Shown: piece by piece, positions 1-64,000 of the stretch
Position numbering within the stretch: position 1 is the stretch's first letter
Layout of the letters: every line of letters begins with the position of its first letter
Sequence record: NC_047979.1
Origin: Escherichia phage Gostya9
Strand: one strand, 5' to 3'
Length of the DNA: 64,000 bases
Position numbers and translations under genes: made by a program
The notes under the pieces: generated by a model
Told to the model about the DNA's origin: nothing
The model's input: only the letters and a program-made list of their open reading frames with translations
Database searches by the model: none

Positions 1-30
1 CCCCCGTTACTATTACTCTGCTAACTATTT

Positions 31-59
31 CACCTTGCAACCATTTTAATTGCAAGGTG
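31..59 (-). other. 10-bp-stem inverted repeat downstream of dmp stop
   Basis: caccttgcaa...ttgcaaggtg seen in sequence; no clear U-run on either strand, so not called a terminator. Confidence 0.35.
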
Positions 60-80
60 AAACAATTTCAACTTTAATTA

Positions 81-812
81 TTACGCGACTTTTAATTTCT
101 CAATATATTGTTGTGGGCTGCAACTATATTCTGCGCGTTCTTCTTCGGTCATACCTTCCCAACATAATTGCAAGCGGTCGGCTAGGAACTGATAATCATT
201 ATCATCTTCAAGAGATTCATCAATAAAGGTTTCGCCGATCAATGTGACGCCTATTGATAGAATATCGTTAACGGCTTGCGCGTCCAGCGTTTTAAATCCA
301 TATGCCGCCGCCGCTGATAATACGCCTTTATGATCATCAATCATCGTGAAATCAGCGTTCGGATATAGCTGTTTGAATAGCTCAAAGTAATGGCTTTTAT
401 AAACAGCGTCTTTACTGTGGTATATCTCGCTAACCTTATCAGCCGAAAAATATTTGTGCAGTGTATCGCGGGAAAATACGCGGATATTGCTATTCCCTCG
501 CCCGCGCAGACCTTGCTTGCGTAGAAAATAATAATCTGATTTGCCCATCAGTCGAGCGGTGCAGATAATGTTTTGCGTGTTGCCGTCATTCATACACTGG
601 CGCATATAGGTAACTAGCGGCAAAAGCGTATCCTGCATTATTAACTCATGTTTGCACGCTTCATTTTTATACTTATTTAAATCTAAATCGCCTTCAATAT
701 CAAAGCAAGGCGCTACACGGTGAGCGGAGTTAATGATCGTGCCGTCCAGGTCCCAAATCATTACGCGGGAAATATGCGGGTAATTGCGGGTAATATTCGT
801 TACTTGATTCAT
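81..812 (-). CDS. dmp: 5'-deoxyribonucleotidase, HAD superfamily (Dmp-like)
   Basis: 243-aa ORF; HAD motif I DLDGT near N-terminus; size and terminal position match the T5 pre-early dmp gene (recalled, not searched). Confidence 0.75.
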   Translation of the reverse strand: MNQVTNITRNYPHISRVMIWDLDGTIINSAHRVAPCFDIEGDLDLNKYKNEACKHELIMQDTLLPLVTYMRQCMNDGNTQNIICTARLMGKSDYYFLRKQGLRGRGNSNIRVFSRDTLHKYFSADKVSEIYHSKDAVYKSHYFELFKQLYPNADFTMIDDHKGVLSAAAAYGFKTLDAQAVNDILSIGVTLIGETFIDESLEDDNDYQFLADRLQLCWEGMTEEERAEYSCSPQQYIEKLKVA

Positions 813-886
813 TTTGTTACGTTCTCCATTAAAGGGATAAAATTAATTTAATCCAGCCCACTGGACGGGCTGGAGTATTTCAGTCA

Positions 887-1303
887 TTAAAATGCCAGAC
901 CATAAGCCAAAGCATCAGCAACAAAACTAATATCCTCGCCTGATACGCTGGAACGAATACCGGCGCATGTAAATACTTTTGCAGTCATTAACTGATCATC
1001 AAGACAAGCGGGACAAGGCGCGACAACTGCGAAAGCTAGGCCAGCTTTTACGGCGTCAATGATAGTCGTCTCTTGTTTCATCATATCAATGTAAACGCCT
1101 TTCGCCTTGATACGGCTTGATAGCTTGCCCGTGGTATATGCGAAAGTAGTGACCTGTAGCGCCTCATTAAACTCCAGCAAATCATCAACAACGTGCCCCG
1201 CCTCGACGTGATACCGCTCACCATTAGAATAAACTAGGACGATTGCAGACTGCGCGCGATCGAATGGGATACGGTTGTAAGTAGTCATTTTTATAAACTC
1301 CAA
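887..1303 (-). CDS. hypothetical pre-early protein
   Basis: 138-aa ORF between A1-like gene and dmp; shares the TTAATTGGAG ribosome-binding context with neighbouring pre-early genes. Confidence 0.5.
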   Translation of the reverse strand: MEFIKMTTYNRIPFDRAQSAIVLVYSNGERYHVEAGHVVDDLLEFNEALQVTTFAYTTGKLSSRIKAKGVYIDMMKQETTIIDAVKAGLAFAVVAPCPACLDDQLMTAKVFTCAGIRSSVSGEDISFVADALAYGLAF

Positions 1304-1358
1304 TTAATTTAATAAACTTTTATAGCGGCGGTATATTTCAACCGCTCGCCTGATTTAT

Positions 1359-3023
1359 TTACGCGAAAAATTTGCCGTTTTTAAAGTCGATTAACGTGCG
1401 CTGCCCGTTCGCATATGTAATTACATGCGTTTGCGTCCAGCTTGATGCGCCCACGTTATAGCCCATGTCGAGGCTGCCCGATACGCCAGCAGTATATACG
1501 CCGCCGTAAATGCTGGCGGTATGGGTATGCCCCGTGTTTAATTTGCCCAACTTTTTAAACTGTTTCGGATTGCCACGACTCCCGTTAATGCCGTTGTGAC
1601 CGTGTACACCACACTCAATGCCTGCAATTTTAAATGATTGATCAGTGGTCAGGAAAATGGCGTTAAATTCACAACCTGCAACCTTACGTAGCGCATAATC
1701 AAGCACGTTGAAAGTATCGTCATTTTCTGCAATAGCTCCATAGATCGCGGCATTCAGGCGGTGATATAGTTCCGCGTTTGCTGGATCGTCTTTAATGTTA
1801 GCATTACGATCATCCAGCCAGCGAGATAGCGCCAGATCGTGGTTTGATTCAACGATGATTGTTTGCGAGAAATCGCGCTCCATTGATTCCAATACGCGGC
1901 CAGTATCAATGAGATCGTCCAGAACTTTATCACGTCCGGCGGCGTATTGTTTCGCTAGGAATACGCCCGATGCGCGGTTATGGTGGTTGCGTGATGTAAA
2001 GTCATGCACATCATGCACAAACTGATATTTTGGCTTGAGAATATCAAGCAAACTATTTTCGCCCGCCCATGACGCTGCGGCGCACGCCTTATCTAATTTT
2101 TCAGCGTGCACGTCGCCATACTGTAAACCTAAAACATGCCCCGATGTTTCATAGCATCCGGCGGGAGTGGCGCAAATATTCAAATCATAAAAAACGCCGG
2201 TTTCATCCATCGTCTCAAGCTGGCGAACAAAAAATGCCCCGTCCTCGTCGAACTCGACAATCAGCGCGCCAAAGTTATGTAACGCTTCGGCTTTTTGTCC
2301 TGCTTTCTGCTGAATGTAGTTTTTTAGCGTTGCCGCTCCCGTTGAGTACATACGGCGCACTACTTCACCTTTGAGCGCTGGGACACTTTCGGCGGTGATT
2401 TTTGCCGCTCCAATTGCCAGACCTTCAAGATCAAGCGCTGTTGCAGTCTCAGCGAATCCAGAAAGCGGATAGTCTGCCGTTGGCAAAACATTAATTTCAG
2501 CCATGAAAGCAAAGCGGCGATTATTTAAAAACACGTTTTTGCTGCAAATATATTTATCAAATACGGAGTCATATTTGATCCCGTCCGCGCCTTCTCCATT
2601 CTGGAATCCTTTTTTGTTATAAATGAACTTGCTAACCAGCAAATCAGCGCCGATAAATTGGGCGTAATGTTCAAGTGAGGCTAAAAAGTTTTTATGCGGG
2701 AACGTGTTGTTCTGGATTGATGTTATAATAAAGCGTTTACCCTGCTTTACTTCCCACTGTTCAACCGTGCTAGAAACAATACCCGCCGCCTCTGGGCGCT
2801 CGTCGTTTTTAATGGCTTTTTCTACTTTCGCCGCCTTTGGTTTCGCTGGTTTATTTGCTTCTAACCAATCACAGATCGCGGTGGAATGTTTTGTTGTATC
2901 GTACACCGCTTTTGATATATCGTCGCAGACTTCCAATCTAGTAGCGCGCAGACGTTTACCGTAAAAATTAAAATCAGCGGCCAGCTTCAGGATAACGGTT
3001 TGTTTTTCTGCGGAAATAACCAT
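1359..3023 (-). CDS. A1: A1-like pre-early protein with C-terminal metallophosphoesterase motifs
   Basis: 554-aa ORF; GVHGHNG and GHTHT phosphoesterase-type motifs near C-terminus; size close to T5 A1 as recalled (~556 aa). Confidence 0.75.
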   Translation of the reverse strand: MVISAEKQTVILKLAADFNFYGKRLRATRLEVCDDISKAVYDTTKHSTAICDWLEANKPAKPKAAKVEKAIKNDERPEAAGIVSSTVEQWEVKQGKRFIITSIQNNTFPHKNFLASLEHYAQFIGADLLVSKFIYNKKGFQNGEGADGIKYDSVFDKYICSKNVFLNNRRFAFMAEINVLPTADYPLSGFAETATALDLEGLAIGAAKITAESVPALKGEVVRRMYSTGAATLKNYIQQKAGQKAEALHNFGALIVEFDEDGAFFVRQLETMDETGVFYDLNICATPAGCYETSGHVLGLQYGDVHAEKLDKACAAASWAGENSLLDILKPKYQFVHDVHDFTSRNHHNRASGVFLAKQYAAGRDKVLDDLIDTGRVLESMERDFSQTIIVESNHDLALSRWLDDRNANIKDDPANAELYHRLNAAIYGAIAENDDTFNVLDYALRKVAGCEFNAIFLTTDQSFKIAGIECGVHGHNGINGSRGNPKQFKKLGKLNTGHTHTASIYGGVYTAGVSGSLDMGYNVGASSWTQTHVITYANGQRTLIDFKNGKFFA

Positions 3024-3120
3024 AATATTAAAACTCCATTAAAGGGATTAAGAACGTTTGTTATTGGCAAATATTGCCAAATATAACGCTGCTTATTAAC
3101 AGCGTTATAATTTGCAATAC

Positions 3121-3366
3121 TTAATTAAGCGGCATCAGGCTAGAACTAACACCACAAACAACGGCGGCAATAAAACAAAATAAGCCTAAACGCTTTGCCA
3201 GCTTTGACTTGCGTTTAAAATAATACGAATCCAGATCATTTTGGAAATATGCAAACAATAATGAGGCCGCCACAATAAATAAGCCTAGAATTAACGATTC
3301 AGTGGGATAAAAGATCATTTTAATAATTCCAGTTAAAGGGAAATTATAGTGGGGAGTATTCCCCAC
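3121..3366 (-). CDS. small membrane protein
   Basis: 81-aa ORF with two hydrophobic segments. Confidence 0.45.
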   Translation of the reverse strand: MGNTPHYNFPLTGIIKMIFYPTESLILGLFIVAASLLFAYFQNDLDSYYFKRKSKLAKRLGLFCFIAAVVCGVSSSLMPLN

Positions 3367-3375
3367 TAATTAAGT

Positions 3376-3792
3376 TTATTCACCTGCTGACTGTTTTACT
3401 TCATCTGCTACGCCTAGTAATTGCGCTACGGCGTCCAGCGTTTCTAATTTTGCGCTTTCCAGGCTTGCCAGATCGTCAGCGTCTTTGATAATGCCGGAAT
3501 CAATGGCGTGTTTTGCAATTACACGCACATAATGCGCCTTGCGGATTGAACTACCGCCGCCAACTTTGCGCGGTTTATCGCTTTTCTGATACGCTTTTGC
3601 GCTGGTCAATTTTGAGCGAACAGACACAGGGGAAGTAGCGCCCACTGTTTTGGCGATCTCTTTCAGGCCGTCGCTGTTGGCGAACTCAAGGCCGTTTTCA
3701 TTGATTAACTGCTGATACATAGAAACGGCTTTTTGGGTATTTTCTTCATTCCATGCAAATTTTGCGGATTTTTCGGTTTTAACGTTAGTCAT
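3376..3792 (-). CDS. putative HTH DNA-binding pre-early protein (possible A2-like)
   Basis: 138-aa ORF; helix-turn-helix-like segment LKEIAKTVGATSPVSVRSKL; conserved RBS context; A2 assignment is a guess. Confidence 0.45.
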   Translation of the reverse strand: MTNVKTEKSAKFAWNEENTQKAVSMYQQLINENGLEFANSDGLKEIAKTVGATSPVSVRSKLTSAKAYQKSDKPRKVGGGSSIRKAHYVRVIAKHAIDSGIIKDADDLASLESAKLETLDAVAQLLGVADEVKQSAGE

Positions 3793-3893
3793 GGTATAAA
3801 CTCCAATTAATTTAATTTAAGGGATAAGATTAACATAATGTTAATCGTTATATTTCCCCGAACTATTGGGGAAATATAAAGTTAACACTAAAC

Positions 3894-4145
3894 TTATGCT
3901 ACAGCTTCCCATTTTTCGTTACGCTGGGCAACCTTTACAACGTCGCCAGATTTAACGCGAACGCTAAAAACGGTTTTTCCGTTGTTGCTACGTTCCGTTT
4001 CTGCATATACTGCATCAATTACATCAAAAGGCATAAGCGCCGCGCCTTTGATGCGTTCGGCTTTTCCGGTTGCCTCGTCCGTTTTAGTAACGAAAGGGAT
4101 GAAAACGGATTGACCAATTTTTGGCGCGGTGATAGCGTTTTTCAT
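3894..4145 (-). CDS. hypothetical protein
   Basis: 83-aa ORF with GGAG RBS context upstream. Confidence 0.45.
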   Translation of the reverse strand: MKNAITAPKIGQSVFIPFVTKTDEATGKAERIKGAALMPFDVIDAVYAETERSNNGKTVFSVRVKSGDVVKVAQRNEKWEAVA

Positions 4146-5200
4146 GGTATAAACTCCAGTTATTTGATGGATTGTTCCGCATTACCTGCTAGAAAAGGGA
4201 TAACAGGTAATGGGTAACGATCCGTTCGCCGTTAAAATCAATTTAAGGAACTCCACACAGGCCGCTATATCCCGTTAGGGGGCGGGACACCTTATGGCAA
4301 GTGCCGGCCGTCAAATTGTACCAAGTTATTGCTCTTGTTGAATCGGGTACATCTTAAAGCCCATCGGCTAGGGTGTCAAATTATTTTTCGTTTTCTTTTA
4401 AATTAGAATTCTCCCAACTGAATTGCATCTCGCAAAATATTTTCCCATCTTTATGATGGTAAGATATTTCGCTCCCGTGGTTAGCACAAAAAGCGATCAC
4501 TGCCTCAGCTTGTTCCACCGTGATATTGTTAGCCGTTTCTTTGATTTTCATATCGTCGATTCCTTATAAGGTTAATAAGTTTGCCGCCGATAGGCTTTAA
4601 GGTGTACCTGATTTTTAAAGAGCGCGCGGCGGTAAACTCCCCGCCGTGTAGTCCGTTGCCGTCCTACGAGATAAATAATAGGGAATACCCAAAAATGGTG
4701 CAACCTTAATTTTGTAAAGAAATGTAAAGAAAGCAAATACTCGCACCGCGTCCGGTGATCGCCCAAGTTTAAAGGAAACGAGCGCGTGGATACCATAAAA
4801 CCGAGCTGATTGGCAAGTAATTTTTTCATTTTTATTTGCCTTGCCCTACTTGACAAATTCTAAAAAGCTCGTGGTGACGATAAACGGGCTGCCCCTTTAT
4901 GATGGGATACCTGAAAAAATTATCGCGTTAGAAAGCGTTTTTGGCCGCTTATTTTCGATTTAACAAATATTTAACAAAAGCAAAAATGAAAAATAGTTTG
5001 AAAAGGCATTGACTTTTAAAAATCAAGACTAAATGAGTTATTTTATAAAATTAATTAATTGACTTTTATTTGTTGTTGTGTAGTAGAAAGATAGCAGACT
5101 AATAATTACTAGAATGATAATCATGCTGGTGGGTTGTAACAGCCTGAACTATTAGCAGACTACTGATCCCGGAAAATATCATTAGCCAACTAACTATTCC

Positions 5201-5340
5201 ATAAGTTATAATAATTATAGAAATAATAACTATAGAAATAATAACTATAGAAATAATAACTATAGAAATAATAACTATAGAAATAATAACTATAGAAATA
5301 ATAACTATAGAAATAATAACTATAGAAATAATCACCGTTA
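5201..5340. repeat. 15-bp tandem repeat (TATAGAAATAATAAC), about 8-9 copies
   Basis: period-15 repetition read directly; produces the artefactual pentapeptide-repeat ORFs 5099..5350 and 5190..5414. Confidence 0.9.
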
Positions 5341-5394
5341 TAATAATCACTATAAGAAACTAATCGGCCTAAGTGAGAACCACTATCATTTAAG

Positions 5395-5486
5395 TTATCC
5401 ACAATGTTATCCACAGCACAAAATGATTTGACACGATAGGCGGCGATATAAGGACTTATCCACAGACTTATCCACAGGTTATCCTA
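5395..5486 (+). promoter_or_regulatory. cluster of four perfect DnaA boxes (TTATCCACA) plus one imperfect
   Basis: TTATCCACA at about 5395, 5407, 5456 and 5468, all same orientation; matches E. coli DnaA box consensus. Confidence 0.7.
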
Positions 5487-5504
5487 CTGTATATTTATAC
5501 AGGG
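5485..5504. promoter_or_regulatory. LexA (SOS) box-like palindrome
   Basis: TACTGTATATTTATACAGGG versus consensus TACTGTATATATATACAGTA; CTGT-N8-ACAG core intact. Confidence 0.6.
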
Positions 5505-5871
5505 TAAAAAGATAGTGTTTACAACTGCAATCAATTTTACGCGGCCTAAATCGCTTTCTAACGGGCTGATCGCTGTAGGGTAATATTAAAGTAAAGCCTC
5601 CAGCCGTTGCCCTGGAGGCTTCGCCGTGGTTTGCTCTTTACTGCACCGCTGCGCGGTTAGCATAAAACTAGGTGTTAGGCAAGAAAATAAAAAGTAAAGT
5701 AAACGTTGCCCCTAGAAAGAAAATAATTTTACCGGTAACATCGAAAGCGGGTAATAATTAACCTAGTGTAAAGTTTTGTAAGGCCAGCCATAATCGGCGG
5801 CCTTTATTGTTATAATGCCCTTACACCGTTTAAGGACGGTTAAAAATTTCCCACTAACTAGGAGAAGAAAA

Positions 5872-6051
5872 ATGGTTATTTTTCGATCTGTTCTGGCCGG
5901 TATCTTGGGCGCTATTCTGACTCTTTTTGCTACCGCTTACGGTATCCAGGATTCTTATTGTGGTTTAGTAAATACTAAACCGATGGTTATTATTGGCGCG
6001 GGTATCGCTGTTTTTTCTTATCTGCTGGGCTGCATGAATAAAGGGGAATAA
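5872..6051 (+). CDS. small membrane protein
   Basis: ATG preceded by AGGAGAAG RBS; 59 aa, two hydrophobic segments; first gene of a 4-gene plus-strand mini-operon. Confidence 0.45.
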   Translation: MVIFRSVLAGILGAILTLFATAYGIQDSYCGLVNTKPMVIIGAGIAVFSYLLGCMNKGE

Positions 6052-6052
6052 A

Positions 6053-6265
6053 ATGATCCGTAACGTTTCCCTTGCTCGTTCCAAAGGTTTTAAGCTGGTG
6101 GATGTAAACACGTTCGAGCGTCCTGATTGTAAAATCGAATATGTAGCGCGGAATAAAAACGCCTTTCGCGTTACAGAAAAGAGATTCGATAAGCGCGGCA
6201 ACATGATAATTGAAACGGTTAAATATTTTGCCACCTTTTACGCGGCCTTTCGTGGGGTACTATGA
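6053..6265 (+). CDS. hypothetical protein
   Basis: 70-aa ORF; start overlaps upstream stop (TAAAATG). Confidence 0.4.
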   Translation: MIRNVSLARSKGFKLVDVNTFERPDCKIEYVARNKNAFRVTEKRFDKRGNMIIETVKYFATFYAAFRGVL

Positions 6266-6369
6266 AGAGCGTTGTTATTGTTATCCTTGCAATGGTTGGC
6301 GGTTTTACTGCCACCTTATTAAAAAATGATCCTCTTTTATTGGGGGTTTTTATGCTTTTATCTGGTTAT
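6262..6369 (+). CDS. small hydrophobic protein (35 aa)
   Basis: ATG overlapping upstream stop; hydrophobic sequence; below the ORF-track size cutoff. Confidence 0.3.
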
Positions 6370-6388
6370 CTGATCGGGAGGTTATAAA

Positions 6389-6733
6389 ATGGTGATTTAT
6401 GAAGGTGATCGCTTTATTGCTGATTGCCGTCCGGCATTGTTAGCAAACTATTTAAATCAGCTTTCGCCAGTATATAAAGGCGTCCTAAATATTTATGAAG
6501 GTGAGGCGCATTATAAGGTCAATGCGGTCGTCGCCCGTGAACTAGCGTTTCAATTTTTGACCTTTGCATCTTGCGGTATTCAGGTCATGGGTGAAGCGTT
6601 AATAGCAGAAAATGAAGATGATTTTATTAATATCTTCCGCAAAATATGCACCGAGCGCCTGATAATGAAAGGGGCGTATATTCAATCAACTGCGGATAGT
6701 ATTGAAACGGCTTTTAGAAAGGGGGCACAATGA
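6389..6733 (+). CDS. hypothetical protein
   Basis: 114-aa ORF preceded by GGGAGG RBS. Confidence 0.45.
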   Translation: MVIYEGDRFIADCRPALLANYLNQLSPVYKGVLNIYEGEAHYKVNAVVARELAFQFLTFASCGIQVMGEALIAENEDDFINIFRKICTERLIMKGAYIQSTADSIETAFRKGAQ

Positions 6734-6859
6734 AGCTATATATTTTCGCGGGTAATGTTGAGGCTGCAAATGATTCCGCTGGTGGCGATAACGTTCGCCA
6801 TTATTGGCAAAATTATATTTACTAGGCGTAATAATCACGGGGCACAACTATCAGGGAGT

Positions 6860-6892
6860 GCCCCTGATTCTCAAATGAGAATGATTCTCATT
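6860..6892. repeat. palindrome AAATGAGAATGATTCTCATTT
   Basis: perfect inverted repeat; related palindromes recur at 7355-7380, 7553-7575 and 7588-7615. Confidence 0.7.
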
Positions 6893-7095
6893 TGACCGCG
6901 CCCGCTATGGTTAGCCTGCTAATGATTAGGGTGTTACGTGTCACCTTGCGTGATCGTTAGCCTGCAAATGATTAGCCTGCAAATGATTTGACCGCGCCCG
7001 CGATGGTTAGCCTGCAAATGATTAGCCTGCAAATGATTAGCCTGCAAATGATTAGGGTGTTATTTGTCGCCTTGTGTGATGGTTAGCGGGCTAAC
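6889..7095. repeat. two copies of a ~75-100-bp direct repeat containing 15-bp subrepeats (GATTAGCCTGCAAAT)
   Basis: TTTGACCGCGCCCGC..GGTTAGCCTGC..AGGGTGTTA unit seen twice with 2-3 tandem 15-mers inside. Confidence 0.8.
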
Positions 7096-7213
7096 TAATT
7101 TTCAAGCCTTCTTCAATTTTGCCCTTGTTTTAGTATCCCCACCAAAATAAAACGCGTTAGAAAGCGATTCAGGGCGTTTTAGGCCTATATTAGAATTATT
7201 CACTGCGTAGGAA

Positions 7214-7233
7214 TACTGTATAAATATACAGTA
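7214..7233. promoter_or_regulatory. LexA (SOS) box-like palindrome
   Basis: TACTGTATAAATATACAGTA, one mismatch to the LexA consensus; exact reverse complement of the 19-bp segment at 5484-5502. Confidence 0.65.
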
Positions 7234-7242
7234 GAATAACCT

Positions 7243-7323
7243 GGGGATAAGTCGGTGGATAACGCTTCAAAATGGCTAGAATTTTGTCAAGGCAAATCGT
7301 GCTGTTGATAAGTCTGTGGATAA
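7243..7323 (-). promoter_or_regulatory. DnaA-box cluster, opposite orientation to the 5395 cluster
   Basis: TGTGGATAA perfect at about 7315; GGTGGATAA and weaker GGGGATAAG / TTGATAAG nearby. Confidence 0.55.
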
Positions 7324-7340
7324 CTTAAATAACAGTGTTT

Positions 7341-7620
7341 CTCACTTCCGTTTTTAAATGCGAATCATTATCATTTGCACTCCACTTCTTGAATAGTTCT
7401 CATTCCACTTCTTGAATAGTTCTCATTCCACTTCTTGAATAGTTCTCATTCCACTTCTTGAATAGTTCTCATTCCACTTCTTGAATAGTTATCATTCCAC
7501 TTTTTAAATGATAATCATTCCACTTCTTAAATGATAATCATTTCACTTTTTAAATGAGAATGATTATCATTCGCATTCCACTTCTTAAATGCGAATCATT
7601 CTCATTCGCATTTAGGCGAG
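7341..7620. repeat. 23-bp tandem repeat array (CCACTTCTTGAATAGTTCTCATT, about 9 units with variants) containing palindromic sub-sites
   Basis: five near-identical units followed by diverged units; embedded palindromes AAATGCGAAT..ATTCGCATTT. Confidence 0.85.
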
Positions 7621-7636
7621 CAGGGCAATTGCCCTG
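7621..7636. repeat. perfect 16-bp palindrome CAGGGCAATTGCCCTG
   Basis: read directly. Confidence 0.7.
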
Positions 7637-7643
7637 CGCTTAT

Positions 7644-8443
7644 GTGCAAATCCGACAATTGCTCCAAGGGTTACGCGTGGGCATGTATGTGCAAATCCGA
7701 CCCATTTTTTGGTAGTGTGCAAATCCGACCCTAAAAATTTATAAATTCGTGAGAGTGACGAATCTGTCTCCCAAAAACTCCAGCAATCACGAACTGCGTT
7801 CGAATCCTGTGGGGTATGTGCAAATCCGACACGGTTTTTCTAGGATTAAGATGTGCGAATCCGATGAAATTTTTGTGACTTCGATGAGAGGGTGTGTGAT
7901 TGTATAGGTTTGAGGAGAAGGTGAGAGAGCGGGAGAAATTTTGGGACTAGAAGGATGTGGGCGCAGGATTGGTGCGGAGCACCTGATTTGCGGGGGTTTT
8001 GGGGGATAGTTGAGGTAATTTGGGGAAATTTGAGATAGGTGCAGAAAAAGTAAAATTTTATTAGCTAAATGGGGCAAAATAGCTTGACGAGTGAAAATTC
8101 TTGTGGCTCTAAAAACTCAGGCAATCACGGGCCTTCGGCCCGAAATAATGCTGCCATTTTCAGGAGATTATATGTTCCTAAAAACTTAGGCGTTTGTGCA
8201 AATCCGACCATAAGTTTCTAGAAACACAATGTACAAAACCGACAGTAATTTCTGGGAATGTGTTTTCAAAAAATGTCTTCTAGAAATAACCGCCCTCCCT
8301 ATAACCGCCCTATATTAACCGCCTATGCTAGAGTTTCTAGGAACAATGAAAACTGCCCTAGAATTTGTGCAAATCCGATGAATATTTCTGTGTGATCTCT
8401 AGAATTTATACTTATCAATTTCCTAGAATATGTGCAAATCCGA
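7644..8443 (+). repeat. dispersed direct repeat family TGTGCAAATCCGA(C/T), at least 8 copies, same orientation
   Basis: copies near 7644, 7688, 7716, 7817, 7853 (variant), 8194, 8365 and 8430; frequently followed by a T-run; one extra copy inside CDS at about 10107. Confidence 0.8.
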
Positions 8444-8495
8444 TGAATATTTTTGTGTGATCTCTAGAATTTATGCTTATCAATTTCCTAGAAAC
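8358..8495. repeat. ~70-bp tandem duplication
   Basis: TGTGCAAATCCGATGAATATTT..TCTCTAGAATTTAT..CAATTTCCTAGAA present twice in tandem with 3 substitutions. Confidence 0.8.
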
Positions 8496-8891
8496 TTAGG
8501 AGTCTGCTAGAAAGTGTTGAGCCATCCTAGCAGATGAGCGGCAACCGGTGTATCATCTTGAACACAGATATTGCCTTTAAATTTTTTATCAGTTATTTTT
8601 AAATATAAGATCCCCCAAGGTTCTCATATAGAGCTTTGCCCCCGCCAGAAGGTCTCGTGATGTTTCTAGTAATCTTTATTAAATTACCTATTGACTTGTC
8701 CTGTCGCTCCGTAACCTACGCTACAAGTCAGTAATTTAAGATTCCTGAACCACCACACCTTCTGTGTGGCAACTCTAAATGGTTAATTCTATTAACTCAT
8801 AGAGTTATGATAACATACATTTAGCTATCTGTCAACGAGAGTTTGTATTATTGTCTCGGTACAGGTATTGTGCACCGAGACTTGCAGAGTA

Positions 8892-9776
8892 TTATAATAA
8901 TTCTTGGTATGCTTTTTGATACGCCTCAGTATCTGTAGGTGTACCTTTTGCTAACGCAATTAGTTCATCCGTTATCTGAATATTCGTATTATAACGTGTG
9001 TGGAACTCGTCAGGGATTTCTAGATATCTATTTATGAACGCTGCAGCAAGCGGTGAAGCTACACCCATTTCTAGAACCCATCCAACATGGTTTTCAAACT
9101 TCAGATAAGGGGAATCAGATGGGGTTGGTGGGGTTACATCAATTTTCTCTGGTTCTTTTTCTGGAAGCAATGGATTACTATATAATGCTTCATCTGGAAG
9201 CACAGATTTACGCTCTTTAAATATATAAGTTTCTAGATCAGATGCCTTAGATCCTGAGTACACAGCAAAAACGCTAGCTTTACCTTGTGATGCCCTAACT
9301 GGTAGATAACTAGTAGGATAGCTTCTTAATGCATCATGGAATGGACTTCCTGAATATTTGTACGTATCTCCATAGAGATCATCAATATTCATTCGTTCAT
9401 CTTCAAAAATGTGAAATGACTTAAATGGTGGAATGGTGAAGTACTCCATCTGTAATCCATAAACTAAGAAACGATGTGCATATGCACTGATTTTTAAGAC
9501 TGTGAATGCTTTTTCACCTTCTTTATGGGCATTGCCCTTTGAAGTAACTGGGTAACGTTTACAAAACATCTCTACTAGACGTTTCTCATTAATATTGAGT
9601 GAGGAATATAAACGTCCATTTAGCCCTATAAGTGCATCGAACATAAATGCTAGTTTATCTTTTTCTTCTTGGGTTAGTCCAGGAAACGGAAGTACTTTAG
9701 CATTAGGAACACTATTATTCTCTTTAGGTTTTGTTTTACCAGCATTTTGTCTTAGTTTATCTTTAAAGTTATACAT
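8892..9776 (-). CDS. hypothetical protein
   Basis: 294-aa ORF; GGGAG RBS upstream; no motif recognised. Confidence 0.55.
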   Translation of the reverse strand: MYNFKDKLRQNAGKTKPKENNSVPNAKVLPFPGLTQEEKDKLAFMFDALIGLNGRLYSSLNINEKRLVEMFCKRYPVTSKGNAHKEGEKAFTVLKISAYAHRFLVYGLQMEYFTIPPFKSFHIFEDERMNIDDLYGDTYKYSGSPFHDALRSYPTSYLPVRASQGKASVFAVYSGSKASDLETYIFKERKSVLPDEALYSNPLLPEKEPEKIDVTPPTPSDSPYLKFENHVGWVLEMGVASPLAAAFINRYLEIPDEFHTRYNTNIQITDELIALAKGTPTDTEAYQKAYQELL

Positions 9777-9793
9777 TATTATCTCCCATTTTT

Positions 9794-9828
9794 AAGGTCT
9801 GGATGACCTTCTTTTTATTTTAGAGCCT
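9794..9828 (+). terminator. rho-independent terminator-like hairpin oriented on plus strand
   Basis: AAGGTC-TGGAT-GACCTT followed by CTTTTTATTTT; a second hairpin GAGCCTC-CGTA-GAGGCTC lies at 9831-9849. Confidence 0.45.
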
Positions 9829-9853
9829 CCGTAGAGGCTCATGTATTAGAGGG

Positions 9854-10450
9854 TTAACTACCTCTCTTATCTTCATTAATAACAGCTCCTAGTGCCCCCA
9901 TAATTGCATCTTCTATACTTCCATGCTTACTAGGATTGCTTAAGTGAATAGTATATGAGTTCCTAGAAACTCCAGAGTCCACAGGCGCTACGCTTTTCAT
10001 ATCAGACTCAAAAGCTTCTTGAGTATGTTTCAATTGTGCAGAAGGTCCATAATCTTCCCCAAACTTATATGACTGTGTACTACTTACCGCACCCCCACAT
10101 GGAACATTGTGCAAATCCGATGGATTATTTAACAGTGCAATGCCACTTCTCGGCCACAGGTCACTAACATGGGTACTAGGACGGTTAACCTCAGTCTTCA
10201 CAAGTTTATAACCAGCATCGATCAGTGCATTAATAAGGTTATCAGCTGGAATGCGAGCCTTGCCGAAAATCTCACGAGCGTTGTTGAGCCTACCTTCAAA
10301 ACCTTTACATGCTCTAATATTAGTGTGTGCAAAGGTTAGCTTCATAGATTTGAATTGTACAGTAGCAGTTAAATCTTTAAAGCTATAATCCCACGTATTC
10401 AGTTCATGATCTGGTACTACTTGAATAGATTGTTGTGCATATAAAGTCAT
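9854..10450 (-). CDS. hypothetical protein
   Basis: 198-aa ORF; contains an internal copy of the TGTGCAAATCCGA motif. Confidence 0.55.
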   Translation of the reverse strand: MTLYAQQSIQVVPDHELNTWDYSFKDLTATVQFKSMKLTFAHTNIRACKGFEGRLNNAREIFGKARIPADNLINALIDAGYKLVKTEVNRPSTHVSDLWPRSGIALLNNPSDLHNVPCGGAVSSTQSYKFGEDYGPSAQLKHTQEAFESDMKSVAPVDSGVSRNSYTIHLSNPSKHGSIEDAIMGALGAVINEDKRGS

Positions 10451-10635
10451 TATTTATTCTCCAGTTTGTCTAACAGCTTATGAGCTGCTAGATTATATTG
10501 TTTAAGCTCACGGTTAAGGCTTTGGTTCTCACATTTTAACTCTAGATTCTCTTTATTAAGAAGATTGCAAATAAATAGAAGTGCTAGTATAACTAGCAGG
10601 GAACCTACAAGCATTAAAAGAAAAAGACTTTCCAT
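10450..10635 (-). CDS. small membrane-anchored coiled-coil protein
   Basis: 61-aa ORF; N-terminal hydrophobic segment then charged helix. Confidence 0.4.
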   Translation of the reverse strand: MESLFLLMLVGSLLVILALLFICNLLNKENLELKCENQSLNRELKQYNLAAHKLLDKLENK

Positions 10636-11075
10636 TATTTTATCCCCAGTCTTAGCTTTGAAAACTTATTATACCAAACTATATGATTATCGTCAATTAC
10701 AAATTTATGATAACATGCTGGTACGGTATAGGTTCCATAATCCGTGACACGCTGCACAACCTTGTGTGCGCACAGTCGACATCCATGCCCTTCTAAATGA
10801 GATCTAGCAGTTTGCCAGTAATAGCCCTCATGGTCTGGACAATAGATCTCGACTTGCTGTTGCATTGTTTTATAATTTACACGCTCATACCCAAAGAAAG
10901 CCCCATGAGCTGCAATGGCTTTCTTGATAAATATAAGGTTTAGTGCTTCTTGCTGGAAGTCGGGATGTAGCTGCTTAATCTTAGTTCTATTAATAGATCC
11001 ATCCGATTTGATGAACCTATTTATTGGAAAGTTGTTAGCTTCCTCGATTAATAATTCATTTACTTTCTCTCTCAT
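10635..11075 (-). CDS. Cys/His-rich hypothetical protein
   Basis: start reassigned to internal Met (MREKVNELL) 2 nt after upstream stop; CPDH..H..CRLCAHK cluster. Confidence 0.45.
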   Translation of the reverse strand: MREKVNELLIEEANNFPINRFIKSDGSINRTKIKQLHPDFQQEALNLIFIKKAIAAHGAFFGYERVNYKTMQQQVEIYCPDHEGYYWQTARSHLEGHGCRLCAHKVVQRVTDYGTYTVPACYHKFVIDDNHIVWYNKFSKLRLGIK

Positions 11076-11076
11076 A

Positions 11077-11280
11077 TTATATACTCTCACAACTAAGGTG
11101 GAAACATTCGTAAGCATCCCCAGTAAACTCTTTACCCTGTAATAAACACTTAGCCTGGTCTTCTGGTACTCCAACATCTAATAATTGTTGTTTACTTGGC
11201 TTTTCAGCAAATACCTTTACAAAATACTCGCCATCCTGATTATACTCATTTATATCTCTAGTAAGGACATATACTTGCAT
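11077..11280 (-). CDS. hypothetical acidic protein
   Basis: 67-aa ORF. Confidence 0.4.
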   Translation of the reverse strand: MQVYVLTRDINEYNQDGEYFVKVFAEKPSKQQLLDVGVPEDQAKCLLQGKEFTGDAYECFHLSCESI

Positions 11281-11300
11281 TTGAAGTTCCTTGAAAACAT

Positions 11301-11330
11301 AAAAGGCCAGAACAATTAAGTCCTGGCCTC
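11301..11330 (-). terminator. rho-independent terminator
   Basis: GGCCAG..CTGGCC stem followed on minus strand by TTTTATGTTTTC. Confidence 0.5.
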
Positions 11331-11336
11331 CTAAAA

Positions 11337-11708
11337 TTAATGAAGTTGTTTACCACTTCTTAACATAGTGGCCGTTTCCATAAGACCTAGCGTAGTATCA
11401 CGCTTATTGATCTGTTTACCAAGTTCATCAGTACGTTTACTGATGTAAGCATTAATAGCCATATTCATAGCTGTAGCGAGATCTTCTTTGGTTATCTCTT
11501 CATCGTCTAAAGCTAGGTTAGCCAAAGAATCAAATGTGCTAGAGAGTCCTATAAGATCTGAGGTTTCTCCAGCCAAAATAGGATTAATATTATCTACTGT
11601 TACTTCTAGCATGGAGTTAACAATATCTTCACCGTCTATTAGACCAAATTCAATATTACTCTCCCACTCCTTCATCTGTTCCAGCAATGGATTTTTCTTT
11701 TCTGTCAT
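11337..11708 (-). CDS. hypothetical acidic protein
   Basis: start moved to Met preceded by AGGAAA RBS (MTEKKNPLL). Confidence 0.45.
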   Translation of the reverse strand: MTEKKNPLLEQMKEWESNIEFGLIDGEDIVNSMLEVTVDNINPILAGETSDLIGLSSTFDSLANLALDDEEITKEDLATAMNMAINAYISKRTDELGKQINKRDTTLGLMETATMLRSGKQLH

Positions 11709-12117
11709 GATAGAGGTTTCCTGTGTCAGTCGGTAAGAAGGATGATTGTGTCTTAGGTGGATGTTGCTTAGCAATCCAGTTAAGAATCAGCACGCGACTA
11801 GGAACAATATCGGTGTTATACCAAAAATCGTGAACCCATTGACGAGCATCTTCAAACTTACCAAATTTATACGCTTTCTTAAACAATTCAAATCCAAAAC
11901 AATCTGGTGTAAAGTCTACTTCGCGATATTGAACTACTTTAGAACCAGTTAGGTCTTGGATCGCTGCATTAATTTCTGTATGTGAGAATTTTGTTTCATG
12001 AAACTTATTAAAGAATCGGTAGTTGAAGCGTCCGTTCGTTTCGACAAACAACTGGATGAAAAGATCGTTAAATTGGTTATCAAACCAGTAATTCTGTAGT
12101 TGTTGTAGTGCTGTCAT
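11656..12117 (-). CDS. hypothetical protein
   Basis: 153-aa ORF; 3' end overlaps next gene by about 50 nt. Confidence 0.45.
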   Translation of the reverse strand: MTALQQLQNYWFDNQFNDLFIQLFVETNGRFNYRFFNKFHETKFSHTEINAAIQDLTGSKVVQYREVDFTPDCFGFELFKKAYKFGKFEDARQWVHDFWYNTDIVPSRVLILNWIAKQHPPKTQSSFLPTDTGNLYHDRKEKSIAGTDEGVGE

Positions 12118-12314
12118 TTACGAACTCCGTTAATTGCCGTGATAATGCCTTCGTACATAAAAGGAAGTAACCCAGAAGTGTAGAATATATTTTCCGTTAT
12201 TCCTAGATGTCGAAAAAGTATATTAAATAATGCTGTTAGAAATACAATCTGAGGAAGTAATACAAAATACTCAGTTACAATCTTTGGTGCTTGGTAAACA
12301 AGACGTTTTATCAT
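12114..12314 (-). CDS. small membrane protein
   Basis: 66-aa hydrophobic ORF. Confidence 0.4.
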   Translation of the reverse strand: MIKRLVYQAPKIVTEYFVLLPQIVFLTALFNILFRHLGITENIFYTSGLLPFMYEGIITAINGVRK

Positions 12315-12413
12315 TGTTTTTAAGTCTCCTTATTACTTTGGCCTGCTCCACAATAATGAAAACTGCAAGCACTAATAGTGCTATTAGCCCCGCAGTAATT
12401 GGTACTAAATCAA

Positions 12414-12758
12414 TCATGGGAGACGCCATACGTAATTAGCTGTCTGTAGAACTTCGGAAACATCATCATGTTGCATCACTACAGACGTTGGAGAGTAACT
12501 ATCCGCCAGTTCTGTACGAACCATCTCACGTTCTTCTCCAGTATCAATATTTTTAACAATCACTTTCATACTAAGAGGTGTTAATGCAGAAAGTGGTTTC
12601 CAAGAATCCTCAAGTTCAATCCCTACCTTTTTCTCGATTAACATGAGAACTTCTAGTGTATCATCTGGAATACTAATATTATTATTTACAAACTGCAACA
12701 GCTCATGCAAAGTATTTAATTCGTTAAAATTAAGTTTCATCTTTAATAATATCCTCAA
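12414..12758 (-). CDS. hypothetical protein
   Basis: 114-aa ORF. Confidence 0.45.
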   Translation of the reverse strand: MRILLKMKLNFNELNTLHELLQFVNNNISIPDDTLEVLMLIEKKVGIELEDSWKPLSALTPLSMKVIVKNIDTGEEREMVRTELADSYSPTSVVMQHDDVSEVLQTANYVWRLP

Positions 12759-12975
12759 TCATATCACAGGACTGTTGCAATTCGTCAGCAATGCGCTTAA
12801 CATCGGTCTTCGTCACTTTACCAATTAACATCACCAGTAACATAGAAAGTATAATAAGTGGTACTGGAATAACAAATAATGCTACCTTAGCTATATTCTT
12901 TGGTGTCCATGTGCGGTACTTGGTAACTAGAACTCCCACCACGACTAGATAAAATGCTAGAATAAACATTATCAT
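12730..12975 (-). CDS. small membrane protein
   Basis: 81-aa ORF with two hydrophobic segments. Confidence 0.4.
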   Translation of the reverse strand: MIMFILAFYLVVVGVLVTKYRTWTPKNIAKVALFVIPVPLIILSMLLVMLIGKVTKTDVKRIADELQQSCDMIEDIIKDET

Positions 12976-13253
12976 TTTTTAATCTCCGTGATTATCTGTG
13001 TACGCATTACTTTAGCAGGTAATTTATTATTCCCAACTATTGCTTCTATACTATTTAATTTTTCTTTAAGAATATCCGAGCGTCTTTGGGCTATTTCAAT
13101 ATCTTGTTCTTGCTCTATTAACCGGTGGTGTAGTCCATCATTAGTAATAAGCATACTTTCCATGTTTTTTCGTGCGTTTACAATCCCAATAACTCCGCCA
13201 ATCGCTACTAGCGTAGTAAGGACCAGTAACCCAATAAGGATTTCTATAATCAT
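12972..13253 (-). CDS. membrane-anchored coiled-coil protein
   Basis: 93-aa ORF; N-terminal TM segment. Confidence 0.4.
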   Translation of the reverse strand: MIIEILIGLLVLTTLVAIGGVIGIVNARKNMESMLITNDGLHHRLIEQEQDIEIAQRRSDILKEKLNSIEAIVGNNKLPAKVMRTQIITEIKK

Positions 13254-13786
13254 TTATTTAATTCCTCTAGAGTAGGTAAGGGTTTTGTAGGATCAAAAGT
13301 TTCTATAATAGCATTAGCTCCATGTAACTCTAACCGAAGCTCATTAGCTCTTTTAATCGCTAATCCTAAATCTAAGTAGTCAAAGAGTCCACCATACACA
13401 GGTTTTTTATTAATATCTTTATTTTGTACTTGCCATTTTTGGGCAGCTTTATGCCAAGAGATCCCTAAATACCCTGAATTACTGTAGCTAGTTCTATTCT
13501 TGTTATTTTCACTAGAAGTGACGTCTCTCAGGTTATCCCATCTATTATCCCATGTAACCCTATTTTTATGGTCAACTTCTTCGGGAATTTTACCCTCCAT
13601 GTACAAAAAGGCCAGTCGGTGAGCTTTATACCTTTCCCTATCGATACCTATGATAATATACCCATCTTTATCTGATGTTCCAGCTACAGAGCCTGCTTTA
13701 GCTCGGCCCCTGCTCACTTTTCTAATAAATTCGCCCGTTTCCGGGCGGTATTCAAATAGCTCTTTTAATCTTTCTTGTGTTAGCAT
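13250..13786 (-). CDS. HNH homing endonuclease (paralog 1 of 3)
   Basis: 178 aa; MLTQERLKEL..GYIIIGIDRERYKAHRLAF..VDHKNR..NRWDNLRDVT..ENN.NRT motif set; paralogous to 22939..23448 and 60885..61418. Confidence 0.75.
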   Translation of the reverse strand: MLTQERLKELFEYRPETGEFIRKVSRGRAKAGSVAGTSDKDGYIIIGIDRERYKAHRLAFLYMEGKIPEEVDHKNRVTWDNRWDNLRDVTSSENNKNRTSYSNSGYLGISWHKAAQKWQVQNKDINKKPVYGGLFDYLDLGLAIKRANELRLELHGANAIIETFDPTKPLPTLEELNK

Positions 13787-14076
13787 CTTTTCTTTAATTG
13801 CTTAACTTCACGCTCAAAGCTAGCTGCTCGGCGTTCTGCCACTGCCTGATGCTCTTTAGCAAAACGTGCTTCTTGTTTTGCGAGGTTGAATGCCATAGCG
13901 TTCTTGTTAAGAGAATCGTACATCTTTTTCATTGCTGGGATGGACATTTTCATCAGTTGCCCCTCAAATCCTTGCATGTCGAGGAGAATTGCTAATACGT
14001 TGGCCATCTCAGTCTTAGTAAGGTTAGAGGCGTCGAAGTCTTTAGTCATGTTTTCCATTAGAATTTCCTCTCTCAT
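13780..14076 (-). CDS. hypothetical protein
   Basis: 98-aa ORF directly downstream of promoter 14091-14119. Confidence 0.5.
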   Translation of the reverse strand: MREEILMENMTKDFDASNLTKTEMANVLAILLDMQGFEGQLMKMSIPAMKKMYDSLNKNAMAFNLAKQEARFAKEHQAVAERRAASFEREVKQLKKRC

Positions 14077-14090
14077 TAATTTATGAACTT

Positions 14091-14119
14091 ATTATACAGA
14101 ATTTTAAGGCTTAAAGCAA
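14091..14119 (-). promoter_or_regulatory. sigma70-type early promoter
   Basis: minus-strand TTGCTT-17-TATAAT (plus-strand attata-17-aagcaa) with conserved AATTTATGAA leader. Confidence 0.65.
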
Positions 14120-14136
14120 CTGAATTTTTTAATTAC

Positions 14137-14565
14137 TTACCAATCGTTAACGAAACCTGAGAACTCAGAAGTTAATACTTGTTCAAATTTCTCTGCAATT
14201 TCAGGATGATCTTTGCAGATCAGCTCAATACAGGCTTCTGGAGTCATTCCTTCATCTTCAGGATCACCATAATACTTGTCCCAAAGATCATCAGGGATGA
14301 TGTGCTCTGCCAAATCTTGGAAATAAACTGCCTGGTAACGTGGGGCTTCTTCAGCAAAGAGTTCTTCGATCTCTTCATCTGCCTCACCTTTGTAATCTGC
14401 CATTAATAAGGCATCAGTTGCGTAACACTCCCAGACCATCAAGCGTTCAGAAATAGGATTAGACTTATCCTGAACGTAAGACTGAAACAGGGTTCGGAAA
14501 GTTGCCTTAACTTGTTCAAACTTATCTGCTGCTGCGAAAACTAGAGCTTTATCAACTTTGTTCAT
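14137..14565 (-). CDS. hypothetical acidic protein
   Basis: 142-aa ORF. Confidence 0.5.
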   Translation of the reverse strand: MNKVDKALVFAAADKFEQVKATFRTLFQSYVQDKSNPISERLMVWECYATDALLMADYKGEADEEIEELFAEEAPRYQAVYFQDLAEHIIPDDLWDKYYGDPEDEGMTPEACIELICKDHPEIAEKFEQVLTSEFSGFVNDW

Positions 14566-14595
14566 TTTTATTCCTTCTCATCAATTTATAAAGTA

Positions 14596-14625
14596 ATTAT
14601 ACAGAAACTTAGGCATTTTAGCAAA
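14596..14625 (-). promoter_or_regulatory. sigma70-type early promoter
   Basis: TTTGCT-18-TATAAT on minus strand. Confidence 0.55.
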
Positions 14626-14732
14626 TAAAACTTTTAATTAAAATGCCTAGTCCTGTACCAACAGCAATACAAATGATTATAAGTATTGCTACTGCTTGTA
14701 TGATTCGTTTAATAATGGCCCCAGCTATACAC

Positions 14733-15254
14733 TTAGACATTTAACATCCAGCTAGTTTTATCATGAGAAGTATACTTACCACTCATGATGTCTTCCAGTC
14801 GTACCGGTGATTTTGCATACTCTACACAAACGTTAATATAGCGAGGGTCTCCCATTAACTCAAAGTGAGTATGCCCATGTAAGTTCTTCTTGCCCCTTAG
14901 CTCTCCCGGATGCACTGGAGCATGGGAAAGCCAGAAGTTTTTATATTTAACTAGTGATTGTATGTTATCTACAATTCCCACTAAGTCTTTGAAAGATAAC
15001 CCTTCTCGTTCTAAGTCGTGGTTCCCCAAAACTAATGTAGTTCTAACATTGCTAAAGAGTTTTTCGAACTTCTCCAAACCATTTCTAGATACAAATGCAT
15101 CTCCTAAAGTATAAAATACTGTACGCTTATCCTTCATGGATGTAATAGTATCCATGATAAATTCATCATGCTCTTCCATAGTAGAGAAGATTGGTCTGAA
15201 TTTAGTAATATTTGCATGTCCTAAATGGAGATCGCTCCAAAAGCAGACTTTCAT
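14733..15254 (-). CDS. calcineurin-like metallophosphoesterase
   Basis: 173 aa; DLHLGH, GDAF, LGNHD and GHTH motifs. Confidence 0.7.
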   Translation of the reverse strand: MKVCFWSDLHLGHANITKFRPIFSTMEEHDEFIMDTITSMKDKRTVFYTLGDAFVSRNGLEKFEKLFSNVRTTLVLGNHDLEREGLSFKDLVGIVDNIQSLVKYKNFWLSHAPVHPGELRGKKNLHGHTHFELMGDPRYINVCVEYAKSPVRLEDIMSGKYTSHDKTSWMLNV

Positions 15255-16129
15255 TAAAGAATCCTCTGTATGCCACAGCTATTATTTTTGTCAGTGGTAA
15301 ATGTTGTGATTTTGCCAGTTTCATCATTAACTTGCGCAACCGTCAACTGCCCGTTGAAGACACCGCCAGTATCTAGGTAAACACGATTCTGGTATAAAAT
15401 AGGGTAAGGTACTCCAGTATGCCCATGAAACACAAAGTCTACCTCATTAACTGGAGGTACTTCTACCATGTATTTTTCTTTAAATCCTGCATAACGCTGG
15501 AAATACGGGTGTTCCTCACTATTTTTGGACAAATGGAAGCCTATTTCTTGTATTACATCTCGATCCCATAAGTATGGTTCAACATGGTATTCAGGATGGT
15601 CATGTGGGTCTTCCTTAGCTGCTTCTACTTGTGCAATAAGGCTATCCCATACTGGGGTTTCTACTTCGTTACCGCATTCTTTGTACGTAAAAGGTACACC
15701 ACCATGAACAACACCATATTTCTTGCCACGATGCAGCACAGTCAGAAATACTGGAAGTTTTTCAGCCATGTCTTCGGCAATATTTTTAATGGTATCTGTA
15801 TCTAGTTCATTCATAGCCCACATACCACCGTTATACATCCAGTTAGTCCAATCTCCTCCAATCATAAACTGGTCGTGGTTTCCACGAACGCTACAGAAAC
15901 GTGGATTATACAAGAATTTGGCTAAAACTTGTAGGTTCTGCGTGCCTCGGTCAATTAAGTCCCCTACACATACAACGCAATCTTTCTTGCCGTTATACCC
16001 AGCTAATTGTAGTGCATCTTCTAGTAAATCGTTGCAACCATGAATATCACCAACAAAGAATAAGTTAACATCATCAGGTACTACTAGTGTTTTATGTACA
16101 TTAAATTCTTTTTTCATAATTATTCCCAA
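15254..16129 (-). CDS. Ser/Thr protein phosphatase (PPP family)
   Basis: 291 aa; GDIHGC, GDLIDRG and GNHD signature motifs. Confidence 0.8.
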   Translation of the reverse strand: MGIIMKKEFNVHKTLVVPDDVNLFFVGDIHGCNDLLEDALQLAGYNGKKDCVVCVGDLIDRGTQNLQVLAKFLYNPRFCSVRGNHDQFMIGGDWTNWMYNGGMWAMNELDTDTIKNIAEDMAEKLPVFLTVLHRGKKYGVVHGGVPFTYKECGNEVETPVWDSLIAQVEAAKEDPHDHPEYHVEPYLWDRDVIQEIGFHLSKNSEEHPYFQRYAGFKEKYMVEVPPVNEVDFVFHGHTGVPYPILYQNRVYLDTGGVFNGQLTVAQVNDETGKITTFTTDKNNSCGIQRIL

Positions 16130-16365
16130 ATAACATTTAAAATAGTTGTACCATAGTTATTAGATAGTTTGAGAGTATAACCCTCTTTATAAATGGCTTT
16201 TATGGCCTCATAACTAATTTCATCACGGTTAAACTGCACATAAGAACCACCAATCTCCACAGAAGAAACTATTCTCTTTTTAACATACTTATATGGTTTC
16301 TTTCTGTTCTTGAGAAGAGCAGCTCTATTAACCCTAGCTAAATGTTTTGCTTGCTCTGCTAACAT
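16120..16365 (-). CDS. hypothetical protein
   Basis: 81-aa ORF. Confidence 0.45.
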   Translation of the reverse strand: MLAEQAKHLARVNRAALLKNRKKPYKYVKKRIVSSVEIGGSYVQFNRDEISYEAIKAIYKEGYTLKLSNNYGTTILNVIWE

Positions 16366-16392
16366 TTAATCCTCCTATCAATCTATACAAAT

Positions 16393-16421
16393 ATTATACC
16401 AAAATTTTTAGCTGAAAGCAA
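16393..16421 (-). promoter_or_regulatory. sigma70-type early promoter
   Basis: TTGCTT-17-TATAAT on minus strand. Confidence 0.65.
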
Positions 16422-16424
16422 GTA

Positions 16425-16456
16425 AAATAAAAGCCTGATCCGCTAAGATCAGGCTT
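16425..16456 (-). terminator. rho-independent terminator
   Basis: AAGCCTGATC..GATCAGGCTT hairpin followed on minus strand by TTTTATTTT. Confidence 0.6.
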
Positions 16457-16462
16457 GCTTTA

Positions 16463-16753
16463 TTAATCTTCTGGATTATCATCCAGGAAATTTTTAATGG
16501 CTTCGTGCATGGTTTCTTTACGAAGCTGACGTCCAATCAAAATATGATTAGCTTCTATTCGACCATTAGGTAAGCGATCCGCCAGAACTACTACAGGTAC
16601 TTGGCGCACACCAAATTTCTGCATTAATTCTGCATTATCAGTCTCTTTATGGACTTCCAAATTATAGTCATTGACTACTTTATCAAATACTGGTTCGAAA
16701 AGTTTACATGGGTTACAGGTGGAACCTTTCAATAGATATACTAATTTACTCAT
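16463..16753 (-). CDS. thioredoxin/glutaredoxin-like redox protein
   Basis: 96 aa; CNPC (CxxC) motif near N-terminus in thioredoxin-fold context. Confidence 0.55.
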   Translation of the reverse strand: MSKLVYLLKGSTCNPCKLFEPVFDKVVNDYNLEVHKETDNAELMQKFGVRQVPVVVLADRLPNGRIEANHILIGRQLRKETMHEAIKNFLDDNPED

Positions 16754-17177
16754 AGTTATTAATGGCCTCTAAGAAGTTTTTCATAGTTTTTACTGTTGCG
16801 GTGCTCAGATCAAGATTTACACCCAAACATTCTGTTAATGCTGCCTGGTAAGGCGCTTTTAATCTGCCTTCTGGGACTTCTACCTTTTTATATTCTTTAT
16901 TTTTGACCTTTTTAATCATAGTCTCTAGTACAAGAAGTGGTAATTTAGCACCTTCAATATCAGTACCCAAAAGTTCAGTTAAAATTTTATTAAGATCAAG
17001 ACGAGTTAACTTTTTGCCCTTAGACATAGATGCACCTACCTTTGTACCAATAGATTTTTCCGCTTTCTTTTCGAGCTTTTTGTACTCAGGAGAGTCATGA
17101 TCACGGAGTGCAATGTTTAGCTCGTAATGTGGTATACGAAAATGTTCCGCCATTTGAGTGTAGAAACGATCAGACAT
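16746..17177 (-). CDS. hypothetical protein
   Basis: 143-aa ORF. Confidence 0.5.
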   Translation of the reverse strand: MSDRFYTQMAEHFRIPHYELNIALRDHDSPEYKKLEKKAEKSIGTKVGASMSKGKKLTRLDLNKILTELLGTDIEGAKLPLLVLETMIKKVKNKEYKKVEVPEGRLKAPYQAALTECLGVNLDLSTATVKTMKNFLEAINNYE

Positions 17178-17210
17178 AATATATACCTCTCTTAACTAAT
17201 TTATGTATAT

Positions 17211-17239
17211 ATTATATAATAACTAGGGCTAAAAGTCAA
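17211..17239 (-). promoter_or_regulatory. sigma70-type early promoter
   Basis: TTGACT-17-TATAAT on minus strand. Confidence 0.6.
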
Positions 17240-17252
17240 CTACTTTTTTATC

Positions 17253-17669
17253 TTAATCTACTGTATGTATACATCTTTTCCTAACTAGATACATAGTTAT
17301 TGGGTAAATTGAGTACATAAGTATCGGGGAGAAAAGAGTGAAATATGCTGTAACTCCCCCAGCTAACATCAAAGGTATTAATGCTAGAGTAAGGGCCATA
17401 AGAATCATACCGAATGAAACAGCCAAAGCTATGGATATAGGATTCTCTAGTTCCACCCATAACCAACAATATTTCGAATCTCTATGGCAATTGCATTTAC
17501 AAACGCCGAATGAACCCATAATTATATACTCTAGTCCGTGAATAACCTTTATTAATAAGCTATTTCGGGTAGTTAATGCAATGATAGTAAAGACTATCAT
17601 TAAAACGAATACTACTAGACTTATTTTCCAGATACCTAGCAGTATCATAATGAATAGTTCTGCAAACAT
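17253..17669 (-). CDS. multi-pass membrane protein
   Basis: 138 aa, several hydrophobic segments. Confidence 0.45.
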   Translation of the reverse strand: MFAELFIMILLGIWKISLVVFVLMIVFTIIALTTRNSLLIKVIHGLEYIIMGSFGVCKCNCHRDSKYCWLWVELENPISIALAVSFGMILMALTLALIPLMLAGGVTAYFTLFSPILMYSIYPITMYLVRKRCIHTVD

Positions 17670-17746
17670 GTCTTTCTCCTATCTTTAAGAAAAATTATTA
17701 AAGCCCCCTTGACTAAAAGCGGGAATATTCCCGCCTAAGTTATTAC

Positions 17747-18160
17747 TTAAACTAGTTCGACATGACCGCCATCATAGGTACCACGTTTTATTTCATCGTG
17801 ATAGTCTCCCGAAGCATTCCAATCAGCACCAAAACGAAGTTTAATGCCTAGTTCTTTACCAGCTTGTTCAAAAGCCTTTTTAATTGCCCAAAATGCTTCT
17901 AAATCATTCCAATCAATTTTGCCATTAATATATGGAGCAAAATCGATAGCATCCCCAGTAATATGTTTGCTTTTACTAGGATCTTTTAGAAATGAAGTAC
18001 CATTAGCAATGTTCTGGGCACTTTGTGCTACTGTACGAATACCTTGCACGATTGTGAAATCGTACGGAGATAATTCTAAAGCCCTACGAGCTACTTTTTG
18101 TAGTTCAGGCTTAACGGTTGCTAATTGTTTTTCGCTATTTTTACCAAATTTAAAACTCAT
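17747..18160 (-). CDS. endolysin, L-alanyl-D-glutamate peptidase type
   Basis: 137 aa; H..D..H zinc-peptidase pattern (KHITGDAIDF ... GGHVEL); same length as T5 endolysin as recalled. Confidence 0.7.
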   Translation of the reverse strand: MSFKFGKNSEKQLATVKPELQKVARRALELSPYDFTIVQGIRTVAQSAQNIANGTSFLKDPSKSKHITGDAIDFAPYINGKIDWNDLEAFWAIKKAFEQAGKELGIKLRFGADWNASGDYHDEIKRGTYDGGHVELV

Positions 18161-18813
18161 ATTGACCTACCTAAAGATCTCTGTTGTGGGGAACAGAGCT
18201 TTGCTAAATATTCCTTGAACTGTTCAGAATCGGCTGTATCTACCGGATTATCTTTCCAAGCAATACCAATGTACCCAGCATAGATATTTTTTAGATTGAA
18301 GTATGGGCAAGTGTATATGTACTTAAAAGTAACGTTTTTAAACGCAGGTATATTTAACCCCATATATTTATTTACTCTTACCCTTAAATCCGATACGTAG
18401 TTAAAGCCCTCTAAATGACGTCTGTATAATTCAGACGTTTTATTTACCGCTTTATCGGCCAAGTCAGCCCTATCTAATTGCGCATTACTTTCCCATGCAA
18501 TAATATTGGAATAATCATTGATAGCATCTGGTTTATACTTGACTACAAAAACAGCATCTGCACCCGTCTGAGAGAAGAGAACCATGCTCTTTTCCCTCGC
18601 CACATTAGGGAAGTTATCTATCCTCTGGGTTTGTAAATCTTGTAAAACTGCAGACGTGGAAAAAGTCTTTAAGAATGACATCACCTCACTAGTATGACTA
18701 ACAAATAAGAAAATAATGACAGCAACTAAGATAGTTAGCAGACGTTTAAGAAGCGATGCTGGGTCTTTCGCTTCTTGGAGCAGTACTGTTAATAATTGTA
18801 AGAACTTTTCCAA
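18157..18813 (-). CDS. putative holin
   Basis: immediately upstream of endolysin; TM segment LTILVAVIIFLFV; TTG start 7 nt after AGAGGAGG RBS gives 218 aa. Confidence 0.55.
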   Translation of the reverse strand: MEKFLQLLTVLLQEAKDPASLLKRLLTILVAVIIFLFVSHTSEVMSFLKTFSTSAVLQDLQTQRIDNFPNVAREKSMVLFSQTGADAVFVVKYKPDAINDYSNIIAWESNAQLDRADLADKAVNKTSELYRRHLEGFNYVSDLRVRVNKYMGLNIPAFKNVTFKYIYTCPYFNLKNIYAGYIGIAWKDNPVDTADSEQFKEYLAKLCSPQQRSLGRSI

Positions 18814-18838
18814 TTTGTAACCTCCTCTAACCAATACC

Positions 18839-18867
18839 ATTATACTAATTTTGGAGGAAAATTACAA
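18839..18867 (-). promoter_or_regulatory. sigma70-type promoter (weaker -35)
   Basis: TTGTAA-17-TATAAT on minus strand. Confidence 0.45.
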
Positions 18868-18927
18868 TGTGTTTTTAAAGATTTTCTTTGGAGCACAAAA
18901 TTATGTCGTTGTCAAGAAGAATTTTAG

Positions 18928-18958
18928 ATAAAAGAAAAGCCAGAGTCGTTAAACCCTG
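18928..18958 (-). terminator. rho-independent terminator
   Basis: AAGCCAG..CTGGCTT stem followed on minus strand by TTCTTTTATC. Confidence 0.5.
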
Positions 18959-18970
18959 GCTTAAAATTAC

Positions 18971-19570
18971 TTACTCTTCGTTGTGTTCCTCGGATTGAGG
19001 TAACTGAGCTTTATTACATTGCTCAGATCGATATTTTGCCAAGATTTCAATACGCTTATGGATTTCCTCGCTATCTAGATAGATGTTTTTGTTGTCTTTT
19101 ACCATCTCGTCGATTTCATCTATTGAGAAGAACGGATAGTAGACATCTAGCATCATATCTTCTACGAACTTGTTATAAGATTCATAGGCTTTCTTGATTT
19201 CTTGACCTTTCTCACAGAACCCGCCAGAGAACGTGTGTCCCATTAGTGTAGCATGTGGATGTACTACCCATCCATGACAAGATAAGAAAATTGTGCAGTA
19301 AGCAGAAGCACTAGGACCAATTAGGTGTCCTATAACTGTTCCACGGCAATTAGCAATTAAGTTAGATAACTGTGCAGCGGTATCAACATAGCCACCAGGG
19401 CCGTTAATCATCAGATTAATTTCGTCGTCCTCATTTGCCTGCATAAGTACCATTGATAAATCACGGTATTCATCCGGCGGACCTAGTTCTTCATCAAAGA
19501 AAAAGGTATACTCGTTAGATTGGCGAATGGAGTGAAACAGGTTAGTCTTTTCTTCTTTTTTATTAGTCAT
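18971..19570 (-). CDS. ClpP-like serine protease
   Basis: 199 aa; INGPGG, GPSAS and VVHPH segments parallel ClpP INSPGG / catalytic Ser / His regions. Confidence 0.55.
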   Translation of the reverse strand: MTNKKEEKTNLFHSIRQSNEYTFFFDEELGPPDEYRDLSMVLMQANEDDEINLMINGPGGYVDTAAQLSNLIANCRGTVIGHLIGPSASAYCTIFLSCHGWVVHPHATLMGHTFSGGFCEKGQEIKKAYESYNKFVEDMMLDVYYPFFSIDEIDEMVKDNKNIYLDSEEIHKRIEILAKYRSEQCNKAQLPQSEEHNEE

Positions 19571-19582
19571 AGCGATCCTTGA

Positions 19583-20335
19583 TTATCCAACTAGTGGTTC
19601 TAGCTCTAAGTCACAGAAGTTATATACTTCTAGTTTAAGGTTATTGATGCCATTGAATTTATTAACTAATTCGTGAGTAATATATTTTGCAGGAATACCA
19701 CTTTCAGATGGATGATCTGATTTAATAGTGAACTTCTGCTCAGCGGGCACTATATTTACTAGTAAAGAATCCATATCTAAATGGTTCGTTTCTCTGAGTA
19801 ACTCTCCCTCATTGGGGAATCTCACATCTGTTATTACGGCGACATCTGGGTCGTCTTTAGCGATGGATTGCTCCAGAATTATGAGCCAAATGCGTTCATG
19901 TACCAGCTGTCTTCCTAGCTCTGTTCCTACGAGCTGTAACATTTTTCTCGGAGAAATAAATAAACTATAAAGTCCGTCTTCTTTATTCTCTGAGATAAGT
20001 TGTTGAGGATTAAGATATTTTTTCTCAAAAATCGGCCAAACGTACGAGAAGTCTTCAAACTTATTGATACCGTACTTAGACCATACGTCTCTAGCTCGCT
20101 CCAATTGAGATTGTGTGATCGTAAACCATTGGTCAATCTCTTTTCCCCTGCGCTCTCCTAGAATCTCTGGAGTTACACCGAGGATTACGGATGCAAGTTC
20201 ATAAACGGGCTTAGCAAAACTATAACGACGGGGTAAACGCGTTGGATACATATCATTACACCAATCGATAATTAATTTTGCAACAGTGTCTTTTCCAGAA
20301 CCAGCCCCGCCATGTAAACCTACTAATACTGACAT
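19583..20335 (-). CDS. dnk: deoxynucleoside monophosphate kinase
   Basis: 250 aa; P-loop GGAGSGKDT at N-terminus; size matches T5 dNMP kinase as recalled. Confidence 0.7.
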   Translation of the reverse strand: MSVLVGLHGGAGSGKDTVAKLIIDWCNDMYPTRLPRRYSFAKPVYELASVILGVTPEILGERRGKEIDQWFTITQSQLERARDVWSKYGINKFEDFSYVWPIFEKKYLNPQQLISENKEDGLYSLFISPRKMLQLVGTELGRQLVHERIWLIILEQSIAKDDPDVAVITDVRFPNEGELLRETNHLDMDSLLVNIVPAEQKFTIKSDHPSESGIPAKYITHELVNKFNGINNLKLEVYNFCDLELEPLVG

Positions 20336-20688
20336 TAATCTTTCCTATTGTTAATTGGTGGATAGTAAACTAAGCAACGTTTTTCTTGTAAATCTTGGCG
20401 GTAGAAGCAAACCATACTAGTCAATCGTGAGATATATGAATATTCTGCCTCCCGGCATTTTGCTAACATATTCCAATCTTTATAAGGTACAACAACTACT
20501 ACGCCATCTTCGCCATTTGTAGCTAATTTCTTTTCAAATTTGAAATCAAAGCTACAAGGTTGAAGCCCTTTAGGCCAGTCCACATGAGCTGTTGGTAGCT
20601 CATGTGATAGCTCTGGTACTACCGTTTCTGCACAGCCTGTGATTGTGATTGCGGCTGCGAGCAGTATTCCACGCTTCCAGAAAGACAT
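20335..20688 (-). CDS. lipoprotein (possible outer-membrane spanin)
   Basis: 117 aa; signal peptide with lipobox ITGC. Confidence 0.5.
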   Translation of the reverse strand: MSFWKRGILLAAAITITGCAETVVPELSHELPTAHVDWPKGLQPCSFDFKFEKKLATNGEDGVVVVVPYKDWNMLAKCREAEYSYISRLTSMVCFYRQDLQEKRCLVYYPPINNRKD

Positions 20689-21062
20689 GCTAATCTCTCC
20701 TCAAATTCTTTACTCTGCTTTTTAGCAATTAATGTAACCAATCCAGGCTTTGCAGCTATAATATCTTGACGACTAAGTGCTTTATCAAGCTGACTAATTT
20801 TCTTGTCTAGATCTGCTTGCGAAACATTATTCATTGTGAAATACTGATTCATTCTAGTCTCACGAAGTTCACTCTCAGCCCTCACATTATTAAGGGAGGT
20901 TTCTAGAGAAGAGATCTTTTTAGTAGCTACTGCAAGATCACCTGATAGAGTCTCAACCTTATTAAGTAAGTGATAAGCACCGAATCCGATGCCTATCGCT
21001 AGACCTGCTCCCAGGATAAACCATTTACCTTGCCATAGAGAACTAATAAAGTTTTTTATCAT
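20619..21062 (-). CDS. membrane-anchored coiled-coil protein (possible inner-membrane spanin)
   Basis: 147 aa; N-terminal TM then long helical region; overlaps downstream lipoprotein gene. Confidence 0.45.
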   Translation of the reverse strand: MIKNFISSLWQGKWFILGAGLAIGIGFGAYHLLNKVETLSGDLAVATKKISSLETSLNNVRAESELRETRMNQYFTMNNVSQADLDKKISQLDKALSRQDIIAAKPGLVTLIAKKQSKEFEERLACLSGSVEYCSQPQSQSQAVQKR

Positions 21063-21739
21063 CTTTTCATATTCCTAAAAGAAGTAACAGTATCAAATCC
21101 ATGTGCTGCTAGGCGGTCTTTATCAGATGTGGTGATAATATCAGGCTCACCAGTACCTAGTACTCCCCAAATATACTGTTCTATAACCTGATGTAAACGG
21201 TATAGGTTAGGTTCCACACTCTGCCACGGTATTCCTGATAGGTGTAGGCGTGGATTAGTTATAACCTTGAAGTATTTATTGTTATCTTTATCATTTGGAA
21301 CTAATGAATCTAGAATCGCTAACGGTACTCTTATCTCAGATAATGCCTCTTTAGCTTTCGGGGTAACTTCCTCTTGCCATGCTAGGATAGACTCTTTTGG
21401 CTTCTCCCTATTTATGTCTAGTAAAGAAAATCCTGCTGACCATCCATTCTCTTCCAGAATTTCTAATGCTTCATCCAGACTGAAGGTTTTTACTTGGGTA
21501 TCCAGTACATCAATGTGGTATAACCAGTAAATCTCTCCAGCTAGGAAGAAAGGCAAAATTTTAAAGTAGCCAATCTTTCCCTCAATACGAGCAATCATAC
21601 GTTCTTGCATGATCATATAGTTGCCATCATCTGGGGCTTTTATTGTTAGCTCTTCAGTTTTACGCTCCCAAACACGATCTGAGTCAAATAAACTGTTCTG
21701 CAAATCATACACATCTGCAAATTTAGAAATGATTCTCAT
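21059..21739 (-). CDS. hypothetical protein
   Basis: 226-aa ORF downstream of promoter 21771-21799. Confidence 0.5.
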   Translation of the reverse strand: MRIISKFADVYDLQNSLFDSDRVWERKTEELTIKAPDDGNYMIMQERMIARIEGKIGYFKILPFFLAGEIYWLYHIDVLDTQVKTFSLDEALEILEENGWSAGFSLLDINREKPKESILAWQEEVTPKAKEALSEIRVPLAILDSLVPNDKDNNKYFKVITNPRLHLSGIPWQSVEPNLYRLHQVIEQYIWGVLGTGEPDIITTSDKDRLAAHGFDTVTSFRNMKR

Positions 21740-21770
21740 ATTTAATCCTCTTGCCTCAATCTATGAATAT

Positions 21771-21799
21771 ATTATACAAAAGTTTAGGCATCTATGCAA
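21771..21799 (-). promoter_or_regulatory. sigma70-type early promoter
   Basis: TTGCAT-17-TATAAT on minus strand. Confidence 0.65.
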
Positions 21800-21817
21800 C
21801 TAAAATTTATCACAAAA

Positions 21818-21850
21818 ATAGCCCAGTCGCAAAAGTGCAAGCTGGGCTTT
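21818..21850 (-). terminator. rho-independent terminator
   Basis: AGCCCAG..CTGGGCT hairpin followed on minus strand by ATTTTTGTG. Confidence 0.55.
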
Positions 21851-21892
21851 GTCATTATTTGCTTTTGCTAGTAAGTTGACTTAGAGTCAATC

Positions 21893-22273
21893 TTATGTAA
21901 TATTAGTTTCTCTAGCTTTGCGTAGTACCCCTGCATTTCTCCATAATTTGATGTTAGTAACTGTTTCTTTATACGGAGCAATAGTAGAACCAATTGGGCC
22001 AGCAATTAATAACCCCAAGAACCCTATAATACGTAGGTAGAATAAACATTCTTTGGCTGTCAGTTTCTCTATTGCCTTTTTCTGTTTTTCATCCTTAAAT
22101 TCACGTTCCTGATCGTCAATACGAAGGTGTTTAATGAACCATTCAGCAGAATATTCATCTAAGTGTCTAAGTATGGCTACTGCATACCCAGCACCAATTA
22201 AAAACCAGGTGGTAATAAGAATTAATACTATAGTCATATCATCTCCAGTTAGGGCTAGCAGCCACCTCACCAC
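21893..22273 (-). CDS. membrane protein
   Basis: 126 aa with hydrophobic segments. Confidence 0.4.
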   Translation of the reverse strand: MVRWLLALTGDDMTIVLILITTWFLIGAGYAVAILRHLDEYSAEWFIKHLRIDDQEREFKDEKQKKAIEKLTAKECLFYLRIIGFLGLLIAGPIGSTIAPYKETVTNIKLWRNAGVLRKARETNIT

Positions 22274-22347
22274 TCACCGCACTAAGGGGCACGACTCCCT
22301 TATCCGTAACAGTTGCAGGTGACGCAACTCGGTCCTACGCGAGTTCT

Positions 22348-22632
22348 TTACTTCCCAAAGTATTTAGCTTTGAGTTGTTTCATCTTGCGGGTTTTACGAT
22401 AGAATCCGTAGAGAGCTACTGGACCTAATAATGTGTCAACTATAATAAACATCACTAGGGCGATCTTGTATCCCTTTTCCGCACCAAAGAAGATTAAGGT
22501 ATCTGGGGAAGTTCGCCACAGATGCTCTAATAATACAGCCTTGTTTTTCGAGAAGAACACATCGTCAACACAGCTGTAAATCGCAACGACTGCACCAATG
22601 ACGAACCAAAGAGCAAATGGAGAGATAATCAT
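22348..22632 (-). CDS. membrane protein
   Basis: 94 aa hydrophobic. Confidence 0.4.
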   Translation of the reverse strand: MIISPFALWFVIGAVVAIYSCVDDVFFSKNKAVLLEHLWRTSPDTLIFFGAEKGYKIALVMFIIVDTLLGPVALYGFYRKTRKMKQLKAKYFGK

Positions 22633-22958
22633 TTCAGATCCTTTTCGTTAATTAGAATATCAGTAAACAGTGGAGTAAATCCTAGAATCATAGGAGGTCC
22701 AAAGGTTTGCATAGCTACCCACAGTTGCATAGTGATCATCCCATCTTTAATCTCTGGATCTTTATACTCTTCGATACGTTTTTTGGCAAAGGCAACTACA
22801 TCTGGAGTGCTACCATTCTTTATAACATGATCATGCCAAAATTGTGTATTCTCACTACGCAGGAATGTTAAGACGTCCTTAGTTGCTGGAATCTGCACTG
22901 TGCTATTGATGTTTAACTTTTTCACGTTCTTCTCTCTGTTATTCTTTAGGAAACCCAT
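22629..22958 (-). CDS. hypothetical protein
   Basis: 109-aa ORF. Confidence 0.45.
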   Translation of the reverse strand: MGFLKNNREKNVKKLNINSTVQIPATKDVLTFLRSENTQFWHDHVIKNGSTPDVVAFAKKRIEEYKDPEIKDGMITMQLWVAMQTFGPPMILGFTPLFTDILINEKDLK

Positions 22959-23448
22959 TAAACTCTTCGATGACTGCTAGAGTTCCGTGCAACTCTAATC
23001 GTAATCCATTAGCTTTGTATACTGCAGATTCTAAGTCTTCATAATCGAATAGACCACCGTAAACTCTAATACCTTCGTTATTATTAGTATAAACTCTCCA
23101 TTTCTGGAGATGAGTATCCCAAGATACTCCTAAGTATCCCGAATTGCTAGTAGCAGTCCTATTTCTATTATTTTCCTGCCTAGAACTATCTCTGAGATTA
23201 CTCCACCTATTATCATCCCTAATTCTATTGATATGATCAACAAATTCAGGAATATACCCTTCCATAAACAAGAAGGCTAATCTATGCGCTAGTTCCCTGT
23301 GTCCATCTCCAACTCTAATCTGAATATATCCATAGTTATTAGGCTTATTATTTATAGGTTTTATTCTACCACTTTTTAGACGTCTAGAAAATAATCCTGT
23401 TTCTGGATCATATATCAGCAGTTCTTTTAACCTTTCTTGTGTAATCAT
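22939..23448 (-). CDS. HNH homing endonuclease (paralog 2 of 3)
   Basis: 169 aa; MITQERLKEL..HRLAF..VDH.NR..NRW.NLRD..ENN.NRT, same architecture as 13250..13786. Confidence 0.75.
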   Translation of the reverse strand: MITQERLKELLIYDPETGLFSRRLKSGRIKPINNKPNNYGYIQIRVGDGHRELAHRLAFLFMEGYIPEFVDHINRIRDDNRWSNLRDSSRQENNRNRTATSNSGYLGVSWDTHLQKWRVYTNNNEGIRVYGGLFDYEDLESAVYKANGLRLELHGTLAVIEEFNGFPKE

Positions 23449-23741
23449 TCTTCCATCTCAATATCACAGTCGTAACGGCAAGTGAAGGAATCTGAATTGT
23501 TCGAACGCTGGGTAGTAATATTACCATTACGGTGAATAGTTACTGCTGGTGTAGAGAAATTTTTGTTAGTGTATACCTCTACTTTACCATTACGTTCTCT
23601 AACATCACGAACTTTACCATATTCGGTAATAATGCCGTTCTGTTGTATCCTAACACTACCATTTTTCATAAAAACTTTGGTAGATGCTAGAGAACCGAAA
23701 CTAACTGCCGAAACCATCAGTGCAATAATAAACTTATTCAT
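23445..23741 (-). CDS. small secreted protein
   Basis: start at Met after GAGGAAG RBS; N-terminal signal-peptide-like segment. Confidence 0.4.
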   Translation of the reverse strand: MNKFIIALMVSAVSFGSLASTKVFMKNGSVRIQQNGIITEYGKVRDVRERNGKVEVYTNKNFSTPAVTIHRNGNITTQRSNNSDSFTCRYDCDIEMEE

Positions 23742-24015
23742 CAGTATCTTCCTCATTACAGTCACGGCATACATCATAATCGTTGAAGGAATGTTCGTGA
23801 GCTTCACACCACCAAGAACAAGAATCACAGAGGAATATTTCGGTTTTCTCAAGTGCTTGGCCTAAAAGATCGTCAGCTTCATCAGCAGTAATCTTCAATC
23901 CACATACATCTGCCACACGTTCTTTAATTAAGCGACCTGCTTCATGGTAAGACATACAGGTTCCAACAACACTATGCTCGACAACGTGAATAGCACAGTC
24001 TAGGCGATTTTTCAT
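23734..24015 (-). CDS. Cys-rich small protein
   Basis: 93 aa with CDSCSWWC..C..CRDC cluster. Confidence 0.45.
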   Translation of the reverse strand: MKNRLDCAIHVVEHSVVGTCMSYHEAGRLIKERVADVCGLKITADEADDLLGQALEKTEIFLCDSCSWWCEAHEHSFNDYDVCRDCNEEDTDE

Positions 24016-24045
24016 TTCAAACCTCTCTCATCAATTTATAAATAT

Positions 24046-24074
24046 ATTATAACAAGAAAAGAGAGGTTTAGCAA
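24046..24074 (-). promoter_or_regulatory. sigma70-type early promoter
   Basis: TTGCTA-17-TATAAT on minus strand. Confidence 0.65.
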
Positions 24075-24091
24075 ATGAATTATTTCAGAAG

Positions 24092-24439
24092 TTAATCATA
24101 TGCCCACCATAACCCACGCTTACGCATGTCATGATCACGATTATAGTCGTAATTTTCTGGATCTTTCATTACGCGGTGGAGTTCTTGACGATTCCCTTGA
24201 CGAACCATTTTATTAGAGTGCCACTTAACATTCTTACTAACAGAATTCCAGCTAAAACCATCCTTTTTCTCATTACGAATGGTTGCTTCTTCCATTTCCT
24301 GTTCTACCTCATCCCAGGATTTAGCATAAGTAACACGAATCCAATAGCCACTTGCTCTGAGGAAAGTATATCCCTGGGTGTAATTAGCTTTAGACTTCCA
24401 CCACTGATCACCAGATTGTTTACGATAAGTACGGCTCAT
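24092..24439 (-). CDS. hypothetical protein
   Basis: 115-aa ORF. Confidence 0.45.
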   Translation of the reverse strand: MSRTYRKQSGDQWWKSKANYTQGYTFLRASGYWIRVTYAKSWDEVEQEMEEATIRNEKKDGFSWNSVSKNVKWHSNKMVRQGNRQELHRVMKDPENYDYNRDHDMRKRGLWWAYD

Positions 24440-24516
24440 ATTACCTCCATTAAGTCTTTTGAATTAACCTAATGTGGATGAATTTTATTATACATAAATT
24501 ATCTACCTGTATACAG

Positions 24517-24552
24517 AAAAACCCCAGACTACTTATTCAATAGCTGGGGTTT
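24517..24552 (-). terminator. rho-independent terminator
   Basis: ACCCCAG..CTGGGGT hairpin followed on minus strand by TTTTTCTG. Confidence 0.55.
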
Positions 24553-24560
24553 GTTATTAA

Positions 24561-24875
24561 TCACAGATCGGGGTACTTATCTTCTAAACAGTCCGAGCTA
24601 ACATATTCTTCGAATCCTACAAAGCCATCAAATTCATCATTTGAAATATCCGTAATCAGTGCTTCCATTTTCCTAATTTCCGAGGTTTTCATGCCTGCTT
24701 TACTATTCTTAAAGTATTTGCGAGGATTCCCACACATCCAACAAGAACAGATACAAGGAGTAGTAGTGATAAGACCTAACCGTTTAGGGCTTTCTTCATG
24801 AGGGAAGACTGTCCAATACTTTTTGCGGTTGTTCTTTACACGTTGCCGGTGATGACGTCTTAATGCTCGATCCAC
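24561..24875 (-). CDS. hypothetical protein
   Basis: 104-aa ORF. Confidence 0.45.
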   Translation of the reverse strand: MDRALRRHHRQRVKNNRKKYWTVFPHEESPKRLGLITTTPCICSCWMCGNPRKYFKNSKAGMKTSEIRKMEALITDISNDEFDGFVGFEEYVSSDCLEDKYPDL

Positions 24876-24956
24876 ACATTTCTCCTAAAACTTGGGAGAT
24901 AAATGGAGTTTGCTCGACTACCTTACGTAGTTCGTAGAAACCGTATCCAAACCCCA

Positions 24957-25325
24957 TTACATCGCCTGAGTAAATGTACGACTAATAACGTCGTTCTGCT
25001 GTTCACGCGTCAGTGCGTTAAAACGTACAGCGTACCCTGAAACACGGATAGTTAATTGAGGGTATTTTTCAGGATGTTTCTGTGCATCCAAAAGCTGATC
25101 ACGACTTAACACATTGACATTTAGGTGCTGACCACCTTCAATTTGAGGGGCGACCTCCACCTTGACTTCACGAAAGGATTCAGAGTCAAAGTGAGGTGTG
25201 ATACCTTCAAGATCTTCAACTAGAACTTTTTGTTTAAGTTCACCATCTTTAGAGTACAGTTGAATAATCTGATTATCATGAACAATATTAATTACTCCAG
25301 ACTTAAGATTTTGATATGCTTTCAT
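24957..25325 (-). CDS. autonomous glycyl-radical cofactor (GrcA/YfiD-like)
   Basis: C-terminal [44 protein letters not shown] closely parallels E. coli GrcA from memory; start set at Met after AGGAGA RBS (about 122 aa). Confidence 0.7.
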
Positions 25326-25510
25326 TAGCTCTCCTGTTTGGTAGTTAGTAGGGGGTTTTGAACCACTGTAGTCGCTCCGTATGAAGGAGGTGCATAACCA
25401 CTCTGCCAACTAACTAGTATGTTTTACTAGACTAAGTAAGTATTCTTTATACTCTTTAGACCAGCTAGCTTTTTAAACTTTCCTGGACGCATAGTCTTAA
25501 TTCCTAGATT

Positions 25511-25587
25511 TGGTACTCCGGGAGGGATTTAAGCCCCCGATCTCTCGGTTATCAGCCGAGTGCTTTAGATCGCTAAGCTACCGAAGT
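25511..25587 (-). tRNA. tRNA, tentative Ile (anticodon GAU); atypical T-loop
   Basis: 7-bp acceptor complementarity, anticodon stem CTCGG/CCGAG with loop CTGATAA, encoded CCA; hand-folded. Confidence 0.4.
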
Positions 25588-25602
25588 ATTAAAATATTTA
25601 CA

Positions 25603-25893
25603 TCACACACTGTCTAAGTAAGAAGTATAATGGAATTTAGTTTCTCCAGTCTTATCTACTTCTACCTCAGTTCGTGGTACTTGATGAACCACACCATGAA
25701 TCATCTTATAGCGAATGCCTTTAGCTGGTTCATGATCTTTTGGAAATACTTGTTTAACCGTTACTACTTTATATCCTTCACGCGGTGTTAACACTACTAC
25801 TTGATCCCCCTCTTTGATTTTCCAAGAGGGTGGGAATTCATAGGTGTATCTTTGGCCACCGGTTTGGAACATAACAGAAAGATAACGTTTCAT
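25603..25893 (-). CDS. hypothetical protein
   Basis: 96-aa ORF downstream of promoter 25924-25952. Confidence 0.45.
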   Translation of the reverse strand: MKRYLSVMFQTGGQRYTYEFPPSWKIKEGDQVVVLTPREGYKVVTVKQVFPKDHEPAKGIRYKMIHGVVHQVPRTEVEVDKTGETKFHYTSYLDSV

Positions 25894-25923
25894 TTGGTTT
25901 CCCTCTCATTAATTTATATAAAT

Positions 25924-25952
25924 ATTATAGCAATAAATAAGAGAGAAAGCAA
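25924..25952 (-). promoter_or_regulatory. sigma70-type early promoter
   Basis: TTGCTT-17-TATAAT on minus strand. Confidence 0.65.
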
Positions 25953-25967
25953 ATGAATTTTTAAACT

Positions 25968-26043
25968 TGGTGCGGGATACGAGAGTCGAACTCGTGTCTA
26001 CTGGTTGGAAGCCGGTTATTCTAGCCGCTGAACTAATCACGCA
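25968..26043 (-). tRNA. tRNA, tentative Gly (UCC)
   Basis: CCA + acceptor + T-arm GTTCGACTC; anticodon loop CTTCCAA; hand-folded. Confidence 0.5.
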
Positions 26044-26053
26044 TTAATTTGGC

Positions 26054-26131
26054 TGGCAGGGGATATTGGATTTGAACCAATGATCTCGACTTCAAATGCC
26101 GTAGCTTTAGGCCAAGCTAAGCTAATCCCCA
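26054..26131 (-). tRNA. tRNA, tentative Gln (UUG)
   Basis: T-arm ATTGG-TTCAAAT-CCAAT; anticodon loop ATTTGAA; unpaired 1-72 as in tRNA-Gln. Confidence 0.5.
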
Positions 26132-26137
26132 ATTGTT

Positions 26138-26231
26138 TGGCAGAAGGTAGTGGATTTGAACCACTGATCAGGATTTCAGAGACCTCGGCCTTAACCGACT
26201 TGGCTCAGGTTCTTCAAGGCGCTTACCTTCA
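26138..26231 (-). tRNA. tRNA-like element with canonical 3' half; 5' boundary and anticodon unresolved
   Basis: CCA, acceptor 3' strand and T-arm GGTTCAAATCC are clear; D-arm GCC-AAGTCGGTTAA-GGC present but acceptor closure is ambiguous; overlaps 3' end of ORF 26168..26377. Confidence 0.3.
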
Positions 26232-26377
26232 TGATCTACTCGAATGACTCCGCATCCTTCGCAAACCACAACTGCACCATAACCTTCTTTGACTTCGGCT
26301 TCTGTAATCAGACCAGATAAGTCACCAGTATCTCTGCCCCACATATCAATGGAGCATTGTTTGCAGAAATCAGCCAT
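26168..26377 (-). CDS. small zinc-ribbon protein (uncertain)
   Basis: 69 aa with CKQC..CEGCG; C-terminal tail overlaps a tRNA-like element. Confidence 0.35.
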   Translation of the reverse strand: MADFCKQCSIDMWGRDTGDLSGLITEAEVKEGYGAVVVCEGCGVIRVDHEGKRLEEPEPSRLRPRSLKS

Positions 26378-26379
26378 AA

Positions 26380-26607
26380 TTAATCCTTATTACAAGTGGT
26401 AGAGAGGATGGTACGATCGGAGATCCAACCGCCAGTGTAAGCACCATTGACTTTATATTCAGTCAAAGTACCGTGACCACGAATAGCGAAAACTGTTAGG
26501 GTTTTCGTGCCCCCATAACCATCTTTAACAGTTACGGTACAATCTAATGATGTGCCGATAGTGCAGCCAGCTAAAGTCAGAGCAGCAATCAATACTAAGT
26601 ATTTCAT
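26380..26607 (-). CDS. small lipoprotein
   Basis: 75 aa; signal peptide with lipobox LAGC. Confidence 0.5.
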   Translation of the reverse strand: MKYLVLIAALTLAGCTIGTSLDCTVTVKDGYGGTKTLTVFAIRGHGTLTEYKVNGAYTGGWISDRTILSTTCNKD

Positions 26608-26630
26608 GTTGTTATCCTTGTTAAGTTAAT

Positions 26631-26703
26631 TGGTGCATCCTCAGGGAATCGAACCCCAATCGTAAAGTTCGTGGCTTTACATTCTTTCCATTGAAATAAG
26701 GAC
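26631..26703 (-). tRNA. tRNA, tentative Arg (ACG)
   Basis: CCA + acceptor GCGTCCT/AGGATGC; anticodon loop CCACGAA; hand-folded. Confidence 0.4.
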
Positions 26704-26711
26704 GCAATATT

Positions 26712-26788
26712 TGGGGTGGCTAGTGGAATTCGAATCCACATAGGCCTGATTCACAATCAGGATCATTAACCAATTATGATATAGCCAC
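26712..26788 (-). tRNA. tRNA-His (GUG)
   Basis: perfect 7-bp acceptor, T-arm GTGGA-TTCGAAT-TCCAC, anticodon stem CCTGA/TCAGG with loop TTGTGAA. Confidence 0.6.
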
Positions 26789-27011
26789 AATTGAAAACTC
26801 GCAGGGTTAGCGAAACCATCCTCAATTAGCATGTCTAGAATACTAATCAAGTTATCTCCTATTGCATGCAGCTCAAGACGAGTACGAATTTTCAATTGTG
26901 GCGGCTCTCCGAAACTCTTCTATTCTAGTCCCAGAAGCTTACTCCCGAACGCATGTCGGGGAAGTCTTTCCAAGCGCACCAAATAGCACCGTTACACTTT
27001 GAGCCATTATT

Positions 27012-27106
27012 TGGAGGTAGGTAAGGGGATCGAACCCTTACACCGTATCACTACGATCAACCGATTTCAAGTCGGAGTCCAGCGCCAGCCGTTGGATTGA
27101 CCTACC
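27012..27106 (-). tRNA. tRNA-Ser (UGA), type II
   Basis: 95 nt; perfect acceptor GGTAGGT; anticodon loop CTTGAAA; long variable arm. Confidence 0.5.
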
Positions 27107-27118
27107 ATATAAATTGTT

Positions 27119-27209
27119 TGGCGGAAGAGGAGAGATTTGAACTCTCAAGCCGTTTTACCAGTCAGCCACTTTCCAAGCGGTTTTCGTCGCCAATTCGATT
27201 TGCTCTTCC
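27119..27209 (-). tRNA. tRNA-Ser (GGA), type II
   Basis: 91 nt; perfect acceptor GGAAGAG; anticodon loop TTGGAAA; long variable arm. Confidence 0.5.
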
Positions 27210-27321
27210 AATCATAAGATGATGCCTCTATCACGCCAGGCAGTTACGCCTCGCTGGGATTCGAACCCATTAAAACAGCTCAACCGAGATAGTAGGTTTA
27301 ATTTACTCTGACCATCAAATT

Positions 27322-27398
27322 TGGTGCGTGACAAGGGATTCGAACCCTCAAAACCCGACTTCTAGGGACGGTATGTATGCCAATTCCATCAATCACGC
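27322..27398 (-). tRNA. tRNA, anticodon unresolved (loop CCUAGAA)
   Basis: CCA + acceptor GCGTGAT/GTCACGC + T-arm AAGGG-TTCGAAT; anticodon stem has one mismatch. Confidence 0.45.
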
Positions 27399-27406
27399 GT
27401 ATTTTG

Positions 27407-27477
27407 TGGAGAAAGAGGGAGTTGAACCCTCGTCTTCTGCGTGCAAAGCAGATGTTCTACCATTAAACTATATCCCC
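27407..27477 (-). tRNA. tRNA-Ala (UGC)
   Basis: anticodon stem TCTGC/GCAGA with loop TTTGCAC; G3-U70 wobble pair present; CCA not encoded. Confidence 0.55.
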
Positions 27478-27714
27478 AAATTCTTTAGTTTACTAAGGCT
27501 ATTAGCTCGGCGTAACTACAGCACCTTCGCTTCGAGCGGAAGGAACCGCGTCATCTCGCAAACCCGATACACTATTCAGTTGCCGCTGAATCTAGTGGAC
27601 TAATCTAGAACTTCTCCCGAGTCGTAGGATCGTGCTTTTTGGCAGCCAGTCCTAGGTCGAGCTAATACCTTAGTGAACTATGATGAGGATTTCTCCCCAT
27701 CAATTTATATAAAT

Positions 27715-27743
27715 ATTATAACAAGAAATTAAGCATCAAGCAA
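27715..27743 (-). promoter_or_regulatory. sigma70-type promoter heading the tRNA / small-RNA unit
   Basis: TTGCTT-17-TATAAT on minus strand; no protein gene downstream before tRNAs. Confidence 0.6.
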
Positions 27744-27761
27744 ATGAGTTTTTCTTGAAAT

Positions 27762-27837
27762 TGGTAGCGGGTTCCAGTACTGCCCTGGACTTACTTAGCT
27801 TATGAGACTAAGAAGAACTCTATGCCTTCCACCCGCA
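27762..27837 (-). tRNA. tRNA, tentative Met/Ile2 (CAU); atypical T-loop
   Basis: CCA + acceptor; anticodon stem CTTAGT/GCTAAG with loop CTCATAA; T-loop GGCAGTA non-canonical. Confidence 0.4.
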
Positions 27838-27843
27838 ATTATT

Positions 27844-27907
27844 TGGTCAGTGCGGCAGGACTCGAACCTGCGACCCGAATCATCCAGGGATCCCACGCTA
27901 CGCACTG
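27844..27907 (-). tRNA. truncated tRNA-like element (64 nt)
   Basis: perfect 7-bp acceptor CAGTGCG/CGCACTG, CCA and canonical T-arm GCAGG-TTCGAGT-CCTGC, but only 29 nt between them. Confidence 0.3.
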
Positions 27908-27915
27908 AAATTTTA

Positions 27916-28263
27916 TTAGTTTAACCGTAAAGTATTATCTACTTCACCATTAATTGTTCGGCATTCCTCTGGGATTGTCGGAGTGGCCTTGTATTCCCAC
28001 CACTCAGCACCATCATATTCCCCACGTTCTAGCCAAGTTCCATCGGCAAACCATACATTACCATAAAGTAATTGTCCACCGTATCCAGAATCATATTCAA
28101 AGTCTAGGTTATTAAGAAAATCCCCAATATCTTCTTCTGTATAACCTAAAGGTAATACCCAAACTTTTTTGTCCCCATAATACCCGAATTCTATTTTAAT
28201 ACACTTAACTTTAGAATTGGTATTTTTTAAGGCGAGTAGCAGCTCTTCTTTAGCATTACGCAT
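27916..28263 (-). CDS. hypothetical protein
   Basis: 115-aa ORF. Confidence 0.45.
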   Translation of the reverse strand: MRNAKEELLLALKNTNSKVKCIKIEFGYYGDKKVWVLPLGYTEEDIGDFLNNLDFEYDSGYGGQLLYGNVWFADGTWLERGEYDGAEWWEYKATPTIPEECRTINGEVDNTLRLN

Positions 28264-28288
28264 AGTATATTCTCATACTGAGTTAATT

Positions 28289-28362
28289 TGGCGCGACCGA
28301 TGGGATTTGAACCCACATTCCCCGTGACAGGGGAGTACCATTACCAAGCCAGCCCCTGTCGC
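28289..28362 (-). tRNA. tRNA-Asp (GUC)
   Basis: anticodon loop CTGTCAC flanked by CTCCC/GGGGA stem; T-arm GGGTTCAAATCCC; CCA encoded. Confidence 0.55.
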
Positions 28363-28371
28363 ATAATTCAT

Positions 28372-28557
28372 TTACTCATATTTGAGTTTTTCAATAGCTG
28401 CATTAAGTTCTTTTAGAGCTTCACGACGTTCTACCTGACCTTGAAGTTCTTCAAGAAGTTCCGCTTTCAGAGTCTCAATAATTTTACCACGAACCTTGAT
28501 ATTATTAATCAGATTATCACGATCAGCTTCTAGTCGAGCAATTGCATGAGTTGTCAT
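28372..28557 (-). CDS. small coiled-coil protein
   Basis: 61-aa ORF. Confidence 0.4.
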   Translation of the reverse strand: MTTHAIARLEADRDNLINNIKVRGKIIETLKAELLEELQGQVERREALKELNAAIEKLKYE

Positions 28558-28584
28558 ATCTATTTCCTCAGTTATTAATGAAAA

Positions 28585-28658
28585 TGGTATCTGTGGCTGA
28601 ATTTGATGTCAGCAATGATAGCTGGTTGGCTACCGGTTTACTTAACTCTACACAGAAT
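28585..28658 (-). tRNA. tRNA, anticodon unresolved
   Basis: CCA + acceptor + T-arm GCTGA..TCAGC; candidate anticodon loop TATCATT. Confidence 0.4.
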
Positions 28659-28659
28659 T

Positions 28660-28740
28660 TGGCGGGCCGTGTAGGATTCGAACCACCAACCCCGAAGGGC
28701 ACGGATTTACAGACCGCTGCAATAGCCATTCTGCCAACGA
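28660..28740 (-). tRNA. tRNA-Tyr (GUA)-like, type II; acceptor closure not confirmed
   Basis: anticodon loop CTGTAAA, variable arm CCC-TTCG-GGG, T-loop TTCGAAT and CCA; no complementary 5' acceptor strand found. Confidence 0.4.
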
Positions 28741-28939
28741 TGTACATTTAAAAGTATTCAAATACTTGTTTAAACACTTTTAAATATGTTTCCAACTTAG
28801 ATAACTATTATATCTAGTTTTAAGGCACTGAGCAAGTCAGATTTTGAAGAATTTGCTCAGTGCTATATTAGTTAGTCGAACTTAGGAGTAACAATTAAAG
28901 AGAATGGGAGTTCGAAAACTTCATCAATTTATACAACTA

Positions 28940-28969
28940 TTATACCAGAAATTTAAAGCAAAAGGCAAG
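28940..28969 (-). promoter_or_regulatory. sigma70-type promoter (weaker -35 TTGCCT)
   Basis: TTGCCT-18-TATAAT on minus strand, upstream of a tRNA pair. Confidence 0.5.
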
Positions 28970-28998
28970 TACATTTTTAAAAATTCTGTTCGGAGGAG

Positions 28999-29205
28999 CT
29001 AAACTCCAGATTCTTCAGCCAAGTCTAGACTAATAAGAGTTATAGCCATAATTGCTGCACCGTGTTCTTTTTCTCCGGTGTTTTTAGCAGAGTCTATAAT
29101 ACCCTTAATCTGTTCGTAATAACTTTTTACTTCTTGTTCAATGCCCGCCTCGGCTATCATGCCTTTAGTCATGAGTCGTTGCATGGTAATTTCACGGTTA
29201 GCCAT
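28999..29205 (-). CDS. hypothetical protein
   Basis: 68-aa ORF; start overlaps stop of an upstream unlisted small ORF. Confidence 0.4.
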   Translation of the reverse strand: MANREITMQRLMTKGMIAEAGIEQEVKSYYEQIKGIIDSAKNTGEKEHGAAIMAITLISLDLAEESGV

Positions 29206-29365
29206 GATGTTTCTCCAGCTTCATTTTTAATAGTTTACAGATGAAATCAACGTCTTCATCCGTGCCTAAGTCTCTATCCCCAAGGGTCGCCTTGAAGTTT
29301 TTCGTTAGTTCCATAAGAATAACTTCCCTAGAACGACGTGTTGGCGGAGGTGGATGTCTATACAT
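29199..29365 (-). CDS. small Pro-rich protein (about 55 aa)
   Basis: ATG after AAGGA RBS; stop overlaps next start (ATGGCTAA); below ORF-track cutoff. Confidence 0.3.
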
Positions 29366-29380
29366 CTTATTTCCTTAATT

Positions 29381-29455
29381 TGGTGGGTCGGAGGAGAATC
29401 TAACTCCTACTCGTTAGCTTATGAGGCCACCGCTTTAACTTTAAGCTACCGACCC
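29381..29455 (-). tRNA. tRNA-Met (CAU) family
   Basis: perfect acceptor GGGTCGG/CCGACCC, T-arm AGGAG-TTAGATT-CTCCT, anticodon loop CTCATAA. Confidence 0.5.
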
Positions 29456-29461
29456 TATGTT

Positions 29462-29550
29462 TGGTGGAAGAAGTGGGAATCGAACCCACAAGGCTATATT
29501 TCAAACCGACAGATTAGCAATCTGCTGCAATACCGTTATGCTATTCTTCC
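29462..29550 (-). tRNA. tRNA-Ser (GCU), type II
   Basis: 89 nt; perfect acceptor GGAAGAA/TTCTTCC; anticodon stem GCAGA/TCTGT with loop TTGCTAA; T-arm GTGGG-TTCGATT-CCCAC. Confidence 0.55.
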
Positions 29551-29565
29551 GAATTTATAAGATAT

Positions 29566-29594
29566 ATTATATTAGAAATTTAGCTTCATAGCAA
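29566..29594 (-). promoter_or_regulatory. sigma70-type promoter driving tRNA-Ser/tRNA-Met
   Basis: TTGCTA-17-TATAAT on minus strand. Confidence 0.6.
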
Positions 29595-30090
29595 GAAAAT
29601 TTTTCAAGTTTTCGGTAGACATCTCATCCACATCTACAGGAGAAACAAACCCATTTAATTGTCTAGCAAATTTTTCACCGGCAGGATCATTATCCCCAAC
29701 AGCTACCAATTTAAAAGGTAGTAATTTCAATTGCTTTAACAACGCTTTTCCGGGGGAAGAACCCAACATTGCTAGGGCAGGATAACCAGCATTATGTAAT
29801 GCTACAGCCTTAAATACAGATTCAGCAATCAATACTACTTTTTCATCCCCACTGAGAGTTTCTAGCCCCCATACACACTGTGCGGTAGAATAAGTAAAAT
29901 ATCTAGCTTCAGAGGGGCACTTACCATGACCTTTTGGAGCAGAAGGATTATAAGTCTGATAGCCTCTCAACATTCCAGAGAAGTCATACAACGGGACTGT
30001 TAGCCATCCTTCCGGACTTAACCAGCAATGATATTTATCTGTATCAAACCCTCTGGATAAGAGATGTTCTGTTAGTTCATCAACAGTCAT
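29572..30090 (-). CDS. hypothetical protein
   Basis: 172-aa ORF. Confidence 0.5.
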   Translation of the reverse strand: MTVDELTEHLLSRGFDTDKYHCWLSPEGWLTVPLYDFSGMLRGYQTYNPSAPKGHGKCPSEARYFTYSTAQCVWGLETLSGDEKVVLIAESVFKAVALHNAGYPALAMLGSSPGKALLKQLKLLPFKLVAVGDNDPAGEKFARQLNGFVSPVDVDEMSTENLKNFLAMKLNF

Positions 30091-30124
30091 ATTAGATTCC
30101 TCTCTCTCTCAAATTTATAAATAT

Positions 30125-30153
30125 ATTATACAGAGAATTTAGCATTCAAGCAA
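30125..30153 (-). promoter_or_regulatory. sigma70-type early promoter
   Basis: TTGCTT-17-TATAAT on minus strand. Confidence 0.65.
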
Positions 30154-30249
30154 TTGAATTTTTAAACTTTTTAGTGGAAAAATCTCAAGGCATTTAATGG
30201 CAGCACGTTGTTGCTGTAATAAGAGTATATGGTTCTAAAGAACCAAATA

Positions 30250-30284
30250 ATAAAGCCCTGCGCTCTCCAGGGAACGCAGGGCTT
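30250..30284 (-). terminator. rho-independent terminator
   Basis: AGCCCTGCG..CGCAGGGCT stem followed on minus strand by TTATTATTTGG; second small hairpin TGGTTC-TAAA-GAACCA adjacent. Confidence 0.55.
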
Positions 30285-30307
30285 ACTTCGAATATTACGT
30301 GTAGGTA

Positions 30308-31258
30308 TTACTTGTTACGCATATCCATAATCATCTGGCCATCGTAACCAGTGCCAACCACAGTCTGAGGTACACCACCTTGATACTTCTGAGCACGAAT
30401 CATTTCAACTTCTAGTTGCTTCCAGCGAATCATCTCAGGAGTAATGGTACGTTGCAGAGCGGCGTTAGCTTCAGCCTCTTTCTTAGCTGCGTACAGTTTA
30501 GCATCTGCATCACGTTCGTTTGCAATAGCTTGGTTGTTACGAGCTTCACGATCTGCTTCTGCTTGTTTAACCTTCTGCTGTGCTTCTTGTTCAACACGAG
30601 CCAACTCAGCTTTCGCAGCATTAACTTGTTCTTCACGAACTTTGGTATTCTGTACCTGTTCCATGATTACAGGCGGCAAAGTAATATCCTGAAGGAACAC
30701 TTGCTTAACTGTGTAACCATAAGGGCGTGCATACTCTTCAACTTCCTGTTGAATTGCAGTTTGTAATTGAGCCTGAATTTTAGCATCAAACAAATCTTGT
30801 GCTTTAGGAACAGACTTGCCGAACTCACGAATAGTGGATAACAGCTTCTCTGTTACGTACTTATCTAGAGCCTGATCCTGAGTACCTGCGTTAATACGGT
30901 TAATCGGTGCCTTAGAACCATCAAACTGCAACATAACAGTCAGATCAACAGTGGATTTAAACTTATCCTGACTAGGAACCTGAAGTTTATCTAATTTTAC
31001 CGCAATGTCTTTTGTACTAAAAGTATCAAAAGATGCAAATGGGTTTACAATATGGAAACCCGGTAATACTGGATTAGGGTCTACTTTACCCAGGAATGTT
31101 TGAGTTTTAACCGTACCATCAGAAACAATAGTATATGAATTAAAAGCTAAAATCAAGCCTGCTAAACCAACTACAGCACCAACTACGATGCGCTTAACAG
31201 CGCGAATGTTCTTTTGTTCGGTGGTCAACGGCTTGTCAGATTTGTTTTTGCTAAACAT
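30308..31258 (-). CDS. SPFH/band-7 (prohibitin-like) membrane protein
   Basis: 316 aa; N-terminal TM, SPFH-like core, Ala/Gln/Glu-rich coiled-coil C-terminus. Confidence 0.6.
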   Translation of the reverse strand: MFSKNKSDKPLTTEQKNIRAVKRIVVGAVVGLAGLILAFNSYTIVSDGTVKTQTFLGKVDPNPVLPGFHIVNPFASFDTFSTKDIAVKLDKLQVPSQDKFKSTVDLTVMLQFDGSKAPINRINAGTQDQALDKYVTEKLLSTIREFGKSVPKAQDLFDAKIQAQLQTAIQQEVEEYARPYGYTVKQVFLQDITLPPVIMEQVQNTKVREEQVNAAKAELARVEQEAQQKVKQAEADREARNNQAIANERDADAKLYAAKKEAEANAALQRTITPEMIRWKQLEVEMIRAQKYQGGVPQTVVGTGYDGQMIMDMRNK

Positions 31259-31294
31259 ATAGTTCCTTTACTTTTGGTTATGATGAATGAAAAT

Positions 31295-31371
31295 TGGTAC
31301 TCCGTAAGGGATTCGAACCCCTAATCAAGAACTTAGAACGATCTTGCCTTATCCAATTTGGCCAACGGAGC
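31295..31371 (-). tRNA. tRNA, anticodon unresolved (possibly Arg UCU)
   Basis: CCA + acceptor GCTCCGT/ACGGAGT + T-arm GGGGTTCGAATCCC + D-arm GCC..GGC; anticodon stem has one mismatch. Confidence 0.5.
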
Positions 31372-31899
31372 ATGAATCTGGGCTTTAATTAGTTCTTCTA
31401 CAAGTGAAGGGTTTAGTTTAAACCATTCTCCTGTGGTGTTGTAGTCTTTAAATGTTCTATGCACTAGGTTCTCTACTGAATAAGCATCTTCACAGAAGAA
31501 CCATCTGAGTATACTGAAGGATTTTTCCGGTGAGAAACAATTTGCTTCTTCTAACCTGCGAGCAGGTTCTATGGACTTACCTACTTTTATAAACTCAGGG
31601 CATTTGGAATCTTGCATTATGTAGACAAAACCTTCCCTAGACCTTAACTTGCTAACCACCGTACAATCACGATATTTTAATAGGTTGATAGCTGCTAGTC
31701 TGAAATATTGTCGCAGTAAACTTTTTTGTTTACTTGGTCTTAGTTTTGAGAATGCTAGTTTATCTTCTATTTTTAGTAAAGCCACTTGATTTACTAAACT
31801 GTAAGTAATTTTGAACCATTCATTACATTTAGGGATCAGCCCTAAATTAATGGCTTTGGTTATTTGTCCTATGTCATAGGAGTTATCTCTCATATACAT
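31333..31899 (-). CDS. T5orf172-domain / GIY-YIG-like protein
   Basis: 188 aa; GFVYIM..FIKVGKS..P..R..E pattern typical of the T5orf172 family as recalled; 3' end overlaps the tRNA, so the exact stop needs checking. Confidence 0.5.
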   Translation of the reverse strand: MYMRDNSYDIGQITKAINLGLIPKCNEWFKITYSLVNQVALLKIEDKLAFSKLRPSKQKSLLRQYFRLAAINLLKYRDCTVVSKLRSREGFVYIMQDSKCPEFIKVGKSIEPARRLEEANCFSPEKSFSILRWFFCEDAYSVENLVHRTFKDYNTTGEWFKLNPSLVEELIKAQIHAPLAKLDKARSF

Positions 31900-32408
31900 A
31901 TTCCTGTGTCGATATTTTTAAGAACTCTCGTAAAAACTCTTAAAAATACAGACGATACCGGGAGAGTCATAAGTCTCACTCATTAAGTATTTCAAGACAA
32001 AATACAGTAACGTCTATTATTTTCCAGTTTAAGTCAAGGTGACTTAGTGGTTATGCCCTGCGGTATACTGGGGACTCGGTTAGGTTAGGGTCATGACTTC
32101 CTACCTTTTTGCTGCTACTCAACAGGAGTTATCGCGAATTACCTGTGCTATTGTGCACCATTAGTGGCATCTCTCATGCCAGCATTTCCCACTTTGTGGA
32201 TAGTTTGAAAAACTACTCCGATATGGAGGGAGAACTTCACTATCCTAGAATACCTTCTAAAGTTCTTCTTTAGCCTGGACATAGTTAAATCGTAATAAAA
32301 CTATTCAGCAGACTGGTTGGTTAGCCTGGAACCAACTACCGCGTGGTTTAGGCAGTGCGCAACTAACCTCGGAAGCTTTTACGTTAAAAGCACCAGTTAT
32401 CCAGTTCT

Positions 32409-32480
32409 TACCGATCGTAGGATTCGAACCTACATCTTCCACCAGTTACGGCTTGATAATACCGTTTATACTAGATCGGC
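32409..32480 (-). tRNA. tRNA, anticodon unresolved
   Basis: acceptor GCCGATC/GATCGGT, T-arm GTAGG-TTCGAAT-CCTAC; CCA not encoded. Confidence 0.45.
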
Positions 32481-32556
32481 AGTGTTACTACATAAGTGAT
32501 TTCCACACCCCACTATTTATAACTTAGAGAAGAATTACTCTCTAATTTATGAATAT

Positions 32557-32585
32557 ATTATACAGAATTTATAAGCATTTAGCAA
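32557..32585 (-). promoter_or_regulatory. sigma70-type promoter upstream of isolated tRNA
   Basis: TTGCTA-17-TATAAT on minus strand. Confidence 0.6.
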
Positions 32586-33036
32586 ATGAATTTTTAGAAA
32601 ACTCGCTAGCAATCAAGGCGGCTGTTTTACCATCATAACGCCCTGGAAATTCTGCCTTAATAGTTTTCATTAAGAGAGCTTTGGTAATGCCTGGGTTTAG
32701 TTTAACTAATTCTGCAAAGTATTTACGAATTTCAGTATCAGATAACTGAGGAGGCAGATACTCCTGCAACCACTTATTTAGAATGTATTCATACTGAGCG
32801 GACTGCAAGCTATAACTATCAAGATCTTGACCATGAAGTTTAGCTTTCATTTGGTTAATGCTTTTTAGTTGAGCTTTGAGATAAGACACAAATTGTTCAG
32901 AAGTGATGAAATCTTTATCAATACGCTGAAGATCCCCGATTATGGTCTGGTAGCTTTTAGCGACTTCTTTATCAGAACCATTAAACTTAGAATCCTGCAA
33001 AGCTCTACGCAAAACAGCTAAAATATTCTCTTCCAT
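32569..33036 (-). CDS. hypothetical protein
   Basis: 155-aa ORF. Confidence 0.45.
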   Translation of the reverse strand: MEENILAVLRRALQDSKFNGSDKEVAKSYQTIIGDLQRIDKDFITSEQFVSYLKAQLKSINQMKAKLHGQDLDSYSLQSAQYEYILNKWLQEYLPPQLSDTEIRKYFAELVKLNPGITKALLMKTIKAEFPGRYDGKTAALIASEFSKNSFAKCL

Positions 33037-33206
33037 TATTTCATCCCCAATGCTTGGTTGAAAGATTGTTCTGTCATAACTGCTGAGACTTTGGCGAAAT
33101 CAAACTTTTTAGGGTTCGTAGTGATCTCAGCAACGTTGGAAGTTTTAACAGTTTTCGTAGTACGAATACCGCGAGTGTTAACACCAATGACGACCAAGTT
33201 TTTCAT
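33036..33206 (-). CDS. small protein (56 aa)
   Basis: ATG after GAGG RBS; stop overlaps next start (TAATG); below ORF-track cutoff. Confidence 0.35.
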   Translation of the reverse strand: MKNLVVIGVNTRGIRTTKTVKTSNVAEITTNPKKFDFAKVSAVMTEQSFNQALGMK

Positions 33207-33237
33207 ATTTCGCTTCCTCTCATTAATTTATGAAAGT

Positions 33238-33266
33238 ATTATACAGAAGTTTAAGTATTTAAGCAA
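33238..33266 (-). promoter_or_regulatory. sigma70-type early promoter
   Basis: TTGCTT-17-TATAAT on minus strand. Confidence 0.65.
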
Positions 33267-33281
33267 ATAAATTTTTAAGTT

Positions 33282-33749
33282 TTAAGTTTTAGTGACAGCA
33301 GGCTTATAAAATGTATGCCCCTTAATCTTAGTTGTTTTCTTAAACTTCTTTGTCCAGTACGGTTTATCTTTACCACTATGGAAGTATAAGGCTCCATGTG
33401 TAGGATCTTGTGGTAAATCAACGTAGTATATCACTCTAGCTAAATTCTTGGCGGTTTGCCAAGCCTCATCGGTTTTATCAACTTTTGGTCTCTTAGATAC
33501 CCAAGAGAACTGGTTAGACTGATATACTACTTTACAGTAGGAATCTGGGAATTTACCGGAGTTTACACGGTTTTTAGTAACATGTGCAATCGCCGTCATT
33601 CCCTTTATGCCCTCACCACGACTTTCGAAATAGATATTTTTAGCAATGCAATCTATTTCTTTTGCATCGTGCGATGCCTGACTACTAAAGCTGAAGGTAA
33701 GGGCAGCTACTAAAAGCAAAGCTGCCTTCATTCTTTTTACTCCTGCCAA
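33282..33749 (-). CDS. secreted cell-wall hydrolase (SleB-like Hydrolase_2 family)
   Basis: 155 aa; signal peptide; AKNIYFESRGE..AIAHVTKNRV..YCKVVYQSNQFSW pattern. Confidence 0.6.
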   Translation of the reverse strand: MAGVKRMKAALLLVAALTFSFSSQASHDAKEIDCIAKNIYFESRGEGIKGMTAIAHVTKNRVNSGKFPDSYCKVVYQSNQFSWVSKRPKVDKTDEAWQTAKNLARVIYYVDLPQDPTHGALYFHSGKDKPYWTKKFKKTTKIKGHTFYKPAVTKT

Positions 33750-34054
33750 TCGTATTCAATACGATTGGGGTTTTCTTTGTATCCCAAGTCAAGCAAATCA
33801 TTACGCATAGTTTGCTTAGCTACGGGATTCGAGGTTACTAGTACCACTTTCTTTGGTCTCTGCCCAAATTCTAAGAGTAAACGAAGAATTTGATAACCTT
33901 CCATACCATCTACAGCCAAATCGTTGTCGAAATAAACAAAATGGCCAGTGGTATCAGTCTTATTCAGAAACTCAACAGCGGCTTCTGGGGTTCGAATGAT
34001 AATGTCCATTCCGTGAAGATTACGCACATCATCAATCAAAATATGAAAAGTCAT
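33737..34054 (-). CDS. hypothetical protein
   Basis: 105-aa ORF. Confidence 0.45.
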   Translation of the reverse strand: MTFHILIDDVRNLHGMDIIIRTPEAAVEFLNKTDTTGHFVYFDNDLAVDGMEGYQILRLLLEFGQRPKKVVLVTSNPVAKQTMRNDLLDLGYKENPNRIEYDWQE

Positions 34055-34083
34055 AATAGCCTCGTTTCACCAATTTAAAATAT

Positions 34084-34112
34084 ATTATACAGAAAACTTA
34101 ATAAATTAGCAA
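34084..34112 (-). promoter_or_regulatory. sigma70-type early promoter
   Basis: TTGCTA-17-TATAAT on minus strand. Confidence 0.65.
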
Positions 34113-34495
34113 ATACATTTTTAAATTGTGAAACTAGTAAACCGATAAACAGCCTAGGGGCGCCACAGGCCATATCTTATGAGCCATGTACCTTTGATCT
34201 AGGGTTTGAATCATCAACGAATACTTTGCATCTTTTAGCTTTAGAAGTTTAGAAGTTTGAGTTCTTTAAACTTTTCAGCTTTCATACTTAAATGTTGATC
34301 TTTGAAGTTGTGTCGGTAATATCAACGACGCTTTGTTTTTACGTGTCAGATTAAATGTCTGATGTAATAAACATAATCTCCAATAGATTATACTTTATAG
34401 TATGGTCAGCGGTCTTATTTAACCTCGTATTTCAACCGCTGCTGCGAGGTAAGATGCTTGGGCTTTCGTCTACCGATTTACTAGCTTTTAAATTA

Positions 34496-35134
34496 TTACT
34501 CTACTTCAATGAAAGTAGAGGCATTGGACTCAGACAGAACAAAGTCAACATTAGTTGCAAAGTCCTGGTATTCTTCGTCGTGCTGCTTGATCAGCTTTTC
34601 CAGCTCCAGCGGATCAATCAAGAATGGGGTATTCTTGAGTTCCAACAGGTTGAGCTGCATTTTAACTTCATCTTCGGAAGTTTTCTTATCGCGGGTAGCC
34701 ATGCTATCCTGCAAACGCTCATATTTAGCATCAAACTGTGCTTTCTGCGTATTAAACTTAACCGTAGCGGCATGGAACTGCTTACGCATATTAGCCAGCA
34801 ACTGAGCTTTAAGTTCCATAGAACGTTTAGCTTCAATTGCTTCTGCAACAGTCATTTTACGAGAACCAATCTCAACGATTGTTTCCGCATTGCTCTTAAT
34901 CAATGCTGCTTTGATACGATCACGTTGGGACAGCATATCTAGTAGGGATTGGAAATCTGTCTTAATACGATTAGACAGATCTTCTACTTCGATTGCGGCA
35001 CCAACTACAACCTGGTTTTTATCCTTACCTTCACCAACAGCGATCAGAAGCTGTTGTTCAGTAGCTTTACGGATTTTAGCTTCCAGAGATTTGATGGTTG
35101 CCAGAGCACGAGTTTTAGAGATACGAGTGGTCAC
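34496..35134 (-). CDS. coiled-coil protein
   Basis: 212-aa ORF; preferred over overlapping plus-strand ORF 34355..34942 because of strand context. Confidence 0.45.
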   Translation of the reverse strand: MTTRISKTRALATIKSLEAKIRKATEQQLLIAVGEGKDKNQVVVGAAIEVEDLSNRIKTDFQSLLDMLSQRDRIKAALIKSNAETIVEIGSRKMTVAEAIEAKRSMELKAQLLANMRKQFHAATVKFNTQKAQFDAKYERLQDSMATRDKKTSEDEVKMQLNLLELKNTPFLIDPLELEKLIKQHDEEYQDFATNVDFVLSESNASTFIEVE

Positions 35135-35186
35135 TGTTTCTTCCTTACATGAAGTTTAAGGTTTGAATTTGTTTAAAGTTGGTCTA

Positions 35187-35369
35187 TTACAGACCCATTG
35201 CCAGTAAGGTACGCAGAACAGTATCTTTACTATTATCAATTTTAGGATTAGCACGATTTAGCAGATCAAAGATTTTCTGGACACCTGATTGACGTTCAGC
35301 CATACGACGGATACCCAGATTACGAGTAGCTTTCTTACCATTTTTACGAACATTTTTAGATACTGGCAT
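35187..35369 (-). CDS. small basic protein
   Basis: 60-aa ORF downstream of promoter 35411-35439. Confidence 0.4.
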   Translation of the reverse strand: MPVSKNVRKNGKKATRNLGIRRMAERQSGVQKIFDLLNRANPKIDNSKDTVLRTLLAMGL

Positions 35370-35410
35370 ATTTGTTTTCCTTTTATTGTTTTCTCAAATT
35401 TATGAAATAT

Positions 35411-35439
35411 ATTATACAGAATTTTGGAGCCGGAAGCAA
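35411..35439 (-). promoter_or_regulatory. sigma70-type early promoter
   Basis: TTGCTT-17-TATAAT on minus strand. Confidence 0.65.
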
Positions 35440-35440
35440 A

Positions 35441-36142
35441 TCAAATTTTCATTTTTTCGATCATAGCTGCAACACAATAGCTCTCAACTAAGGCATCGAA
35501 TGCTGGGTCGTGCTTAACCGGATATATCCCGTAACGAATGGTGTCCATCTTCTCCATTTTAGCTATTGCCCAGCTAATACCTTCGGTCTCTAGAGCCTTA
35601 TAACTGTATCCAGCTTGCATCCAGAGATTACGAAGGGATCGAACATTACCCAAATTCCAGAATTTCCACGGAACTATTTCTTCATTGGTTCCAGCATGGA
35701 AAGTGTTTGCAGAGTAGATAGTCATATCAAACTCTGGGCCATTGCCATAATACAAAGCATTTTCGCCTAGAGCCAATTCCATAATGTTTTTAGCCATAGA
35801 ATAAGCTGCATAGTTAGAGCCGAGCTTATTAGTACAGTGATGTTTACCATCTTGAAAAGCAATCAGCTTTGGATTACGCTCGTTCATAGCTTCCATAATG
35901 TGGAAAGCAGACGGACTATTTTTAGCTTGATCCATCCAGAATGCTAGAGTAGATGCTGTAACTTTGGCACCAGAATTAAGCTGATCCTGCACATCCAAAG
36001 TAACAAACACTAGATCAGGGTCTTTATCAATTCCGTGCATAGCCACAAAAGCGAAAGAAGGCATTACGATATGAGTAGTACCACAATCTCCCGGAGTTCC
36101 TAGAGATTCAATATCTAACATACCAAATGGTTTTACTTTCAT
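35441..36142 (-). CDS. DEDDh-type 3'-5' exonuclease-like protein
   Basis: 233 aa; MLDIESLG (Exo I-like D-x-E) and HDPAFDA (Exo III-like) motifs. Confidence 0.5.
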   Translation of the reverse strand: MKVKPFGMLDIESLGTPGDCGTTHIVMPSFAFVAMHGIDKDPDLVFVTLDVQDQLNSGAKVTASTLAFWMDQAKNSPSAFHIMEAMNERNPKLIAFQDGKHHCTNKLGSNYAAYSMAKNIMELALGENALYYGNGPEFDMTIYSANTFHAGTNEEIVPWKFWNLGNVRSLRNLWMQAGYSYKALETEGISWAIAKMEKMDTIRYGIYPVKHDPAFDALVESYCVAAMIEKMKI

Positions 36143-36170
36143 AACTTATCCTTTATTGTGTAGAAAACTA

Positions 36171-36407
36171 TTAAAGAGCTGTCTCTTTAATAGACTCCCA
36201 CTTCTTGGGGTCTTTAAAACCAGGAAGCATATCTTCACTAACATCCCAGTTTTCTTCCGTAGAAAAGTCTGGCCATTCATTCCAACTATCTTCCAGCTCT
36301 TCATACCAGGTATCCATTACCTCATGACTAGAAAGTCGTGTATAATCTCTAGCGGATTTATGAGTGCTAGCACGGTTAAAATCATTCTTTGCTACAAAAT
36401 TACGCAT
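36171..36407 (-). CDS. small acidic protein
   Basis: 78-aa ORF. Confidence 0.4.
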   Translation of the reverse strand: MRNFVAKNDFNRASTHKSARDYTRLSSHEVMDTWYEELEDSWNEWPDFSTEENWDVSEDMLPGFKDPKKWESIKETAL

Positions 36408-36420
36408 AGTTTCTCCAAAA

Positions 36421-36442
36421 ATATGAGGGGCTTTCGCCCCTC
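36421..36442 (-). terminator. rho-independent terminator
   Basis: GAGGGGC-TTTC-GCCCCTC hairpin followed on minus strand by ATATTTTTGG. Confidence 0.55.
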
Positions 36443-36449
36443 TTATCTA

Positions 36450-36965
36450 TTACTTCGCTTTACGTTTACGAGCTGGTTTAGCGGATTTACGAGCAGAATC
36501 ACCCGTAAATTTAATACCCACACCATAGCATAGAGCACGAACGTTATCTTTGCTATATTCTACGCCGAAGATATTTGGCTTAACAGAACCAAACTGGCCA
36601 CGAGTATCACGCAGTACATCTGCCGTTGGTTTACGCTTCTGGTTAACTGCTTTCTCATAGTCTTTCATGGCCATGCCATTACGAGGGAACAACTCAGCTC
36701 CAGCATTGAAACTCAGTGTTACTGGAACAGATTTGTGACCGTAACCCTGTACATAGGTTACGAGGCGGACTACAGAACGAGTAGCATTCTTAGCCTTCGG
36801 CTTTTGACGAATCGGAGCCGGACGATTCAGTGCCTGTGCAGCTTGAGCATCAGTAGGATGCTTGCGCAGGTGGCGTTCCAGACGAGCTTTGCGGTTAGCC
36901 TCAGTCTGTGGGAAAGTTTTAACTGCCGGAGCTGCTTGAGTTTTTGCGTTTTTCTGCTTAGCCAT
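36450..36965 (-). CDS. basic hypothetical protein
   Basis: 171-aa ORF, Lys/Arg-rich. Confidence 0.5.
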   Translation of the reverse strand: MAKQKNAKTQAAPAVKTFPQTEANRKARLERHLRKHPTDAQAAQALNRPAPIRQKPKAKNATRSVVRLVTYVQGYGHKSVPVTLSFNAGAELFPRNGMAMKDYEKAVNQKRKPTADVLRDTRGQFGSVKPNIFGVEYSKDNVRALCYGVGIKFTGDSARKSAKPARKRKAK

Positions 36966-37003
36966 TATTTGTTTTCCTTTTTGTTTATCAATTTATGAAG
37001 TAT

Positions 37004-37032
37004 ATTATACGAGAATTTGAAGCGTTTAGCAA
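37004..37032 (-). promoter_or_regulatory. sigma70-type early promoter
   Basis: TTGCTA-17-TATAAT on minus strand. Confidence 0.65.
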
Positions 37033-37048
37033 ATGAATTTTTTAAAAA

Positions 37049-37327
37049 TTATCTGCCAACCATCTTAGCTTGTTCGGCATCTGAGACATATTGATACGCT
37101 CCTTTATTATACGCTGGAGCAGTACACATTTTCTTACGCTCAATCTCTTCTTGAGCTTTTCTTTCGCGTTCAGCTAATTCTTCATCCAGATAAACTAAAC
37201 GTTGTTCTGGAGGAGGTGGAAGACGTGTTTCTGGCTCCCCAATATTAGCCTTTCTTATTTGACGAGGTGATTGTACACGTTTTCTCAACGGTTTAAATCC
37301 TAATGAATTTGAGTTATAAATTCGCAT
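37049..37327 (-). CDS. hypothetical protein
   Basis: 92-aa ORF. Confidence 0.45.
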   Translation of the reverse strand: MRIYNSNSLGFKPLRKRVQSPRQIRKANIGEPETRLPPPPEQRLVYLDEELAERERKAQEEIERKKMCTAPAYNKGAYQYVSDAEQAKMVGR

Positions 37328-37354
37328 AAAGCCCTCCTCACTTTCAATACGAAT

Positions 37355-37383
37355 ATTATACTAAATTAGAGGGCTTTAAGCAA
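37355..37383 (-). promoter_or_regulatory. sigma70-type early promoter flanked by 9-bp inverted repeat
   Basis: TTGCTT-17-TATAAT; AAAGCCCTC / GAGGGCTTT flank the element. Confidence 0.6.
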
Positions 37384-37403
37384 CTGAATTTTTAAATTAT
37401 TTA

Positions 37404-37880
37404 TTACATCTCCGCAAGTTCTTGCTCAGTAATAACTGTGTTACACAGTGCATCTACAGCTTCATTACCACTAATACCAGAATGTCCTTTAACCTTAATA
37501 AAGGTAGGATTAGTATTATGAAAGTTGATATACTGCTGTGTTAATTTAAATGCTTCCTGCCACAGCTCTAGGTTAAGAGGAACTTCACCATCTGCTTTCT
37601 TCCAGCCTTTCCTTTGCCAAGAGAACATCCAGCTTTCCATGCCATTTTTGCAATAAGCAGAGTCAGTATAGATAACACTTGGTCTATTATCCTTTTTAAC
37701 GGACCAACGTAGAGCTTCTACAATAGCCGTGAGTTCCATCTCATTATTTGTAGTTTTAGGATTATAACCAGATTTAGAGCCTAAACGATCGTCATTATCA
37801 TCATAGACAATAAAACCCCAAGCACCCGGGCCAGGGTTGGACTTACAAGCACCATCTGTGTAAATGTGGAAAACCGACAT
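37404..37880 (-). CDS. rnhA: ribonuclease HI
   Basis: 158 aa; YTDGAC..NPGPG..NNEMEL..YTDS..GHSG..NE.VD motifs of RNase H. Confidence 0.8.
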   Translation of the reverse strand: MSVFHIYTDGACKSNPGPGAWGFIVYDDNDDRLGSKSGYNPKTTNNEMELTAIVEALRWSVKKDNRPSVIYTDSAYCKNGMESWMFSWQRKGWKKADGEVPLNLELWQEAFKLTQQYINFHNTNPTFIKVKGHSGISGNEAVDALCNTVITEQELAEM

Positions 37881-37882
37881 TA

Positions 37883-38392
37883 TTATTCCCCTTCGTAGGT
37901 ATCTTCAGGCCAATGTGATGGTTCACTATCTGCTGGTTTATACATTCTAGGTAGTGCTAATAGTGAGAGAAAAGCTGGCTCACTAAAGTAGTGAGTATAT
38001 TCTTTAAACTCTGAGAACCACTCAGTTACCTCTTGAATATCCTCTTCACAAGGTGAGAGAGTTTCTATGGAACAGGTTGCACCCCTCTTAGGTTTGGTTT
38101 TATAATAGTCATCTAGTACTCTTTGAACCTTCTGTGCTGTTTCCTCAGCAGTTAAAGATTCATCACACTCTATACTATCTATCTCCTCTGCTAGATAGTC
38201 CGGCCATTCCTCTCCCTGACCTACTCCATCATAACGAATGACTGGCTGGCAGTCCTCATCACTATTTAGTGCATGTAGTTCCATATAATGGAACGTTTGG
38301 GCTATTACATCTAGCAGCAACTTTAGTTGCTCTTTTGAGGCTGTCCCTTCTTTGTACTTAATATAGGCATTAGCTACTTTTGGATTAATCAT
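37883..38392 (-). CDS. hypothetical acidic protein
   Basis: 169-aa ORF. Confidence 0.45.
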   Translation of the reverse strand: MINPKVANAYIKYKEGTASKEQLKLLLDVIAQTFHYMELHALNSDEDCQPVIRYDGVGQGEEWPDYLAEEIDSIECDESLTAEETAQKVQRVLDDYYKTKPKRGATCSIETLSPCEEDIQEVTEWFSEFKEYTHYFSEPAFLSLLALPRMYKPADSEPSHWPEDTYEGE

Positions 38393-38426
38393 ATTCGTAT
38401 TTATCCTTTGTTTATTAATTGAGTAT

Positions 38427-38455
38427 ATTATATTTAAATTTCACTAAATAAGCAA
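38427..38455 (-). promoter_or_regulatory. sigma70-type early promoter
   Basis: TTGCTT-17-TATAAT on minus strand. Confidence 0.65.
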
Positions 38456-38493
38456 ATGAAATTTAAGTATAATAGCCCCGAAGGCTATTTAAA

Positions 38494-39267
38494 TTATACA
38501 AACTCATACGCCGGGAACTTAGGTGAACGAACTCTATTACCTATAGTCGCTGTGGAACACCCCAATGCTCTAGCTGCTGCACTCATACTAACGTATTCCA
38601 CACCATCCACACGTACTGCCTTAAAGTGAGTAGGAATGGGTGTCTTTCCCTCTCTAATACTTTCTTGGTACTGCTTAGAAGCCTGAGACATCTTGCTCAG
38701 AGCCTCTTCAGTGTGCTTCTTCCCATAAAAGGAGTTATTCTCACCTGTTCGATCCCTACAACTATTACAGTACTCCCCATTAGTGTTATTAAGGGCTAGT
38801 AGGGAACCACAATCAATACATGTTTTTGAGCGAGTAGATACTCCTCCCTTCCAGTTATAGTTTAGCTCGCCTGGTCTACTCCACCGGGCTTTTCTTTCTT
38901 CTTTAGATAAGGACGCTATATGCTTTCTAACACTCTCACTAATTCTCTTAATAATCTCCTCTCTTCGAGGATTATTTGTGAGATTATCCCCGCCACCGTA
39001 GCTACCTATGTTGAACTCTGCTCCCAGCTCCTTAGCCCACTCTTCTTCTAGTAAGAACTGCTGATCTACTTCTTCAGTAGTATCTAAGATGTCAAATACA
39101 AAGTCTTGCTTTCCGGTTTTATCATAAGCTCTCTGTAGAAAAGCGTTATGGTGGTTCCCCTTACTTAGTGAGTAAAAATGTTTACGCTTTCTAGCCTCAA
39201 TATCCTTAGTCGATCCAACGTACTGTCTTCCCGTAGATAGCTGAGTTATACTATAGATGTAAATCAT
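38494..39267 (-). CDS. GIY-YIG homing endonuclease with NUMOD-like repeats and C-terminal HTH
   Basis: 257 aa; N-terminal IYIYSITQLSTGRQYVGST..R..H (GIY-YIG), repeated N..GG..NSFYGKKHTEE modules, C-terminal HTH; start overlaps thyA stop. Confidence 0.7.
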   Translation of the reverse strand: MIYIYSITQLSTGRQYVGSTKDIEARKRKHFYSLSKGNHHNAFLQRAYDKTGKQDFVFDILDTTEEVDQQFLLEEEWAKELGAEFNIGSYGGGDNLTNNPRREEIIKRISESVRKHIASLSKEERKARWSRPGELNYNWKGGVSTRSKTCIDCGSLLALNNTNGEYCNSCRDRTGENNSFYGKKHTEEALSKMSQASKQYQESIREGKTPIPTHFKAVRVDGVEYVSMSAAARALGCSTATIGNRVRSPKFPAYEFV

Positions 39268-40097
39268 GCTGCCATTTTACCAGTTAATTTAGGGTGATGT
39301 TTATATTCTTCCAGGATAAAGTCTTTGGGTGTTAGGGCCAGAAGATCTTCTAAGGAAGAGAAGTTTGGCAGTACTAGTCTAGGTAGCTCCAGGGGTTCTC
39401 TAGTTACTTGCTCCTTTACTTGGTCTAGGTGATTTAAGTAAATATGAGTGTCCACAAGATGTCCTGTTACTGACCCAGGTTTCTTTCCTGTGAGTGCAGC
39501 TAAAATATGACAGAGTAAGGCATAGCTAGCTATATTAAATGGTAATCCTAGAAATACATCACAACTAACCTGGTACCATGTTAAGTGTAGGTGTCCATCT
39601 CTTTGGTTTACAGAGAACATTACGTGGCAGGGAGAAAGCACAACGTCGTCAAGTTTTGCAGGATTCCATGCTGAGACTACCATTTTTCTATTATGAAAAA
39701 TATCGGATTTGATATCCTCGATTAGTTTCATAATCTGGTCTGTACCGAAGAAGTCTCTCCAGTTTTTCCCATAAATATATCCCAGATAACCTTCAGTGTA
39801 GCCTTTTTCGACCCCTTGTTTTTCATAATTAGGATGCCAGATAGTACGCTTCTCTCCTCTAGTCCCATGAGTATACTCTTCTAGATCATACAAGTTAGTA
39901 GATCCTGAGAGGAACCACAACAACTCCCCTACCACGGATTTCCACGCTAGTGCTTTTGTTGTTACTGCTGGAAACCCTTTAGTAAGGTCAAAAGAGACAA
40001 TATTATTTAGGGAAGAGATAGTACCTACACCTGTCCGGTCAGACACGTGGGTTCCCTCAGATAAAACTTTATTAATTAAATCAATATACTGTTTCAT
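39264..40097 (-). CDS. thyA: thymidylate synthase
   Basis: 277 aa; catalytic region SPCHVMFSV..LTWYQVSCD..LGLPFNIASYALL conserved. Confidence 0.9.
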   Translation of the reverse strand: MKQYIDLINKVLSEGTHVSDRTGVGTISSLNNIVSFDLTKGFPAVTTKALAWKSVVGELLWFLSGSTNLYDLEEYTHGTRGEKRTIWHPNYEKQGVEKGYTEGYLGYIYGKNWRDFFGTDQIMKLIEDIKSDIFHNRKMVVSAWNPAKLDDVVLSPCHVMFSVNQRDGHLHLTWYQVSCDVFLGLPFNIASYALLCHILAALTGKKPGSVTGHLVDTHIYLNHLDQVKEQVTREPLELPRLVLPNFSSLEDLLALTPKDFILEEYKHHPKLTGKMAA

Positions 40098-40630
40098 TAA
40101 TAAGTAACCAATTCCTGTACAAATCGCAGGCTGTTATCACTGTTTGCGCCAACTGCATAGACTAATCTAGTGGATTCATAGTTATAATCCAGTATCATAC
40201 TATCTAGGTATGTATCTGCCTCTAGCTTCTGTTCGCTAAAGATTGTAGATACAAAAGCACTTTCTATATGCCCATGTTGGTACATTTCTAGAAGAAGATT
40301 AGCTCCGCCTAGAACTACTGTTTGCTGATCTTTTAGAAAAGTAGGTAATGTATCACCTATCATTGATATGGGAGTGTAAATATCATGTGTAATATCGTCT
40401 GGCAGTGGACGATCAGCACGAATAAATAGGTCAGAAGTTCCAATCATACGTTCCCTAACGGCGTATGGAAGAGCTAAATAAGTACCTGCCCCAATAATAA
40501 TATTATCAGGATTTAGTACATCTAATTGTGAATAAAAAGCATCTAGTTCTTCTTTAAAAGAACCCCAGGGAAGCTTACCTCGGAGGCCGAACTCCCCATT
40601 CGGCCCAACTGCATACATTGCACTAATCAT
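40097..40630 (-). CDS. dihydrofolate reductase
   Basis: 177 aa; N-terminal MISAMYAVGPNGEFG..LPW DHFR signature; start overlaps nrdB stop. Confidence 0.8.
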   Translation of the reverse strand: MISAMYAVGPNGEFGLRGKLPWGSFKEELDAFYSQLDVLNPDNIIIGAGTYLALPYAVRERMIGTSDLFIRADRPLPDDITHDIYTPISMIGDTLPTFLKDQQTVVLGGANLLLEMYQHGHIESAFVSTIFSEQKLEADTYLDSMILDYNYESTRLVYAVGANSDNSLRFVQELVTY

Positions 40631-41772
40631 AGGAAATCTCCAAATTCATTGCCCAGATCTTTTAGAGTATCAGTAGAAGTCTCAGTTACCTGACCTACAC
40701 GATAGGCTGCACCAATCTGGATTTCTTGTGGAGCAGGCTGTAGAGAAGTAGTATCCAACCAGTTCATGATCCACGGAATAGGGTTTTTAGTGATTACTGG
40801 TAAGTGACTAGGCCATTCTACGCCAATGTGCATAAACGCGTTACGTCCCACAAAGTACAGGTACTCTTCTAGCAGTTCTGCATTCAGACCAATCAGACTG
40901 CGACCTTTGAAAATGAAATGACCCCATTCAATTTCAGTTTTCAGAGTTTTCAGGAGCTGTGCTGGTGCTTTAGCCACTGCCTCATCTACCAGATCTTTGT
41001 CAAACTGCTGGAACATAATCTGGATGATTGTTTTAGACATCTGGGTGTGCAGAGCTTCATCTTTAGCGATCAATTGCAGATTTTTAGCGATACCTTGCAG
41101 AATATCGTTCTCTGCTAACGCAAAGGTGCACGCAAAGGATGCGTAGAATTGCATTGCTTCCAGACCGTAGATTGCAAAATAAGCATCTAACAGTTTAGCC
41201 TGAGTTTCACGCTTAACTTCAGGGAACTCAGTTTCTGGGTACGTATTGTCACCACGATGATCACGTACTGCGATGAAATACTGACCTAACTGGTACAGTT
41301 CATCGAACAGCTCAACAGAATCTGCGATACGTGCAAATGCTTCTTGGTTTTTAGTTACAGAATCAATAAATTCTGCCGGATCAGTCAGCACATTACGAAT
41401 AATGTTACTATAAGCACGGCTATGCAGGTCTTCAAAGTAGCTCCACTGCTTGAGCATACCTTCTAGTTCTGGACGGCTTACCAGCGGCATAATAGCTGCT
41501 TCAGGCGCTCGACTGATAAAGGAATCAGTTTGAGTCTGCCATGCTAAGTTCAGGAGTGTGATTTCCTGAATTTCACGTGGGAGATTGGGCCATTGTTTCT
41601 TATCGGCTTCTAAACTGATTTCTGTCTCAGTCCAAAATTGCGAGCGTTGCAGAAGTGCCAGACGCTCTAATTCTGGGTGTGCTACGCGTACATAATCTGC
41701 GATACCTAGAGAATCGCCCAGGAAAAGATCAGCGTTAGTATGATCCCAATTCAGGTTTAGTAAAGTAGTCAT
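40627..41772 (-). CDS. nrdB: ribonucleotide reductase class Ia beta subunit
   Basis: 381 aa; di-iron/tyrosyl-radical family architecture with conserved E..H and FY regions. Confidence 0.85.
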   Translation of the reverse strand: MTTLLNLNWDHTNADLFLGDSLGIADYVRVAHPELERLALLQRSQFWTETEISLEADKKQWPNLPREIQEITLLNLAWQTQTDSFISRAPEAAIMPLVSRPELEGMLKQWSYFEDLHSRAYSNIIRNVLTDPAEFIDSVTKNQEAFARIADSVELFDELYQLGQYFIAVRDHRGDNTYPETEFPEVKRETQAKLLDAYFAIYGLEAMQFYASFACTFALAENDILQGIAKNLQLIAKDEALHTQMSKTIIQIMFQQFDKDLVDEAVAKAPAQLLKTLKTEIEWGHFIFKGRSLIGLNAELLEEYLYFVGRNAFMHIGVEWPSHLPVITKNPIPWIMNWLDTTSLQPAPQEIQIGAAYRVGQVTETSTDTLKDLGNEFGDFL

Positions 41773-41803
41773 TGATTTTCCTCTTTCTCACTATTTCAGG
41801 AAT

Positions 41804-41832
41804 ATTATAGCAAATCAGATAGCGATTAGCAA
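41804..41832 (-). promoter_or_regulatory. sigma70-type promoter for nrdB
   Basis: TTGCTA-17-TATAAT on minus strand. Confidence 0.65.
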
Positions 41833-41848
41833 GTAAAATTTCAAAGAA

Positions 41849-41877
41849 AAAGGAGACCCGAAGATCTCCTTATTTTT
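41849..41877 (-). terminator. rho-independent terminator after nrdA
   Basis: GGAGA..TTCG..TCTCC hairpin followed on minus strand by TTTTT. Confidence 0.5.
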
Positions 41878-41878
41878 A

Positions 41879-44209
41879 TTAGATAGTACAACCACCAGAA
41901 GCACAGCCCGCTGCTTCTTCACCAGCCCCACCACCATTTGCAGTGTTGAAGTTAGCATAATACCAAGTCTTCCAACCATATTTAACAGCAGTCATGAAAT
42001 CACGAACTACTACTGGGCCAGGAATAATTTCATTCTCAAACTTGGTGTAGTCATAGTACATATTCGTACTGATAGACTGACTGAAGAATTTCTGCATAGT
42101 TGCTACCCATTTGATCCATTCAATACGATCCACATCATAAGCCAGTTTATAGCTCATGAGAGTATCCCAATCAGTTGCACCTGGAGCGATTGCAATTACT
42201 TTATTCACTGCACTACCCTTGATAGATACAATCTTACGAGGTGGTTCAATAGAGTTAGTAACCCCCAACAGAACGGAAGAACTTTCTCCAGGCATCTGCG
42301 CAGTCAGAACAGAGTTACGCATACCGTATTTCAGAATATCTGCACGCAGAGATTCCCAATCCATTTCTAGACCTACGGATACCAGCTCATCAACAGTTTT
42401 CTTATACGTGTCGATTACCAGTGTTCCTTTAGATGGTTTAGTACGATTAAACCATTCACACGCACCTTGCTCTTTGGCTAGACGTACAGAGGCTTTATGC
42501 AGGAAGTAAGACAGTTTTTCAGCTTCACGATGAATCCAGTTACGTGCTTCAACGCCTTCATAAGCCAAACCTTCCGCCGCCATTGCACCTGCTGCGTTCA
42601 TCAGACCAATACCAACGTTACGACGTTTCTTAGCTGTATATTCCATAGTTGGGAACGGGTAATCCTGAATTTCAATGATGGTATCAACGAATTTCAGAAG
42701 AATATAGCAAGTTTTTTCCCACTCAGCCAGAGATTCCATGCGTCCAAGTACAACACCACCTAAGTTACACAGAGATACTTCCCCAATATCCTCCGGCTTC
42801 ATTTGATCAAGTTGTTCTTTTGTTTTATACAGCTCTGTAATGTGGTGGAATGGGCGTGTAGGCTGAGTAATTTCAAGGCATAAGTTACTCATACGGATCG
42901 GATCAAGGAAGTTACCGTGACGATTAGATTCCCCGATGTGGTGCGCATACATACGTCCTGTTTCCATTCGGATACGTAGCCAAGTATCTAGGATTTCTTT
43001 TGCAGAGACTTTAGGAGCTGCTGGAACTGTTTTTCCTTCGTGGTCGATCTTTGTAAGAGATGCCACACGTTTCTCCGCTGCCGCATAGATTTCTTCAAAT
43101 TTAGCCTCGTCATCACTATAAAACGCTTCATGAACTTCTGGAGCATAGAAGTATGACATTAGCGTAATATCTTCATTTTTCAGATAACGTTTTAACAAAA
43201 GATTATTAAAGTTCAGAGAATAATCCATCTTATCGATTTTATTCTCGTCTGTAGCACGTTGTTGCTTAACCTGCATCAACTGAATGATTTCAGGGTCAAA
43301 GTAAGGATAGGATACAGTAGCAGAACCACCACGAGTTTGCTGAGTATTAGCCTTTACTGATCGGTCAATGTGTCGATAATATGGCAGTTTTCCGGAATGC
43401 GGGAATGCCCCGTTTCGCACCGGATCAGCAATTGATCGGCTTTCAAGATGATACCCGATTCCCGCTCTGGCTGCAACCATTTTGAAGACGATGTGTTCGG
43501 CTGTGTCGATTGAATCCAATGTGTCAGTGGAATCAACGAGGCAACAACTAGCAAATCCACGGTCACTAGAGCGCAAGCCAACCAATGGCGGCGTAGGAAC
43601 GTTGATCTTGTGGAGTGACATTGCATTGTAGAGATCGATTGCATCTAGAATTGTCCAGTTAGGTTGAGATAGCATCGCCATTGCCATGCCCATATAGGCA
43701 AACTGCGGGGTTTCGTAAATTTCGCCAGTTGCGATATTACGACGGGAATACTTATCAAAGAATTGTTTCAGTCCTCCACTAGTGAAAAGACGGTCGCGAT
43801 CATGGTCGATAACCTGATTCAGAGCCTCAAACTGCTCATCGGTAATCCATGCACTCATGTCTTCCCATGCACCTACACTAACCATATGATCGTGGAAGAA
43901 GCGTAGAGAAGGCGGTTCGAAGGAATCATAAAGGCGTTTACGCATCTGCGCAAGACGTAATTCCTTTGCTGGCACGTCGTATGCTGGGTTATCTTTGATA
44001 AGACTTTCAGCAGCTTTAATTAACGCATCCATCAGAGTATCGGAATCTACAACCCCTTTAGGTAGAGTTTTTTGAGCAGCCATAGTAATGGCTGACCAAC
44101 TTACATCAACTGTTTTGCAACCATACTCTGCCCAACCATTGAGTTTTTCAGGAGCAAAGTCTTCTACAGTACCGTCACGTTTAATTACTTTTTCAATGCG
44201 ATGGCTCAT
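41879..44209 (-). CDS. nrdA: ribonucleotide reductase class Ia alpha subunit
   Basis: start set at Met preceded by AAAGGA RBS (777 aa); N-terminal ATP-cone (MSHRIEKVIKRDG), C-terminal Cys pair. Confidence 0.85.
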   Translation of the reverse strand: MSHRIEKVIKRDGTVEDFAPEKLNGWAEYGCKTVDVSWSAITMAAQKTLPKGVVDSDTLMDALIKAAESLIKDNPAYDVPAKELRLAQMRKRLYDSFEPPSLRFFHDHMVSVGAWEDMSAWITDEQFEALNQVIDHDRDRLFTSGGLKQFFDKYSRRNIATGEIYETPQFAYMGMAMAMLSQPNWTILDAIDLYNAMSLHKINVPTPPLVGLRSSDRGFASCCLVDSTDTLDSIDTAEHIVFKMVAARAGIGYHLESRSIADPVRNGAFPHSGKLPYYRHIDRSVKANTQQTRGGSATVSYPYFDPEIIQLMQVKQQRATDENKIDKMDYSLNFNNLLLKRYLKNEDITLMSYFYAPEVHEAFYSDDEAKFEEIYAAAEKRVASLTKIDHEGKTVPAAPKVSAKEILDTWLRIRMETGRMYAHHIGESNRHGNFLDPIRMSNLCLEITQPTRPFHHITELYKTKEQLDQMKPEDIGEVSLCNLGGVVLGRMESLAEWEKTCYILLKFVDTIIEIQDYPFPTMEYTAKKRRNVGIGLMNAAGAMAAEGLAYEGVEARNWIHREAEKLSYFLHKASVRLAKEQGACEWFNRTKPSKGTLVIDTYKKTVDELVSVGLEMDWESLRADILKYGMRNSVLTAQMPGESSSVLLGVTNSIEPPRKIVSIKGSAVNKVIAIAPGATDWDTLMSYKLAYDVDRIEWIKWVATMQKFFSQSISTNMYYDYTKFENEIIPGPVVVRDFMTAVKYGWKTWYYANFNTANGGGAGEEAAGCASGGCTI

Positions 44210-44289
44210 TTGGTTTTCCTTTTTATGGTTATCAGAATTTAGGAAATAGTTTACTTTATTCTCAGTCATTTGGCAAATAAAATTTTCTG

Positions 44290-44324
44290 ATAGAAAAGGC
44301 CCGGGTATTTTCATACCCAGGCCT
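44290..44324 (-). terminator. rho-independent terminator
   Basis: AGGCCCGGGTAT..ATACCCAGGCCT hairpin followed on minus strand by TTTTCT. Confidence 0.55.
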
Positions 44325-44353
44325 TCTGTGTTGTCAGTCTAGTTTTTGGCCAC

Positions 44354-44551
44354 TTAAGTTCTCAGCAGAATATCTATTGAGGTACTTAGTTCATTATAAT
44401 TGAAGGGCCGATTTGGATTTGAGGTTACAATTTTCCACGCTAGGGTAGTCTTAGGACTATCTTCCCCTTCCTTACGTGTAATCATATTAGCAGCGCTCAA
44501 TGAGGTATGATGAATTTTAGTTTTTCGGCGTAGATGTACAACGTTTCCCAT
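44354..44551 (-). CDS. small hypothetical protein
   Basis: start moved to Met just downstream of phoH stop (65 aa). Confidence 0.4.
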   Translation of the reverse strand: MGNVVHLRRKTKIHHTSLSAANMITRKEGEDSPKTTLAWKIVTSNPNRPFNYNELSTSIDILLRT

Positions 44552-44552
44552 A

Positions 44553-45314
44553 CTACACCTTCCCCATGTCTTTAAAAATATCGTAGAATGCTTTAGACTC
44601 AGCAGAACGAACGTTATCAATCAATTCGATCATTGAGAATGGGGCATTTTCATACTTCTCATAAACTTCCATAAGAAGTGCTAGACCTGAGTCACCTTTA
44701 ATGTCTTTTTGGGCTATATCTCCACAGATAATTAAACGGCAGTCTTGTCCTACACGAGTTAGGAGACAAACCATTGCCTCAACGGAAATATTCTGAGCTT
44801 CATCGACAATTACATAGGAGTTGTTGAAAGTTCTGCCACGAGCATGTTCTATAGCCAAAAATTTAATTTTCTGACGTTCGACATATCCCTTATAGGCGTG
44901 ATCACCGATGGCCCATTTCATACCATCAGCTATTGGCTCCAACCAAGGCTCTAGCTTTTCTGCTAGATCACCAGGAAGCATACCAAGAGACTTACCTAGA
45001 GGTTCATTAGGACGGACGAGAATCACTTGCTCAATATCTGAGTGAGTGTCTACGAGTTCCTGAGCTGCAAGAACGGACGGGATAAAGGTTTTACCAGTAC
45101 CTGGCTCACCGATACCCACAGTCACTGTGTTGTTCTTGATCATATTGATATATGATTTTTGCTCGCGGTTTTTACCTACTAGGGATTTAGCAACTGGGTT
45201 GACGTAATCATTAGAAAAATCAGCCTGAATTACGTTACTCTCATATTTGTTGCCACGCTTTCTTGAACCATTGCGGTTCTCTCTTTTTTGACGTGCTTTT
45301 CCCATAAATAACAC
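44553..45314 (-). CDS. phoH: PhoH-like ATPase
   Basis: 253 aa; Walker A GEPGTGKTF; PhoH-family architecture. Confidence 0.8.
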   Translation of the reverse strand: MLFMGKARQKRENRNGSRKRGNKYESNVIQADFSNDYVNPVAKSLVGKNREQKSYINMIKNNTVTVGIGEPGTGKTFIPSVLAAQELVDTHSDIEQVILVRPNEPLGKSLGMLPGDLAEKLEPWLEPIADGMKWAIGDHAYKGYVERQKIKFLAIEHARGRTFNNSYVIVDEAQNISVEAMVCLLTRVGQDCRLIICGDIAQKDIKGDSGLALLMEVYEKYENAPFSMIELIDNVRSAESKAFYDIFKDMGKV

Positions 45315-45381
45315 TCCTATAGTGTACTTCGCTTCTAACAGAGGATCAACAAAAAGATCTTGTTTATCAACTTACAAATAT

Positions 45382-45410
45382 ATTATACCAGTATATATAG
45401 TAAAAAGCAA
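45382..45410 (-). promoter_or_regulatory. sigma70-type promoter for phoH
   Basis: TTGCTT-17-TATAAT on minus strand. Confidence 0.65.
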
Positions 45411-45547
45411 CTACAATTTTAAATAAGCCTATGATATTGCATTTAAATAAAAAATTTGCTTGCTTATAAAGGTAGAAATATGATACTAGATAATCATTTA
45501 TTTATACGCGAAATATTACAGTATTAGATGGCGAAAGAAAAATTTAA

Positions 45548-45576
45548 TTGACATAGTGGGTAATATTTAGTATAAT
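45548..45576 (+). promoter_or_regulatory. sigma70 promoter for nrdD (divergent from phoH promoter)
   Basis: TTGACA-17-TATAAT on plus strand; a second candidate TTGCTT-17-TATGAT near 45455. Confidence 0.6.
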
Positions 45577-45709
45577 AAGTGTAAAAATTCTGAGGAGAAA
45601 ACTAACCCACAGTAACTACTGTAAAGAGTAGAACTGTCAGTACAGAAGTTTTAACGGGGTATAGAGGTCCTCGGTACTGTAGCTACAAAATTTATAGAGG
45701 AAATAATTA

Positions 45710-47536
45710 ATGACAGAGAATGAATTAATTGAGAATTGCAAAGGTCTGCTCACTCTAACTGCGGATAAAGACTTACAACATAATAATGCTAATAAGCCTA
45801 GTGAGATGTTCCATACTCAAAGAGACTTATTGGCCGGAGAAATCAACAAGTATTTAGTATCGCAGGAATTACCCAAACATCTATTAGACGCCCATAATCT
45901 AGGTAAGATACACATTCATGATATGGATTACAGAGCGCAGGGGTACACTAACTGTTGCTTAGTAGACCTTGGTGGCATGCTGAAGAATGGTACTAAAATT
46001 GGTAATGCAAATATTGAAACTCCTAAATCCATAACTACTGCATGTGCAATCACTGCCCAGATTATTGCACAAGTATCTGGTGCTCAGTATGGTGGCACCT
46101 CTATTGATCGTATCGACGAGGTTCTAGCCCCGTATGTCAGAAAGTCTTACAATAAACATCTGGGTCGTGGTCTACGTTGGCTCAAGGATGAAAGAAAAGC
46201 TGCCGTGTACGCTACTGAGCTTACTGAAAAAGAGTGTTATGATGCATTCCAAGCTCTAGAGTATGAAACTAATTCATTATTTAACTCTAACGGGCAGACT
46301 CCTTTTGTTACGCTTGGCTTTGGGCTAGGACAGGGGTGGGAGGAAAGGATGATTCAGAAAGCCATCCTCCAAAATCGTATTAAAGGTTTAGGTGCTGCTG
46401 AGTCAACCCCTATCTTCCCTAAACTAGTATTCTCAGTTAAAGAAGGATTAAATAAAAATCCAGGGGATCCTAACTACGATATAAAACAGCTAGCACTTGA
46501 GTGTTCTGCTACTCGTATGTATCCAGACTATTTAAGTTACGAGAAAGTTGTAGCTGTTACTGGTGATTTTAAAGCCCCTATGGGTTGTCGTAGTTTTTTA
46601 TCTGCTATCCCCTCTGGAGAAATTGCAGGGCGTAATAATTTAGGTGTAGTGTCTATCAATCTACCTATGGTTGCTGCTGAGGCAGATGGAGTTTTTGAAG
46701 ATTTCTGGGATATTCTAGACAAATATGTGGATGAGGCTTTTGAAGCGCATGACTTCTTCTTAAACAGACTGAAGAAAGTTAAGGCTAAACAAGCCCCTAT
46801 TCTTTATATGCACGGCGGTTTTGGTGTACGTTTAGATGGGGAAGAATATGTATGGCCTATTTTTGAAGGTAGATCTTCTGTATCTCTTGGGTACATTGGG
46901 GTCTATGAGATGTGTCAAATAATGTTTAGTTTACCACAGACTCATAGGGACTGTATTGAGTTTACAGAGGAAGTTCTCACTCACCTAAAAAATCGTTGCG
47001 AAGTTAAAGCTAACGAGACTAATCTTGGGTTTAGCTTGTATGCAACTCCTAGTGAGTCTCTATGTAATCGCTTTAATAAACTACTGGAACGTAGATTCCC
47101 AGAGTATTCTTGGCTAACAGATAAAGGCTATCTCACTAATAGTCACCATTTGGACGTAAGAGAGAAGGTAGCTCCGGATACTAAATTTGAGTATGAAGCT
47201 CATTTCACCAAAATAGCTAATGGTGGTAATATATCGTTTGTGGAACTACCACAAATGAAAAAGTTCCATAAAGCTCTTGAATACGTAGTAGATAAGGGAT
47301 TAGAATGTAGCCATTATATTGGTGTTAATATACCAATTGATGAGTGCTTCAACTGTGGGTATATGGGTGAATCTGTTGCCTCTGAACGTGGGTTTGTATG
47401 TCCGAGTTGTGGATCTGAAGAAATAGAGGTTACACGTAGGGTTTGTGGGTACCTGGGATCCCCGGGCAGTAGGCCTTTCAATTCTGGGAAACAAAAAGAA
47501 GTGCTTGGTAGAGTAAAACACTTAAATCTTAAGTAA
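45710..47536 (+). CDS. nrdD: anaerobic ribonucleoside-triphosphate reductase (class III)
   Basis: 608 aa; C-terminal zinc ribbon CxxC..CxxC and glycyl-radical motif RVCGY. Confidence 0.85.
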   Translation: MTENELIENCKGLLTLTADKDLQHNNANKPSEMFHTQRDLLAGEINKYLVSQELPKHLLDAHNLGKIHIHDMDYRAQGYTNCCLVDLGGMLKNGTKIGNANIETPKSITTACAITAQIIAQVSGAQYGGTSIDRIDEVLAPYVRKSYNKHLGRGLRWLKDERKAAVYATELTEKECYDAFQALEYETNSLFNSNGQTPFVTLGFGLGQGWEERMIQKAILQNRIKGLGAAESTPIFPKLVFSVKEGLNKNPGDPNYDIKQLALECSATRMYPDYLSYEKVVAVTGDFKAPMGCRSFLSAIPSGEIAGRNNLGVVSINLPMVAAEADGVFEDFWDILDKYVDEAFEAHDFFLNRLKKVKAKQAPILYMHGGFGVRLDGEEYVWPIFEGRSSVSLGYIGVYEMCQIMFSLPQTHRDCIEFTEEVLTHLKNRCEVKANETNLGFSLYATPSESLCNRFNKLLERRFPEYSWLTDKGYLTNSHHLDVREKVAPDTKFEYEAHFTKIANGGNISFVELPQMKKFHKALEYVVDKGLECSHYIGVNIPIDECFNCGYMGESVASERGFVCPSCGSEEIEVTRRVCGYLGSPGSRPFNSGKQKEVLGRVKHLNLK

Positions 47537-47543
47537 GCTAATC

Positions 47544-47576
47544 AGCCAGGTTGCTAGTCGACCTGGCTTTTATTTT
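47544..47576 (+). terminator. rho-independent terminator after nrdD
   Basis: GCCAGGT..ACCTGGC hairpin followed by TTTTATTTT. Confidence 0.6.
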
Positions 47577-47578
47577 AT

Positions 47579-47607
47579 TTGCTTTCAGCTAAAAATATAT
47601 GTATAAT
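47579..47607 (+). promoter_or_regulatory. sigma70 promoter
   Basis: TTGCTT-17-TATAAT followed by conserved leader and GAGGAGG RBS. Confidence 0.65.
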
Positions 47608-47636
47608 AGATTTATAAATTTGAGGAGGTAGGAATT

Positions 47637-48017
47637 ATGGCTTTAAAACCGTATATAGTGGAGTCTACGTGTGGTGGTTTCCACCTGGGTGTGGATGATA
47701 TTGCTGAGGCTGTCTTTGCTGCCACAGGTGATTACTCTCATATAGAGGGTGCTGGATACCCCACCGTTATTGGTGATTGGGTGGAAACAAATCTAGATGT
47801 ATCGCCTTATAACCCGTATTGCTTGTTTGATGAAGACAGAGATGAAGTAAAATGTAATCTTGAATTTGTGTATAATAGAGTGTTAAAAGTATACCAACGT
47901 AGTCCCGAGGGATACGAAGATATTACTTGGAGTATTAAACAGTATCTTAAAGATGTATACTCTAGTTTTTCTGACGAAGGCCTAGAAACAGTTGCAGTGG
48001 AGTTTAATAATGACTAA
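47637..48017 (+). CDS. hypothetical protein
   Basis: 126-aa ORF with strong RBS. Confidence 0.5.
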   Translation: MALKPYIVESTCGGFHLGVDDIAEAVFAATGDYSHIEGAGYPTVIGDWVETNLDVSPYNPYCLFDEDRDEVKCNLEFVYNRVLKVYQRSPEGYEDITWSIKQYLKDVYSSFSDEGLETVAVEFNND

Positions 48018-48243
48018 GAATGTGAAACACCTTAAATATCGTTTAATCTATAACGGACGTATGGAAACTGAAGAGCTAGCTCAATTAGCTATTAACTCTA
48101 ATGAGGTTATGGTGCGTGCGCTAGCAATTGAAAAGTTGCGGGCTTCTTATGAAAGTCGTATTATGGAACTAGAGGAGAAACTTTATGGACTTCTCGAAGC
48201 CGAAGCTAGAAGCAATTCAGAGGACAGGCCTACTAAGCAATAG
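48010..48243 (+). CDS. hypothetical protein
   Basis: internal ATG after GTGGAG RBS; overlaps upstream stop. Confidence 0.4.
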   Translation: MTKNVKHLKYRLIYNGRMETEELAQLAINSNEVMVRALAIEKLRASYESRIMELEEKLYGLLEAEARSNSEDRPTKQ

Positions 48244-48311
48244 AAGGTATGTATATAGGGAGTAATTTTACCTCAAAACATTATTGAAGGATTTAAGAGA
48301 GGGATTGTACA

Positions 48312-49139
48312 GTGCGTAGATTAATTATTATTAGCGGTGCAGGTTTGAGTGTTGAAAGTGGTGTACGAGCCTTCCGTACTGATACTGCTAGTGGTAAAGC
48401 ATTGTGGGATGATTATGATCTAGAAGAAGTATGTAATATTCATGCCTTTCGTGGTAATTTTTATCATAAAACTCATATGTTTTACAACAAGCGTCGTGAA
48501 GAGTTAGAAACTGTTGAACCCAATCTTGCACACTTGCGTATTGGTGAATGGCATAAGAAATACCAGGGTCAAGTAGTAAACTTGACTACCAACGTTGATG
48601 ACCTTATTGAGCGTGCTGGCGTTCCACATAGTGACATTCTGCACATTCATGGGTATTTAAAAGAGGTTGTTGTAGCTGATAGCTACAATAGTAGCAATAA
48701 ACGAGTTATTGATGTTGGGTATAGCTCTATTGACCCAGAGGATTATAAATGGGTTAAACCTAATGTAGTCTTCTTTGGTGAGCATGCTCCAGCGTACGCA
48801 GAAATGTACAATATTTTTGATGGTATTACCAGTCAAGATATGATTATTGTGGTTGGTTGCTCTAACCAAGTAATTAACTTCTACTGGGAATTATTCCCTG
48901 TTCTTAACCGTACTGCTGCGAAACTTATGGTGGTTAACTACTACGATATTACCCTCGCGGCAGAACCAGGCTATCAAGGTATGACTCGTAGTGAGATGTA
49001 CCAACTGGAAGAACGGGGTATTCCTTACTGGGGTAAAGGTGCGGTAGATGCTTTCAGTGACCCTGATTTTATTGCTCGTGTGGAAGCCCATTTAGAGGGT
49101 AGACCTTATATGCCGGGGAACAAATATGTCCATAGTTAA
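48312..49139 (+). CDS. Sir2-family NAD-dependent deacetylase / ADP-ribosyltransferase-like protein
   Basis: 275 aa; N-terminal GAGLSVESGVRAFR matches the sirtuin GAGIS.ESGIP.FR NAD-binding motif. Confidence 0.65.
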   Translation: MRRLIIISGAGLSVESGVRAFRTDTASGKALWDDYDLEEVCNIHAFRGNFYHKTHMFYNKRREELETVEPNLAHLRIGEWHKKYQGQVVNLTTNVDDLIERAGVPHSDILHIHGYLKEVVVADSYNSSNKRVIDVGYSSIDPEDYKWVKPNVVFFGEHAPAYAEMYNIFDGITSQDMIIVVGCSNQVINFYWELFPVLNRTAAKLMVVNYYDITLAAEPGYQGMTRSEMYQLEERGIPYWGKGAVDAFSDPDFIARVEAHLEGRPYMPGNKYVHS

Positions 49140-49308
49140 ATCTGTATGTACACATCCCGATGATATATTTGTATGGGCGGATGGTAGTTGGTGTTATCGA
49201 TGTGAGCTATGGGAAATGGACTATAAATCCGATGACTATGGTGTCATATATGTTGATACGGTTGAGTATGATACGTTCTTAGAAAGGAACAAAAATGGAA
49301 ATAAGTAA
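49126..49308 (+). CDS. small Cys-rich protein
   Basis: 60 aa with C..C..CYRC pattern. Confidence 0.4.
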   Translation: MSIVKSVCTHPDDIFVWADGSWCYRCELWEMDYKSDDYGVIYVDTVEYDTFLERNKNGNK

Positions 49309-49681
49309 TACTCCAATTATTTTTCTAGACATTGATGGGGTGCTTAATTCGAGCATCTCCCATCACCATGCACCTGATGATGAAAAGGTTTTCTTTGGAA
49401 GTGACTGGGTTTTTAAACCGCTTCTCAAGGTTTTTCAGGACTTTATTCGTCCTTCTCCAATAATGATTGTTGGGGTATCCTCATGGTTCTCTGTCAGGAA
49501 TGAGATGGAGAACGTTCAGATTATGACCGGATTAGGTCTTATCGATCGTTTTCTTGGTATAACGGGTTTTACTGGTGGTGGGCTATCTAGAGGTAATTCT
49601 GTTCTTCACTTCGTTGAAAAGCATAAGCTCAAACATTGGTGCTATGATGTATCAGTATCCAACGGTTATAGTCAACGGTAG
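49295..49681 (+). CDS. HAD-like phosphatase
   Basis: 128 aa; HAD motif I FLDIDGVLN at N-terminus. Confidence 0.5.
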   Translation: MEISNTPIIFLDIDGVLNSSISHHHAPDDEKVFFGSDWVFKPLLKVFQDFIRPSPIMIVGVSSWFSVRNEMENVQIMTGLGLIDRFLGITGFTGGGLSRGNSVLHFVEKHKLKHWCYDVSVSNGYSQR

Positions 49682-49783
49682 AACTGGAATAAATCTTCAA
49701 GATTTAAGAGCTGTTAGCTATATGCTAGAATTTAGTCCAGATCTTGAAATGTGTAAAGCTCTACAACAATTTAAGGTGTAAAT

Positions 49784-50212
49784 ATGTTCAATAATGTATT
49801 CTCTAAAGAAGCTAACCCAATATTGGTTAATTTTTGGCGTACTCTTCCAGCCAACCTGTACAATGAGGCTATTAATGCTCTGAAAATATGGTGTGAGAAT
49901 AATGAAATCTCCTTTGCTTTTAAGGATGAGATTGAAGAAGCTCCCTGTATTGGTTTAATTGTGCAGGTAGAGGATGGCTTTGAAGAGATTGTCGGCTGGA
50001 AAGAGTTGGATGAAATGGGATTGGTTTTTGCATTAAACTATAAGCTGTTTATGCCTAATAAACACCGTATTGTTGTTAATTATAAAACCAGTGAATCTCC
50101 TGGTTTTCAAGTTAATGAACATTACGGTTGGTCTTACTCACCGGAAGAAGTAAATGATGGTATCCAAAGACTTCGTCGTTTTGGTTATCAAATTCCGGGT
50201 TTAACTGCCTAA
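49784..50212 (+). CDS. hypothetical protein, tandem paralog A
   Basis: 142 aa; shares EE.PC.G..L..MGL..AL...LF.P and C-terminal GY.IPGL with 50222..50614. Confidence 0.5.
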   Translation: MFNNVFSKEANPILVNFWRTLPANLYNEAINALKIWCENNEISFAFKDEIEEAPCIGLIVQVEDGFEEIVGWKELDEMGLVFALNYKLFMPNKHRIVVNYKTSESPGFQVNEHYGWSYSPEEVNDGIQRLRRFGYQIPGLTA

Positions 50213-50221
50213 GGGGGCACA

Positions 50222-50614
50222 ATGGAACAAGTATATTGGCGTCAGATTGATCCTAGTTTGGTGAAGAGTGCGGAGAAGCTGCTACAACGTTGGTTGGGGG
50301 TAAGACAAGCCTCCTTCACTTTTCCGGAGCAGCAAATAGACGATCCCTGTGTTGGTGTTTTCCTATCAGGCTACGCTAGGGAAGTGGAATTGGATTGGAA
50401 TGAATTGTCTGCTATGGGTTTAATTGTTGCACTAGATTTCTCTTTGTTCCATCCAAGTGGTTTGGCAATATGTCGTGTGCCTGATGACGGTTGTTCGCCC
50501 CATCTTTTACAGGTGGAAGATAATATTTGGGAGTACCCTCCAGATATTCTCAAAGAAGCTAAAGAACAATTAAATCGTGTTGGGATTTATGTTCCAGGCC
50601 TGAATGATGAATGA
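50222..50614 (+). CDS. hypothetical protein, tandem paralog B
   Basis: 130 aa; paralog of 49784..50212. Confidence 0.5.
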   Translation: MEQVYWRQIDPSLVKSAEKLLQRWLGVRQASFTFPEQQIDDPCVGVFLSGYAREVELDWNELSAMGLIVALDFSLFHPSGLAICRVPDDGCSPHLLQVEDNIWEYPPDILKEAKEQLNRVGIYVPGLNDE

Positions 50615-50635
50615 TTTTTATTAGCTGAACTCTGA

Positions 50636-50663
50636 TTACCGAGTCATTTTGGCTCGGTTTTCT
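50636..50663 (+). terminator. rho-independent terminator
   Basis: ACCGAG..CTCGGT hairpin followed by TTTTCTC. Confidence 0.55.
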
Positions 50664-50705
50664 CTATGCTCAAAGACACTGGTAGCAGCATCCGGAAAAT
50701 TTTAC

Positions 50706-50734
50706 TTGCATGATGCCCAAAATCTTGATATAAT
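50706..50734 (+). promoter_or_regulatory. sigma70 promoter
   Basis: TTGCAT-17-TATAAT; followed by about 600 nt without a convincing ORF. Confidence 0.65.
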
Positions 50735-51331
50735 ATTTATATTGAATTGAGAGACATTAGTAAAAATTGATTTTGCTAATTTTTCTTAGTGAAGCTGACA
50801 AGGGATTTACGGCGAGAGGAATCGATGACCCGTAAATAGCTGCATAAGGTACGTTGCTAGAGCTTTACGAAAAAGTTTTTTCTTGTTTACAATCCGCGAT
50901 ACGGAACAGTTAGGCTGCCCCATTAAGGGTTGTTTTAACTGTTACGTGTTAGTTTTTAAACAACTAATTAATAGAATACTTAGCGATCTGCGTCCCATAG
51001 GAACCCTGGTAAGGCCTCGAAGCAACCTAGTATGAGGTGGTTGTGAAGTGAGATGGGAGGAGTGAAAAACTACCGAGACGTGATTCTGTAAGTTATATTG
51101 CATCTAGTATGAGCTAGTATATGAAGCATTAGGTGAGCAAATCTGGCTTAGCGGCCATCCTCAAGGATTTGTGCGGTATAATGAGGCAGCAGCGCAGCGT
51201 GAAAGTGGAAGTTGCCACCCCACTTCAGTATTTGCAATTAATTTGTTGAGAAATTGACAGTAACAGTTGTTCTATTCTTTCTGAATAGTCCTAAAGAAAA
51301 CTTATTTCATTTCCAACACAGGAGTATTGTT
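50735..51331 (+). ncRNA. candidate structured non-coding RNA / long leader (function unknown)
   Basis: promoter-proximal; only tiny ORFs; multiple hairpins (ATTTACGG..CCGTAAAT, ACAGTTA..TAACTGT, CCC-ATTAA-GGG); higher GC than flanks. Confidence 0.35.
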
Positions 51332-54121
51332 GTGTTTTCAATCCTACAAGGTCATGCAGGATTTCATCGCGATTTAGCCACGGGCAATTGGCGAGAAGTT
51401 AAAGCAGAAGATTATCTTTTTGCTAAAAGATTTTCCTCAAAGCATCCTGAAGGTAAACCAGCTTCAATGCCCTTCAAGTTTGATGTAATTGACGAAGTTG
51501 ATCCTCAAACCCTAGTAGAAATGCTCCCTCTTATGAGACGTTTAACGTCTGACCCTCATATCGTTGCGGTACGAGGTCGATGTCTTGCACCTAAAAATAA
51601 TGTGCGGCGTAAGAAGGGCAACTTTAATGTATCTAATCCTAGTAATATTATTGCTATGGACGTGGATGGTATTGTAGATACAGGTGGTTGTAACAAGTTT
51701 GATCTTGTTGGCATGGCTCGACATATTATTAGGATGTTAAATAGTATTAGTGAGGATATGTTTCCTCTTGATGCAGGGTTTATTGCTCATGCATCGTCTT
51801 CGGCTGGGCTAAAACCAGGTATCCGAATGCACTTAATACTAGAATCTAATGTTAAAGTAACTCAGGGTCAAATCAAGTTCTTATTTACATCTATCAACGA
51901 AAGTAGTAGACAAAAGTATGGCTTTGATATTGCCGACTTAGCTTATTACTCTTCCGTACAGCTCCATTATTTTGCAGATCCTCTATTTATTGATGGTATA
52001 GTTGATCCGTTTAAAGCGGAGGGTGCTTCACGTCTGGTATTTGTTAAGGGTTCTAAAGTAAATTTACCTAATAATCTAGTTGACTATGAAACAACTAGAG
52101 GAGAGTTTAAAGAGGAATTCTACTCTTTACTCGATCAAATTAAAGGTAAAAAAGCTGCCTCTGATAAAGTAGAGGAAACTATCAGTGAGCTAGAAGAGGC
52201 TGATGATGGGGTATACTTACGTATTATTCCAAAGCTATATCACCGAGCGTTAGAGGATGGGGTAGATTTTGGTTGGCTAGAAAAAGAAATCCGCCCAGCT
52301 TTATCAGAATATATTGCAACTAAAGATAATAGCCGTAATATTCAAGACTACTTTAACAACGGTCGAAAACAGGCTCTGAAAGCATTTGTTAATAATTCTA
52401 AACGTGATATACCCGATGTTTTAAAAGGTATTCCGCTTAAAAAGCTAGAAACTAATTCACTAGAGACCGACAACTTCTTGAAATTAAATACTGTACCACC
52501 AGAAGGCTATATGACTTTTGTAAAAGCAAGTCTAGGTACAGGTAAAACCACGGCGGTTGTGCGTTGGCTGGATTCAGGAGTTATTAAAGGTAATTTCTTA
52601 GCAGTTACCAACACTAGAGCACTGGTATCTTCAAATGCTAAGAAATTTAGTGCAGGACAATACGATAAGTCTGTAGATATGCTTAATTTTAAGCGTGGTG
52701 CTATTGACCGTATGTCCACAACCATTCACTCTTTGCATAAGTTTAAGAGTTTTATTGGTCAAATTGATGCAATCTTTATAGATGAATGTGATGCAGTAAT
52801 GAATGACCTATTATTCGCCCCGGTTGTTAAGCAACGTCGTGAGTGTATTCAGGTTCTTCGTGATATTCTTGCAACTGCAAAAATCATTATACTATCCGAT
52901 GGTGATATTAGTGCCGAGACGATTGAAGCATATGGTTCTTTGATTGAGTTCGATAAACCAGTTGCATTCTATAATCATCACCGTAAGATGCTGTCAAAAG
53001 CTCATGCTTATGAGTTCCCTGATGAGTCCAGTATTTGGGTTGCACTTCAGACTTCTCTAGAGATGGGTGAGAAATCTATTCTAGTATCTGATTGTGGCCC
53101 TGATGAGCTGAATGAGAAGGGTATGGCACTACGTCGTAATACTGGTGCATTAGTTAAAGAAATCCATTCAAACTCCACTTCAGATGTGGATATTCGACGT
53201 ATTCTGGATTATACAACTAATGAGCTAATTGATCAACAAATTGATTGCTTATTATGTAGTCCATCCGTAACGAGTGGTGTTGACTTTAACTATTTCGATA
53301 ATGTATTTGTTATTACTAGAACCAGTAATCAGGCGCCAAACATGCGTTTTCAAGCAATCAGGCGCGACCGTGGTGCTCAGAATATCTATTATTTTATTGA
53401 TAAATCCACTAGTGGATTCTCTGCGGGTTCTGAACAATATAATATCGATGAAGGTTGGCTGGAGTTAGCACAGCAATTATATGCACGTCGCAGGGAGCTG
53501 GAGTCTAGGAACTATACTAGTACTTTACGTTATTACTTGCTTGATCAGGGTGCAACTATTGATATTTTCAGTGAAAGCTGGGGAACTATTGAAGGTGCTG
53601 GTAAAGAATACACAGAAGAGCGAATCAAAGCTATTCTACATTCAACTCCTGATTATTGTGCTCCACGTCATGCGGATGCGTATGAGGCTAAACTACTTAT
53701 TGTTCGCTATTATCATCTTGAGTCTATTAAAGATGTAACAGTTGAGCATGTTGAACAATATATCAAAGATAAGCCGAATGATCGAGCTGCATTCTTCCAT
53801 AAGATGCACGAGATGTTCTGGGAAGATATTAAGAAGTGTTCAAATGTGACCATTAAACCATTCATAGAAGCTCTGAAAGGTAAGAAGAAAGATTTCTTCC
53901 TTAAAACAGGTCAGAGTGCTAACCCAAAATATGCTAGAATGTATCTTGGTATGATGGGTATTGGTAAAGATATGAACACGGAGAATATCGTAGACTGGTA
54001 TAGAACCTACTGCAAAATCGAATGTATGCCAATTCCTTTCAAATTCATGACAGAAGAAGAGAAAGCTATGGCAGAAGAAGCAATGTCAGAGCTAGGTGCT
54101 AGAAATGACAGTGAAGAATAA
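51332..54121 (+). CDS. superfamily helicase-like protein (putative replication-origin-binding protein)
   Basis: GTG start 8 nt after AGGAG RBS (929 aa); Walker A GTGKTT and Walker B IFIDECD. Confidence 0.6.
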   Translation: MFSILQGHAGFHRDLATGNWREVKAEDYLFAKRFSSKHPEGKPASMPFKFDVIDEVDPQTLVEMLPLMRRLTSDPHIVAVRGRCLAPKNNVRRKKGNFNVSNPSNIIAMDVDGIVDTGGCNKFDLVGMARHIIRMLNSISEDMFPLDAGFIAHASSSAGLKPGIRMHLILESNVKVTQGQIKFLFTSINESSRQKYGFDIADLAYYSSVQLHYFADPLFIDGIVDPFKAEGASRLVFVKGSKVNLPNNLVDYETTRGEFKEEFYSLLDQIKGKKAASDKVEETISELEEADDGVYLRIIPKLYHRALEDGVDFGWLEKEIRPALSEYIATKDNSRNIQDYFNNGRKQALKAFVNNSKRDIPDVLKGIPLKKLETNSLETDNFLKLNTVPPEGYMTFVKASLGTGKTTAVVRWLDSGVIKGNFLAVTNTRALVSSNAKKFSAGQYDKSVDMLNFKRGAIDRMSTTIHSLHKFKSFIGQIDAIFIDECDAVMNDLLFAPVVKQRRECIQVLRDILATAKIIILSDGDISAETIEAYGSLIEFDKPVAFYNHHRKMLSKAHAYEFPDESSIWVALQTSLEMGEKSILVSDCGPDELNEKGMALRRNTGALVKEIHSNSTSDVDIRRILDYTTNELIDQQIDCLLCSPSVTSGVDFNYFDNVFVITRTSNQAPNMRFQAIRRDRGAQNIYYFIDKSTSGFSAGSEQYNIDEGWLELAQQLYARRRELESRNYTSTLRYYLLDQGATIDIFSESWGTIEGAGKEYTEERIKAILHSTPDYCAPRHADAYEAKLLIVRYYHLESIKDVTVEHVEQYIKDKPNDRAAFFHKMHEMFWEDIKKCSNVTIKPFIEALKGKKKDFFLKTGQSANPKYARMYLGMMGIGKDMNTENIVDWYRTYCKIECMPIPFKFMTEEEKAMAEEAMSELGARNDSEE

Positions 54122-54338
54122 AAAATGGGAAACAAGGAAGTTTCCAGTAAAAGAACGTAAAGTTCCCATTTATGATACTTCGGAGAAGCTATGTAGGGTG
54201 GTACCGCACAGATTAGCTGGCATCCCTAACATATCCGAGTGGCTACTTAAACAACGGAGGACTAGCGTATCCCTTCGCATAGGGTTTGAGTTAGATAAAG
54301 TATATGCTGAACTTTCTTCTTTGCTCAAAGAATCATAA
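54096..54338 (+). CDS. small hypothetical protein
   Basis: 80-aa ORF overlapping upstream gene end. Confidence 0.35.
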   Translation: MLEMTVKNKKWETRKFPVKERKVPIYDTSEKLCRVVPHRLAGIPNISEWLLKQRRTSVSLRIGFELDKVYAELSSLLKES

Positions 54339-54348
54339 AAAATTTATT

Positions 54349-54377
54349 TGCATAGTTCAAAAAATTTCTGTATAATA
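54349..54377 (+). promoter_or_regulatory. sigma70 promoter
   Basis: TTGCAT-17-TATAAT with AT-rich upstream element and conserved leader. Confidence 0.7.
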
Positions 54378-54407
54378 GATTCATAAATTTGAGAGAGGAG
54401 TTTAAAT

Positions 54408-55112
54408 ATGGCTGGTTCTCGCAGAAAGAAACATATCCATGAAATCCCGGATGAAGTCTTTAAAAAGGTTATAGAGCATCTGGAGAACGGCGGTACTAAG
54501 AAAGCAGCATGTGAAATGCTCGGCGTATCATCCAACCCAACTATGGAAAGGATGATAGAAGAGTGGCAAGATCGCCAAATTCAAGTTGCCGAGATGAAGA
54601 AAAAGAAACGTGGTACACTCATTGAAGGCATCGAGTTAGCTAACGTTATTGAACAGTATTTATCTGGTGATTCTTTTGAAGAGATTGCCGATCGTAATTA
54701 CCGCTCTGTAGCAATGGTTAAATCTGTTCTGGAACGATATGGTGCTCTACTTCGTTTGAACGATATTGTAGATCCATTGAATCCACCAATTATTCCTGAC
54801 GATGCTGTAGCAGAAGAATTTGAGGTAGGTGAGCTTGTTTGGGTTCCTGGATACCAGTGTATCGGTGAAATCAAAAAAGCAATGGATAATCCTGTTGGTT
54901 GTTACCGTGTATGGCTTCTATCAGAAGGCAAACAACAGAACGTTCATTATATGAATTACGAGCTGGCTTCTGTTAAACATCTGGAAAAGCTAGGGGTTGA
55001 CGTAAAATCTCTGGGGTATAAATGGTCTCGGGAAGAAGTTATCACACTGATTAACGAAGCTGTTAAGGCCGCCCTGAAACTTGATAAAGAAAAAGGAAAA
55101 CGCCGTGAGTAA
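54408..55112 (+). CDS. putative DNA-binding protein
   Basis: 234-aa ORF with strong RBS; N-terminal HTH-like segment. Confidence 0.45.
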   Translation: MAGSRRKKHIHEIPDEVFKKVIEHLENGGTKKAACEMLGVSSNPTMERMIEEWQDRQIQVAEMKKKKRGTLIEGIELANVIEQYLSGDSFEEIADRNYRSVAMVKSVLERYGALLRLNDIVDPLNPPIIPDDAVAEEFEVGELVWVPGYQCIGEIKKAMDNPVGCYRVWLLSEGKQQNVHYMNYELASVKHLEKLGVDVKSLGYKWSREEVITLINEAVKAALKLDKEKGKRRE

Positions 55113-55356
55113 ACTAACTGATTTACTTAAAGATGGGGAAGTAAAAACACTATATCGTAGAAGCTGGGGTAACGATAATAACGGCTTAGTGTTACTAACT
55201 TTAGATGCTGACTCGGATGTAGCTACTCAACATACCTGGGTAGCGGGCAACTATCCATATAGCGAGGTTGTTTCATTAACAGTATGCGAAGCTGTTGCAG
55301 ACGATTGGGAGATTGCCAGCATTGATGATATGCTCGCTGTTGGCCTAGTGGAGTAA
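55081..55356 (+). CDS. hypothetical protein
   Basis: 91-aa ORF. Confidence 0.4.
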   Translation: MIKKKENAVSKLTDLLKDGEVKTLYRRSWGNDNNGLVLLTLDADSDVATQHTWVAGNYPYSEVVSLTVCEAVADDWEIASIDDMLAVGLVE

Positions 55357-55373
55357 CTACTTAAAAATTTCAG

Positions 55374-55402
55374 TTGCTTAATCCTACAATTCTTGATATA
55401 AT
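55374..55402 (+). promoter_or_regulatory. sigma70 promoter
   Basis: TTGCTT-17-TATAAT. Confidence 0.65.
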
Positions 55403-55459
55403 ATTCTCATAGTTTGAAAGAACTATTCTGTTTAATTCTTAATTAAGGAAATATAAAAT

Positions 55460-55870
55460 ATGACTACTCCAACTCAGTGGACTGATGAACTGTTTGAAAA
55501 AATGTCTTCCGAATACGTTGCTCGTATGGAGCAATTCCCAGAGGATGAACGTCCGAGTGTTAGCATGGAAATTGTTAGTGAAATTGCCCAGGAAAATGGT
55601 GTAACTCCGAACGGTTTTCGTATGAAGCTGACTAAAGCAGGTTTGTATATCAAGAAAGCTGCTGGCTCCGCTTCTAAATCTAGTGCATCTACTGGAGAAA
55701 AAGCTTCCGGTGGTTCTCGTACCTCCAAAGCCCAGGCCCATGCGGATCTTCGTTCAGCATTCTCTGATGCTGGCTTAGCACCAGATTTTCTGGATGATGC
55801 AATTATCGACAAACTGACTGGTAAAGCGGCTGCTCATCTGGCTGAAGCAATCCGAGCTATCACTAAGTAA
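55460..55870 (+). CDS. hypothetical protein
   Basis: 136-aa ORF with Ser/Ala-rich linker. Confidence 0.45.
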   Translation: MTTPTQWTDELFEKMSSEYVARMEQFPEDERPSVSMEIVSEIAQENGVTPNGFRMKLTKAGLYIKKAAGSASKSSASTGEKASGGSRTSKAQAHADLRSAFSDAGLAPDFLDDAIIDKLTGKAAAHLAEAIRAITK

Positions 55871-55884
55871 TAGGGAGATTATAC

Positions 55885-56172
55885 ATGAATAAACAAGAAA
55901 TTATCTCCGCATGTGAAGCCCATAATGAGTTCTACCTTCATTATGAGAAACTACGCCAAAAGGGTACTACATACCTTCAGGGTACTATGGATTTTTCTGA
56001 TAAGTACCTAAGTAAACGTTTTGCTCAGGAGCGTATCCGTCAACCAAAAGATGACGAAATTCTAGTGTTTAGTCGCACTAATGACAGCTTCCGTTTCATT
56101 CCTGTTGCGAAAGTTCGTCGCATTACGAGCCTTCAGTCAGAGTTAGATCGTGCTTCTCCAGTAGGCCGATAA
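55885..56172 (+). CDS. hypothetical protein
   Basis: 95-aa ORF with RBS. Confidence 0.45.
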   Translation: MNKQEIISACEAHNEFYLHYEKLRQKGTTYLQGTMDFSDKYLSKRFAQERIRQPKDDEILVFSRTNDSFRFIPVAKVRRITSLQSELDRASPVGR

Positions 56173-56223
56173 GATAGCAATTAAGCCCCTATATGGGGCT
56201 TTTTGTGTATTTGAGAAACGTAA

Positions 56224-56532
56224 ATGAGCGATCAGGTAAACCAAAACTATGAAGGACACGTTGATGATCAGTCAATCCTTCTATGGGAAAAAGAAGGGGA
56301 ACAAATAAGATTGACAGTATCTGAATTTCGTGGGAATCTATACATGGGAATTAGGTATTGGCTCCAGGATATTACTGGAGAATGGTTTCCAACGAAATCC
56401 GGCTTCTCTTTTCCGTACACTCTAGAAACTACTTCGCAGCTATTCTATGCTTTTACGCAAATCCTTAGTGAATCTGAGGTTCTTGCCGAAGTACAGAAAC
56501 GAGCTGAAGAACTCAAAGCCAAGAATGCCTAG
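56224..56532 (+). CDS. hypothetical protein
   Basis: 102-aa ORF. Confidence 0.45.
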   Translation: MSDQVNQNYEGHVDDQSILLWEKEGEQIRLTVSEFRGNLYMGIRYWLQDITGEWFPTKSGFSFPYTLETTSQLFYAFTQILSESEVLAEVQKRAEELKAKNA

Positions 56533-56548
56533 TTCTTGGCTTTTTCTT
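56519..56548 (+). terminator. rho-independent terminator
   Basis: GCCAAGAA..TTCTTGGC hairpin followed by TTTTTC. Confidence 0.6.
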
Positions 56549-56559
56549 TATAAATGTAT

Positions 56560-56588
56560 TTGCTTTCAACTCAGTTTTGTTATATAAT
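56560..56588 (+). promoter_or_regulatory. sigma70 promoter for ligase A
   Basis: TTGCTT-17-TATAAT. Confidence 0.65.
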
Positions 56589-56619
56589 ATTTATATAAAT
56601 TAATGAGAGATATAAATAA

Positions 56620-57591
56620 ATGACTAATGTAAAAGAATTTATTAAACGCTGTCAAGAAGCATATTATCAGGGCATGTCTTTAATCTCTGATGAGGAGTAT
56701 GATCGCCTGGTAAAACGCTTCCCGTTAGAGGAAGAGATCGGGCCTAAGGGTGATATTCCACACCTATATCGTATGTATTCTTTACAGAAAGTTTATTATA
56801 ATCGTGGAGATAAACCCCCATTTGACCCGTTAGGTCAAGTAGAAACTGATAAGTTAGATGGTTGTGCGATTTCCCTGCTATATATTAACGGTGAATTTGT
56901 TCAAGCACTAACTCGTGGTAATGGTATTCTGGGAAATGATGTCACAAGCAACGTAAGATTGCTGAACATCCCTAAAAAGATTTCCCAAAAAGTACCTACT
57001 CAAATCACTGGTGAAGTTCTAATTACAAAAGAAGTAGAAAATAAACGTAACTTTGCCTCTGGTGCTATTAACCTCAAAGATAGTGATGATTTCATGCAAC
57101 GTATCGGGGAAGGTGGTTTAATCTTCGTTGCATACGGTATCCAGTGTTCTGCTGAATCTGTAGGTATTACAGAAGCGTATTTAAAAGATATGCTTTGGCT
57201 AGAGAATGAGAACTTCTTAACAGTTGTTAATGTGCGTTCCTTCTTTAAATGGATTCCGACGGACGGTAAAGTTGTTCGTATTAATGACAATAACAAATTC
57301 TTCCGTGAAGGTTGGACTAATAAATTTCCTCGTGGGGCATTCGCTATTAAAGAGGATGAAGAAGGCGAGATTACAACTCTTACTAAAGTTGAATGGCAGG
57401 TAGGGGCTTCTGGTAAAGTAACTCCAGTCGGTTATTTTGAACCAGTAATTATTGATGATGCTACAATTGTTAAAGCGACTCTTAATAATGTTGATTATAT
57501 TAACTCTCTCGATCTAGAGATCGGTTGCCAGATTCGAGTGATTCGTGCTGGTGGTGTAATCCCGTGCATAGTAGAGCGAGTTTATGATTAA
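56620..57591 (+). CDS. NAD-dependent DNA ligase, N-terminal (adenylation/OB) part
   Basis: 323 aa; adenylation motif KLDG (ETDKLDGCAIS) with flanking LigA-type sequence; ends before the Zn-finger/HhH/BRCT region. Confidence 0.75.
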   Translation: MTNVKEFIKRCQEAYYQGMSLISDEEYDRLVKRFPLEEEIGPKGDIPHLYRMYSLQKVYYNRGDKPPFDPLGQVETDKLDGCAISLLYINGEFVQALTRGNGILGNDVTSNVRLLNIPKKISQKVPTQITGEVLITKEVENKRNFASGAINLKDSDDFMQRIGEGGLIFVAYGIQCSAESVGITEAYLKDMLWLENENFLTVVNVRSFFKWIPTDGKVVRINDNNKFFREGWTNKFPRGAFAIKEDEEGEITTLTKVEWQVGASGKVTPVGYFEPVIIDDATIVKATLNNVDYINSLDLEIGCQIRVIRAGGVIPCIVERVYD

Positions 57592-57639
57592 TACATAACC
57601 CTTTGCTACCCCTCTACCATATCGGAATTATAAAGTGGT

Positions 57640-57668
57640 TATTGACATTTTCGCCGCTTAGGTATATA
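57640..57668 (+). promoter_or_regulatory. sigma70 promoter in the ligA-ligB spacer
   Basis: TTGACA-17-TATACT. Confidence 0.5.
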
Positions 57669-57734
57669 CTATTATCATTCAGTTGAGGGATAGAAAGTTA
57701 TGGCGAGGGTAAGCAAAGTTAGTTAAAATTGTAG

Positions 57735-57763
57735 TTGCTAAATGCTTAAATACTTGCTATAAT
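57735..57763 (+). promoter_or_regulatory. sigma70 promoter for ligase B
   Basis: TTGCTA-17-TATAAT. Confidence 0.65.
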
Positions 57764-57790
57764 ATTTATATAAATTGATAAGGAAGAAAT

Positions 57791-58573
57791 TTGATGAAAA
57801 TCGAAATTCCAACACAATGTCCCTCTTGTGGTTCTAAGCTAGATCTTGTCAACGGACAATTATTCTGTCGTAATAAGTCCAACTGTCCAGCGCAATCAAG
57901 TAAGTTAATTGAGAACTTCTGTACAAAAATGAAGTTAAAGGGCTTTGGCCCGAAAACTATTGAGAAGCTGGAGCTGACGAAGATTTCAGAACTATTTTAC
58001 CTAACCGAAGAAGATTTGGTTAGAGCCGTGGGTAGCAAGGTTGCCGCTAAGTTAATTAGCGAATTAAATACTAAAGTTCGCGGAGACATTGACTTTGGTT
58101 CAGTTCTCGGTTCTTTAGGAATCCCTCTAATTGGAGAGGTTGCAGCAAAGAAATTATCCCAAAATTGCACTAGCTTCCACGATGTGAAGGCTGACGGCAG
58201 GGCTGGAGAAAACTATAAAGCCTGGCTAAATTCCCCACAAGGCAAGGATGTTATCGAATTACCGTGGAAATTCACAACCGGTATTAAAGGTGCTAAAGCT
58301 GAGGTCAGCATTACTGATGGTCTAGTAGCCCAACCAAATGGAATCACGGTGTGTATTACCGGATCTTTGCAAGATTTTGCAAATAGAACGGATGCAACAA
58401 ACTATCTAGAAGGTCTAGGGTATACTGTTAAAAAATCAGTTACCAAAGACGTTAAATACCTCATCTGTGAGGATGAATCTAAGCGTTCTTCCTCATCTTA
58501 TAAGAAAGCCGAAACGAATGGGATAGAAATCCTGTCGATTAAAGAACTATTGGAGAAAAATAATAATGTCTAA
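57791..58573 (+). CDS. NAD-dependent DNA ligase, C-terminal (Zn-finger/HhH/BRCT) part
   Basis: 260 aa; N-terminal CPSCGS..C..C zinc finger then helix-hairpin-helix-like and BRCT-like regions. Confidence 0.7.
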   Translation: MMKIEIPTQCPSCGSKLDLVNGQLFCRNKSNCPAQSSKLIENFCTKMKLKGFGPKTIEKLELTKISELFYLTEEDLVRAVGSKVAAKLISELNTKVRGDIDFGSVLGSLGIPLIGEVAAKKLSQNCTSFHDVKADGRAGENYKAWLNSPQGKDVIELPWKFTTGIKGAKAEVSITDGLVAQPNGITVCITGSLQDFANRTDATNYLEGLGYTVKKSVTKDVKYLICEDESKRSSSSYKKAETNGIEILSIKELLEKNNNV

Positions 58574-59333
58574 ACTGAACTGGAACGTAGAAGGTGTAAC
58601 CGAGTCTCTGAAAGCAAAAGCCACTGCTCTGGGTGTTGCTGTAATCTCTCAAGAACAAGTAGCTGCTATCGCTGCTGAACTGGCTGCTGAAACTGGCAAA
58701 GACGTTACCGCTCGCTCTGTTGGCTCTAAGCTGCGTAAAGAAGGTTTCGAAGTACAGAAAGCTAACGAAGTACAGAAATCCCCGTGGACTCCTGAGCAGG
58801 AAGCTGAACTGGTTGATTTCCTGAACTCTCATGCTGGTCAGTATACTTATGCTGAAATCGCTGCTGCTGTAGCTGGTGGTCAATTTGGTGCTAAGCAGGT
58901 ACAGGGTAAGATCCTGAGTCTGGAAATGACCGCTTCTGTTAAACCAACTGAAAAAGCTGCTGCTGTTCGTTCCTTCACTCCTGATGAAGAAACTGATTTT
59001 GTTAATCAGGTTGTTGCTGGTGCTACTATTGAAGCTATTGCTGCTCACTTCGGTCGTAATATCAAGCAGATCCGTGGTAAAGCTCTGAGTCTGCTTCGTG
59101 AAGGTCGTATCGCTGCTATGCCGGTACAGGAAACTTCAAGTGCTAAAACTCGTGAAGATCTGCTAGAAGGTCTGGATCTGGCTAACATGACTGTTGCTGA
59201 GATCGCTGAGAAAACTGGTAAGTCTGAGCGCGGTGTTAAATCTATGCTGTCTCGTCGTGGTCTGGTTGCTAAGGACTATGATGGTGCCGCTAAGCGTGCT
59301 AAACTGGATGCAAAAGCTGCGGCTGCTGAATAA
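58566..59333 (+). CDS. protein with three tandem HTH-like repeats, GC-rich codon usage
   Basis: 255 aa; repeated T..E.A...G...R.V..KL...G modules; strong CTG/GCT codon bias unlike neighbours. Confidence 0.5.
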   Translation: MSKLNWNVEGVTESLKAKATALGVAVISQEQVAAIAAELAAETGKDVTARSVGSKLRKEGFEVQKANEVQKSPWTPEQEAELVDFLNSHAGQYTYAEIAAAVAGGQFGAKQVQGKILSLEMTASVKPTEKAAAVRSFTPDEETDFVNQVVAGATIEAIAAHFGRNIKQIRGKALSLLREGRIAAMPVQETSSAKTREDLLEGLDLANMTVAEIAEKTGKSERGVKSMLSRRGLVAKDYDGAAKRAKLDAKAAAAE

Positions 59334-59351
59334 TCTGGTAAATTAAACCTA

Positions 59352-59386
59352 AGGGGTGGGGGCTATGCCTCTACCCCTTTTTGCAT
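59352..59386 (+). terminator. terminator-like hairpin
   Basis: AGGGGTG..CACCCCT-like stem followed by TTTTT; lies inside the ORF-track N-terminus of the next gene. Confidence 0.45.
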
Positions 59387-59415
59387 TTAGAAGGCACGAA
59401 AGCGTGCAAAGGAGA

Positions 59416-60888
59416 ATGACCTTGTTTAACGTGCAAGCTGTAGTGTTGAAGATGCTTCTAGCTTCCGAACAGAAGCAAATAGCATTGGAAACATTCTCAA
59501 AACTGCATAAAGATCATTTTAATGACGCTTTCTCCTCAATTTACCAAGCCGTCCAGAATTATTATAAAAAATATAACACAATGCCGTCCATTGACGCACT
59601 GATGCTTGAGGCTAATAGGAACGCCCGCCTTTCTCAAGCTCTAGTCGTTTTAGCTAACACTCAAATTCCAGAAGTTAGCATGGAACAGGCACTTGAAGTC
59701 CTAGAGGCCGAGTATACACAGGATTTATTCCTGAAGCTTCTAGAAACAGACGTGCTTCAAGATTTAACAATGCTGGATCAGGGAGAAATTCTTAACCGAG
59801 TTGCCTCCCTTCACTTAAAATTAGAAGAGAAAGTAACGAATACTGGAAAAGTATTCAACGCAGATAACATGCGTATTTTCCAGAGAGAAGAAGATACCAA
59901 ACTGAACTTAATCGCTCTTGGTATTTGTAATGAGTTCGACGCTCAAATTGGTTTAGCTCGCACAGAAACGTTACTGCTTGGTGGTTGGCGTGGTACTGGT
60001 AAATCCATTATCTGTTCAAACATACAGGTTCAGCAATATTTGAATGGAGATATTGCTCCATACTTCTCAATTGAGATGAAAGAACATGAAGTATTTAGAC
60101 GTAATCTAGCTATGTTAGCTGGTGTATCAGCACTAGCAATGCGTAATAATACTCTAGAAGGTGCAGCTCTGTTGAGATTAGCCAGAACTAGAGCTAGGAT
60201 GTTTAACGGTGGTGAAGAGCTTTTCGATAACTTCGTTAAACAGTACACAATGGCTAAGATGAGTGATTTCTACGATATGGAAAGTAAGCTAATAGAAGGA
60301 TATGAGCTACATACTCCTATGATTATTGTTTATGATCCTGAGCTGTCTATTACAACAGTTGACGTAGAATTAAATAAATTAGTTGCTAGATATGGGGATA
60401 AAGTTACAGTAGCTTTACTAGACTATATTAACCAAACCCGACTTCCAGACTCTAAAACCATTGATATGTATGACTGGAAAGAACAGATGGTTGTTAGCTC
60501 GTCTTTCAAATCTATCTGCCAGAAACATAACGTGGCTGGTGTAGCTCCTTACCAGATCGATCAAGATGGTAGAACACGTATGTCGAAGGGGATTCTTGAT
60601 TCCGCAGACATGGCTGCTAATCTTAATGCTGCAAAAGCTGATAATGGTCAAGGTGCTATTATGTTTGACTTCGTTAAGACTCGGTCTTCTGATAGCGTGA
60701 AGTTTATGCCTAAAATGAACTGGGAAACCCTGCGGATGGATAACACTACCAACCTAGCAATGGAAGATATATCTCAAATGGAAGCTGAGTTCGTTATCCC
60801 TATTGAGAAGGATAAGCCGACTCAATCTAAACGTGCTAAGAAAGACAAAGCTGAAAATTCAACAGGTGAACAGGCCAGCGATATATGA
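59416..60888 (+). CDS. DnaB-like replicative helicase
   Basis: ATG after AAGGAG RBS (490 aa); RecA-fold Walker A GWRGTGKS. Confidence 0.65.
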   Translation: MTLFNVQAVVLKMLLASEQKQIALETFSKLHKDHFNDAFSSIYQAVQNYYKKYNTMPSIDALMLEANRNARLSQALVVLANTQIPEVSMEQALEVLEAEYTQDLFLKLLETDVLQDLTMLDQGEILNRVASLHLKLEEKVTNTGKVFNADNMRIFQREEDTKLNLIALGICNEFDAQIGLARTETLLLGGWRGTGKSIICSNIQVQQYLNGDIAPYFSIEMKEHEVFRRNLAMLAGVSALAMRNNTLEGAALLRLARTRARMFNGGEELFDNFVKQYTMAKMSDFYDMESKLIEGYELHTPMIIVYDPELSITTVDVELNKLVARYGDKVTVALLDYINQTRLPDSKTIDMYDWKEQMVVSSSFKSICQKHNVAGVAPYQIDQDGRTRMSKGILDSADMAANLNAAKADNGQGAIMFDFVKTRSSDSVKFMPKMNWETLRMDNTTNLAMEDISQMEAEFVIPIEKDKPTQSKRAKKDKAENSTGEQASDI

Positions 60889-61418
60889 TAACACAGGAAA
60901 GGCTAAAAGAGTTATTTGATTACTCCCCAGTTTCTGGGGAGTTTACTAGAAAAGTATCTAGAGGTAATCAGAAAGCTGGTAGTATAATAACCAGAAAAGA
61001 CTCTAACGGTTATATAATTATTGGTATAGATGGCAAGGATTACAAAGCCCATCGGATGGCTTTTCTATTTATGGAAAATACATTGCCGGAAAAAGTAGAC
61101 CATGTAAACAGAATACCTTTTGATAATAGGTGGTGTAATCTAAGAGACGCCACAGCTCAGGAAAATAGTAGAAATAAAACCGCATGTAGTAAGTCTGGAT
61201 ATTTGGGAGTTGCTTGGGATATCGAAAAACAAAGATGGAGAGTTCAAGTAAGAGACTCTAATAGCACTCTTAAAAATGGTGGCAGATTTAAGTATGAAGA
61301 GCTAGAGCTAGCTGTAAATTCAGCAAATATATTAAGGACTAAGTTACATGGAGAACGTGCTGTTATAGAAATTTTTGATACATCTAATTATCCTTCACTG
61401 GAGGAGTTAAATTCATGA
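60885..61418 (+). CDS. HNH homing endonuclease (paralog 3 of 3)
   Basis: 177 aa; MITQERLKELFDY..GYIIIGIDGKDYKAHRMAF..VDHVNR..NRWCNLRDAT..ENSRNKT; overlaps both neighbours. Confidence 0.75.
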   Translation: MITQERLKELFDYSPVSGEFTRKVSRGNQKAGSIITRKDSNGYIIIGIDGKDYKAHRMAFLFMENTLPEKVDHVNRIPFDNRWCNLRDATAQENSRNKTACSKSGYLGVAWDIEKQRWRVQVRDSNSTLKNGGRFKYEELELAVNSANILRTKLHGERAVIEIFDTSNYPSLEELNS

Positions 61419-62305
61419 GTCGAATAACAGAATTACTTGATCTTAAGGGAATTGAGTATAAAGATACTGGTGGAGATATTTTAATCTGTTGTCTAAATCC
61501 AGATCATGATGATAAACACCCAAGTTTGCGTATTGACCCTGAAACAGGTATTATGCACTGCTTGAGTTGTGGCTTCGGTAAAGGTATACCGAGCATTTAC
61601 CATTATTTTAATGAGACTCAGTACCGACAGTCCCCAAGACTATCCCAAGTACGTAAAAAGATTTCAGAGATTAGAAATGGATCTACAAATCTTGCAATCC
61701 CAGAATCTGCTTTTCTTTTTGAAGGTGATTTCCGAGGTATCAGTTCTAAGACCTTAAAGAAATATTTTGCTTTCCAACACCAAGAGGACTGGGAGGGCAG
61801 AATTGTATTCCCAATCACAGATGCTGTTGGACGCAATATCCTATTTTTGGGTCGTTCTATAAACAGTTCTGCCCCTCCTAAATACTTAGTAAAACCAAAA
61901 CAAGTTTCACCACCAATTTTCCCTGTACGATATAATACTCCAGTTCTTATTCTAGTTGAAGGCATCTTTGATATGCTGAAGCTAGAGGATAATGGTATAG
62001 ACTATGCTTCCTGCTGTTTTGGTACACATCAGTTTACTTCCGATAACATTGCAGATAAGTTCAGTCCTTATATTATTGCCGGTGTAAAAGTTGTTGTTAT
62101 CTTACTAGATAATGATGCTTCTGGTAATAAAGCTGCCCAGTCTCTAGCGAAGTTAATTCGTACAAAAACGCGTTTAACACCTGTAGTTGCTAACTTTCTT
62201 CTGCCTGAAGGTAAAGACCCTGGTGACTTAAATAAAGAAGAAGTCGATACGTTAGCAAAACGTATTGAAATTTTAGTTGCTGAATCGCTTAAAGATTTGG
62301 TATAA
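61415..62305 (+). CDS. DNA primase (zinc-binding + TOPRIM)
   Basis: 296 aa; zinc motif CCLNPDHDDKHPS..CLSCGFGKG; TOPRIM-like acidic patch EGIFD..LLDNDASG. Confidence 0.7.
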   Translation: MSRITELLDLKGIEYKDTGGDILICCLNPDHDDKHPSLRIDPETGIMHCLSCGFGKGIPSIYHYFNETQYRQSPRLSQVRKKISEIRNGSTNLAIPESAFLFEGDFRGISSKTLKKYFAFQHQEDWEGRIVFPITDAVGRNILFLGRSINSSAPPKYLVKPKQVSPPIFPVRYNTPVLILVEGIFDMLKLEDNGIDYASCCFGTHQFTSDNIADKFSPYIIAGVKVVVILLDNDASGNKAAQSLAKLIRTKTRLTPVVANFLLPEGKDPGDLNKEEVDTLAKRIEILVAESLKDLV

Positions 62306-62367
62306 TATATTGGTAAGTTAGAGAAGAAACACTGAAGTTATACTTACTTACCAAGAGGAGATTAAAT

Positions 62368-64000
62368 TTGAAAATTGCAGTAGTTGATAAAGCTCTAAAC
62401 AACACTCGTTATGATAAACATTTCCAGCTATACGGCGAGGAAGTTGATGTATTCCATATGTGTAACGAGAAGTTATCCGGTCGTTTGCTCAAAAAGCATA
62501 TTACTATCGGGACCCCGGAAAACCCATTTGACCCGAATGATTATGATTTTGTTATACTGGTAGGTGCCGAACCTTTCCTGTACTTTGCGGGTAAGAAAGG
62601 TATTGGTGATTATACTGGTAAACGTGTAGAGTATAATGGATATGCTAACTGGATTGCTAGTATCAGCCCAGCCCAGTTACACTTTAAACCTGAAATGAAA
62701 CCAGTTTTTGATGCAACAGTAGAGAGTATCCACGATATTATCAATGGTCGTGAGAAGATTGCAAAAGCTGGTGATTACCGTCCTATTACTGACCCTGATG
62801 AGGCAGAAGAATATATCAAGATGGTGTATAATATGGTTATCGGACCTGTCGCATTCGACTCCGAAACCTCAGCACTATACTGTCGAGATGGTTATCTGCT
62901 TGGTGTTTCTATTTCTCACCAAGAGTATCAGGGTGTATATATCGATTCTGATTGTCTCACAGAGGTTGCAGTATATTATCTCCAGAAAATTCTGGATAGT
63001 GAAAACCACATTATTGTTTTTCACAACTTGAAGTTTGATATGCACTTTTATAAGTACCATCTGGGACTTACTTTTGATAAAGCACATAAAGAACGCAGGC
63101 TCCATGATACCATGTTGCAGCACTATGTTCTAGATGAACGTCGTGGTACTCATGGCTTGAAATCTCTAGCAATGAAGTATACCGATATGGGTGACTATGA
63201 CTTCGAACTAGATAAGTTCAAAGATGATTACTGCAAAGCACATAAAATCAAGAAAGAAGATTTCACCTATGATCTGATTCCGTTTGATATTATGTGGCCA
63301 TATGCATGTCTTACTCACGATTCCCAAGTTCGGATGGCTTCAGGGAATTGGAAGACTATTGGGGAACTTGTTCGCACCAAATCTACAGAAGCTGTAGTAT
63401 CATTCAACGAGTCAACTGGGCAATTTGAGAACAAACCGATTACTGGATGGTATAAAAATGAACATAAATCCAAGCAATGGAAGAAGTTAATAGTTAAATC
63501 TCAGCAAAGAAACTCTAAGGGTACTATTAATGGGCCAGTATTTACACCAGATCATAGGGTATTAACTCAGAATGGATACATAGAAGTCCAAGATATTATT
63601 CCAGGACAGGATAAAATCCTAACTGAAGAACTTGCTTTACCATCTGATAGTAAGCAAGTATTAATGGCATCCCTATTTGGGGATGGTGCTCTGGTATCTA
63701 GAAATAATTGGGGCGCGGGTCTACAACTGACACAGTCAGAAGCGCATAAAGAGTATCTAGATTTTAAGGCAGCCTCTCAAGTAGAAACACCAACTCTTAG
63801 TTCCTCTACAAAAGGAGATAAAAAAGCATATACGTATAGTTTCCCCTATACCTCGGAGTATTCTGACTTATTCTCTACCTTAGAGGTACGAGATAATACT
63901 ACAAAATATAAGTTAAAAATTACTAAGAAAAATCTAGAAGGGTTAGATGAAAAAGCACTAGCTATTTGGTATCAAGATGATGGTAACCTGCCACAAGGAA
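62368..64000 (+). CDS. DNA polymerase (family A), N-terminal part, interrupted by an intein; partial
   Basis: TTG start after AAGAGGAG RBS; Exo I FDSETSALY and Exo II HNLKFDMHFY present; reading frame continues into the intein at 63307. Confidence 0.8.
   Translation, partial: MKIAVVDKALNNTRYDKHFQLYGEEVDVFHMCNEKLSGRLLKKHITIGTPENPFDPNDYDFVILVGAEPFLYFAGKKGIGDYTGKRVEYNGYANWIASISPAQLHFKPEMKPVFDATVESIHDIINGREKIAKAGDYRPITDPDEAEEYIKMVYNMVIGPVAFDSETSALYCRDGYLLGVSISHQEYQGVYIDSDCLTEVAVYYLQKILDSENHIIVFHNLKFDMHFYKYHLGLTFDKAHKERRLHDTMLQHYVLDERRGTHGLKSLAMKYTDMGDYDFELDKFKDDYCKAHKIKKEDFTYDLIPFDIMWPYACLTHDSQVRMASGNWKTIGELVRTKSTEAVVSFNESTGQFENKPITGWYKNEHKSKQWKKLIVKSQQRNSKGTINGPVFTPDHRVLTQNGYIEVQDIIPGQDKILTEELALPSDSKQVLMASLFGDGALVSRNNWGAGLQLTQSEAHKEYLDFKAASQVETPTLSSSTKGDKKAYTYSFPYTSEYSDLFSTLEVRDNTTKYKLKITKKNLEGLDEKALAIWYQDDGNLPQG
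63307..64000 (+). mobile_element. intein with LAGLIDADG homing-endonuclease domain inside DNA polymerase (partial, N-terminal part)
   Basis: begins with Cys after extein ..IMWPYA; Block A CLTHDSQV, Block B TPDHRVLT; endonuclease motifs LMASLFGDGAL and LAIWYQDDGNL. Confidence 0.7.

Follow-up and report, generated by a model that had tools for sequence, protein, structure and literature searches.

A probable ortholog of the T5 stable RNA RNA2H, with a predicted double-pseudoknot fold, in the tRNA cluster of Escherichia phage Gostya9

Identity of the promoter-proximal gap

Within the tRNA cluster of Escherichia phage Gostya9, an early-type promoter on the minus strand (positions 27743-27715 of the 64,000-nucleotide stretch of NC_047979.1 analysed here, referred to as the window) reads into a segment that holds no tRNA, Rfam match or ORF. 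The question raised by this locus is what the promoter transcribes. A preliminary description of the sequence had placed an early promoter at 27715-27743 firing into the gap, and its -35 and -10 elements were read at exactly those coordinates on the minus strand. Every known T5 early promoter has ATATT in its discriminator (Klimuk et al. 2020, PMC7472727), as does this one, and transcription is expected to start near 27708-27706 on the minus strand. A generic sigma-70 scanner did not call the promoter because TTGCTT matches TTGACA at only three of six positions. The promoter is kept in T5, Epseptimavirus, KKP_3711, Sugarlandvirus and Eos.

The gap had been described as devoid of tRNAs and ORFs, and both statements held. 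Neither ARAGORN nor the Rfam tRNA model (RF00005) found a tRNA in 27478-27714, the nearest being tRNA-Ala at 27477-27406, and no ORF of at least 20 aa lies within the segment on the transcribed strand. A 91-aa plus-strand ORF (27328-27603) was rejected as spurious, as it runs antisense across two tRNA genes. Degenerate tRNA-like pieces occur in the surrounding cluster at 27847-27907 and 27763-27837. An Rfam scan, proposed in the preliminary description, placed no curated family on the RNA: with Rfam 15, no credible family was obtained at E <= 10 for the window, six homolog loci and the DU_PP_V locus, nor in a gathering scan. Matches in the window were limited to two chance-level snoRNA models grazing the promoter and leader, with weak recurrence of the same snoRNA model at that spot in homolog loci L003 and L004, while the DU_PP_V locus gave one weak plus-strand match to RNAI. 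The single-sequence fold of the segment had a z of -5.2 relative to shuffles.

A blastn search matched 426 phage records. Identity to T5 is 96.7% over 238 nt, spanning promoter, RNA and trailer, and window positions 27762-27361 align with positions 2457-2857 of the T5 locus (L001). The T5 homolog, 172 nt long (AY543070, 31808-31979), is annotated as misc_RNA rna2H with the note "RNA2H, stable RNA with unknown functions"; the label "stable" used below is that of this GenBank note. T5 and the window share the order promoter P13b, RNA2H, tRNA-Ala and tRNA-Leu on the same strand, and the aligned RNA2H core is identical to that of T5 save for a few bases. The 220-bp gap is almost certainly the gene for the T5 RNA2H ortholog. 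The preliminary proposal of a small stable RNA or processing leader is supported by the annotation of the T5 ortholog as a stable RNA after P13b. Nothing at the site is an ordinary tRNA, and by the T5 record the transcript is a stable one.

The two loci differ in detail. The P4 hairpin of the window is one base shorter than that of T5 rna2H (CCC to CC), a change seen in no other homolog, and upstream of the promoter the window lacks the T5 block comprising RNA2, RNA IV, P13a, tRNA-Pro, fMet, Lys and Val. A reading of "2H" as "RNA2 homolog" was rejected, T5 RNA2 being tRNA-like and unrelated in sequence to RNA2H. RNA2H as a feature is already known from its annotation in the T5 GenBank record, which gives neither structure nor function, and no paper in the literature searched mentions RNA2H or the T5 stable RNAs. 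What is new is the comparative double-pseudoknot structure derived from eight Demerecviridae lineages.

Comparative structure of RNA2H

The alignment contains 32 distinct sequences from about eight independent lineages, with 23 of the 32 rows being close T5/Epseptimavirus variants; among the lineages aligned are T5/Epseptimavirus, KKP_3711, Sugarlandvirus, Eos, DU_PP_V, Priunavirus PSTCR5 and Novosibvirus Proteus phage 1. Segments were registered by sequence anchors and then given to the aligner with N padding. An alignment made with MAFFT only was rejected, as the 3' strands of P5 and P6 fell one column out of register between lineages. In the final alignment, which was registered by hand to the proposed structure and so favours it, 98.0% of cells are paired, and both sides have changed in a compensatory manner at 41 of the 55 pairs; slid controls reached 30-45% pairing and 4-10 compensatory pairs. 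The covariation score is 0.425 versus 0.157 in shuffles, none of 500 of which reached 0.425. Pairing discriminates weakly between strands (98.0% on the proposed strand versus 95.4% on its complement). These data make it very likely that RNA2H folds into a conserved, compact double-pseudoknot structure, and the conservation among T5-like genomes proposed as a check in the preliminary description is strong and structure-preserving.

A 22-bp helix (P1) containing an invariant bulged G closes the structure, which further comprises helices P2 to P7 and two pseudoknots, both formed between a single junction strand and the loops of P5 and P6 (Table 1). P2 and the arm P7 branch inside P1; P2 leads into the junction strand and then into P3, which encloses P4, P5 and P6. 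Along the junction strand lie, in order, PK1 (to the P5 loop), PK2 (to the P6 loop), an A-rich linker and P3.

Table 1. Features of the RNA2H locus in the Gostya9 window
Feature	Position	Strand	Basis or remarks
Promoter, homolog of T5 P13b (T5 early-type sigma-70)	27715..27743	-	Sequence read directly; T5 annotation
Promoter -35, TTGCTT	27743-27738	-	Direct reading
Promoter -10, TATAAT	27720-27715	-	17-nt spacer from -35
ATATT discriminator motif after -10	27716-27712	-	Direct reading
Leader hairpin GAUGGGGA-GAAA-UCCUCAUC, just past transcription start, outside RNA2H core	27682..27701	-	MFE fold
RNA2H gene including entire closing helix P1, 193 nt	27487..27679	-	blastn and structure counts
Predicted mature RNA, 171 nt	27497..27667	-	Transferred from annotated T5 ends (L001 2549-2720)
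P1a 5' strand AGUUCACUAAGG	27668..27679	-	Helix 1; partner 27498-27487
P1a 3' strand CCUUAGUAAACU	27487..27498	-	Helix 1
P1b 5' strand UAUUAGCUCG	27658..27667	-	Helix 1; partner 27509-27500
P1b 3' strand CGAGCUAAUA	27500..27509	-	Helix 1
Bulged G, 3' strand between P1b and P1a	27499	-	Column 146, invariant in 32/32 rows, 8 lineages
P2 5' strand ACCU	27654..27657	-	4/4 pairs compensatory, 100% paired
P2 3' strand GGGU	27562..27565	-	Helix 2
PK1 5' strand GGACU, P2-P3 junction	27648..27652	-	4/5 pairs compensatory, 100% paired
PK1 3' strand AGUCC, P5 loop	27597..27601	-	Helix 3
PK2 5' strand UGCC	27641..27644	-	3/4 pairs compensatory, 95% paired
PK2 3' strand GGCA, P6 loop	27581..27584	-	Helix 4
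A-rich linker AAAAA, PK2 to P3	27636..27640	-	4/5 positions invariant (columns 41, 42, 44, 45)
P3 5' strand GCAC	27632..27635	-	Pairs with GUGU 27572-27569
P3 3' strand GUGU	27569..27572	-	Helix 5
Variable hairpin P4 and junction GAAGU	27610..27631	-	UCC 27629-27627 / GGA 27617-27615; 3/3 basal pairs compensatory
Hairpin P5	27591..27609	-	UCUAG 27609-27605 / CUAGA 27595-27591; 4/5 pairs compensatory, 100% paired
Hairpin P6	27575..27590	-	UUCAG 27590-27586 / CUGAA 27579-27575; 5/5 pairs compensatory
Long 3' arm P7, form A	27510..27559	-	RNAalifold: 20 pairs, 4 compensatory
9-nt trailer AAAGAAUUU, P1 to tRNA-Ala 5' end	27478..27486	-	Direct reading
tRNA-Ala (UGC), first downstream gene, same transcription unit	27406..27477	-	ARAGORN; Rfam tRNA 72.3 bits

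Compensatory changes occur in 12 of the 22 pairs of P1, whose most conserved paired block, UAARG/CYUUA, surrounds the bulged G; a C.A mismatch in P1a (column 5) is confined to the T5 type. The P1b partners are AAUUAGUCUG/CGGAUUAAUU in KKP_3711, UAUAACCUAG/CUAGGUUAUA in DU_PP_V and UAUAUGUAUA/UAUACAUAUA in PSTCR5. For PK1, whose 3' strand is held in the P5 loop AUUAGUCCA, the partners observed are GGACU/AGUCC, GAACC/GGUUC, GAGCC/GGCUC, GAGUC/GACUC and GAACU/GGUUC; for PK2, held in the P6 loop CGGCAA, they are UGCC/GGCA, UACC/GGUA and AAUC/GAUU. With PSTCR5 (AAGA/UCUU) and Proteus phage 1 (UGUG/CAUA) included, all four pairs of P3 are compensatory. G34, U75, A100, A113, the bulged G and the linker positions are invariant across lineages in which the helices have wholly changed.

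The periphery is more variable. P4 carries inserts of 17-25 nt, not all multiples of three, in the Epseptimavirus, Klebsiella and KKP_3711 versions, and such indels together with the compensatory substitutions suit an RNA and not a coding sequence. Form A of P7 is common to the window, T5, UTK0009 and Eos, and form B, with the loop UGGCUAAU, takes over in other lineages (RNAalifold: 13 pairs, 4 compensatory). Close relatives differ at the UCGA of the form-A loop. At the position of the leader hairpin, KKP_3711 and DU_PP_V have a hairpin of different sequence; the Klebsiella phages and Eos have none, P1 following immediately on the -10 box.

Two stem-loop elements named in the preliminary description are reassigned by this structure. 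GCGG-AAGGAA-CCGC is not a conserved pairing, as GCGGU pairs with GCUGU inside P7; the CCTAGG-centred elements correspond to CCUAGG, made up of the P2 5' strand and part of PK1, which is not palindromic in other lineages. The long closing helix and the two pseudoknots were recognised neither there nor in the T5 annotation.

Distribution and genomic context

A host origin was sought by blastn against 5,426 complete E. coli genomes, with no match. Of two pattern scans covering 185,579 species-representative genomes, the first found no match and the second only 2 chance matches. In pattern scans of IMG/VR and metagenome contigs, from which chance matches were removed by nhmmer, the matches listed comprised only T5-like, Sugarlandvirus and DU_PP_V members, and the loosest scan yielded nothing further among the matches listed. 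Distant relatives were traced with dNMP kinase as the marker; the SPFH protein proved useless for this purpose, being common to T4-like phages. Within the range of these searches, RNA2H appears confined to the T5-like phages of the Enterobacterales and the Morganellaceae.

RNA2H comes first after the early promoter, with tRNA-Ala directly downstream, in T5, Epseptimavirus, Sugarlandvirus and Eos. An ORF, and not directly a tRNA, is the next feature in KKP_3711, fuchur, PSTCR5 and Proteus phage 1, and in poul149 and JNwz02 RNA2H is without its own promoter and is not promoter-proximal. We infer that RNA2H is more than a spacer, because several of its unpaired nucleotides are invariant across lineages with completely changed helices and because an ORF follows it in four phages and the promoter is absent in two. 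The Vibrio T5-like phage 70E35.6 (Demerecviridae) has a GOLLD RNA (176 bits, gathering threshold 150) within its tRNA cluster, immediately ahead of tRNA-Ile; a descriptor search of 40.6 kb around that cluster did not find RNA2H.

Release, possible function and competing readings

The data presented above have led us to propose a model whereby host RNA polymerase would start at the T5 early-type promoter and transcribe the short leader hairpin and then the P1-closed RNA, placing RNA2H, a structured non-coding RNA of about 170-190 nt, at the head of the early tRNA transcription unit. A staggered, RNase III-like double-strand cut at the bulged G of P1 would free the RNA from the precursor and, by analogy with general tRNA processing, RNase P would cut the 5' end of tRNA-Ala (27477), about ten bases downstream, freeing the 3' side. 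The 171-nt product would accumulate as a stable RNA whose conserved core may bind a host or phage macromolecule in trans, serving as an accessory host-takeover or anti-defence factor. Taken whole, the best explanation is a structured RNA that RNase III and RNase P cut out of the tRNA-operon transcript and that then acts in trans as an accessory, with a probability of roughly 0.6. Considered separately, excision by these two enzymes stands at about even odds, and the trans-acting accessory role is offered more tentatively, at somewhat less than that.

The case for excision lies in P1. With 12 + 10 covarying base pairs it reaches the duplex of about 20 bp or more expected of an RNase III substrate, and the bulged G at 27499 marks a putative RNase III cleavage region. 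The annotated T5 ends flank this invariant G, the 3' end lying two base pairs further; transferred to the window, they would give a mature RNA whose 5' U is the first base of P1b and whose 3' end lies two paired bases beyond the bulged G. At the 16S and 23S rRNA precursors and T7 early RNA sites cut by RNase III, the duplex spans some two helical turns and is irregular where it is cut. RNA2H resembles these RNAs in that the sequences on either side of the mature RNA are paired with each other; it differs in that cleavage is only predicted and in its overhang, since the 2-bp stagger of the annotated T5 ends plus the bulged G makes a 3' overhang of 3 nt versus the canonical 2, these ends being transferred annotation. 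The neighbouring T5 annotation, RNA IV, has an overhang that differs from that of RNA2H. Small stable RNAs co-transcribed with phage tRNAs and released by host enzymes are also found in T4, as species 1 and 2 (rnaC and rnaD), and RNase III is reported to take part in T4 tRNA precursor processing. T4 species 1 and 2 are described as partly tRNA-like, whereas RNA2H has no tRNA-like arm, and the relation is by analogy only.

Alternatively, RNA2H could be a cis-acting processing or stability leader in which P1 serves as an RNase III entry site that separates the tRNA precursor or protects its 5' end, the excised piece being a by-product. Its place between the early promoter and tRNA-Ala in T5, Epseptimavirus, Sugarlandvirus and Eos fits such a role, as do the conservation of P1 around the bulged G and the viability of T5 mutants Δ29191-32442 and Δ30661-38625 (PMC11464382), both of which remove RNA2H. 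However, P1 alone would be enough for cleavage, yet PK1, PK2, P2, P3, P5, P6 and the unpaired nucleotides are kept in eight lineages. The phages in which an ORF comes next, the two in which RNA2H is not promoter-proximal and the T5 annotation as a stable product also speak against a leader, which we regard as unlikely.

A self-assembling RNA-only particle or tRNA-associated scaffold, a small counterpart of GOLLD and ROOL, is less probable again. GOLLD and ROOL are structured phage and prophage RNAs near tRNA islands that form homo-oligomeric cages, and ROOL is abundant and non-essential (PMC12286853). RNA2H is likewise structured, pseudoknotted, non-coding and in or next to a phage tRNA island; its core is fixed while the peripheral arms P4 and P7 vary or swap, and the Vibrio phage has a genuine GOLLD in its tRNA cluster with RNA2H not found in the 40.6 kb searched. 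Nevertheless, a common niche does not prove a common mechanism. RNA2H shows no detectable homology, by sequence or covariance model, to GOLLD or ROOL (the model of the conserved GOLLD 3' domain, RF02032, gave no match to RNA2H at E <= 10, and by the same method 176 bits, against a threshold of 150, for the GOLLD of Vibrio phage 70E35.6). At about 170-190 nt it is also far smaller, with between a quarter and a third of their roughly 580-800 nt or more. No conserved self-complementary or palindromic loop was seen in it, the UCGA of P7 being variable.

The compact pseudoknotted fold and the invariant unpaired nucleotides would also suit a cis-regulator of the riboswitch type, one that responds to a metabolite or tRNA and so governs transcription into the tRNA genes that follow; the same is true of the position, close to the promoter in most lineages and ahead of co-oriented genes. 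No expression platform accompanies it, however. Neither a terminator-like hairpin nor a U-run lies between P1 and tRNA-Ala, and no terminator-like site was found within 27400-27750; the downstream tRNA has no ribosome-binding site to sequester, no Rfam riboswitch family matched, the downstream gene differs between lineages and the T5 record names a stable RNA. Such a regulator is very improbable. Even less credit is given to a self-cleaving ribozyme that would cut itself out of the tRNA precursor. In its favour, several small self-cleaving ribozymes typically have a double-pseudoknot core, and the annotated T5 ends coincide with neither the transcription start nor a terminator but are internal to the transcript. 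Against it, no ribozyme family matched at E <= 10, RNase P already explains the 3' side, and a pair of cuts, one on each strand of the same helix, is better attributed to a nuclease specific for duplexes than to a ribozyme acting at one site. That there is no RNA gene here, only a decayed tRNA (compare the degenerate pieces in the cluster) or an unannotated small protein gene (several GenBank records label the homologous stretch "hypothetical protein"), is the least probable of all, given the lack of a cloverleaf by ARAGORN or the tRNA model, the lack of an ORF of at least 20 aa on the transcribed strand, the compensatory nature of the helix substitutions and the indels tolerated in P4.

For the preferred reading, an excised RNA acting in trans, the surroundings suggest where a function may lie. 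The T5 tRNA region acts as an anti-defence island, in which tRNA-Lys counters PARIS and tRNA-Tyr and Rad counter retrons, so the extra stable RNAs located there, RNA2H among them, are candidates for counter-defence or host-takeover. The two T5 mutants whose deletions include RNA2H, Δ29191-32442 and Δ30661-38625, are viable, in keeping with an accessory role (PMC11464382). The region of about 8 kb lost by T5n and SP15m has been termed an "anti-defense island" (Azam et al., bioRxiv 10.1101/2023.03.15.532788), which we equate with the T5Mos deletion covering RNA2H, the paper giving no coordinates. In defence screens with the 8-kb deletion, phenotypes were explained by tRNA-Tyr, Rad and ORF71/72 (ORF72/73 in the legend) (bioRxiv 10.1101/2023.03.15.532788). 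The phenotypes of these deletion mutants were not attributed to RNA2H.

In hundreds of phage genomes, annotation based on Rfam passes over RNA2H or the gene is wrongly entered as a hypothetical protein, and the analysis turns a bare GenBank note into a testable object with predicted ends, a covariation-supported fold, invariant unpaired bases and a phylogenetic range. Phage tRNA clusters have yielded extra stable RNAs for decades, including T4 species 1 and 2 and T5 RNA I, III, IV and 2H, with GOLLD and ROOL as more recent examples. It is a long shot that RNA2H founds an uncurated compact double-pseudoknot class belonging to a guild with GOLLD, ROOL and the T4 stable RNAs that acts on or alongside the translation and tRNA machinery; if it does, it might, for example, counter host immunity that targets tRNAs, as a decoy or shield, or serve as a scaffold for tRNA handling.

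The gap between promoter and tRNA-Ala

The window phage is a T5-like member of the family Demerecviridae, and all 12 tRNA genes that ARAGORN and Rfam detect in the window are on the minus strand; the segment at 27480-27700 was therefore read on that strand. The preliminary description of a promoter-proximal gap without tRNA or ORF, led by an early promoter, was borne out by ARAGORN, Rfam, an ORF scan and reading of the strand. Between promoter and tRNA-Ala no tRNA was detected with ARAGORN or the Rfam tRNA model, ORFs of at least 20 codons are absent from the transcribed strand, and nothing in Rfam matches at E ≤ 10 except two snoRNA models that overlap promoter and leader at chance level. The promoter at 27743-27715 is the homolog of annotated T5 promoter P13b (AY543070) and contains the ATATT discriminator that, according to Klimuk et al. 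(PMC7472727), is present in all T5 early promoters. A simple sigma-70 scanner run over the region did not list this site, since its −35 element agrees with TTGACA at only three positions.

Of 50,697 phage records searched with blastn, 426 contain the segment, nearly all from Salmonella and Escherichia T5-like phages. The homologous T5 stretch (AY543070 31808-31979, 172 nt) is annotated as misc_RNA rna2H, “RNA2H, stable RNA with unknown functions”, in the order P13b, rna2H, tRNA-Ala, tRNA-Leu, and window 27762-27361 aligns to 2457-2857 of the T5 locus (L001), spanning promoter, RNA and both tRNAs. By sequence homology and synteny, the window element belongs to the T5 RNA2H family. The finding holds up, and the proposal of a small stable RNA was correct; as an observation it is not new, because the T5 record already carries the corresponding feature. 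The fold, the family range and the absence from Rfam seem to be unrecorded so far: RNA2H matches no Rfam 15 family, and no description of it was found in the literature searched. The family spans at least eight Demerecviridae lineages, with Escherichia, Salmonella, Klebsiella, Enterobacter, Pectobacterium, Providencia and Proteus as hosts. A blastn search of E. coli genomes did not find it, and species-representative bacterial genomes, scanned twice with exact patterns, yielded chance matches only; as far as searched, RNA2H is confined to phages. In deposited genomes under blastn matches H4, H8, H30, H42, H44-H46, H48, H49 and H52 a “hypothetical protein” covers the homolog, which is once labelled “putative tail protein”, and in at least two records the gene call runs antisense; such calls seem to be spurious annotations of a structured RNA.

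A conserved pseudoknotted fold

Diverse homologs were gathered from annotated phage records, IMG/VR and metagenomes, and two very divergent relatives were found in tRNA regions via the phage dNMP kinase gene, which led to Providencia phage PSTCR5 and from there to Proteus phage 1. Because plain MAFFT places some 3' strands one column off, sequences were split at sequence anchors into fixed, N-padded segments, and the register after alignment was checked and found kept. In this hand-fitted alignment of only about eight independent lineages, standard pairs make up 98.0% of 1,737 cells under the proposed structure, two-sided changes occur in 41 of 55 pairs, and the covariation score is 0.425; shuffles give 0.157, and none of 500 attains the observed value. 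Sliding the 3' partners by 1-3 columns as a control gave 30-45% pairing and 4-10 compensatory pairs. Covariation is seen in each helix. Pair counts favour the proposed strand only slightly (98.0% versus 95.4% on the other), and the orientation is taken chiefly from promoter, tRNAs and T5 annotation. The stem-loops singled out preliminarily (GCGG-AAGGAA-CCGC and CCTAGG) are not the conserved pairings.

Features of the RNA2H locus in window numbering
Feature	Position	Strand	Basis or remark
Early promoter −35	TTGCTT 27743-27738	minus	direct reading
Promoter spacer	17 nt between −35 and −10	minus	direct reading
Early promoter −10	TATAAT 27720-27715, ATTT directly after	minus	direct reading
ATATT discriminator motif	27716-27712, overlapping −10 end	minus	direct reading
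P1a	27679-27668 with 27498-27487	minus	comparative structure
P1b	27667-27658 with 27509-27500	minus	comparative structure
P2	27657-27654 with 27565-27562	minus	comparative structure
PK1	junction GGACU 27652-27648 with AGUCC 27601-27597 (P5 loop)	minus	comparative structure
PK2	junction UGCC 27644-27641 with GGCA 27584-27581 (P6 loop)	minus	comparative structure
A-rich linker	27640-27636	minus	comparative structure
P3	27635-27632 with 27572-27569	minus	comparative structure
P4, variable hairpin	within 27631-27610	minus	comparative structure
P5	27609-27591	minus	comparative structure
P6	27590-27575	minus	comparative structure
P7, 3' arm	27559-27510	minus	comparative structure
Bulged G, invariant	27499	minus	comparative structure
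tRNA-Ala	27477-27406	minus	downstream of RNA2H

The most telling element is pseudoknot PK1, whose strands pair across lineages as GGACU/AGUCC, GAACC/GGUUC, GAGCC/GGCUC, GAGUC/GACUC and GAACU/GGUUC, with a U.G intermediate in one Klebsiella phage. Helix P3 is GCAC/GUGU, unchanged, in six lineages, AAGA/UCUU in PSTCR5 and UGUG/CAUA in Proteus phage 1; junction lengths do not change in PSTCR5 and hardly change in Proteus phage 1. While helices turn over completely, four linker A's and the unpaired bases G34, U75, A100 and A113 are invariant, and the most conserved paired part is the block around the bulged G (UAARG/CYUUA plus G).

There are two unrelated forms of arm P7, and covariation supports each separately. 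Across homologous loci L002-L008 and L123-L127 and the window (27510-27559, form A), these forms do not track the rest of the molecule: UTK0009 combines a P4 insert of Epseptimavirus type with a T5-type P7, and Eos has a T5-type P7, the other form being found in its closest relatives, KKP_3711 and the Klebsiella phages. This distribution gives the impression that a peripheral arm has been exchanged as a module. The form-B loop UGGCUAAU, conserved in L002, L004, L007, L008 and L123-L128, repeats GCUAAU, the P1b 3' strand sequence of T5-type RNAs, and so could pair with the P1b 5' strand in an alternative or intermolecular contact; a P1b-like loop match was not seen in the form-A arm of the window.

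Proposed maturation and neighbouring genes

The primary transcript would start at about 27708-27706, and a leader hairpin (27701-27682) would form first, followed by RNA2H. Most equivalent hairpins have a GAAA tetraloop; in metagenome contigs L132 and L136 it is inverted to UUUC on an unchanged stem, like a flipped palindrome. In the Klebsiella phages and Eos the −10 box directly adjoins P1, so that the RNA would begin the transcript; this may also be true of the Proteus and Providencia phages, where a weak −10 is only guessed and no −35 was found upstream of RNA2H. P1 is a 22-bp duplex, a size recognised by RNase III. The annotated T5 ends fall exactly at the bulged-G block, the 5' end being the first base of P1b and the 3' end lying two base pairs beyond it on the opposite strand; apart from the bulged G, this stagger would fit an RNase III cut. 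Transferred to the window, these ends would delimit a product of 171 nt (27667-27497). Only 9 nt lie between P1 and tRNA-Ala on the 3' side, with no terminator between RNA2H and the tRNA, and an RNase P cut at 27477 would likewise free the 3' side. The annotated end of T5 RNA IV, a neighbour, also lies inside its closing helix at a mismatch, but the overhang differs.

Two long-arm tRNA genes at 27123-27209 and 27016-27106 (minus), missed by ARAGORN and the Rfam gathering scan, were interpreted as tRNA-Ser(GGA) and tRNA-Ser(UGA); their aligned counterparts in T5 are tRNA-Ser2 and tRNA-Ser1, and the tRNA-Sec model gives them scores of only 19.7 and 38.3 bits. At 27762-27902 (minus) a 1.1-kb T5 block (RNA2, RNA IV, promoter P13a, T5.066, tRNA-Pro, tRNA-fMet, T5.065, tRNA-Lys, tRNA-Val) is replaced by about 140 nt with two tRNA-like pieces, one lacking a D arm (27847-27907, minus; 33.4 bits) and one (27763-27837, minus) that has an odd T arm and a CAU anticodon-like loop and that neither ARAGORN nor Rfam detected. 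T5 hegC, an HNH endonuclease gene between tRNA-Leu and tRNA-Ser2, is missing at 27212-27321 (minus), where a remnant resembles the 3' half of a tRNA (GGUUCGAAUCCCAGCGAGGCG). Homologs of T5 RNA I and RNA III, stable RNAs of unknown function that like RNA2H have no Rfam family, lie at 26709-27008 (minus; 97.7% identical to T5 L001 4025-4325); RNA1, upstream of these in T5, is not present. A GC-rich unannotated stretch just upstream of RNA2H in PSTCR5 (L249 11930-12030) and Proteus phage 1 (L251 330-400), with CCGACGCCUUAAGUGGC in common, is possibly a further conserved RNA. Inside the tRNA region, an SPFH/Band 7 protein gene (30308-31258, minus) has relatives in T4-like phages of Klebsiella, Citrobacter and Enterobacter (about 83% identity) and in Aeromonas phages (about 64%), a pattern that suggests exchange between unrelated phage families.

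Possible roles of RNA2H

The computation points directly to no function, and the following facts narrow it. The best reading, to which we give a probability of about one in three, is an accessory RNA that would act in trans by binding a host or phage component. A plainer reading, also raised preliminarily, makes RNA2H a processing leader and seems unlikely: P1 alone would suffice for cleavage, yet the pseudoknotted core and unpaired bases are fixed, which argues that RNA2H is more than a cleavage site, and among homolog loci neither an adjacent downstream tRNA nor an own promoter is always present. As a tRNA, GOLLD, ROOL, riboswitch or ribozyme, RNA2H falls outside each family.

The stable RNAs species 1 and 2 of T4 may offer an older analogy. 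In niche, RNA2H resembles GOLLD and ROOL, pseudoknotted phage RNAs of unknown function beside tRNA islands; ROOL, though abundant, is not essential (PMC12286853). The T5-like Vibrio phage 70E35.6 (MW824424.1) carries a true GOLLD (RF02032; L250 12657-13077; 176.4 bits, gathering score 150) within its tRNA cluster, just upstream of tRNA-Ile, and RNA2H was not detected in the 40.6 kb examined around that cluster; this hints that one role in T5-like tRNA clusters may be taken by different structured RNAs.

Viable T5 mutants with deletions Δ29191-32442 and Δ30661-38625 have been described (PMC11464382). Both deletions, whose coordinates are consistent with AY543070, remove RNA2H, which is therefore dispensable in the laboratory. 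Azam et al. termed the approximately 8-kb region missing from T5n and SP15m, with tRNA-Tyr, Rad and other counter-defence genes, an “anti-defense island” (bioRxiv 10.1101/2023.03.15.532788); they give no coordinates, and we assume that it is the region deleted in T5Mos. RNA2H is an orphan, elaborately folded RNA within a region now known for counter-defence genes.

Follow-up and report, generated by a model that had tools for sequence, protein, structure and literature searches.

A D-arm-deleted tRNA-Pro(UGG) homologue in the tRNA cluster of a Tequintavirus is a probable tRNA pseudogene in the making

Results

A 64-nt tRNA-like element retains three arms of a tRNA-Pro(UGG)

The window analyzed in this study, that is, the whole 64,000-nt stretch of Escherichia phage Gostya9 DNA (NC_047979.1), is Tequintavirus sequence closest to Escherichia phage DT571/2; over the 1 kb surrounding the locus described here, identity is 97.9% to DT571/2 and 96.5% to DT57C. 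A tRNA-like element of 64 nt lies on the minus strand between an ORF and a second tRNA-like element (Table 1). Read from 27907 to 27844, it divides into CAGTGCG-TAGCGTG-GGATC-CCTGGAT-GATTC-GGGTC-GCAGG-TTCGAGT-CCTGC-CGCACTG-A-CCA. As in a canonical cloverleaf, the acceptor stem is 7 bp long, with all seven pairs Watson-Crick and C1-G72 among them, and the T-loop is of the UUCRANY type. The anticodon arm is composed of a 5-bp stem, which contains a U30-A40 pair (27890/27880), and a 7-nt loop with the proline anticodon UGG at 27884-27886. All three remaining stems are fully paired, and A73, G35, G36, A37 and the CCA end are intact. A canonical D-arm has a 3-4-bp stem and a loop whose G18 and G19 dock on the T-loop; at its place the element has the connector UAGCGUG only. 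A single copy of the hexamer GTAGCG is left (27896-27901), and C48 is kept in the variable loop while its Levitt partner G15 is deleted. Although the 5-bp stem and 7-nt loop of the anticodon arm are present, position 33 (27887) is C in the window, whereas all other homologues carry U. U33 is near-universal in tRNAs, and no other position of the anticodon loop is as conserved.

The original prediction, made from the letters of the window, had described 64 nt with a perfect 7-bp acceptor stem, an encoded CCA, a canonical T-arm and 29 nt between acceptor stem and T-arm, and reading the sequence again gave the same counts. It was also correct that 29 nt is too short for a D-arm and an anticodon arm together. 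What it overlooked is that this spacer holds an intact anticodon arm specifying proline as well as a 5-nt variable loop, so that the D-arm alone is absent.

Table 1. Features of the tRNA-Pro(UGG) locus and the neighboring tRNA region (window positions)
Feature	Position	Strand	Basis
D-arm-deleted tRNA-Pro(UGG) homologue, 64 nt including encoded CCA	27844..27907	(-)	sequence, Rfam, homologue alignment
Acceptor stem 5' strand CAGTGCG; pairs with 27848-27854 (CGCACTG)	27901..27907	(-)	sequence
7-nt connector UAGCGUG in place of the D-arm; holds the deletion junction	27894..27900	(-)	alignment, allele table
Anticodon arm GGAUC-CCUGGAU-GAUUC	27877..27893	(-)	sequence
Variable loop GGGUC, 5 nt	27872..27876	(-)	sequence, alignment
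T-arm GCAGG-UUCGAGU-CCUGC	27855..27871	(-)	sequence; same in all 76-nt homologues
Acceptor 3' strand CGCACUG, discriminator A73 and encoded CCA	27844..27854	(-)	sequence
115-aa ORF, T5.067 / BF23 ORF trn2.10 homologue	27916..28263	(-)	ORF list, DT571/2 and BF23 annotations
tRNA-fMet-like element, 76 nt, anticodon CAU; 6 nt downstream of the 64-mer	27762..27837	(-)	BF23 alignment; aragorn -mt, -ps80
tRNA-Asp(GUC) homologue	28292..28362	(-)	
Homologue of BF23 promoter P13b	27690..27760	(-)	
Homologue of the 172-nt RNA2H	~27497..27668	(-)	
Two long-arm tRNA-Ser genes	27016..27209	(-)	
Weak tRNA match at the DT571/2 tRNA-Gln(CUG) position	26141..26213	(-)	33.5 bits
tRNA-Ser(ACU)	32408..32481	(-)	ARAGORN; Rfam, 39 bits

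tRNA detection programs recognize the element only in part

tRNA detection was performed using Infernal with the Rfam model RF00005 and ARAGORN in several modes. In more permissive local searches, the 64-mer reached 33.4 bits with RF00005, whose gathering score is 29 (E=4.7e-5 in 801 nt, E=5e-4 in 9 kb), and the alignment displays the D-arm positions of the model as deleted ([11]->[0]). By these scores the element is a real feature and no chance match. In the whole window, default ARAGORN called 12 tRNAs that do not include the 64-mer, and an Rfam scan of the whole window with gathering thresholds and default filters missed it as well. Since both of these searches pass over 27844-27907, no standard tRNA is hidden there, and the concern in the original prediction that its hand indexing might be off could be set aside. 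ARAGORN in bacterial mode made no call on the 64-mer of the window or of DT571/2, even with thresholds lowered to 60%, while the 76-nt controls from ESCO30 and DT57C were called. The relaxed, organellar-type search that had been proposed was also run. In mitochondrial mode (aragorn -mt), which allows D-replacement loops, the DT571/2 64-mer was called exactly as tRNA-Pro(UGG); the window copy was not called at default thresholds and appeared only at thresholds of 70% or lower, with a shifted and mismatched acceptor stem. The poorer result for the window copy may be attributable to C33. A search for a second tRNA-Pro in the window with ARAGORN and Rfam detected none.

Default ARAGORN missed the two long-arm tRNA-Ser genes both in the window and in DT571/2; one of them, tRNA-Ser(GGA), is identical to the experimentally characterized tRNA-Ser2 of BF23, and the other is matched only by the Rfam tRNA-Sec model, whose gathering score of 47 it does not reach (38.3 bits). 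Because these genes are missed, failure of default ARAGORN is by itself no evidence of degeneracy, and the rule that an ARAGORN miss marks a degenerate gene was dropped for the neighbors. At the position of the DT571/2 tRNA-Gln(CUG), ARAGORN calls the gene in DT571/2 but not in the window, where there is a weak tRNA match. The tRNA-Ser(ACU) called by ARAGORN has an unusual anticodon assignment and a modest Rfam score.

The 64-mer equals the 76-nt tRNA-Pro gene minus one unit of a tandem repeat

The orthologous 64 nt in DT571/2 (KM979355 26773-26836) are annotated as tRNA-Pro(UGG), and the curated record of the BF23 tRNA region (AJ604530 5210-5285) has a tRNA-Pro of 76 nt. Homology, the same upstream ORF and the same downstream fMet-like element identify the window locus as orthologous to the T5-family tRNA-Pro(UGG). 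The original prediction had proposed a comparison with the T5 tRNA region and had listed a degenerate tRNA among its readings. In the alignments, the 64-mer equals the 76-mer of BF23 and ESCO30 minus exactly 12 nt, an internal deletion that removes the D-arm, and it is identical at 61 of 64 positions to the matching part of the intact 76-nt ESCO30 gene. These alignments support the degenerate-tRNA reading. The tRNA-Pro gene is 76 nt long in all 20 fetched homologous loci except DT571/2; the 20 loci are 17 IMG/VR contigs plus GenBank records, with some genomes (DT571/2, BF23) fetched twice. We had considered the BLAST identity class as a proxy for allele type, and this was dropped since the 95.3% class proved to be full length in the four members checked (vB_Sen_I1, smaug, ESCO30 and ESCO40, with phagemcphageface left out).

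The 5' end of the 76-nt gene is an imperfect 12-nt tandem repeat, CAGTGCGTAGCG followed by CAGTTGGTAGCG, in which 10 of 12 positions are identical. Full-length genes read CAGTGC-GTAGCG-CAGTTG-GTAGCG-TGGGA, so the hexamer GTAGCG is present exactly in both units, 12 nt apart, and dropping one repeat unit from the 76-mer yields precisely the 64-mer. Because of the tandem repeat, the 64-mer also aligns without gaps to the last 64 nt of the full-length genes. In the intact gene, CAGTGCGTAGCG comprises the 5' strands of the acceptor stem and D-stem, and the adjoining near-copy CAGTTGGTAGCG the D-loop and 3' strand of the D-stem. In the model that we favor, replication slippage or illegitimate recombination within the GTAGCG hexamer would lose one 12-nt unit, which would take away the whole D-arm and leave the 7-nt connector. 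The loss of a single unit fits a slipped-strand deletion of this kind, and from the structure of the junction we infer repeat-mediated slippage or illegitimate recombination as the obvious mechanism. The alignments thus point to the 64-mer as a descendant of the T5-family tRNA-Pro(UGG) that lost its D-arm in one repeat-mediated step.

Substitutions in the deleted allele bear no sign of compensation

The 64-mers of the window and DT571/2 differ by four substitutions: the window has U30-A40, C33 and G44, and DT571/2 has G30-C40, U33 and A44. The U30-A40 pair was considered as a compensatory change after the deletion, which would have been a sign of selection. This was ruled out since the intact 76-nt alleles of ESCO30, ESCO40, vB_Sen_I1 and smaug carry the same pair, which makes it older than the deletion; BF23 has G30-C40. 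The sole change private to the window is U33 to C, which is absent from the DT571/2 copy. The flanking haplotypes are mosaic: upstream, the window shares four derived sites and the deletion with DT571/2, and from the anticodon stem onward (downstream) it matches DT57C and ESCO30. A single deletion event followed by recombination would be the economical reading, and independent recurrence of the deletion at the slippage-prone repeat may be the alternative. Local divergence between the two phages carrying the allele is about 2%. Had they inherited the deletion from a common ancestor, the allele would have persisted for some time without further disruption, a point against decay that is drawn from two sequences. 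It also speaks against decay that, beyond the D-arm and U33, no part of the 64-mer is damaged.

The deleted allele is confined to two phages

We found the deleted allele in the window and DT571/2 only. The 17-mer spanning the junction matched only DT571/2 in IMG/VR; 19 matches in metagenomes were rejected as chance, with 26-35 identities over 64 nt and no tRNA features. In GenBank, four distinct phages have the ORF directly followed by tRNA-Pro. The span of this context is 147 in DT571/2 (deleted) and 159 in ESCO30 and DT57C (full length), and the fourth phage, HZ_ZJUN2, is diverged (76.7% identity) with a span of 162. The armless form is not conserved across the lineage, as DT57C, ESCO30 and the other T5-like phages sampled keep 76 nt. 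The allele is therefore rare and young, given its confinement to DT571/2 and the window in the IMG/VR, metagenome and GenBank comparisons. By their titles and abstracts, the papers listed for DT57C/DT571 do not take the 64-nt annotation as a subject.

The tRNA cluster of this clade is being eroded

The 115-aa ORF lies upstream of the 64-mer and its stop codon is 8 nt before the start of the 64-mer. A Pfam search of the ORF gave no match. BF23 tRNA-Pro is preceded by the promoter P13a; P13a is absent from the window and no promoter was found between the ORF and the 64-mer. Terminator-like sites were not found across 27400-28800. Compared with BF23, the window's clade is without the RNA2/tRNA-Gly2/RNAIV/P13a block upstream of tRNA-Pro and without an ORF/tRNA-Lys/tRNA-Val block downstream of the fMet-like element, and loss of the former has deprived the 64-mer of its promoter. 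The homology that the window shares with T5, BF23 and most others breaks off precisely after the first 6 nt of the tRNA-Pro gene (CAGTGC). BF23 also contains an unannotated element of about 105 nt after its trn2.10 homologue (AJ604530 ~3375-3481, minus strand), which starts with CAGTGCA and ends with TGCACTG and whose acceptor-like stem is almost identical to that of tRNA-Pro. Since homology ends at CAGTGC and this hexamer is repeated in the CAGTGCA element of BF23, the larger loss also seems to have been joined at a short repeat: the deletion of the RNA2/tRNA-Gly2/RNAIV/P13a block appears to have crossed over within the 6-nt repeat CAGTGC (window 27902-27927).

Other tRNA genes of the clade carry lesions as well. 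In the 76-nt tRNA-Pro of DT57C (KM979354 locus, 1947-2022, minus strand), the anticodon stem is interrupted by two mismatches, C30.A40 and G28.G42, there is a U6.G67 wobble, and the anticodon is CGG, whereas the record states UGG. We take these mismatches as a sign of relaxed constraint on tRNA-Pro in the clade. In the window, DT571/2 and DT57C, the tRNA-Asp(GUC) homologue has lost 3 nt (AGA/AGG) from the anticodon-stem 3' strand and variable loop, which ESCO30 and BF23 retain. In the window, this gene also has a private C6 to A acceptor mismatch; with 27.9 bits it falls short of the Rfam gathering score (29), and ARAGORN does not call it. The DT571/2 record labels the homologue tRNA-Asp(UGG). 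Taken over tRNA-Pro, tRNA-Asp and the two multi-gene blocks, these comparisons indicate that the tRNA cluster of the clade is being reduced.

A non-canonical fMet-like element adjoins the 64-mer

In its U1.U72 mismatch, the downstream element resembles BF23 tRNA-fMet, and its acceptor and anticodon arms match this initiator tRNA. Its D-arm (AAGG-CAUAGAGU-UCUU) and T-arm (UCCAG-GGCAGUA-CUGGA) are completely unlike those of BF23 tRNA-fMet. Pairing is perfect in the T-stem and includes one G.U wobble in the D-stem; the T-loop is without UUC and the D-loop without GG, a joint change of the two elbow partners. DT571/2 has this allele, unannotated, and so do DT57C, ESCO30, SP3, SE11, vB_Sen_I1 and smaug. 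Default ARAGORN and Rfam missed it and aragorn -mt and -ps80 called it. Because both stems are fully replaced with pairing kept, the element seems to be structured, which suggests a possibly functional non-canonical tRNA, and it looks more interesting than the 64-mer. Just upstream of the RNA2H homologue, the homologue of BF23 promoter P13b was not flagged by a simple sigma-70 scan; RNA2H itself is annotated as a stable RNA with unknown functions in DT571/2, DT57C and BF23.

The transcript may be excised but is unlikely to decode

The 64-mer gene, 8 nt downstream of the ORF, would belong to a polycistronic early transcription unit, and RNase P together with 3' exonucleases could release an RNA of about 64 nt from its transcript. 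Bacterial RNase P tolerates extensive tRNA truncation (PMC4919922), and the sequence of the 64-mer has the features that this enzyme requires, namely a 12-bp coaxial acceptor plus T helix, A73 and CCA. Because the acceptor/T-arm helix, A73 and encoded CCA are kept and the gene sits in a transcription unit, excision is plausible, and the 64-mer is probably still transcribed and excised. The determinants for recognition of E. coli tRNA-Pro by ProRS are G72, A73, G35, G36, position 37 and the G15-C48 Levitt pair (PMC9976931). C1-G72, A73, G35 and G36 are all in the sequence of the 64-mer; the G15-C48 pair is not, as G15 is within the deleted 12 nt. Loss of the D-arm also removes G18/G19, and with them the D-loop/T-loop elbow, and the U8-A14 contact. 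Since the elbow, G15-C48 and U8-A14 are lost, and the window copy also lacks U33, it is unlikely that the 64-nt RNA is charged efficiently or works on the bacterial ribosome.

In folding predictions, the D-armless cloverleaf has -20.1 kcal/mol and a competing rod fold -24.2 kcal/mol, and the z-score of the 64-mer is -1.08, no better than shuffled sequences. The cloverleaf is not the minimum free energy fold even for the intact 76-nt alleles, and for this reason the folding evidence weighs little.

Discussion

An internally deleted tRNA gene is a well-known kind of feature. We consider the 64-mer likely, with good confidence, to be an eroding tRNA-Pro(UGG) gene, that is, a tRNA pseudogene in the making, which would persist because the phage tRNA cluster is dispensable and under reduction in this clade. 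It could also be asked whether the element is a functional D-armless tRNA-Pro that is charged by the host ProRS and decodes CCN, as the mitochondrial tRNA-Ser(AGY) does without a D-arm. The intact acceptor, anticodon and T arms with their retained ProRS determinants and CCA, the exact call of the DT571/2 copy by aragorn -mt, the presence of the allele in two phages and the failure to detect another tRNA-Pro in the window would all fit a working tRNA. Yet the G15-C48 determinant is lost along with the elbow contacts, C33 replaces U33 in the window copy, which aragorn -mt passes over at default thresholds, and the allele is limited to two close relatives whose sisters DT57C and ESCO30 keep 76 nt. 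In DT57C, moreover, the stem mismatches argue for relaxed selection on tRNA-Pro. The host has its own tRNA-Pro, which makes loss of the phage copy tolerable, and armless tRNAs are known only from organelles whose factors have adapted to them: in mitochondria they depend on a specially adapted CCA-adding enzyme and EF-Tu (bioRxiv 10.64898/2026.06.12.731814). A decoding role is hence quite improbable in our judgment. We regard it as still harder to believe that the RNA is expressed, stable and active, either as the first natural D-armless tRNA used by bacterial translation or as a C33-tuned decoy against host tRNA-directed defence.

A role that does without decoding, in which the tRNA-derived RNA serves as a decoy, for RNase P or for a host nuclease that attacks tRNAs, or as a regulatory small RNA, is likewise improbable. 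The T5 and BF23 clusters do hold stable, tRNA-like RNAs annotated with unknown function (BF23 RNA1, RNA2 and RNA3), and it has been proposed that phage tRNAs help against host anticodon nucleases, in part by alterations of the anticodon loop (PMC10264068; PMC10644984), of which U33C in the window copy would be one. This change is, however, absent from the DT571/2 copy, and the element derives from tRNA-Pro by one simple deletion and has not specialized further. A decoy would predict spread or conservation of the allele, and neither was seen beyond two near-identical phages. We know of no nuclease targeting tRNA-Pro(UGG) in E. coli, which also counts against a decoy. The original prediction had offered a regulatory RNA and a decoy for RNase P or CCA enzyme as further readings, and these found no backing: apart from the confinement of the allele, its sole private change falls on the near-universal U33, and sister genomes either keep the 76-nt form or damage it independently. 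As for a sequencing or assembly artefact, in which the 12-nt tandem repeat of a truly 76-nt gene had collapsed, short tandem repeats are indeed sites of assembly or polymerase slippage errors. Nevertheless, the junction is identical in the independently sequenced DT571/2 (KM979355), the 76-nt form was obtained by the same submitters for its co-isolated sister DT57C, and a two-copy imperfect 12-nt repeat is much too small to collapse during assembly, all of which makes an artefact extremely improbable.

As an eroding tRNA-Pro(UGG) gene, the 64-mer is largely a matter of annotation hygiene, since its DT571/2 orthologue is already in GenBank as a plain tRNA-Pro. Because a 64-mer of this type is labeled as an ordinary tRNA-Pro, counts of phage tRNAs taken from labels overstate decoding capacity. 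The 12-nt tandem near-repeat across acceptor and D-stem would predispose this tRNA to clean, one-step loss of the D-arm. If the RNA is stable in infected cells, it would offer a natural substrate on which E. coli RNase P, ProRS and tRNA quality control meet a D-armless tRNA.

The closest known relatives of the element are the T5-like tRNA-Pro(UGG) genes (BF23 tRNAP, ESCO30, vB_Sen_I1 and smaug), which have the same acceptor stem, T-arm, variable loop, discriminator, CCA and anticodon and the same position relative to the downstream fMet-like element. The window copy differs from them in being without 12 nt of the D-loop and one D-stem strand and in C33; against the ESCO30 allele, the 12-nt indel and position 33 are the only differences. 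The DT571/2 64-mer is the same as the window copy in length, junction, flanking ORF and downstream element at the orthologous locus, and its GenBank record gives it a tRNA label with the missing D-arm unmentioned. The stable RNAs of T5 and BF23 (RNA1, RNA2, RNA3, RNAI, RNAIII and RNA2H) belong to the same cluster, are co-transcribed with tRNAs and have tRNA-like termini, but they are longer (73-172 nt as annotated) and occur in several T5-like phages, whereas the 64-mer is tRNA-Pro minus 12 nt. The T-arm of RNA2 (GCAGG-TTCGAAT-CCTGC) resembles that of the 64-mer and the rest of RNA2 is unrelated. Mammalian mitochondrial tRNA-Ser(AGY) and the D-armless tRNA-Ser of nematodes and arachnids share with the 64-mer the order of acceptor, connector, anticodon arm, variable loop and T-arm. 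These D-armless mitochondrial tRNAs are conserved across whole clades and served by co-adapted organellar factors, whereas the phage 64-mer is recent and sporadic, depends on the E. coli machinery and carries no sign of compensation.

Follow-up and report, generated by a model that had tools for sequence, protein, structure and literature searches.

Does a stretch of phage DNA that has the anticodon, the long variable arm and the terminal CCA of a tyrosine tRNA, but an acceptor stem that does not close, encode a working tRNA, an RNA of some other kind, or what is left of a gene? The question is raised by an element in the window studied here (the whole stretch of DNA analysed, 64,000 nucleotides of Escherichia phage Gostya9, NC_047979.1). 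The original prediction placed a tRNA-Tyr-like gene at 28660-28740, described its 5′ acceptor strand as unpaired, and left open a pseudogene or a non-canonical structure. We conclude, with a probability of about 0.88, that the element is a chimeric Tyr/Asn tRNA pseudogene that arose by a deletion between two tRNA genes, and the folding models suggest that it is almost certainly a dead tRNA remnant.

Structure of the element

The predicted element is real but three bases longer than proposed, since its 5′ end lies at 28743. It is read from the minus strand, and we number it from its first base, so that position i corresponds to window coordinate 28744-i. The CTGTAAA loop, the CCC-TTCG-GGG arm, the TTCGAAT T-loop and the terminal CCA had all been noted before, and each was confirmed on this strand. 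From 28743 to 28660 the minus-strand letters are ACATCGT TG GCAG AATGGCTA TTGC A GCGGT CTGTAAA in the first half and TCCGT G CCCTTCGGGG TT GGTGG TTCGAAT CCTAC ACGGCCC G CCA in the second. The parts are placed as follows:

28660..28743, minus strand: proposed Tyr/Asn hybrid tRNA pseudogene, 84 nt, with a 5′ part from tRNA-Tyr(GUA) and a 3′ part from tRNA-Asn (three-way alignment with Shivani)
28685..28743, minus strand: Tyr-only part, positions 1-59, equal to the tRNA-Tyr of Kenya-K36, Kenya-K38 and SelmaRatti except for G1A
28680..28684, minus strand: crossover microhomology GGTTC, positions 60-64, common to both parents inside GGTTC(A/G)AATCC
28660..28679, minus strand: Asn-only part, positions 65-84, equal to the 3′ end of the Shivani-type tRNA-Asn, with the identity running on downstream
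28712..28706, minus strand: anticodon loop CTGTAAA (sequence)
28699..28690, minus strand: variable arm CCC-TTCG-GGG (sequence)
28682..28676, minus strand: T-loop TTCGAAT (sequence)
28670..28664, minus strand: 3′ acceptor strand ACGGCCC (sequence)
28663, minus strand: discriminator G (sequence)
28662..28660, minus strand: CCA of the hybrid (sequence)

Several traits of a class II tRNA are thus present, namely a 7-nt anticodon loop with U33, the anticodon GUA and a purine after it (A37), and a long variable arm. The Tyr-only part holds the 5′ acceptor strand, the D arm, the GUA anticodon arm, the long variable arm and the first T-stem bases. The Asn-only part holds the remainder of the T-loop, the 3′ T-stem strand CCTAC, the acceptor strand ACGGCCC, the discriminator G and the CCA.

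A protein-coding reading of the locus was discarded. The open reading frames found here (59 and 37 amino acids on the minus strand, 69 amino acids on the plus strand) are read-throughs of tRNA-derived sequence and are unannotated in DT57C.

Parent genes and the crossover point

The hybrid was compared with five tRNA-Tyr and four tRNA-Asn genes. Positions 1-64 agree with the tRNA-Tyr of Kenya-K36, Kenya-K38 and SelmaRatti at 63 of 64 bases, the sole change being G1A, and positions 60-84 agree with the 3′ end of the Shivani-type tRNA-Asn at all 25. In a three-way alignment the window tracks the Shivani tRNA-Tyr and its upstream region as far as GGTGGTTC, and from GGTTCGAATCCTACACGGCCCGCCA onward it tracks the Shivani tRNA-Asn and then RNA3. 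Around the switch the Tyr gene reads GGTGGTTCAAATCC, the Asn gene GTAGGTTCGAATCC and the hybrid GGTGGTTCGAATCC. The last base diagnostic of tRNA-Tyr is T59 (28685) and the first base diagnostic of tRNA-Asn is G65 (28679), which puts the crossover in the shared GGTTC (28684..28680). This pentamer opens the T-arm motif GGTTC(A/G)AATCC, at which the Tyr and Asn genes match in 10 of 11 positions. For relatives that have the tRNA-Asn alone, the alignment ends at 28684 (query position 385). The foreign part is the 3′ end, taken from tRNA-Asn; the 5′ acceptor strand is still that of the original tRNA-Tyr gene.

The DNA that is missing can be read off the relatives. In Salmonella phage Shivani the minus-strand order between the T5.073 and T5.068 homologs is the T5.072 ORF, the promoter region, tRNA-Tyr, two small ORFs, tRNA-Cys, tRNA-Asn and RNA3, and variants of this order are found in Kenya-K36, Kenya-K38 and SelmaRatti. 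The two parent genes have the same orientation in Shivani and in Kenya-K36, with tRNA-Asn downstream. Measured between the GGTTC copies, the stretch missing from the window amounts to 828 bp when Shivani is the reference and to 672 bp when Kenya-K36 is; on both sides of it the sequences are collinear. The lost DNA comprises the last 20 nt of tRNA-Tyr, one or two ORFs, tRNA-Cys and the first 58 nt of tRNA-Asn. We found no genome with the exact parental combination, i.e., a Kenya-K36-like Tyr side together with a Shivani-type Asn 3′ end.

The original prediction had proposed an alignment to the tRNA-Tyr of T5 as a check; it turned out to be uninformative because T5 carries a different tRNA-Tyr allele. 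More generally, T5-like phages have two very different alleles each of tRNA-Tyr, tRNA-Asn and tRNA-Asp at the same loci (compare, in our numbering of records, L003 3949-4036 with L002 2692-2775, and L006 1490-1564 with L003 2187-2263). The two tRNA-Asp alleles have an identical 19-nt anticodon arm (TACTCCCCTGTCACGGGAG) and are diverged in the remainder.

Stem pairing, detection and folding

The claim that the 5′ acceptor strand does not pair holds for pairs 1-3 and is slightly overstated for the rest of the stem. Between ACATCGT and ACGGCCC the first three positions fail (A1.C, C2.C, A3.C), but four of the seven pairs form (positions 4-7: T-G, C-G, G-C, T-A), and they survive because TCGT happens, by coincidence, to occupy positions 4-7 in both parents. 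A crossover within the T-loop also breaks the T stem, a defect beyond those described originally: GGTGG/CCTAC retains three of five pairs, and the central two (pairs 2-3) are G.A and T.T. The loss of acceptor pairs 1-3 and of T-stem pairs 2-3 is thus explained by the mismatch of a Tyr half with an Asn half. The discriminator of the hybrid is the G of tRNA-Asn, whereas intact phage tRNA-Tyr has A; A73 is an identity element for bacterial TyrRS.

When ARAGORN was run on the whole window it made no call at the hybrid site; the 12 tRNAs that it did call all lie at 25.3-32.5 kb on the minus strand. With the Rfam tRNA model (RF00005) the hybrid scored 25.1 bits against a gathering score of 29, in a local match to model positions 5-66. 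The Rfam alignment omits the outer acceptor pairs and marks pairing as failing at two positions of the T stem and at one of the anticodon stem. By comparison, the intact genes are all called by ARAGORN and score 52.8 bits (Kenya-K36 tRNA-Tyr), 50.2 bits (Shivani tRNA-Tyr) and 58.4 bits (Shivani tRNA-Asn).

The predicted folds differ in the same way. For intact tRNA-Tyr the cloverleaf lies at -25.2 kcal/mol against a minimum free energy (MFE) of -29.3 kcal/mol, with pair probabilities of 0.97-1.0 for acceptor pairs 1-6, 0.59 for pair 7 and 0.88-0.96 for the T stem. For the hybrid the best possible cloverleaf reaches -10.6 kcal/mol against an MFE of -25.2 kcal/mol, i.e., it is approximately 15 kcal/mol worse, and the pair probabilities are 0 in the acceptor stem and at most 0.07 in the T stem. 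In the MFE structure of the hybrid, the foreign 3′ end is taken up by pairing with the G-rich variable arm and with the 5′ strand of the T stem. Relative to shuffled sequences the MFE of the hybrid is no better (z = +0.26), as against z = -1.72 for intact tRNA-Tyr and z = -3.12 for intact tRNA-Asn. In acceptor stem, T stem, score and detection, and discriminator, the hybrid departs from a canonical or functional tRNA-Tyr.

Other ways of rescuing a complete tRNA were considered and rejected. The finding named in advance as speaking against the original prediction, a canonical cloverleaf with a shifted boundary, did not emerge: neither ARAGORN over the whole window nor Rfam at a permissive threshold gave a full tRNA. 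A split or distant acceptor partner was dismissed because the minus strand between 28300 and 29200 has no match to GGGCCGT or ACGATGT, the partners of the two acceptor strands, even with one mismatch allowed; the sole other GGGCCGT in the window is at 19398 on the plus strand. Nor is the likeness to a tRNA due to chance, as 63 of 64 bases are those of a genuine phage tRNA-Tyr. The pseudogene reading offered originally is supported by the missing ARAGORN call, the sub-threshold local Rfam match and the lack of a nearby acceptor partner.

Distribution among T5-like phages

Over 801 bp around the site the window is 99.1% identical to Escherichia phage DT57C and 99.0% identical to DT571/2, both of them Tequintavirus (T5-like). 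The 84 nt of the hybrid are identical in the window, DT57C and DT571/2, and are without annotation in DT57C. Differences from both phages at nearby positions, together with a 12-nt indel in tRNA-Pro, indicate that the window is a third, separate sequence. When a 201-bp query across the junction was used, 354 phage records matched, but the junction was spanned only in DT57C and DT571/2 (four records); the remaining records match on one side of it alone, Asn/RNA3 or Tyr. In IMG/VR an exact scan for the junction returned DT571/2 only, and a metagenome scan for the junction gave no match. The Shivani-type tRNA-Asn, in contrast, is widespread: used as a query itself, it is covered to at least 80% by 236 records. 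A wide distribution of this gene combined with a rare junction suggests that the intact order is ancestral and that the hybrid is specific to one lineage.

In the hybrid-bearing genomes the Tyr part has only the single change G1A, so that sequence decay is unusable as a sign of relaxed selection. The deletion event may be recent.

Origin of the hybrid

We propose that the ancestor carried, in minus-strand order, the tRNA-Tyr promoter, tRNA-Tyr, one or two small ORFs, tRNA-Cys, tRNA-Asn and RNA3, and that a deletion of 672-828 bp fused the Tyr and Asn genes inside their common T-arm GGTTC. Replication slippage, single-strand annealing or unequal crossing-over at the GGTTC direct repeat would be likely routes; the microhomology is just 5 nt, and the sequence would be compatible with more than one route rather than fixing it. 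The product would then consist of the acceptor 5′ strand, D arm, anticodon arm, variable arm and 5′ T-stem strand of tRNA-Tyr, joined to the 3′ T-stem strand, 3′ acceptor strand, discriminator G and CCA of tRNA-Asn. Such an RNA is predicted to misfold. Because it would have no coaxial acceptor/T-arm stack and carries G73, it should be a substrate neither for RNase P nor for TyrRS, and we would expect neither RNase P processing nor charging, nor any use in translation. Judged by the structural models the hybrid is probably non-functional, and the phage is in effect without tRNA-Tyr, tRNA-Cys and tRNA-Asn.

A homing endonuclease as the trigger of the deletion is speculation, and we set it aside: no HNH gene is annotated in the corresponding region of DT57C. 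HNH endonuclease genes are present in the tRNA cluster of T5.

Could the hybrid nevertheless work as a non-canonical tRNA-Tyr, either because a 4-bp acceptor stem suffices or because the mismatches in its first three pairs are corrected once it has been transcribed? Its anticodon loop (U33, GUA, A37) is intact, as are its T-loop, its long variable arm and its encoded CCA, a promoter is retained upstream, and the acceptor mismatches are at exactly pairs 1-3, the positions at which 5′ tRNA editing mends mismatches in some mitochondria. To our knowledge, however, no 3′-5′ polymerase has been described in E. coli or in T5-like phages. Two central pairs of the T stem are broken as well, the cloverleaf is far above the MFE with acceptor pair probabilities of 0, Rfam gives a sub-threshold score and ARAGORN no call, the discriminator is G where bacterial TyrRS identity uses A73, and the survival of pairs 4-7 needs no explanation beyond the TCGT that both parents happen to have. 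Moreover, a T5-like tRNA-Tyr lost its activity in vivo when its stem was mutated (Azam et al., 2024; PMC11555353). A functional tRNA-Tyr is thus extremely unlikely. That the hybrid is an artefact of assembly or sequencing, with two tRNA genes collapsed at their common T-loop, is hardly credible: the junction motif is indeed repeated in many tRNA genes of the cluster, but a shared stretch of 5-11 nt is far too short to fool an assembler, the same 84 nt are found in DT57C, DT571/2 and the window, which are separate sequences, and the flanks are collinear with those of relatives.

The hybrid might instead be a stable tRNA-like RNA that acts outside translation, as a decoy for nucleases that attack tRNA-Tyr or as a signal for processing the RNA3/T5.068 transcript. 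T5-like phages are annotated with stable tRNA-like RNAs (RNA2, RNA3 and RNAX), the anticodon arm of the hybrid is intact, and the promoter that has been kept is reported to be strong for tRNA-Tyr. RNA2, RNA3 and RNAX are, however, conserved across T5-like phages, and the hybrid is not one of this set because it is confined to one lineage; with the junction restricted to the DT57C lineage, conservation lends a function no backing. The predicted fold, too, is no stabler than that of shuffled sequence, and we consider this explanation very improbable. For the decoy mechanism there is the further difficulty that rescue from retron-Eco7 needed a translationally competent tRNA-Tyr, with anticodon mutants and stem mutants both failing (PMC11555353), which argues against a simple decoy. 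An abundant hybrid RNA serving as decoy or sponge for tRNA-Tyr-targeting nucleases (e.g., PtuAB of retron-Eco7), or as some other tRNA-like regulator, is highly improbable. A milder idea is that GGTTCRAATCC might be a recurrent recombination point at which tRNA halves are shuffled among T5-like phages.

Promoter and downstream neighbours

The neighbouring features of the hybrid are:

28779..28853, minus strand: equivalent of T5 promoter P14a (the tRNA-Tyr promoter), collinear with the T5 annotation, upstream of the hybrid
28585..28657, minus strand: RNA3, a tRNA-like RNA that follows tRNA-Asn in T5-like phages and here follows the hybrid (annotated as "RNA3", a putative stable RNA, in DT57C and as "putative tRNA-like RNA" in T5)
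28557..28372, minus strand: T5.068 homolog

The P14a equivalent has a -10 hexamer TATAAT at 28812..28807 and TTGCTC 17 nt upstream of the -10 (hexamers read from the sequence). A simple consensus promoter scan did not list it, and it was placed by homology to the T5 annotation. Since the P14a region is conserved, the hybrid is probably transcribed from the retained tRNA-Tyr promoter and would share its transcript with RNA3, tRNA-Asp and the T5.068 homolog.

At 28825-28863 there is a perfect inverted repeat of 11 bp (GCACTGAGCAA ... TTGCTCAGTGC) with a 17-nt loop, which overlaps the -35 region of the tRNA-Tyr promoter and is conserved from T5 to the window. It is unlike a classical terminator in that no T-run follows it.

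RNA3 itself is a conserved neighbour of tRNA-Asn, which it directly follows in hundreds of T5-like phages. The 77-nt stretch that holds it (28583-28659) is predicted to fold as a three-way junction with z = -3.2. The fold has an acceptor-like stem, a sequence ending in ...CACAGAUACCA and no D arm, and RNA3 has no match in Rfam.

Comparison with known systems

McClain and Foss reportedly described, in Cell in 1984, hybrid tRNA genes generated by deletions in the tRNA cluster of T4. There, a deletion in the cluster is reported to have fused the front of one tRNA gene with the 3′ part of a second by way of shared sequence, and at the level of sequence the present hybrid looks the same: the parents have the same orientation, the crossover is in common sequence and the intervening DNA is lost. 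There are also differences. The T4 hybrids reportedly arose as laboratory mutants, whereas the hybrid here belongs to a lineage of natural T5-like isolates; its parents are tRNA-Tyr and tRNA-Asn, whose halves are structurally incompatible. The hybrid is thus a fresh, unannotated example of a kind of event already reported for T4 in 1984. A literature search on hybrid or chimeric tRNA recombination returned nothing on T5-like phages.

The hybrid also differs from the intact tRNA-Tyr and Shivani-type tRNA-Asn alleles, since it is neither of them in complete form and combines the Asn discriminator G with the Tyr anticodon. There is also a second chimera. The tRNA-Asn of Salmonella phages Kenya-K36, K38, K42 and K45 is of the Shivani type on its 5′ side and changes at GGTTCGAATCC to the T5 type for its 3′ part; two of the four copies are placed as follows:

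L006 1833-1915, minus strand: chimeric tRNA-Asn of Kenya-K36
L005 1443-1525: chimeric tRNA-Asn of Kenya-K38

This gene has two mismatches in the acceptor stem and one in the T stem, an Rfam score of 37.3 vs 58.4 bits, and an MFE structure that is not a cloverleaf; its exact sequence is found in those four records only. It resembles the Tyr/Asn hybrid in having its switch point in the T-loop and mismatches in both the acceptor and T stems. It differs in that two alleles of one gene were exchanged with no deletion, and in that ARAGORN still calls it. Together the two sequences hint that the T-loop motif is a recurring junction.

Larger losses from the region are tolerated. T5-like phages that have spontaneously lost approximately 8 kb from their tRNA-rich region are viable (T5n and SP15m; Azam et al., 2024; PMC11555353). 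As in the present case, it is this part of the genome that has shed tRNA genes, tRNA-Tyr among them, and viability is kept (PMC11555353). In T5n and SP15m, however, the whole region of approximately 8 kb is gone, whereas the deletion described here removes 0.7-0.8 kb, has both ends in tRNA genes and leaves a chimeric remnant.

Consequences for the phage

The tRNA-Tyr of T5-like phages protects against retron-Eco7, and stem mutations abolish this ability (PMC11555353). From the failure of stem mutants and the need for a competent tRNA, we predict that the phage is without tRNA-Tyr function and sensitive to retron-Eco7. More broadly, DT57C-like phages are expected to have no working tRNA-Tyr, tRNA-Cys or tRNA-Asn, with sensitivity to retron-Eco7 as the predicted outcome. 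For annotation, the element would best be labelled a Tyr/Asn hybrid tRNA pseudogene, and neither a tRNA-Tyr nor a novel RNA. It would also offer a clean natural case in which the conserved T-loop serves as microhomology for a deletion and for the formation of a chimera in a phage tRNA cluster.

Other deletions in the tRNA region

The interval that gave rise to the hybrid has been shortened elsewhere as well. In NR01 (L009 1000-1100) the DNA from the interior of T5.072 up to a point shortly before tRNA-Asn is missing, and an 8-nt direct repeat, ATTGAAAG, marks the junction. SP3 (L010 900-960) lacks the DNA from the interior of T5.072 to the interior of RNA3, again with an 8-nt direct repeat, GCTGATAT, at the junction. 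These two deletions are independent of that of the hybrid and fall in the same T5.072-to-RNA3 interval. The window itself has one more:

~28919..28925, minus strand: second, separate deletion junction, with most of the T5.072 ORF gone; the Shivani alignment breaks here and Kenya-K36 is collinear

This T5.072 deletion is common to the window, DT57C and Kenya-K36. The tRNA set of the lineage is undergoing erosion via short-repeat deletions, which agrees with the viability of the approximately 8 kb deletions in T5 and SP15 (PMC11555353).

In SP3 the deletion fuses the T5.072 ORF to the tail of RNA3. In the window a promoter-like site upstream of T5.072 has been kept (28968..28939; TTGCCT, an 18-nt spacer and TATAAT), and it now faces the inverted repeat and the tRNA-Tyr promoter.

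Two further tRNA genes of the window are altered. The tRNA-Pro at 27844-27907 (minus strand) is 64 nt long; relative to DT57C it lacks 12 nt between GTAGCG repeats and with them its D arm. This deletion is specific to the window, and ARAGORN calls the DT57C copy and not the window copy. The tRNA-Asp(GUC) at 28289-28362 (minus strand) is identical in DT57C and is damaged compared with T5, Shivani and SP3. A change of C6 to A creates an A.G mismatch in the acceptor stem, and a 3-nt deletion (GGGAGAGAATG to GGGGAATG) affects the 3′ side of the anticodon stem and the variable loop. The gene is not called by ARAGORN and scores 27.9 bits with Rfam, below the threshold of 29.

At 32408-32481 (minus strand) there is another tRNA-like sequence, which scores 39 bits with Rfam and is called "Ser(act)" by ARAGORN. 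Its acceptor and T arms are good, its anticodon stem is poor and it has no CCA; it falls within the region that is annotated in DT57C as "RNAX, stable RNA with unknown functions".
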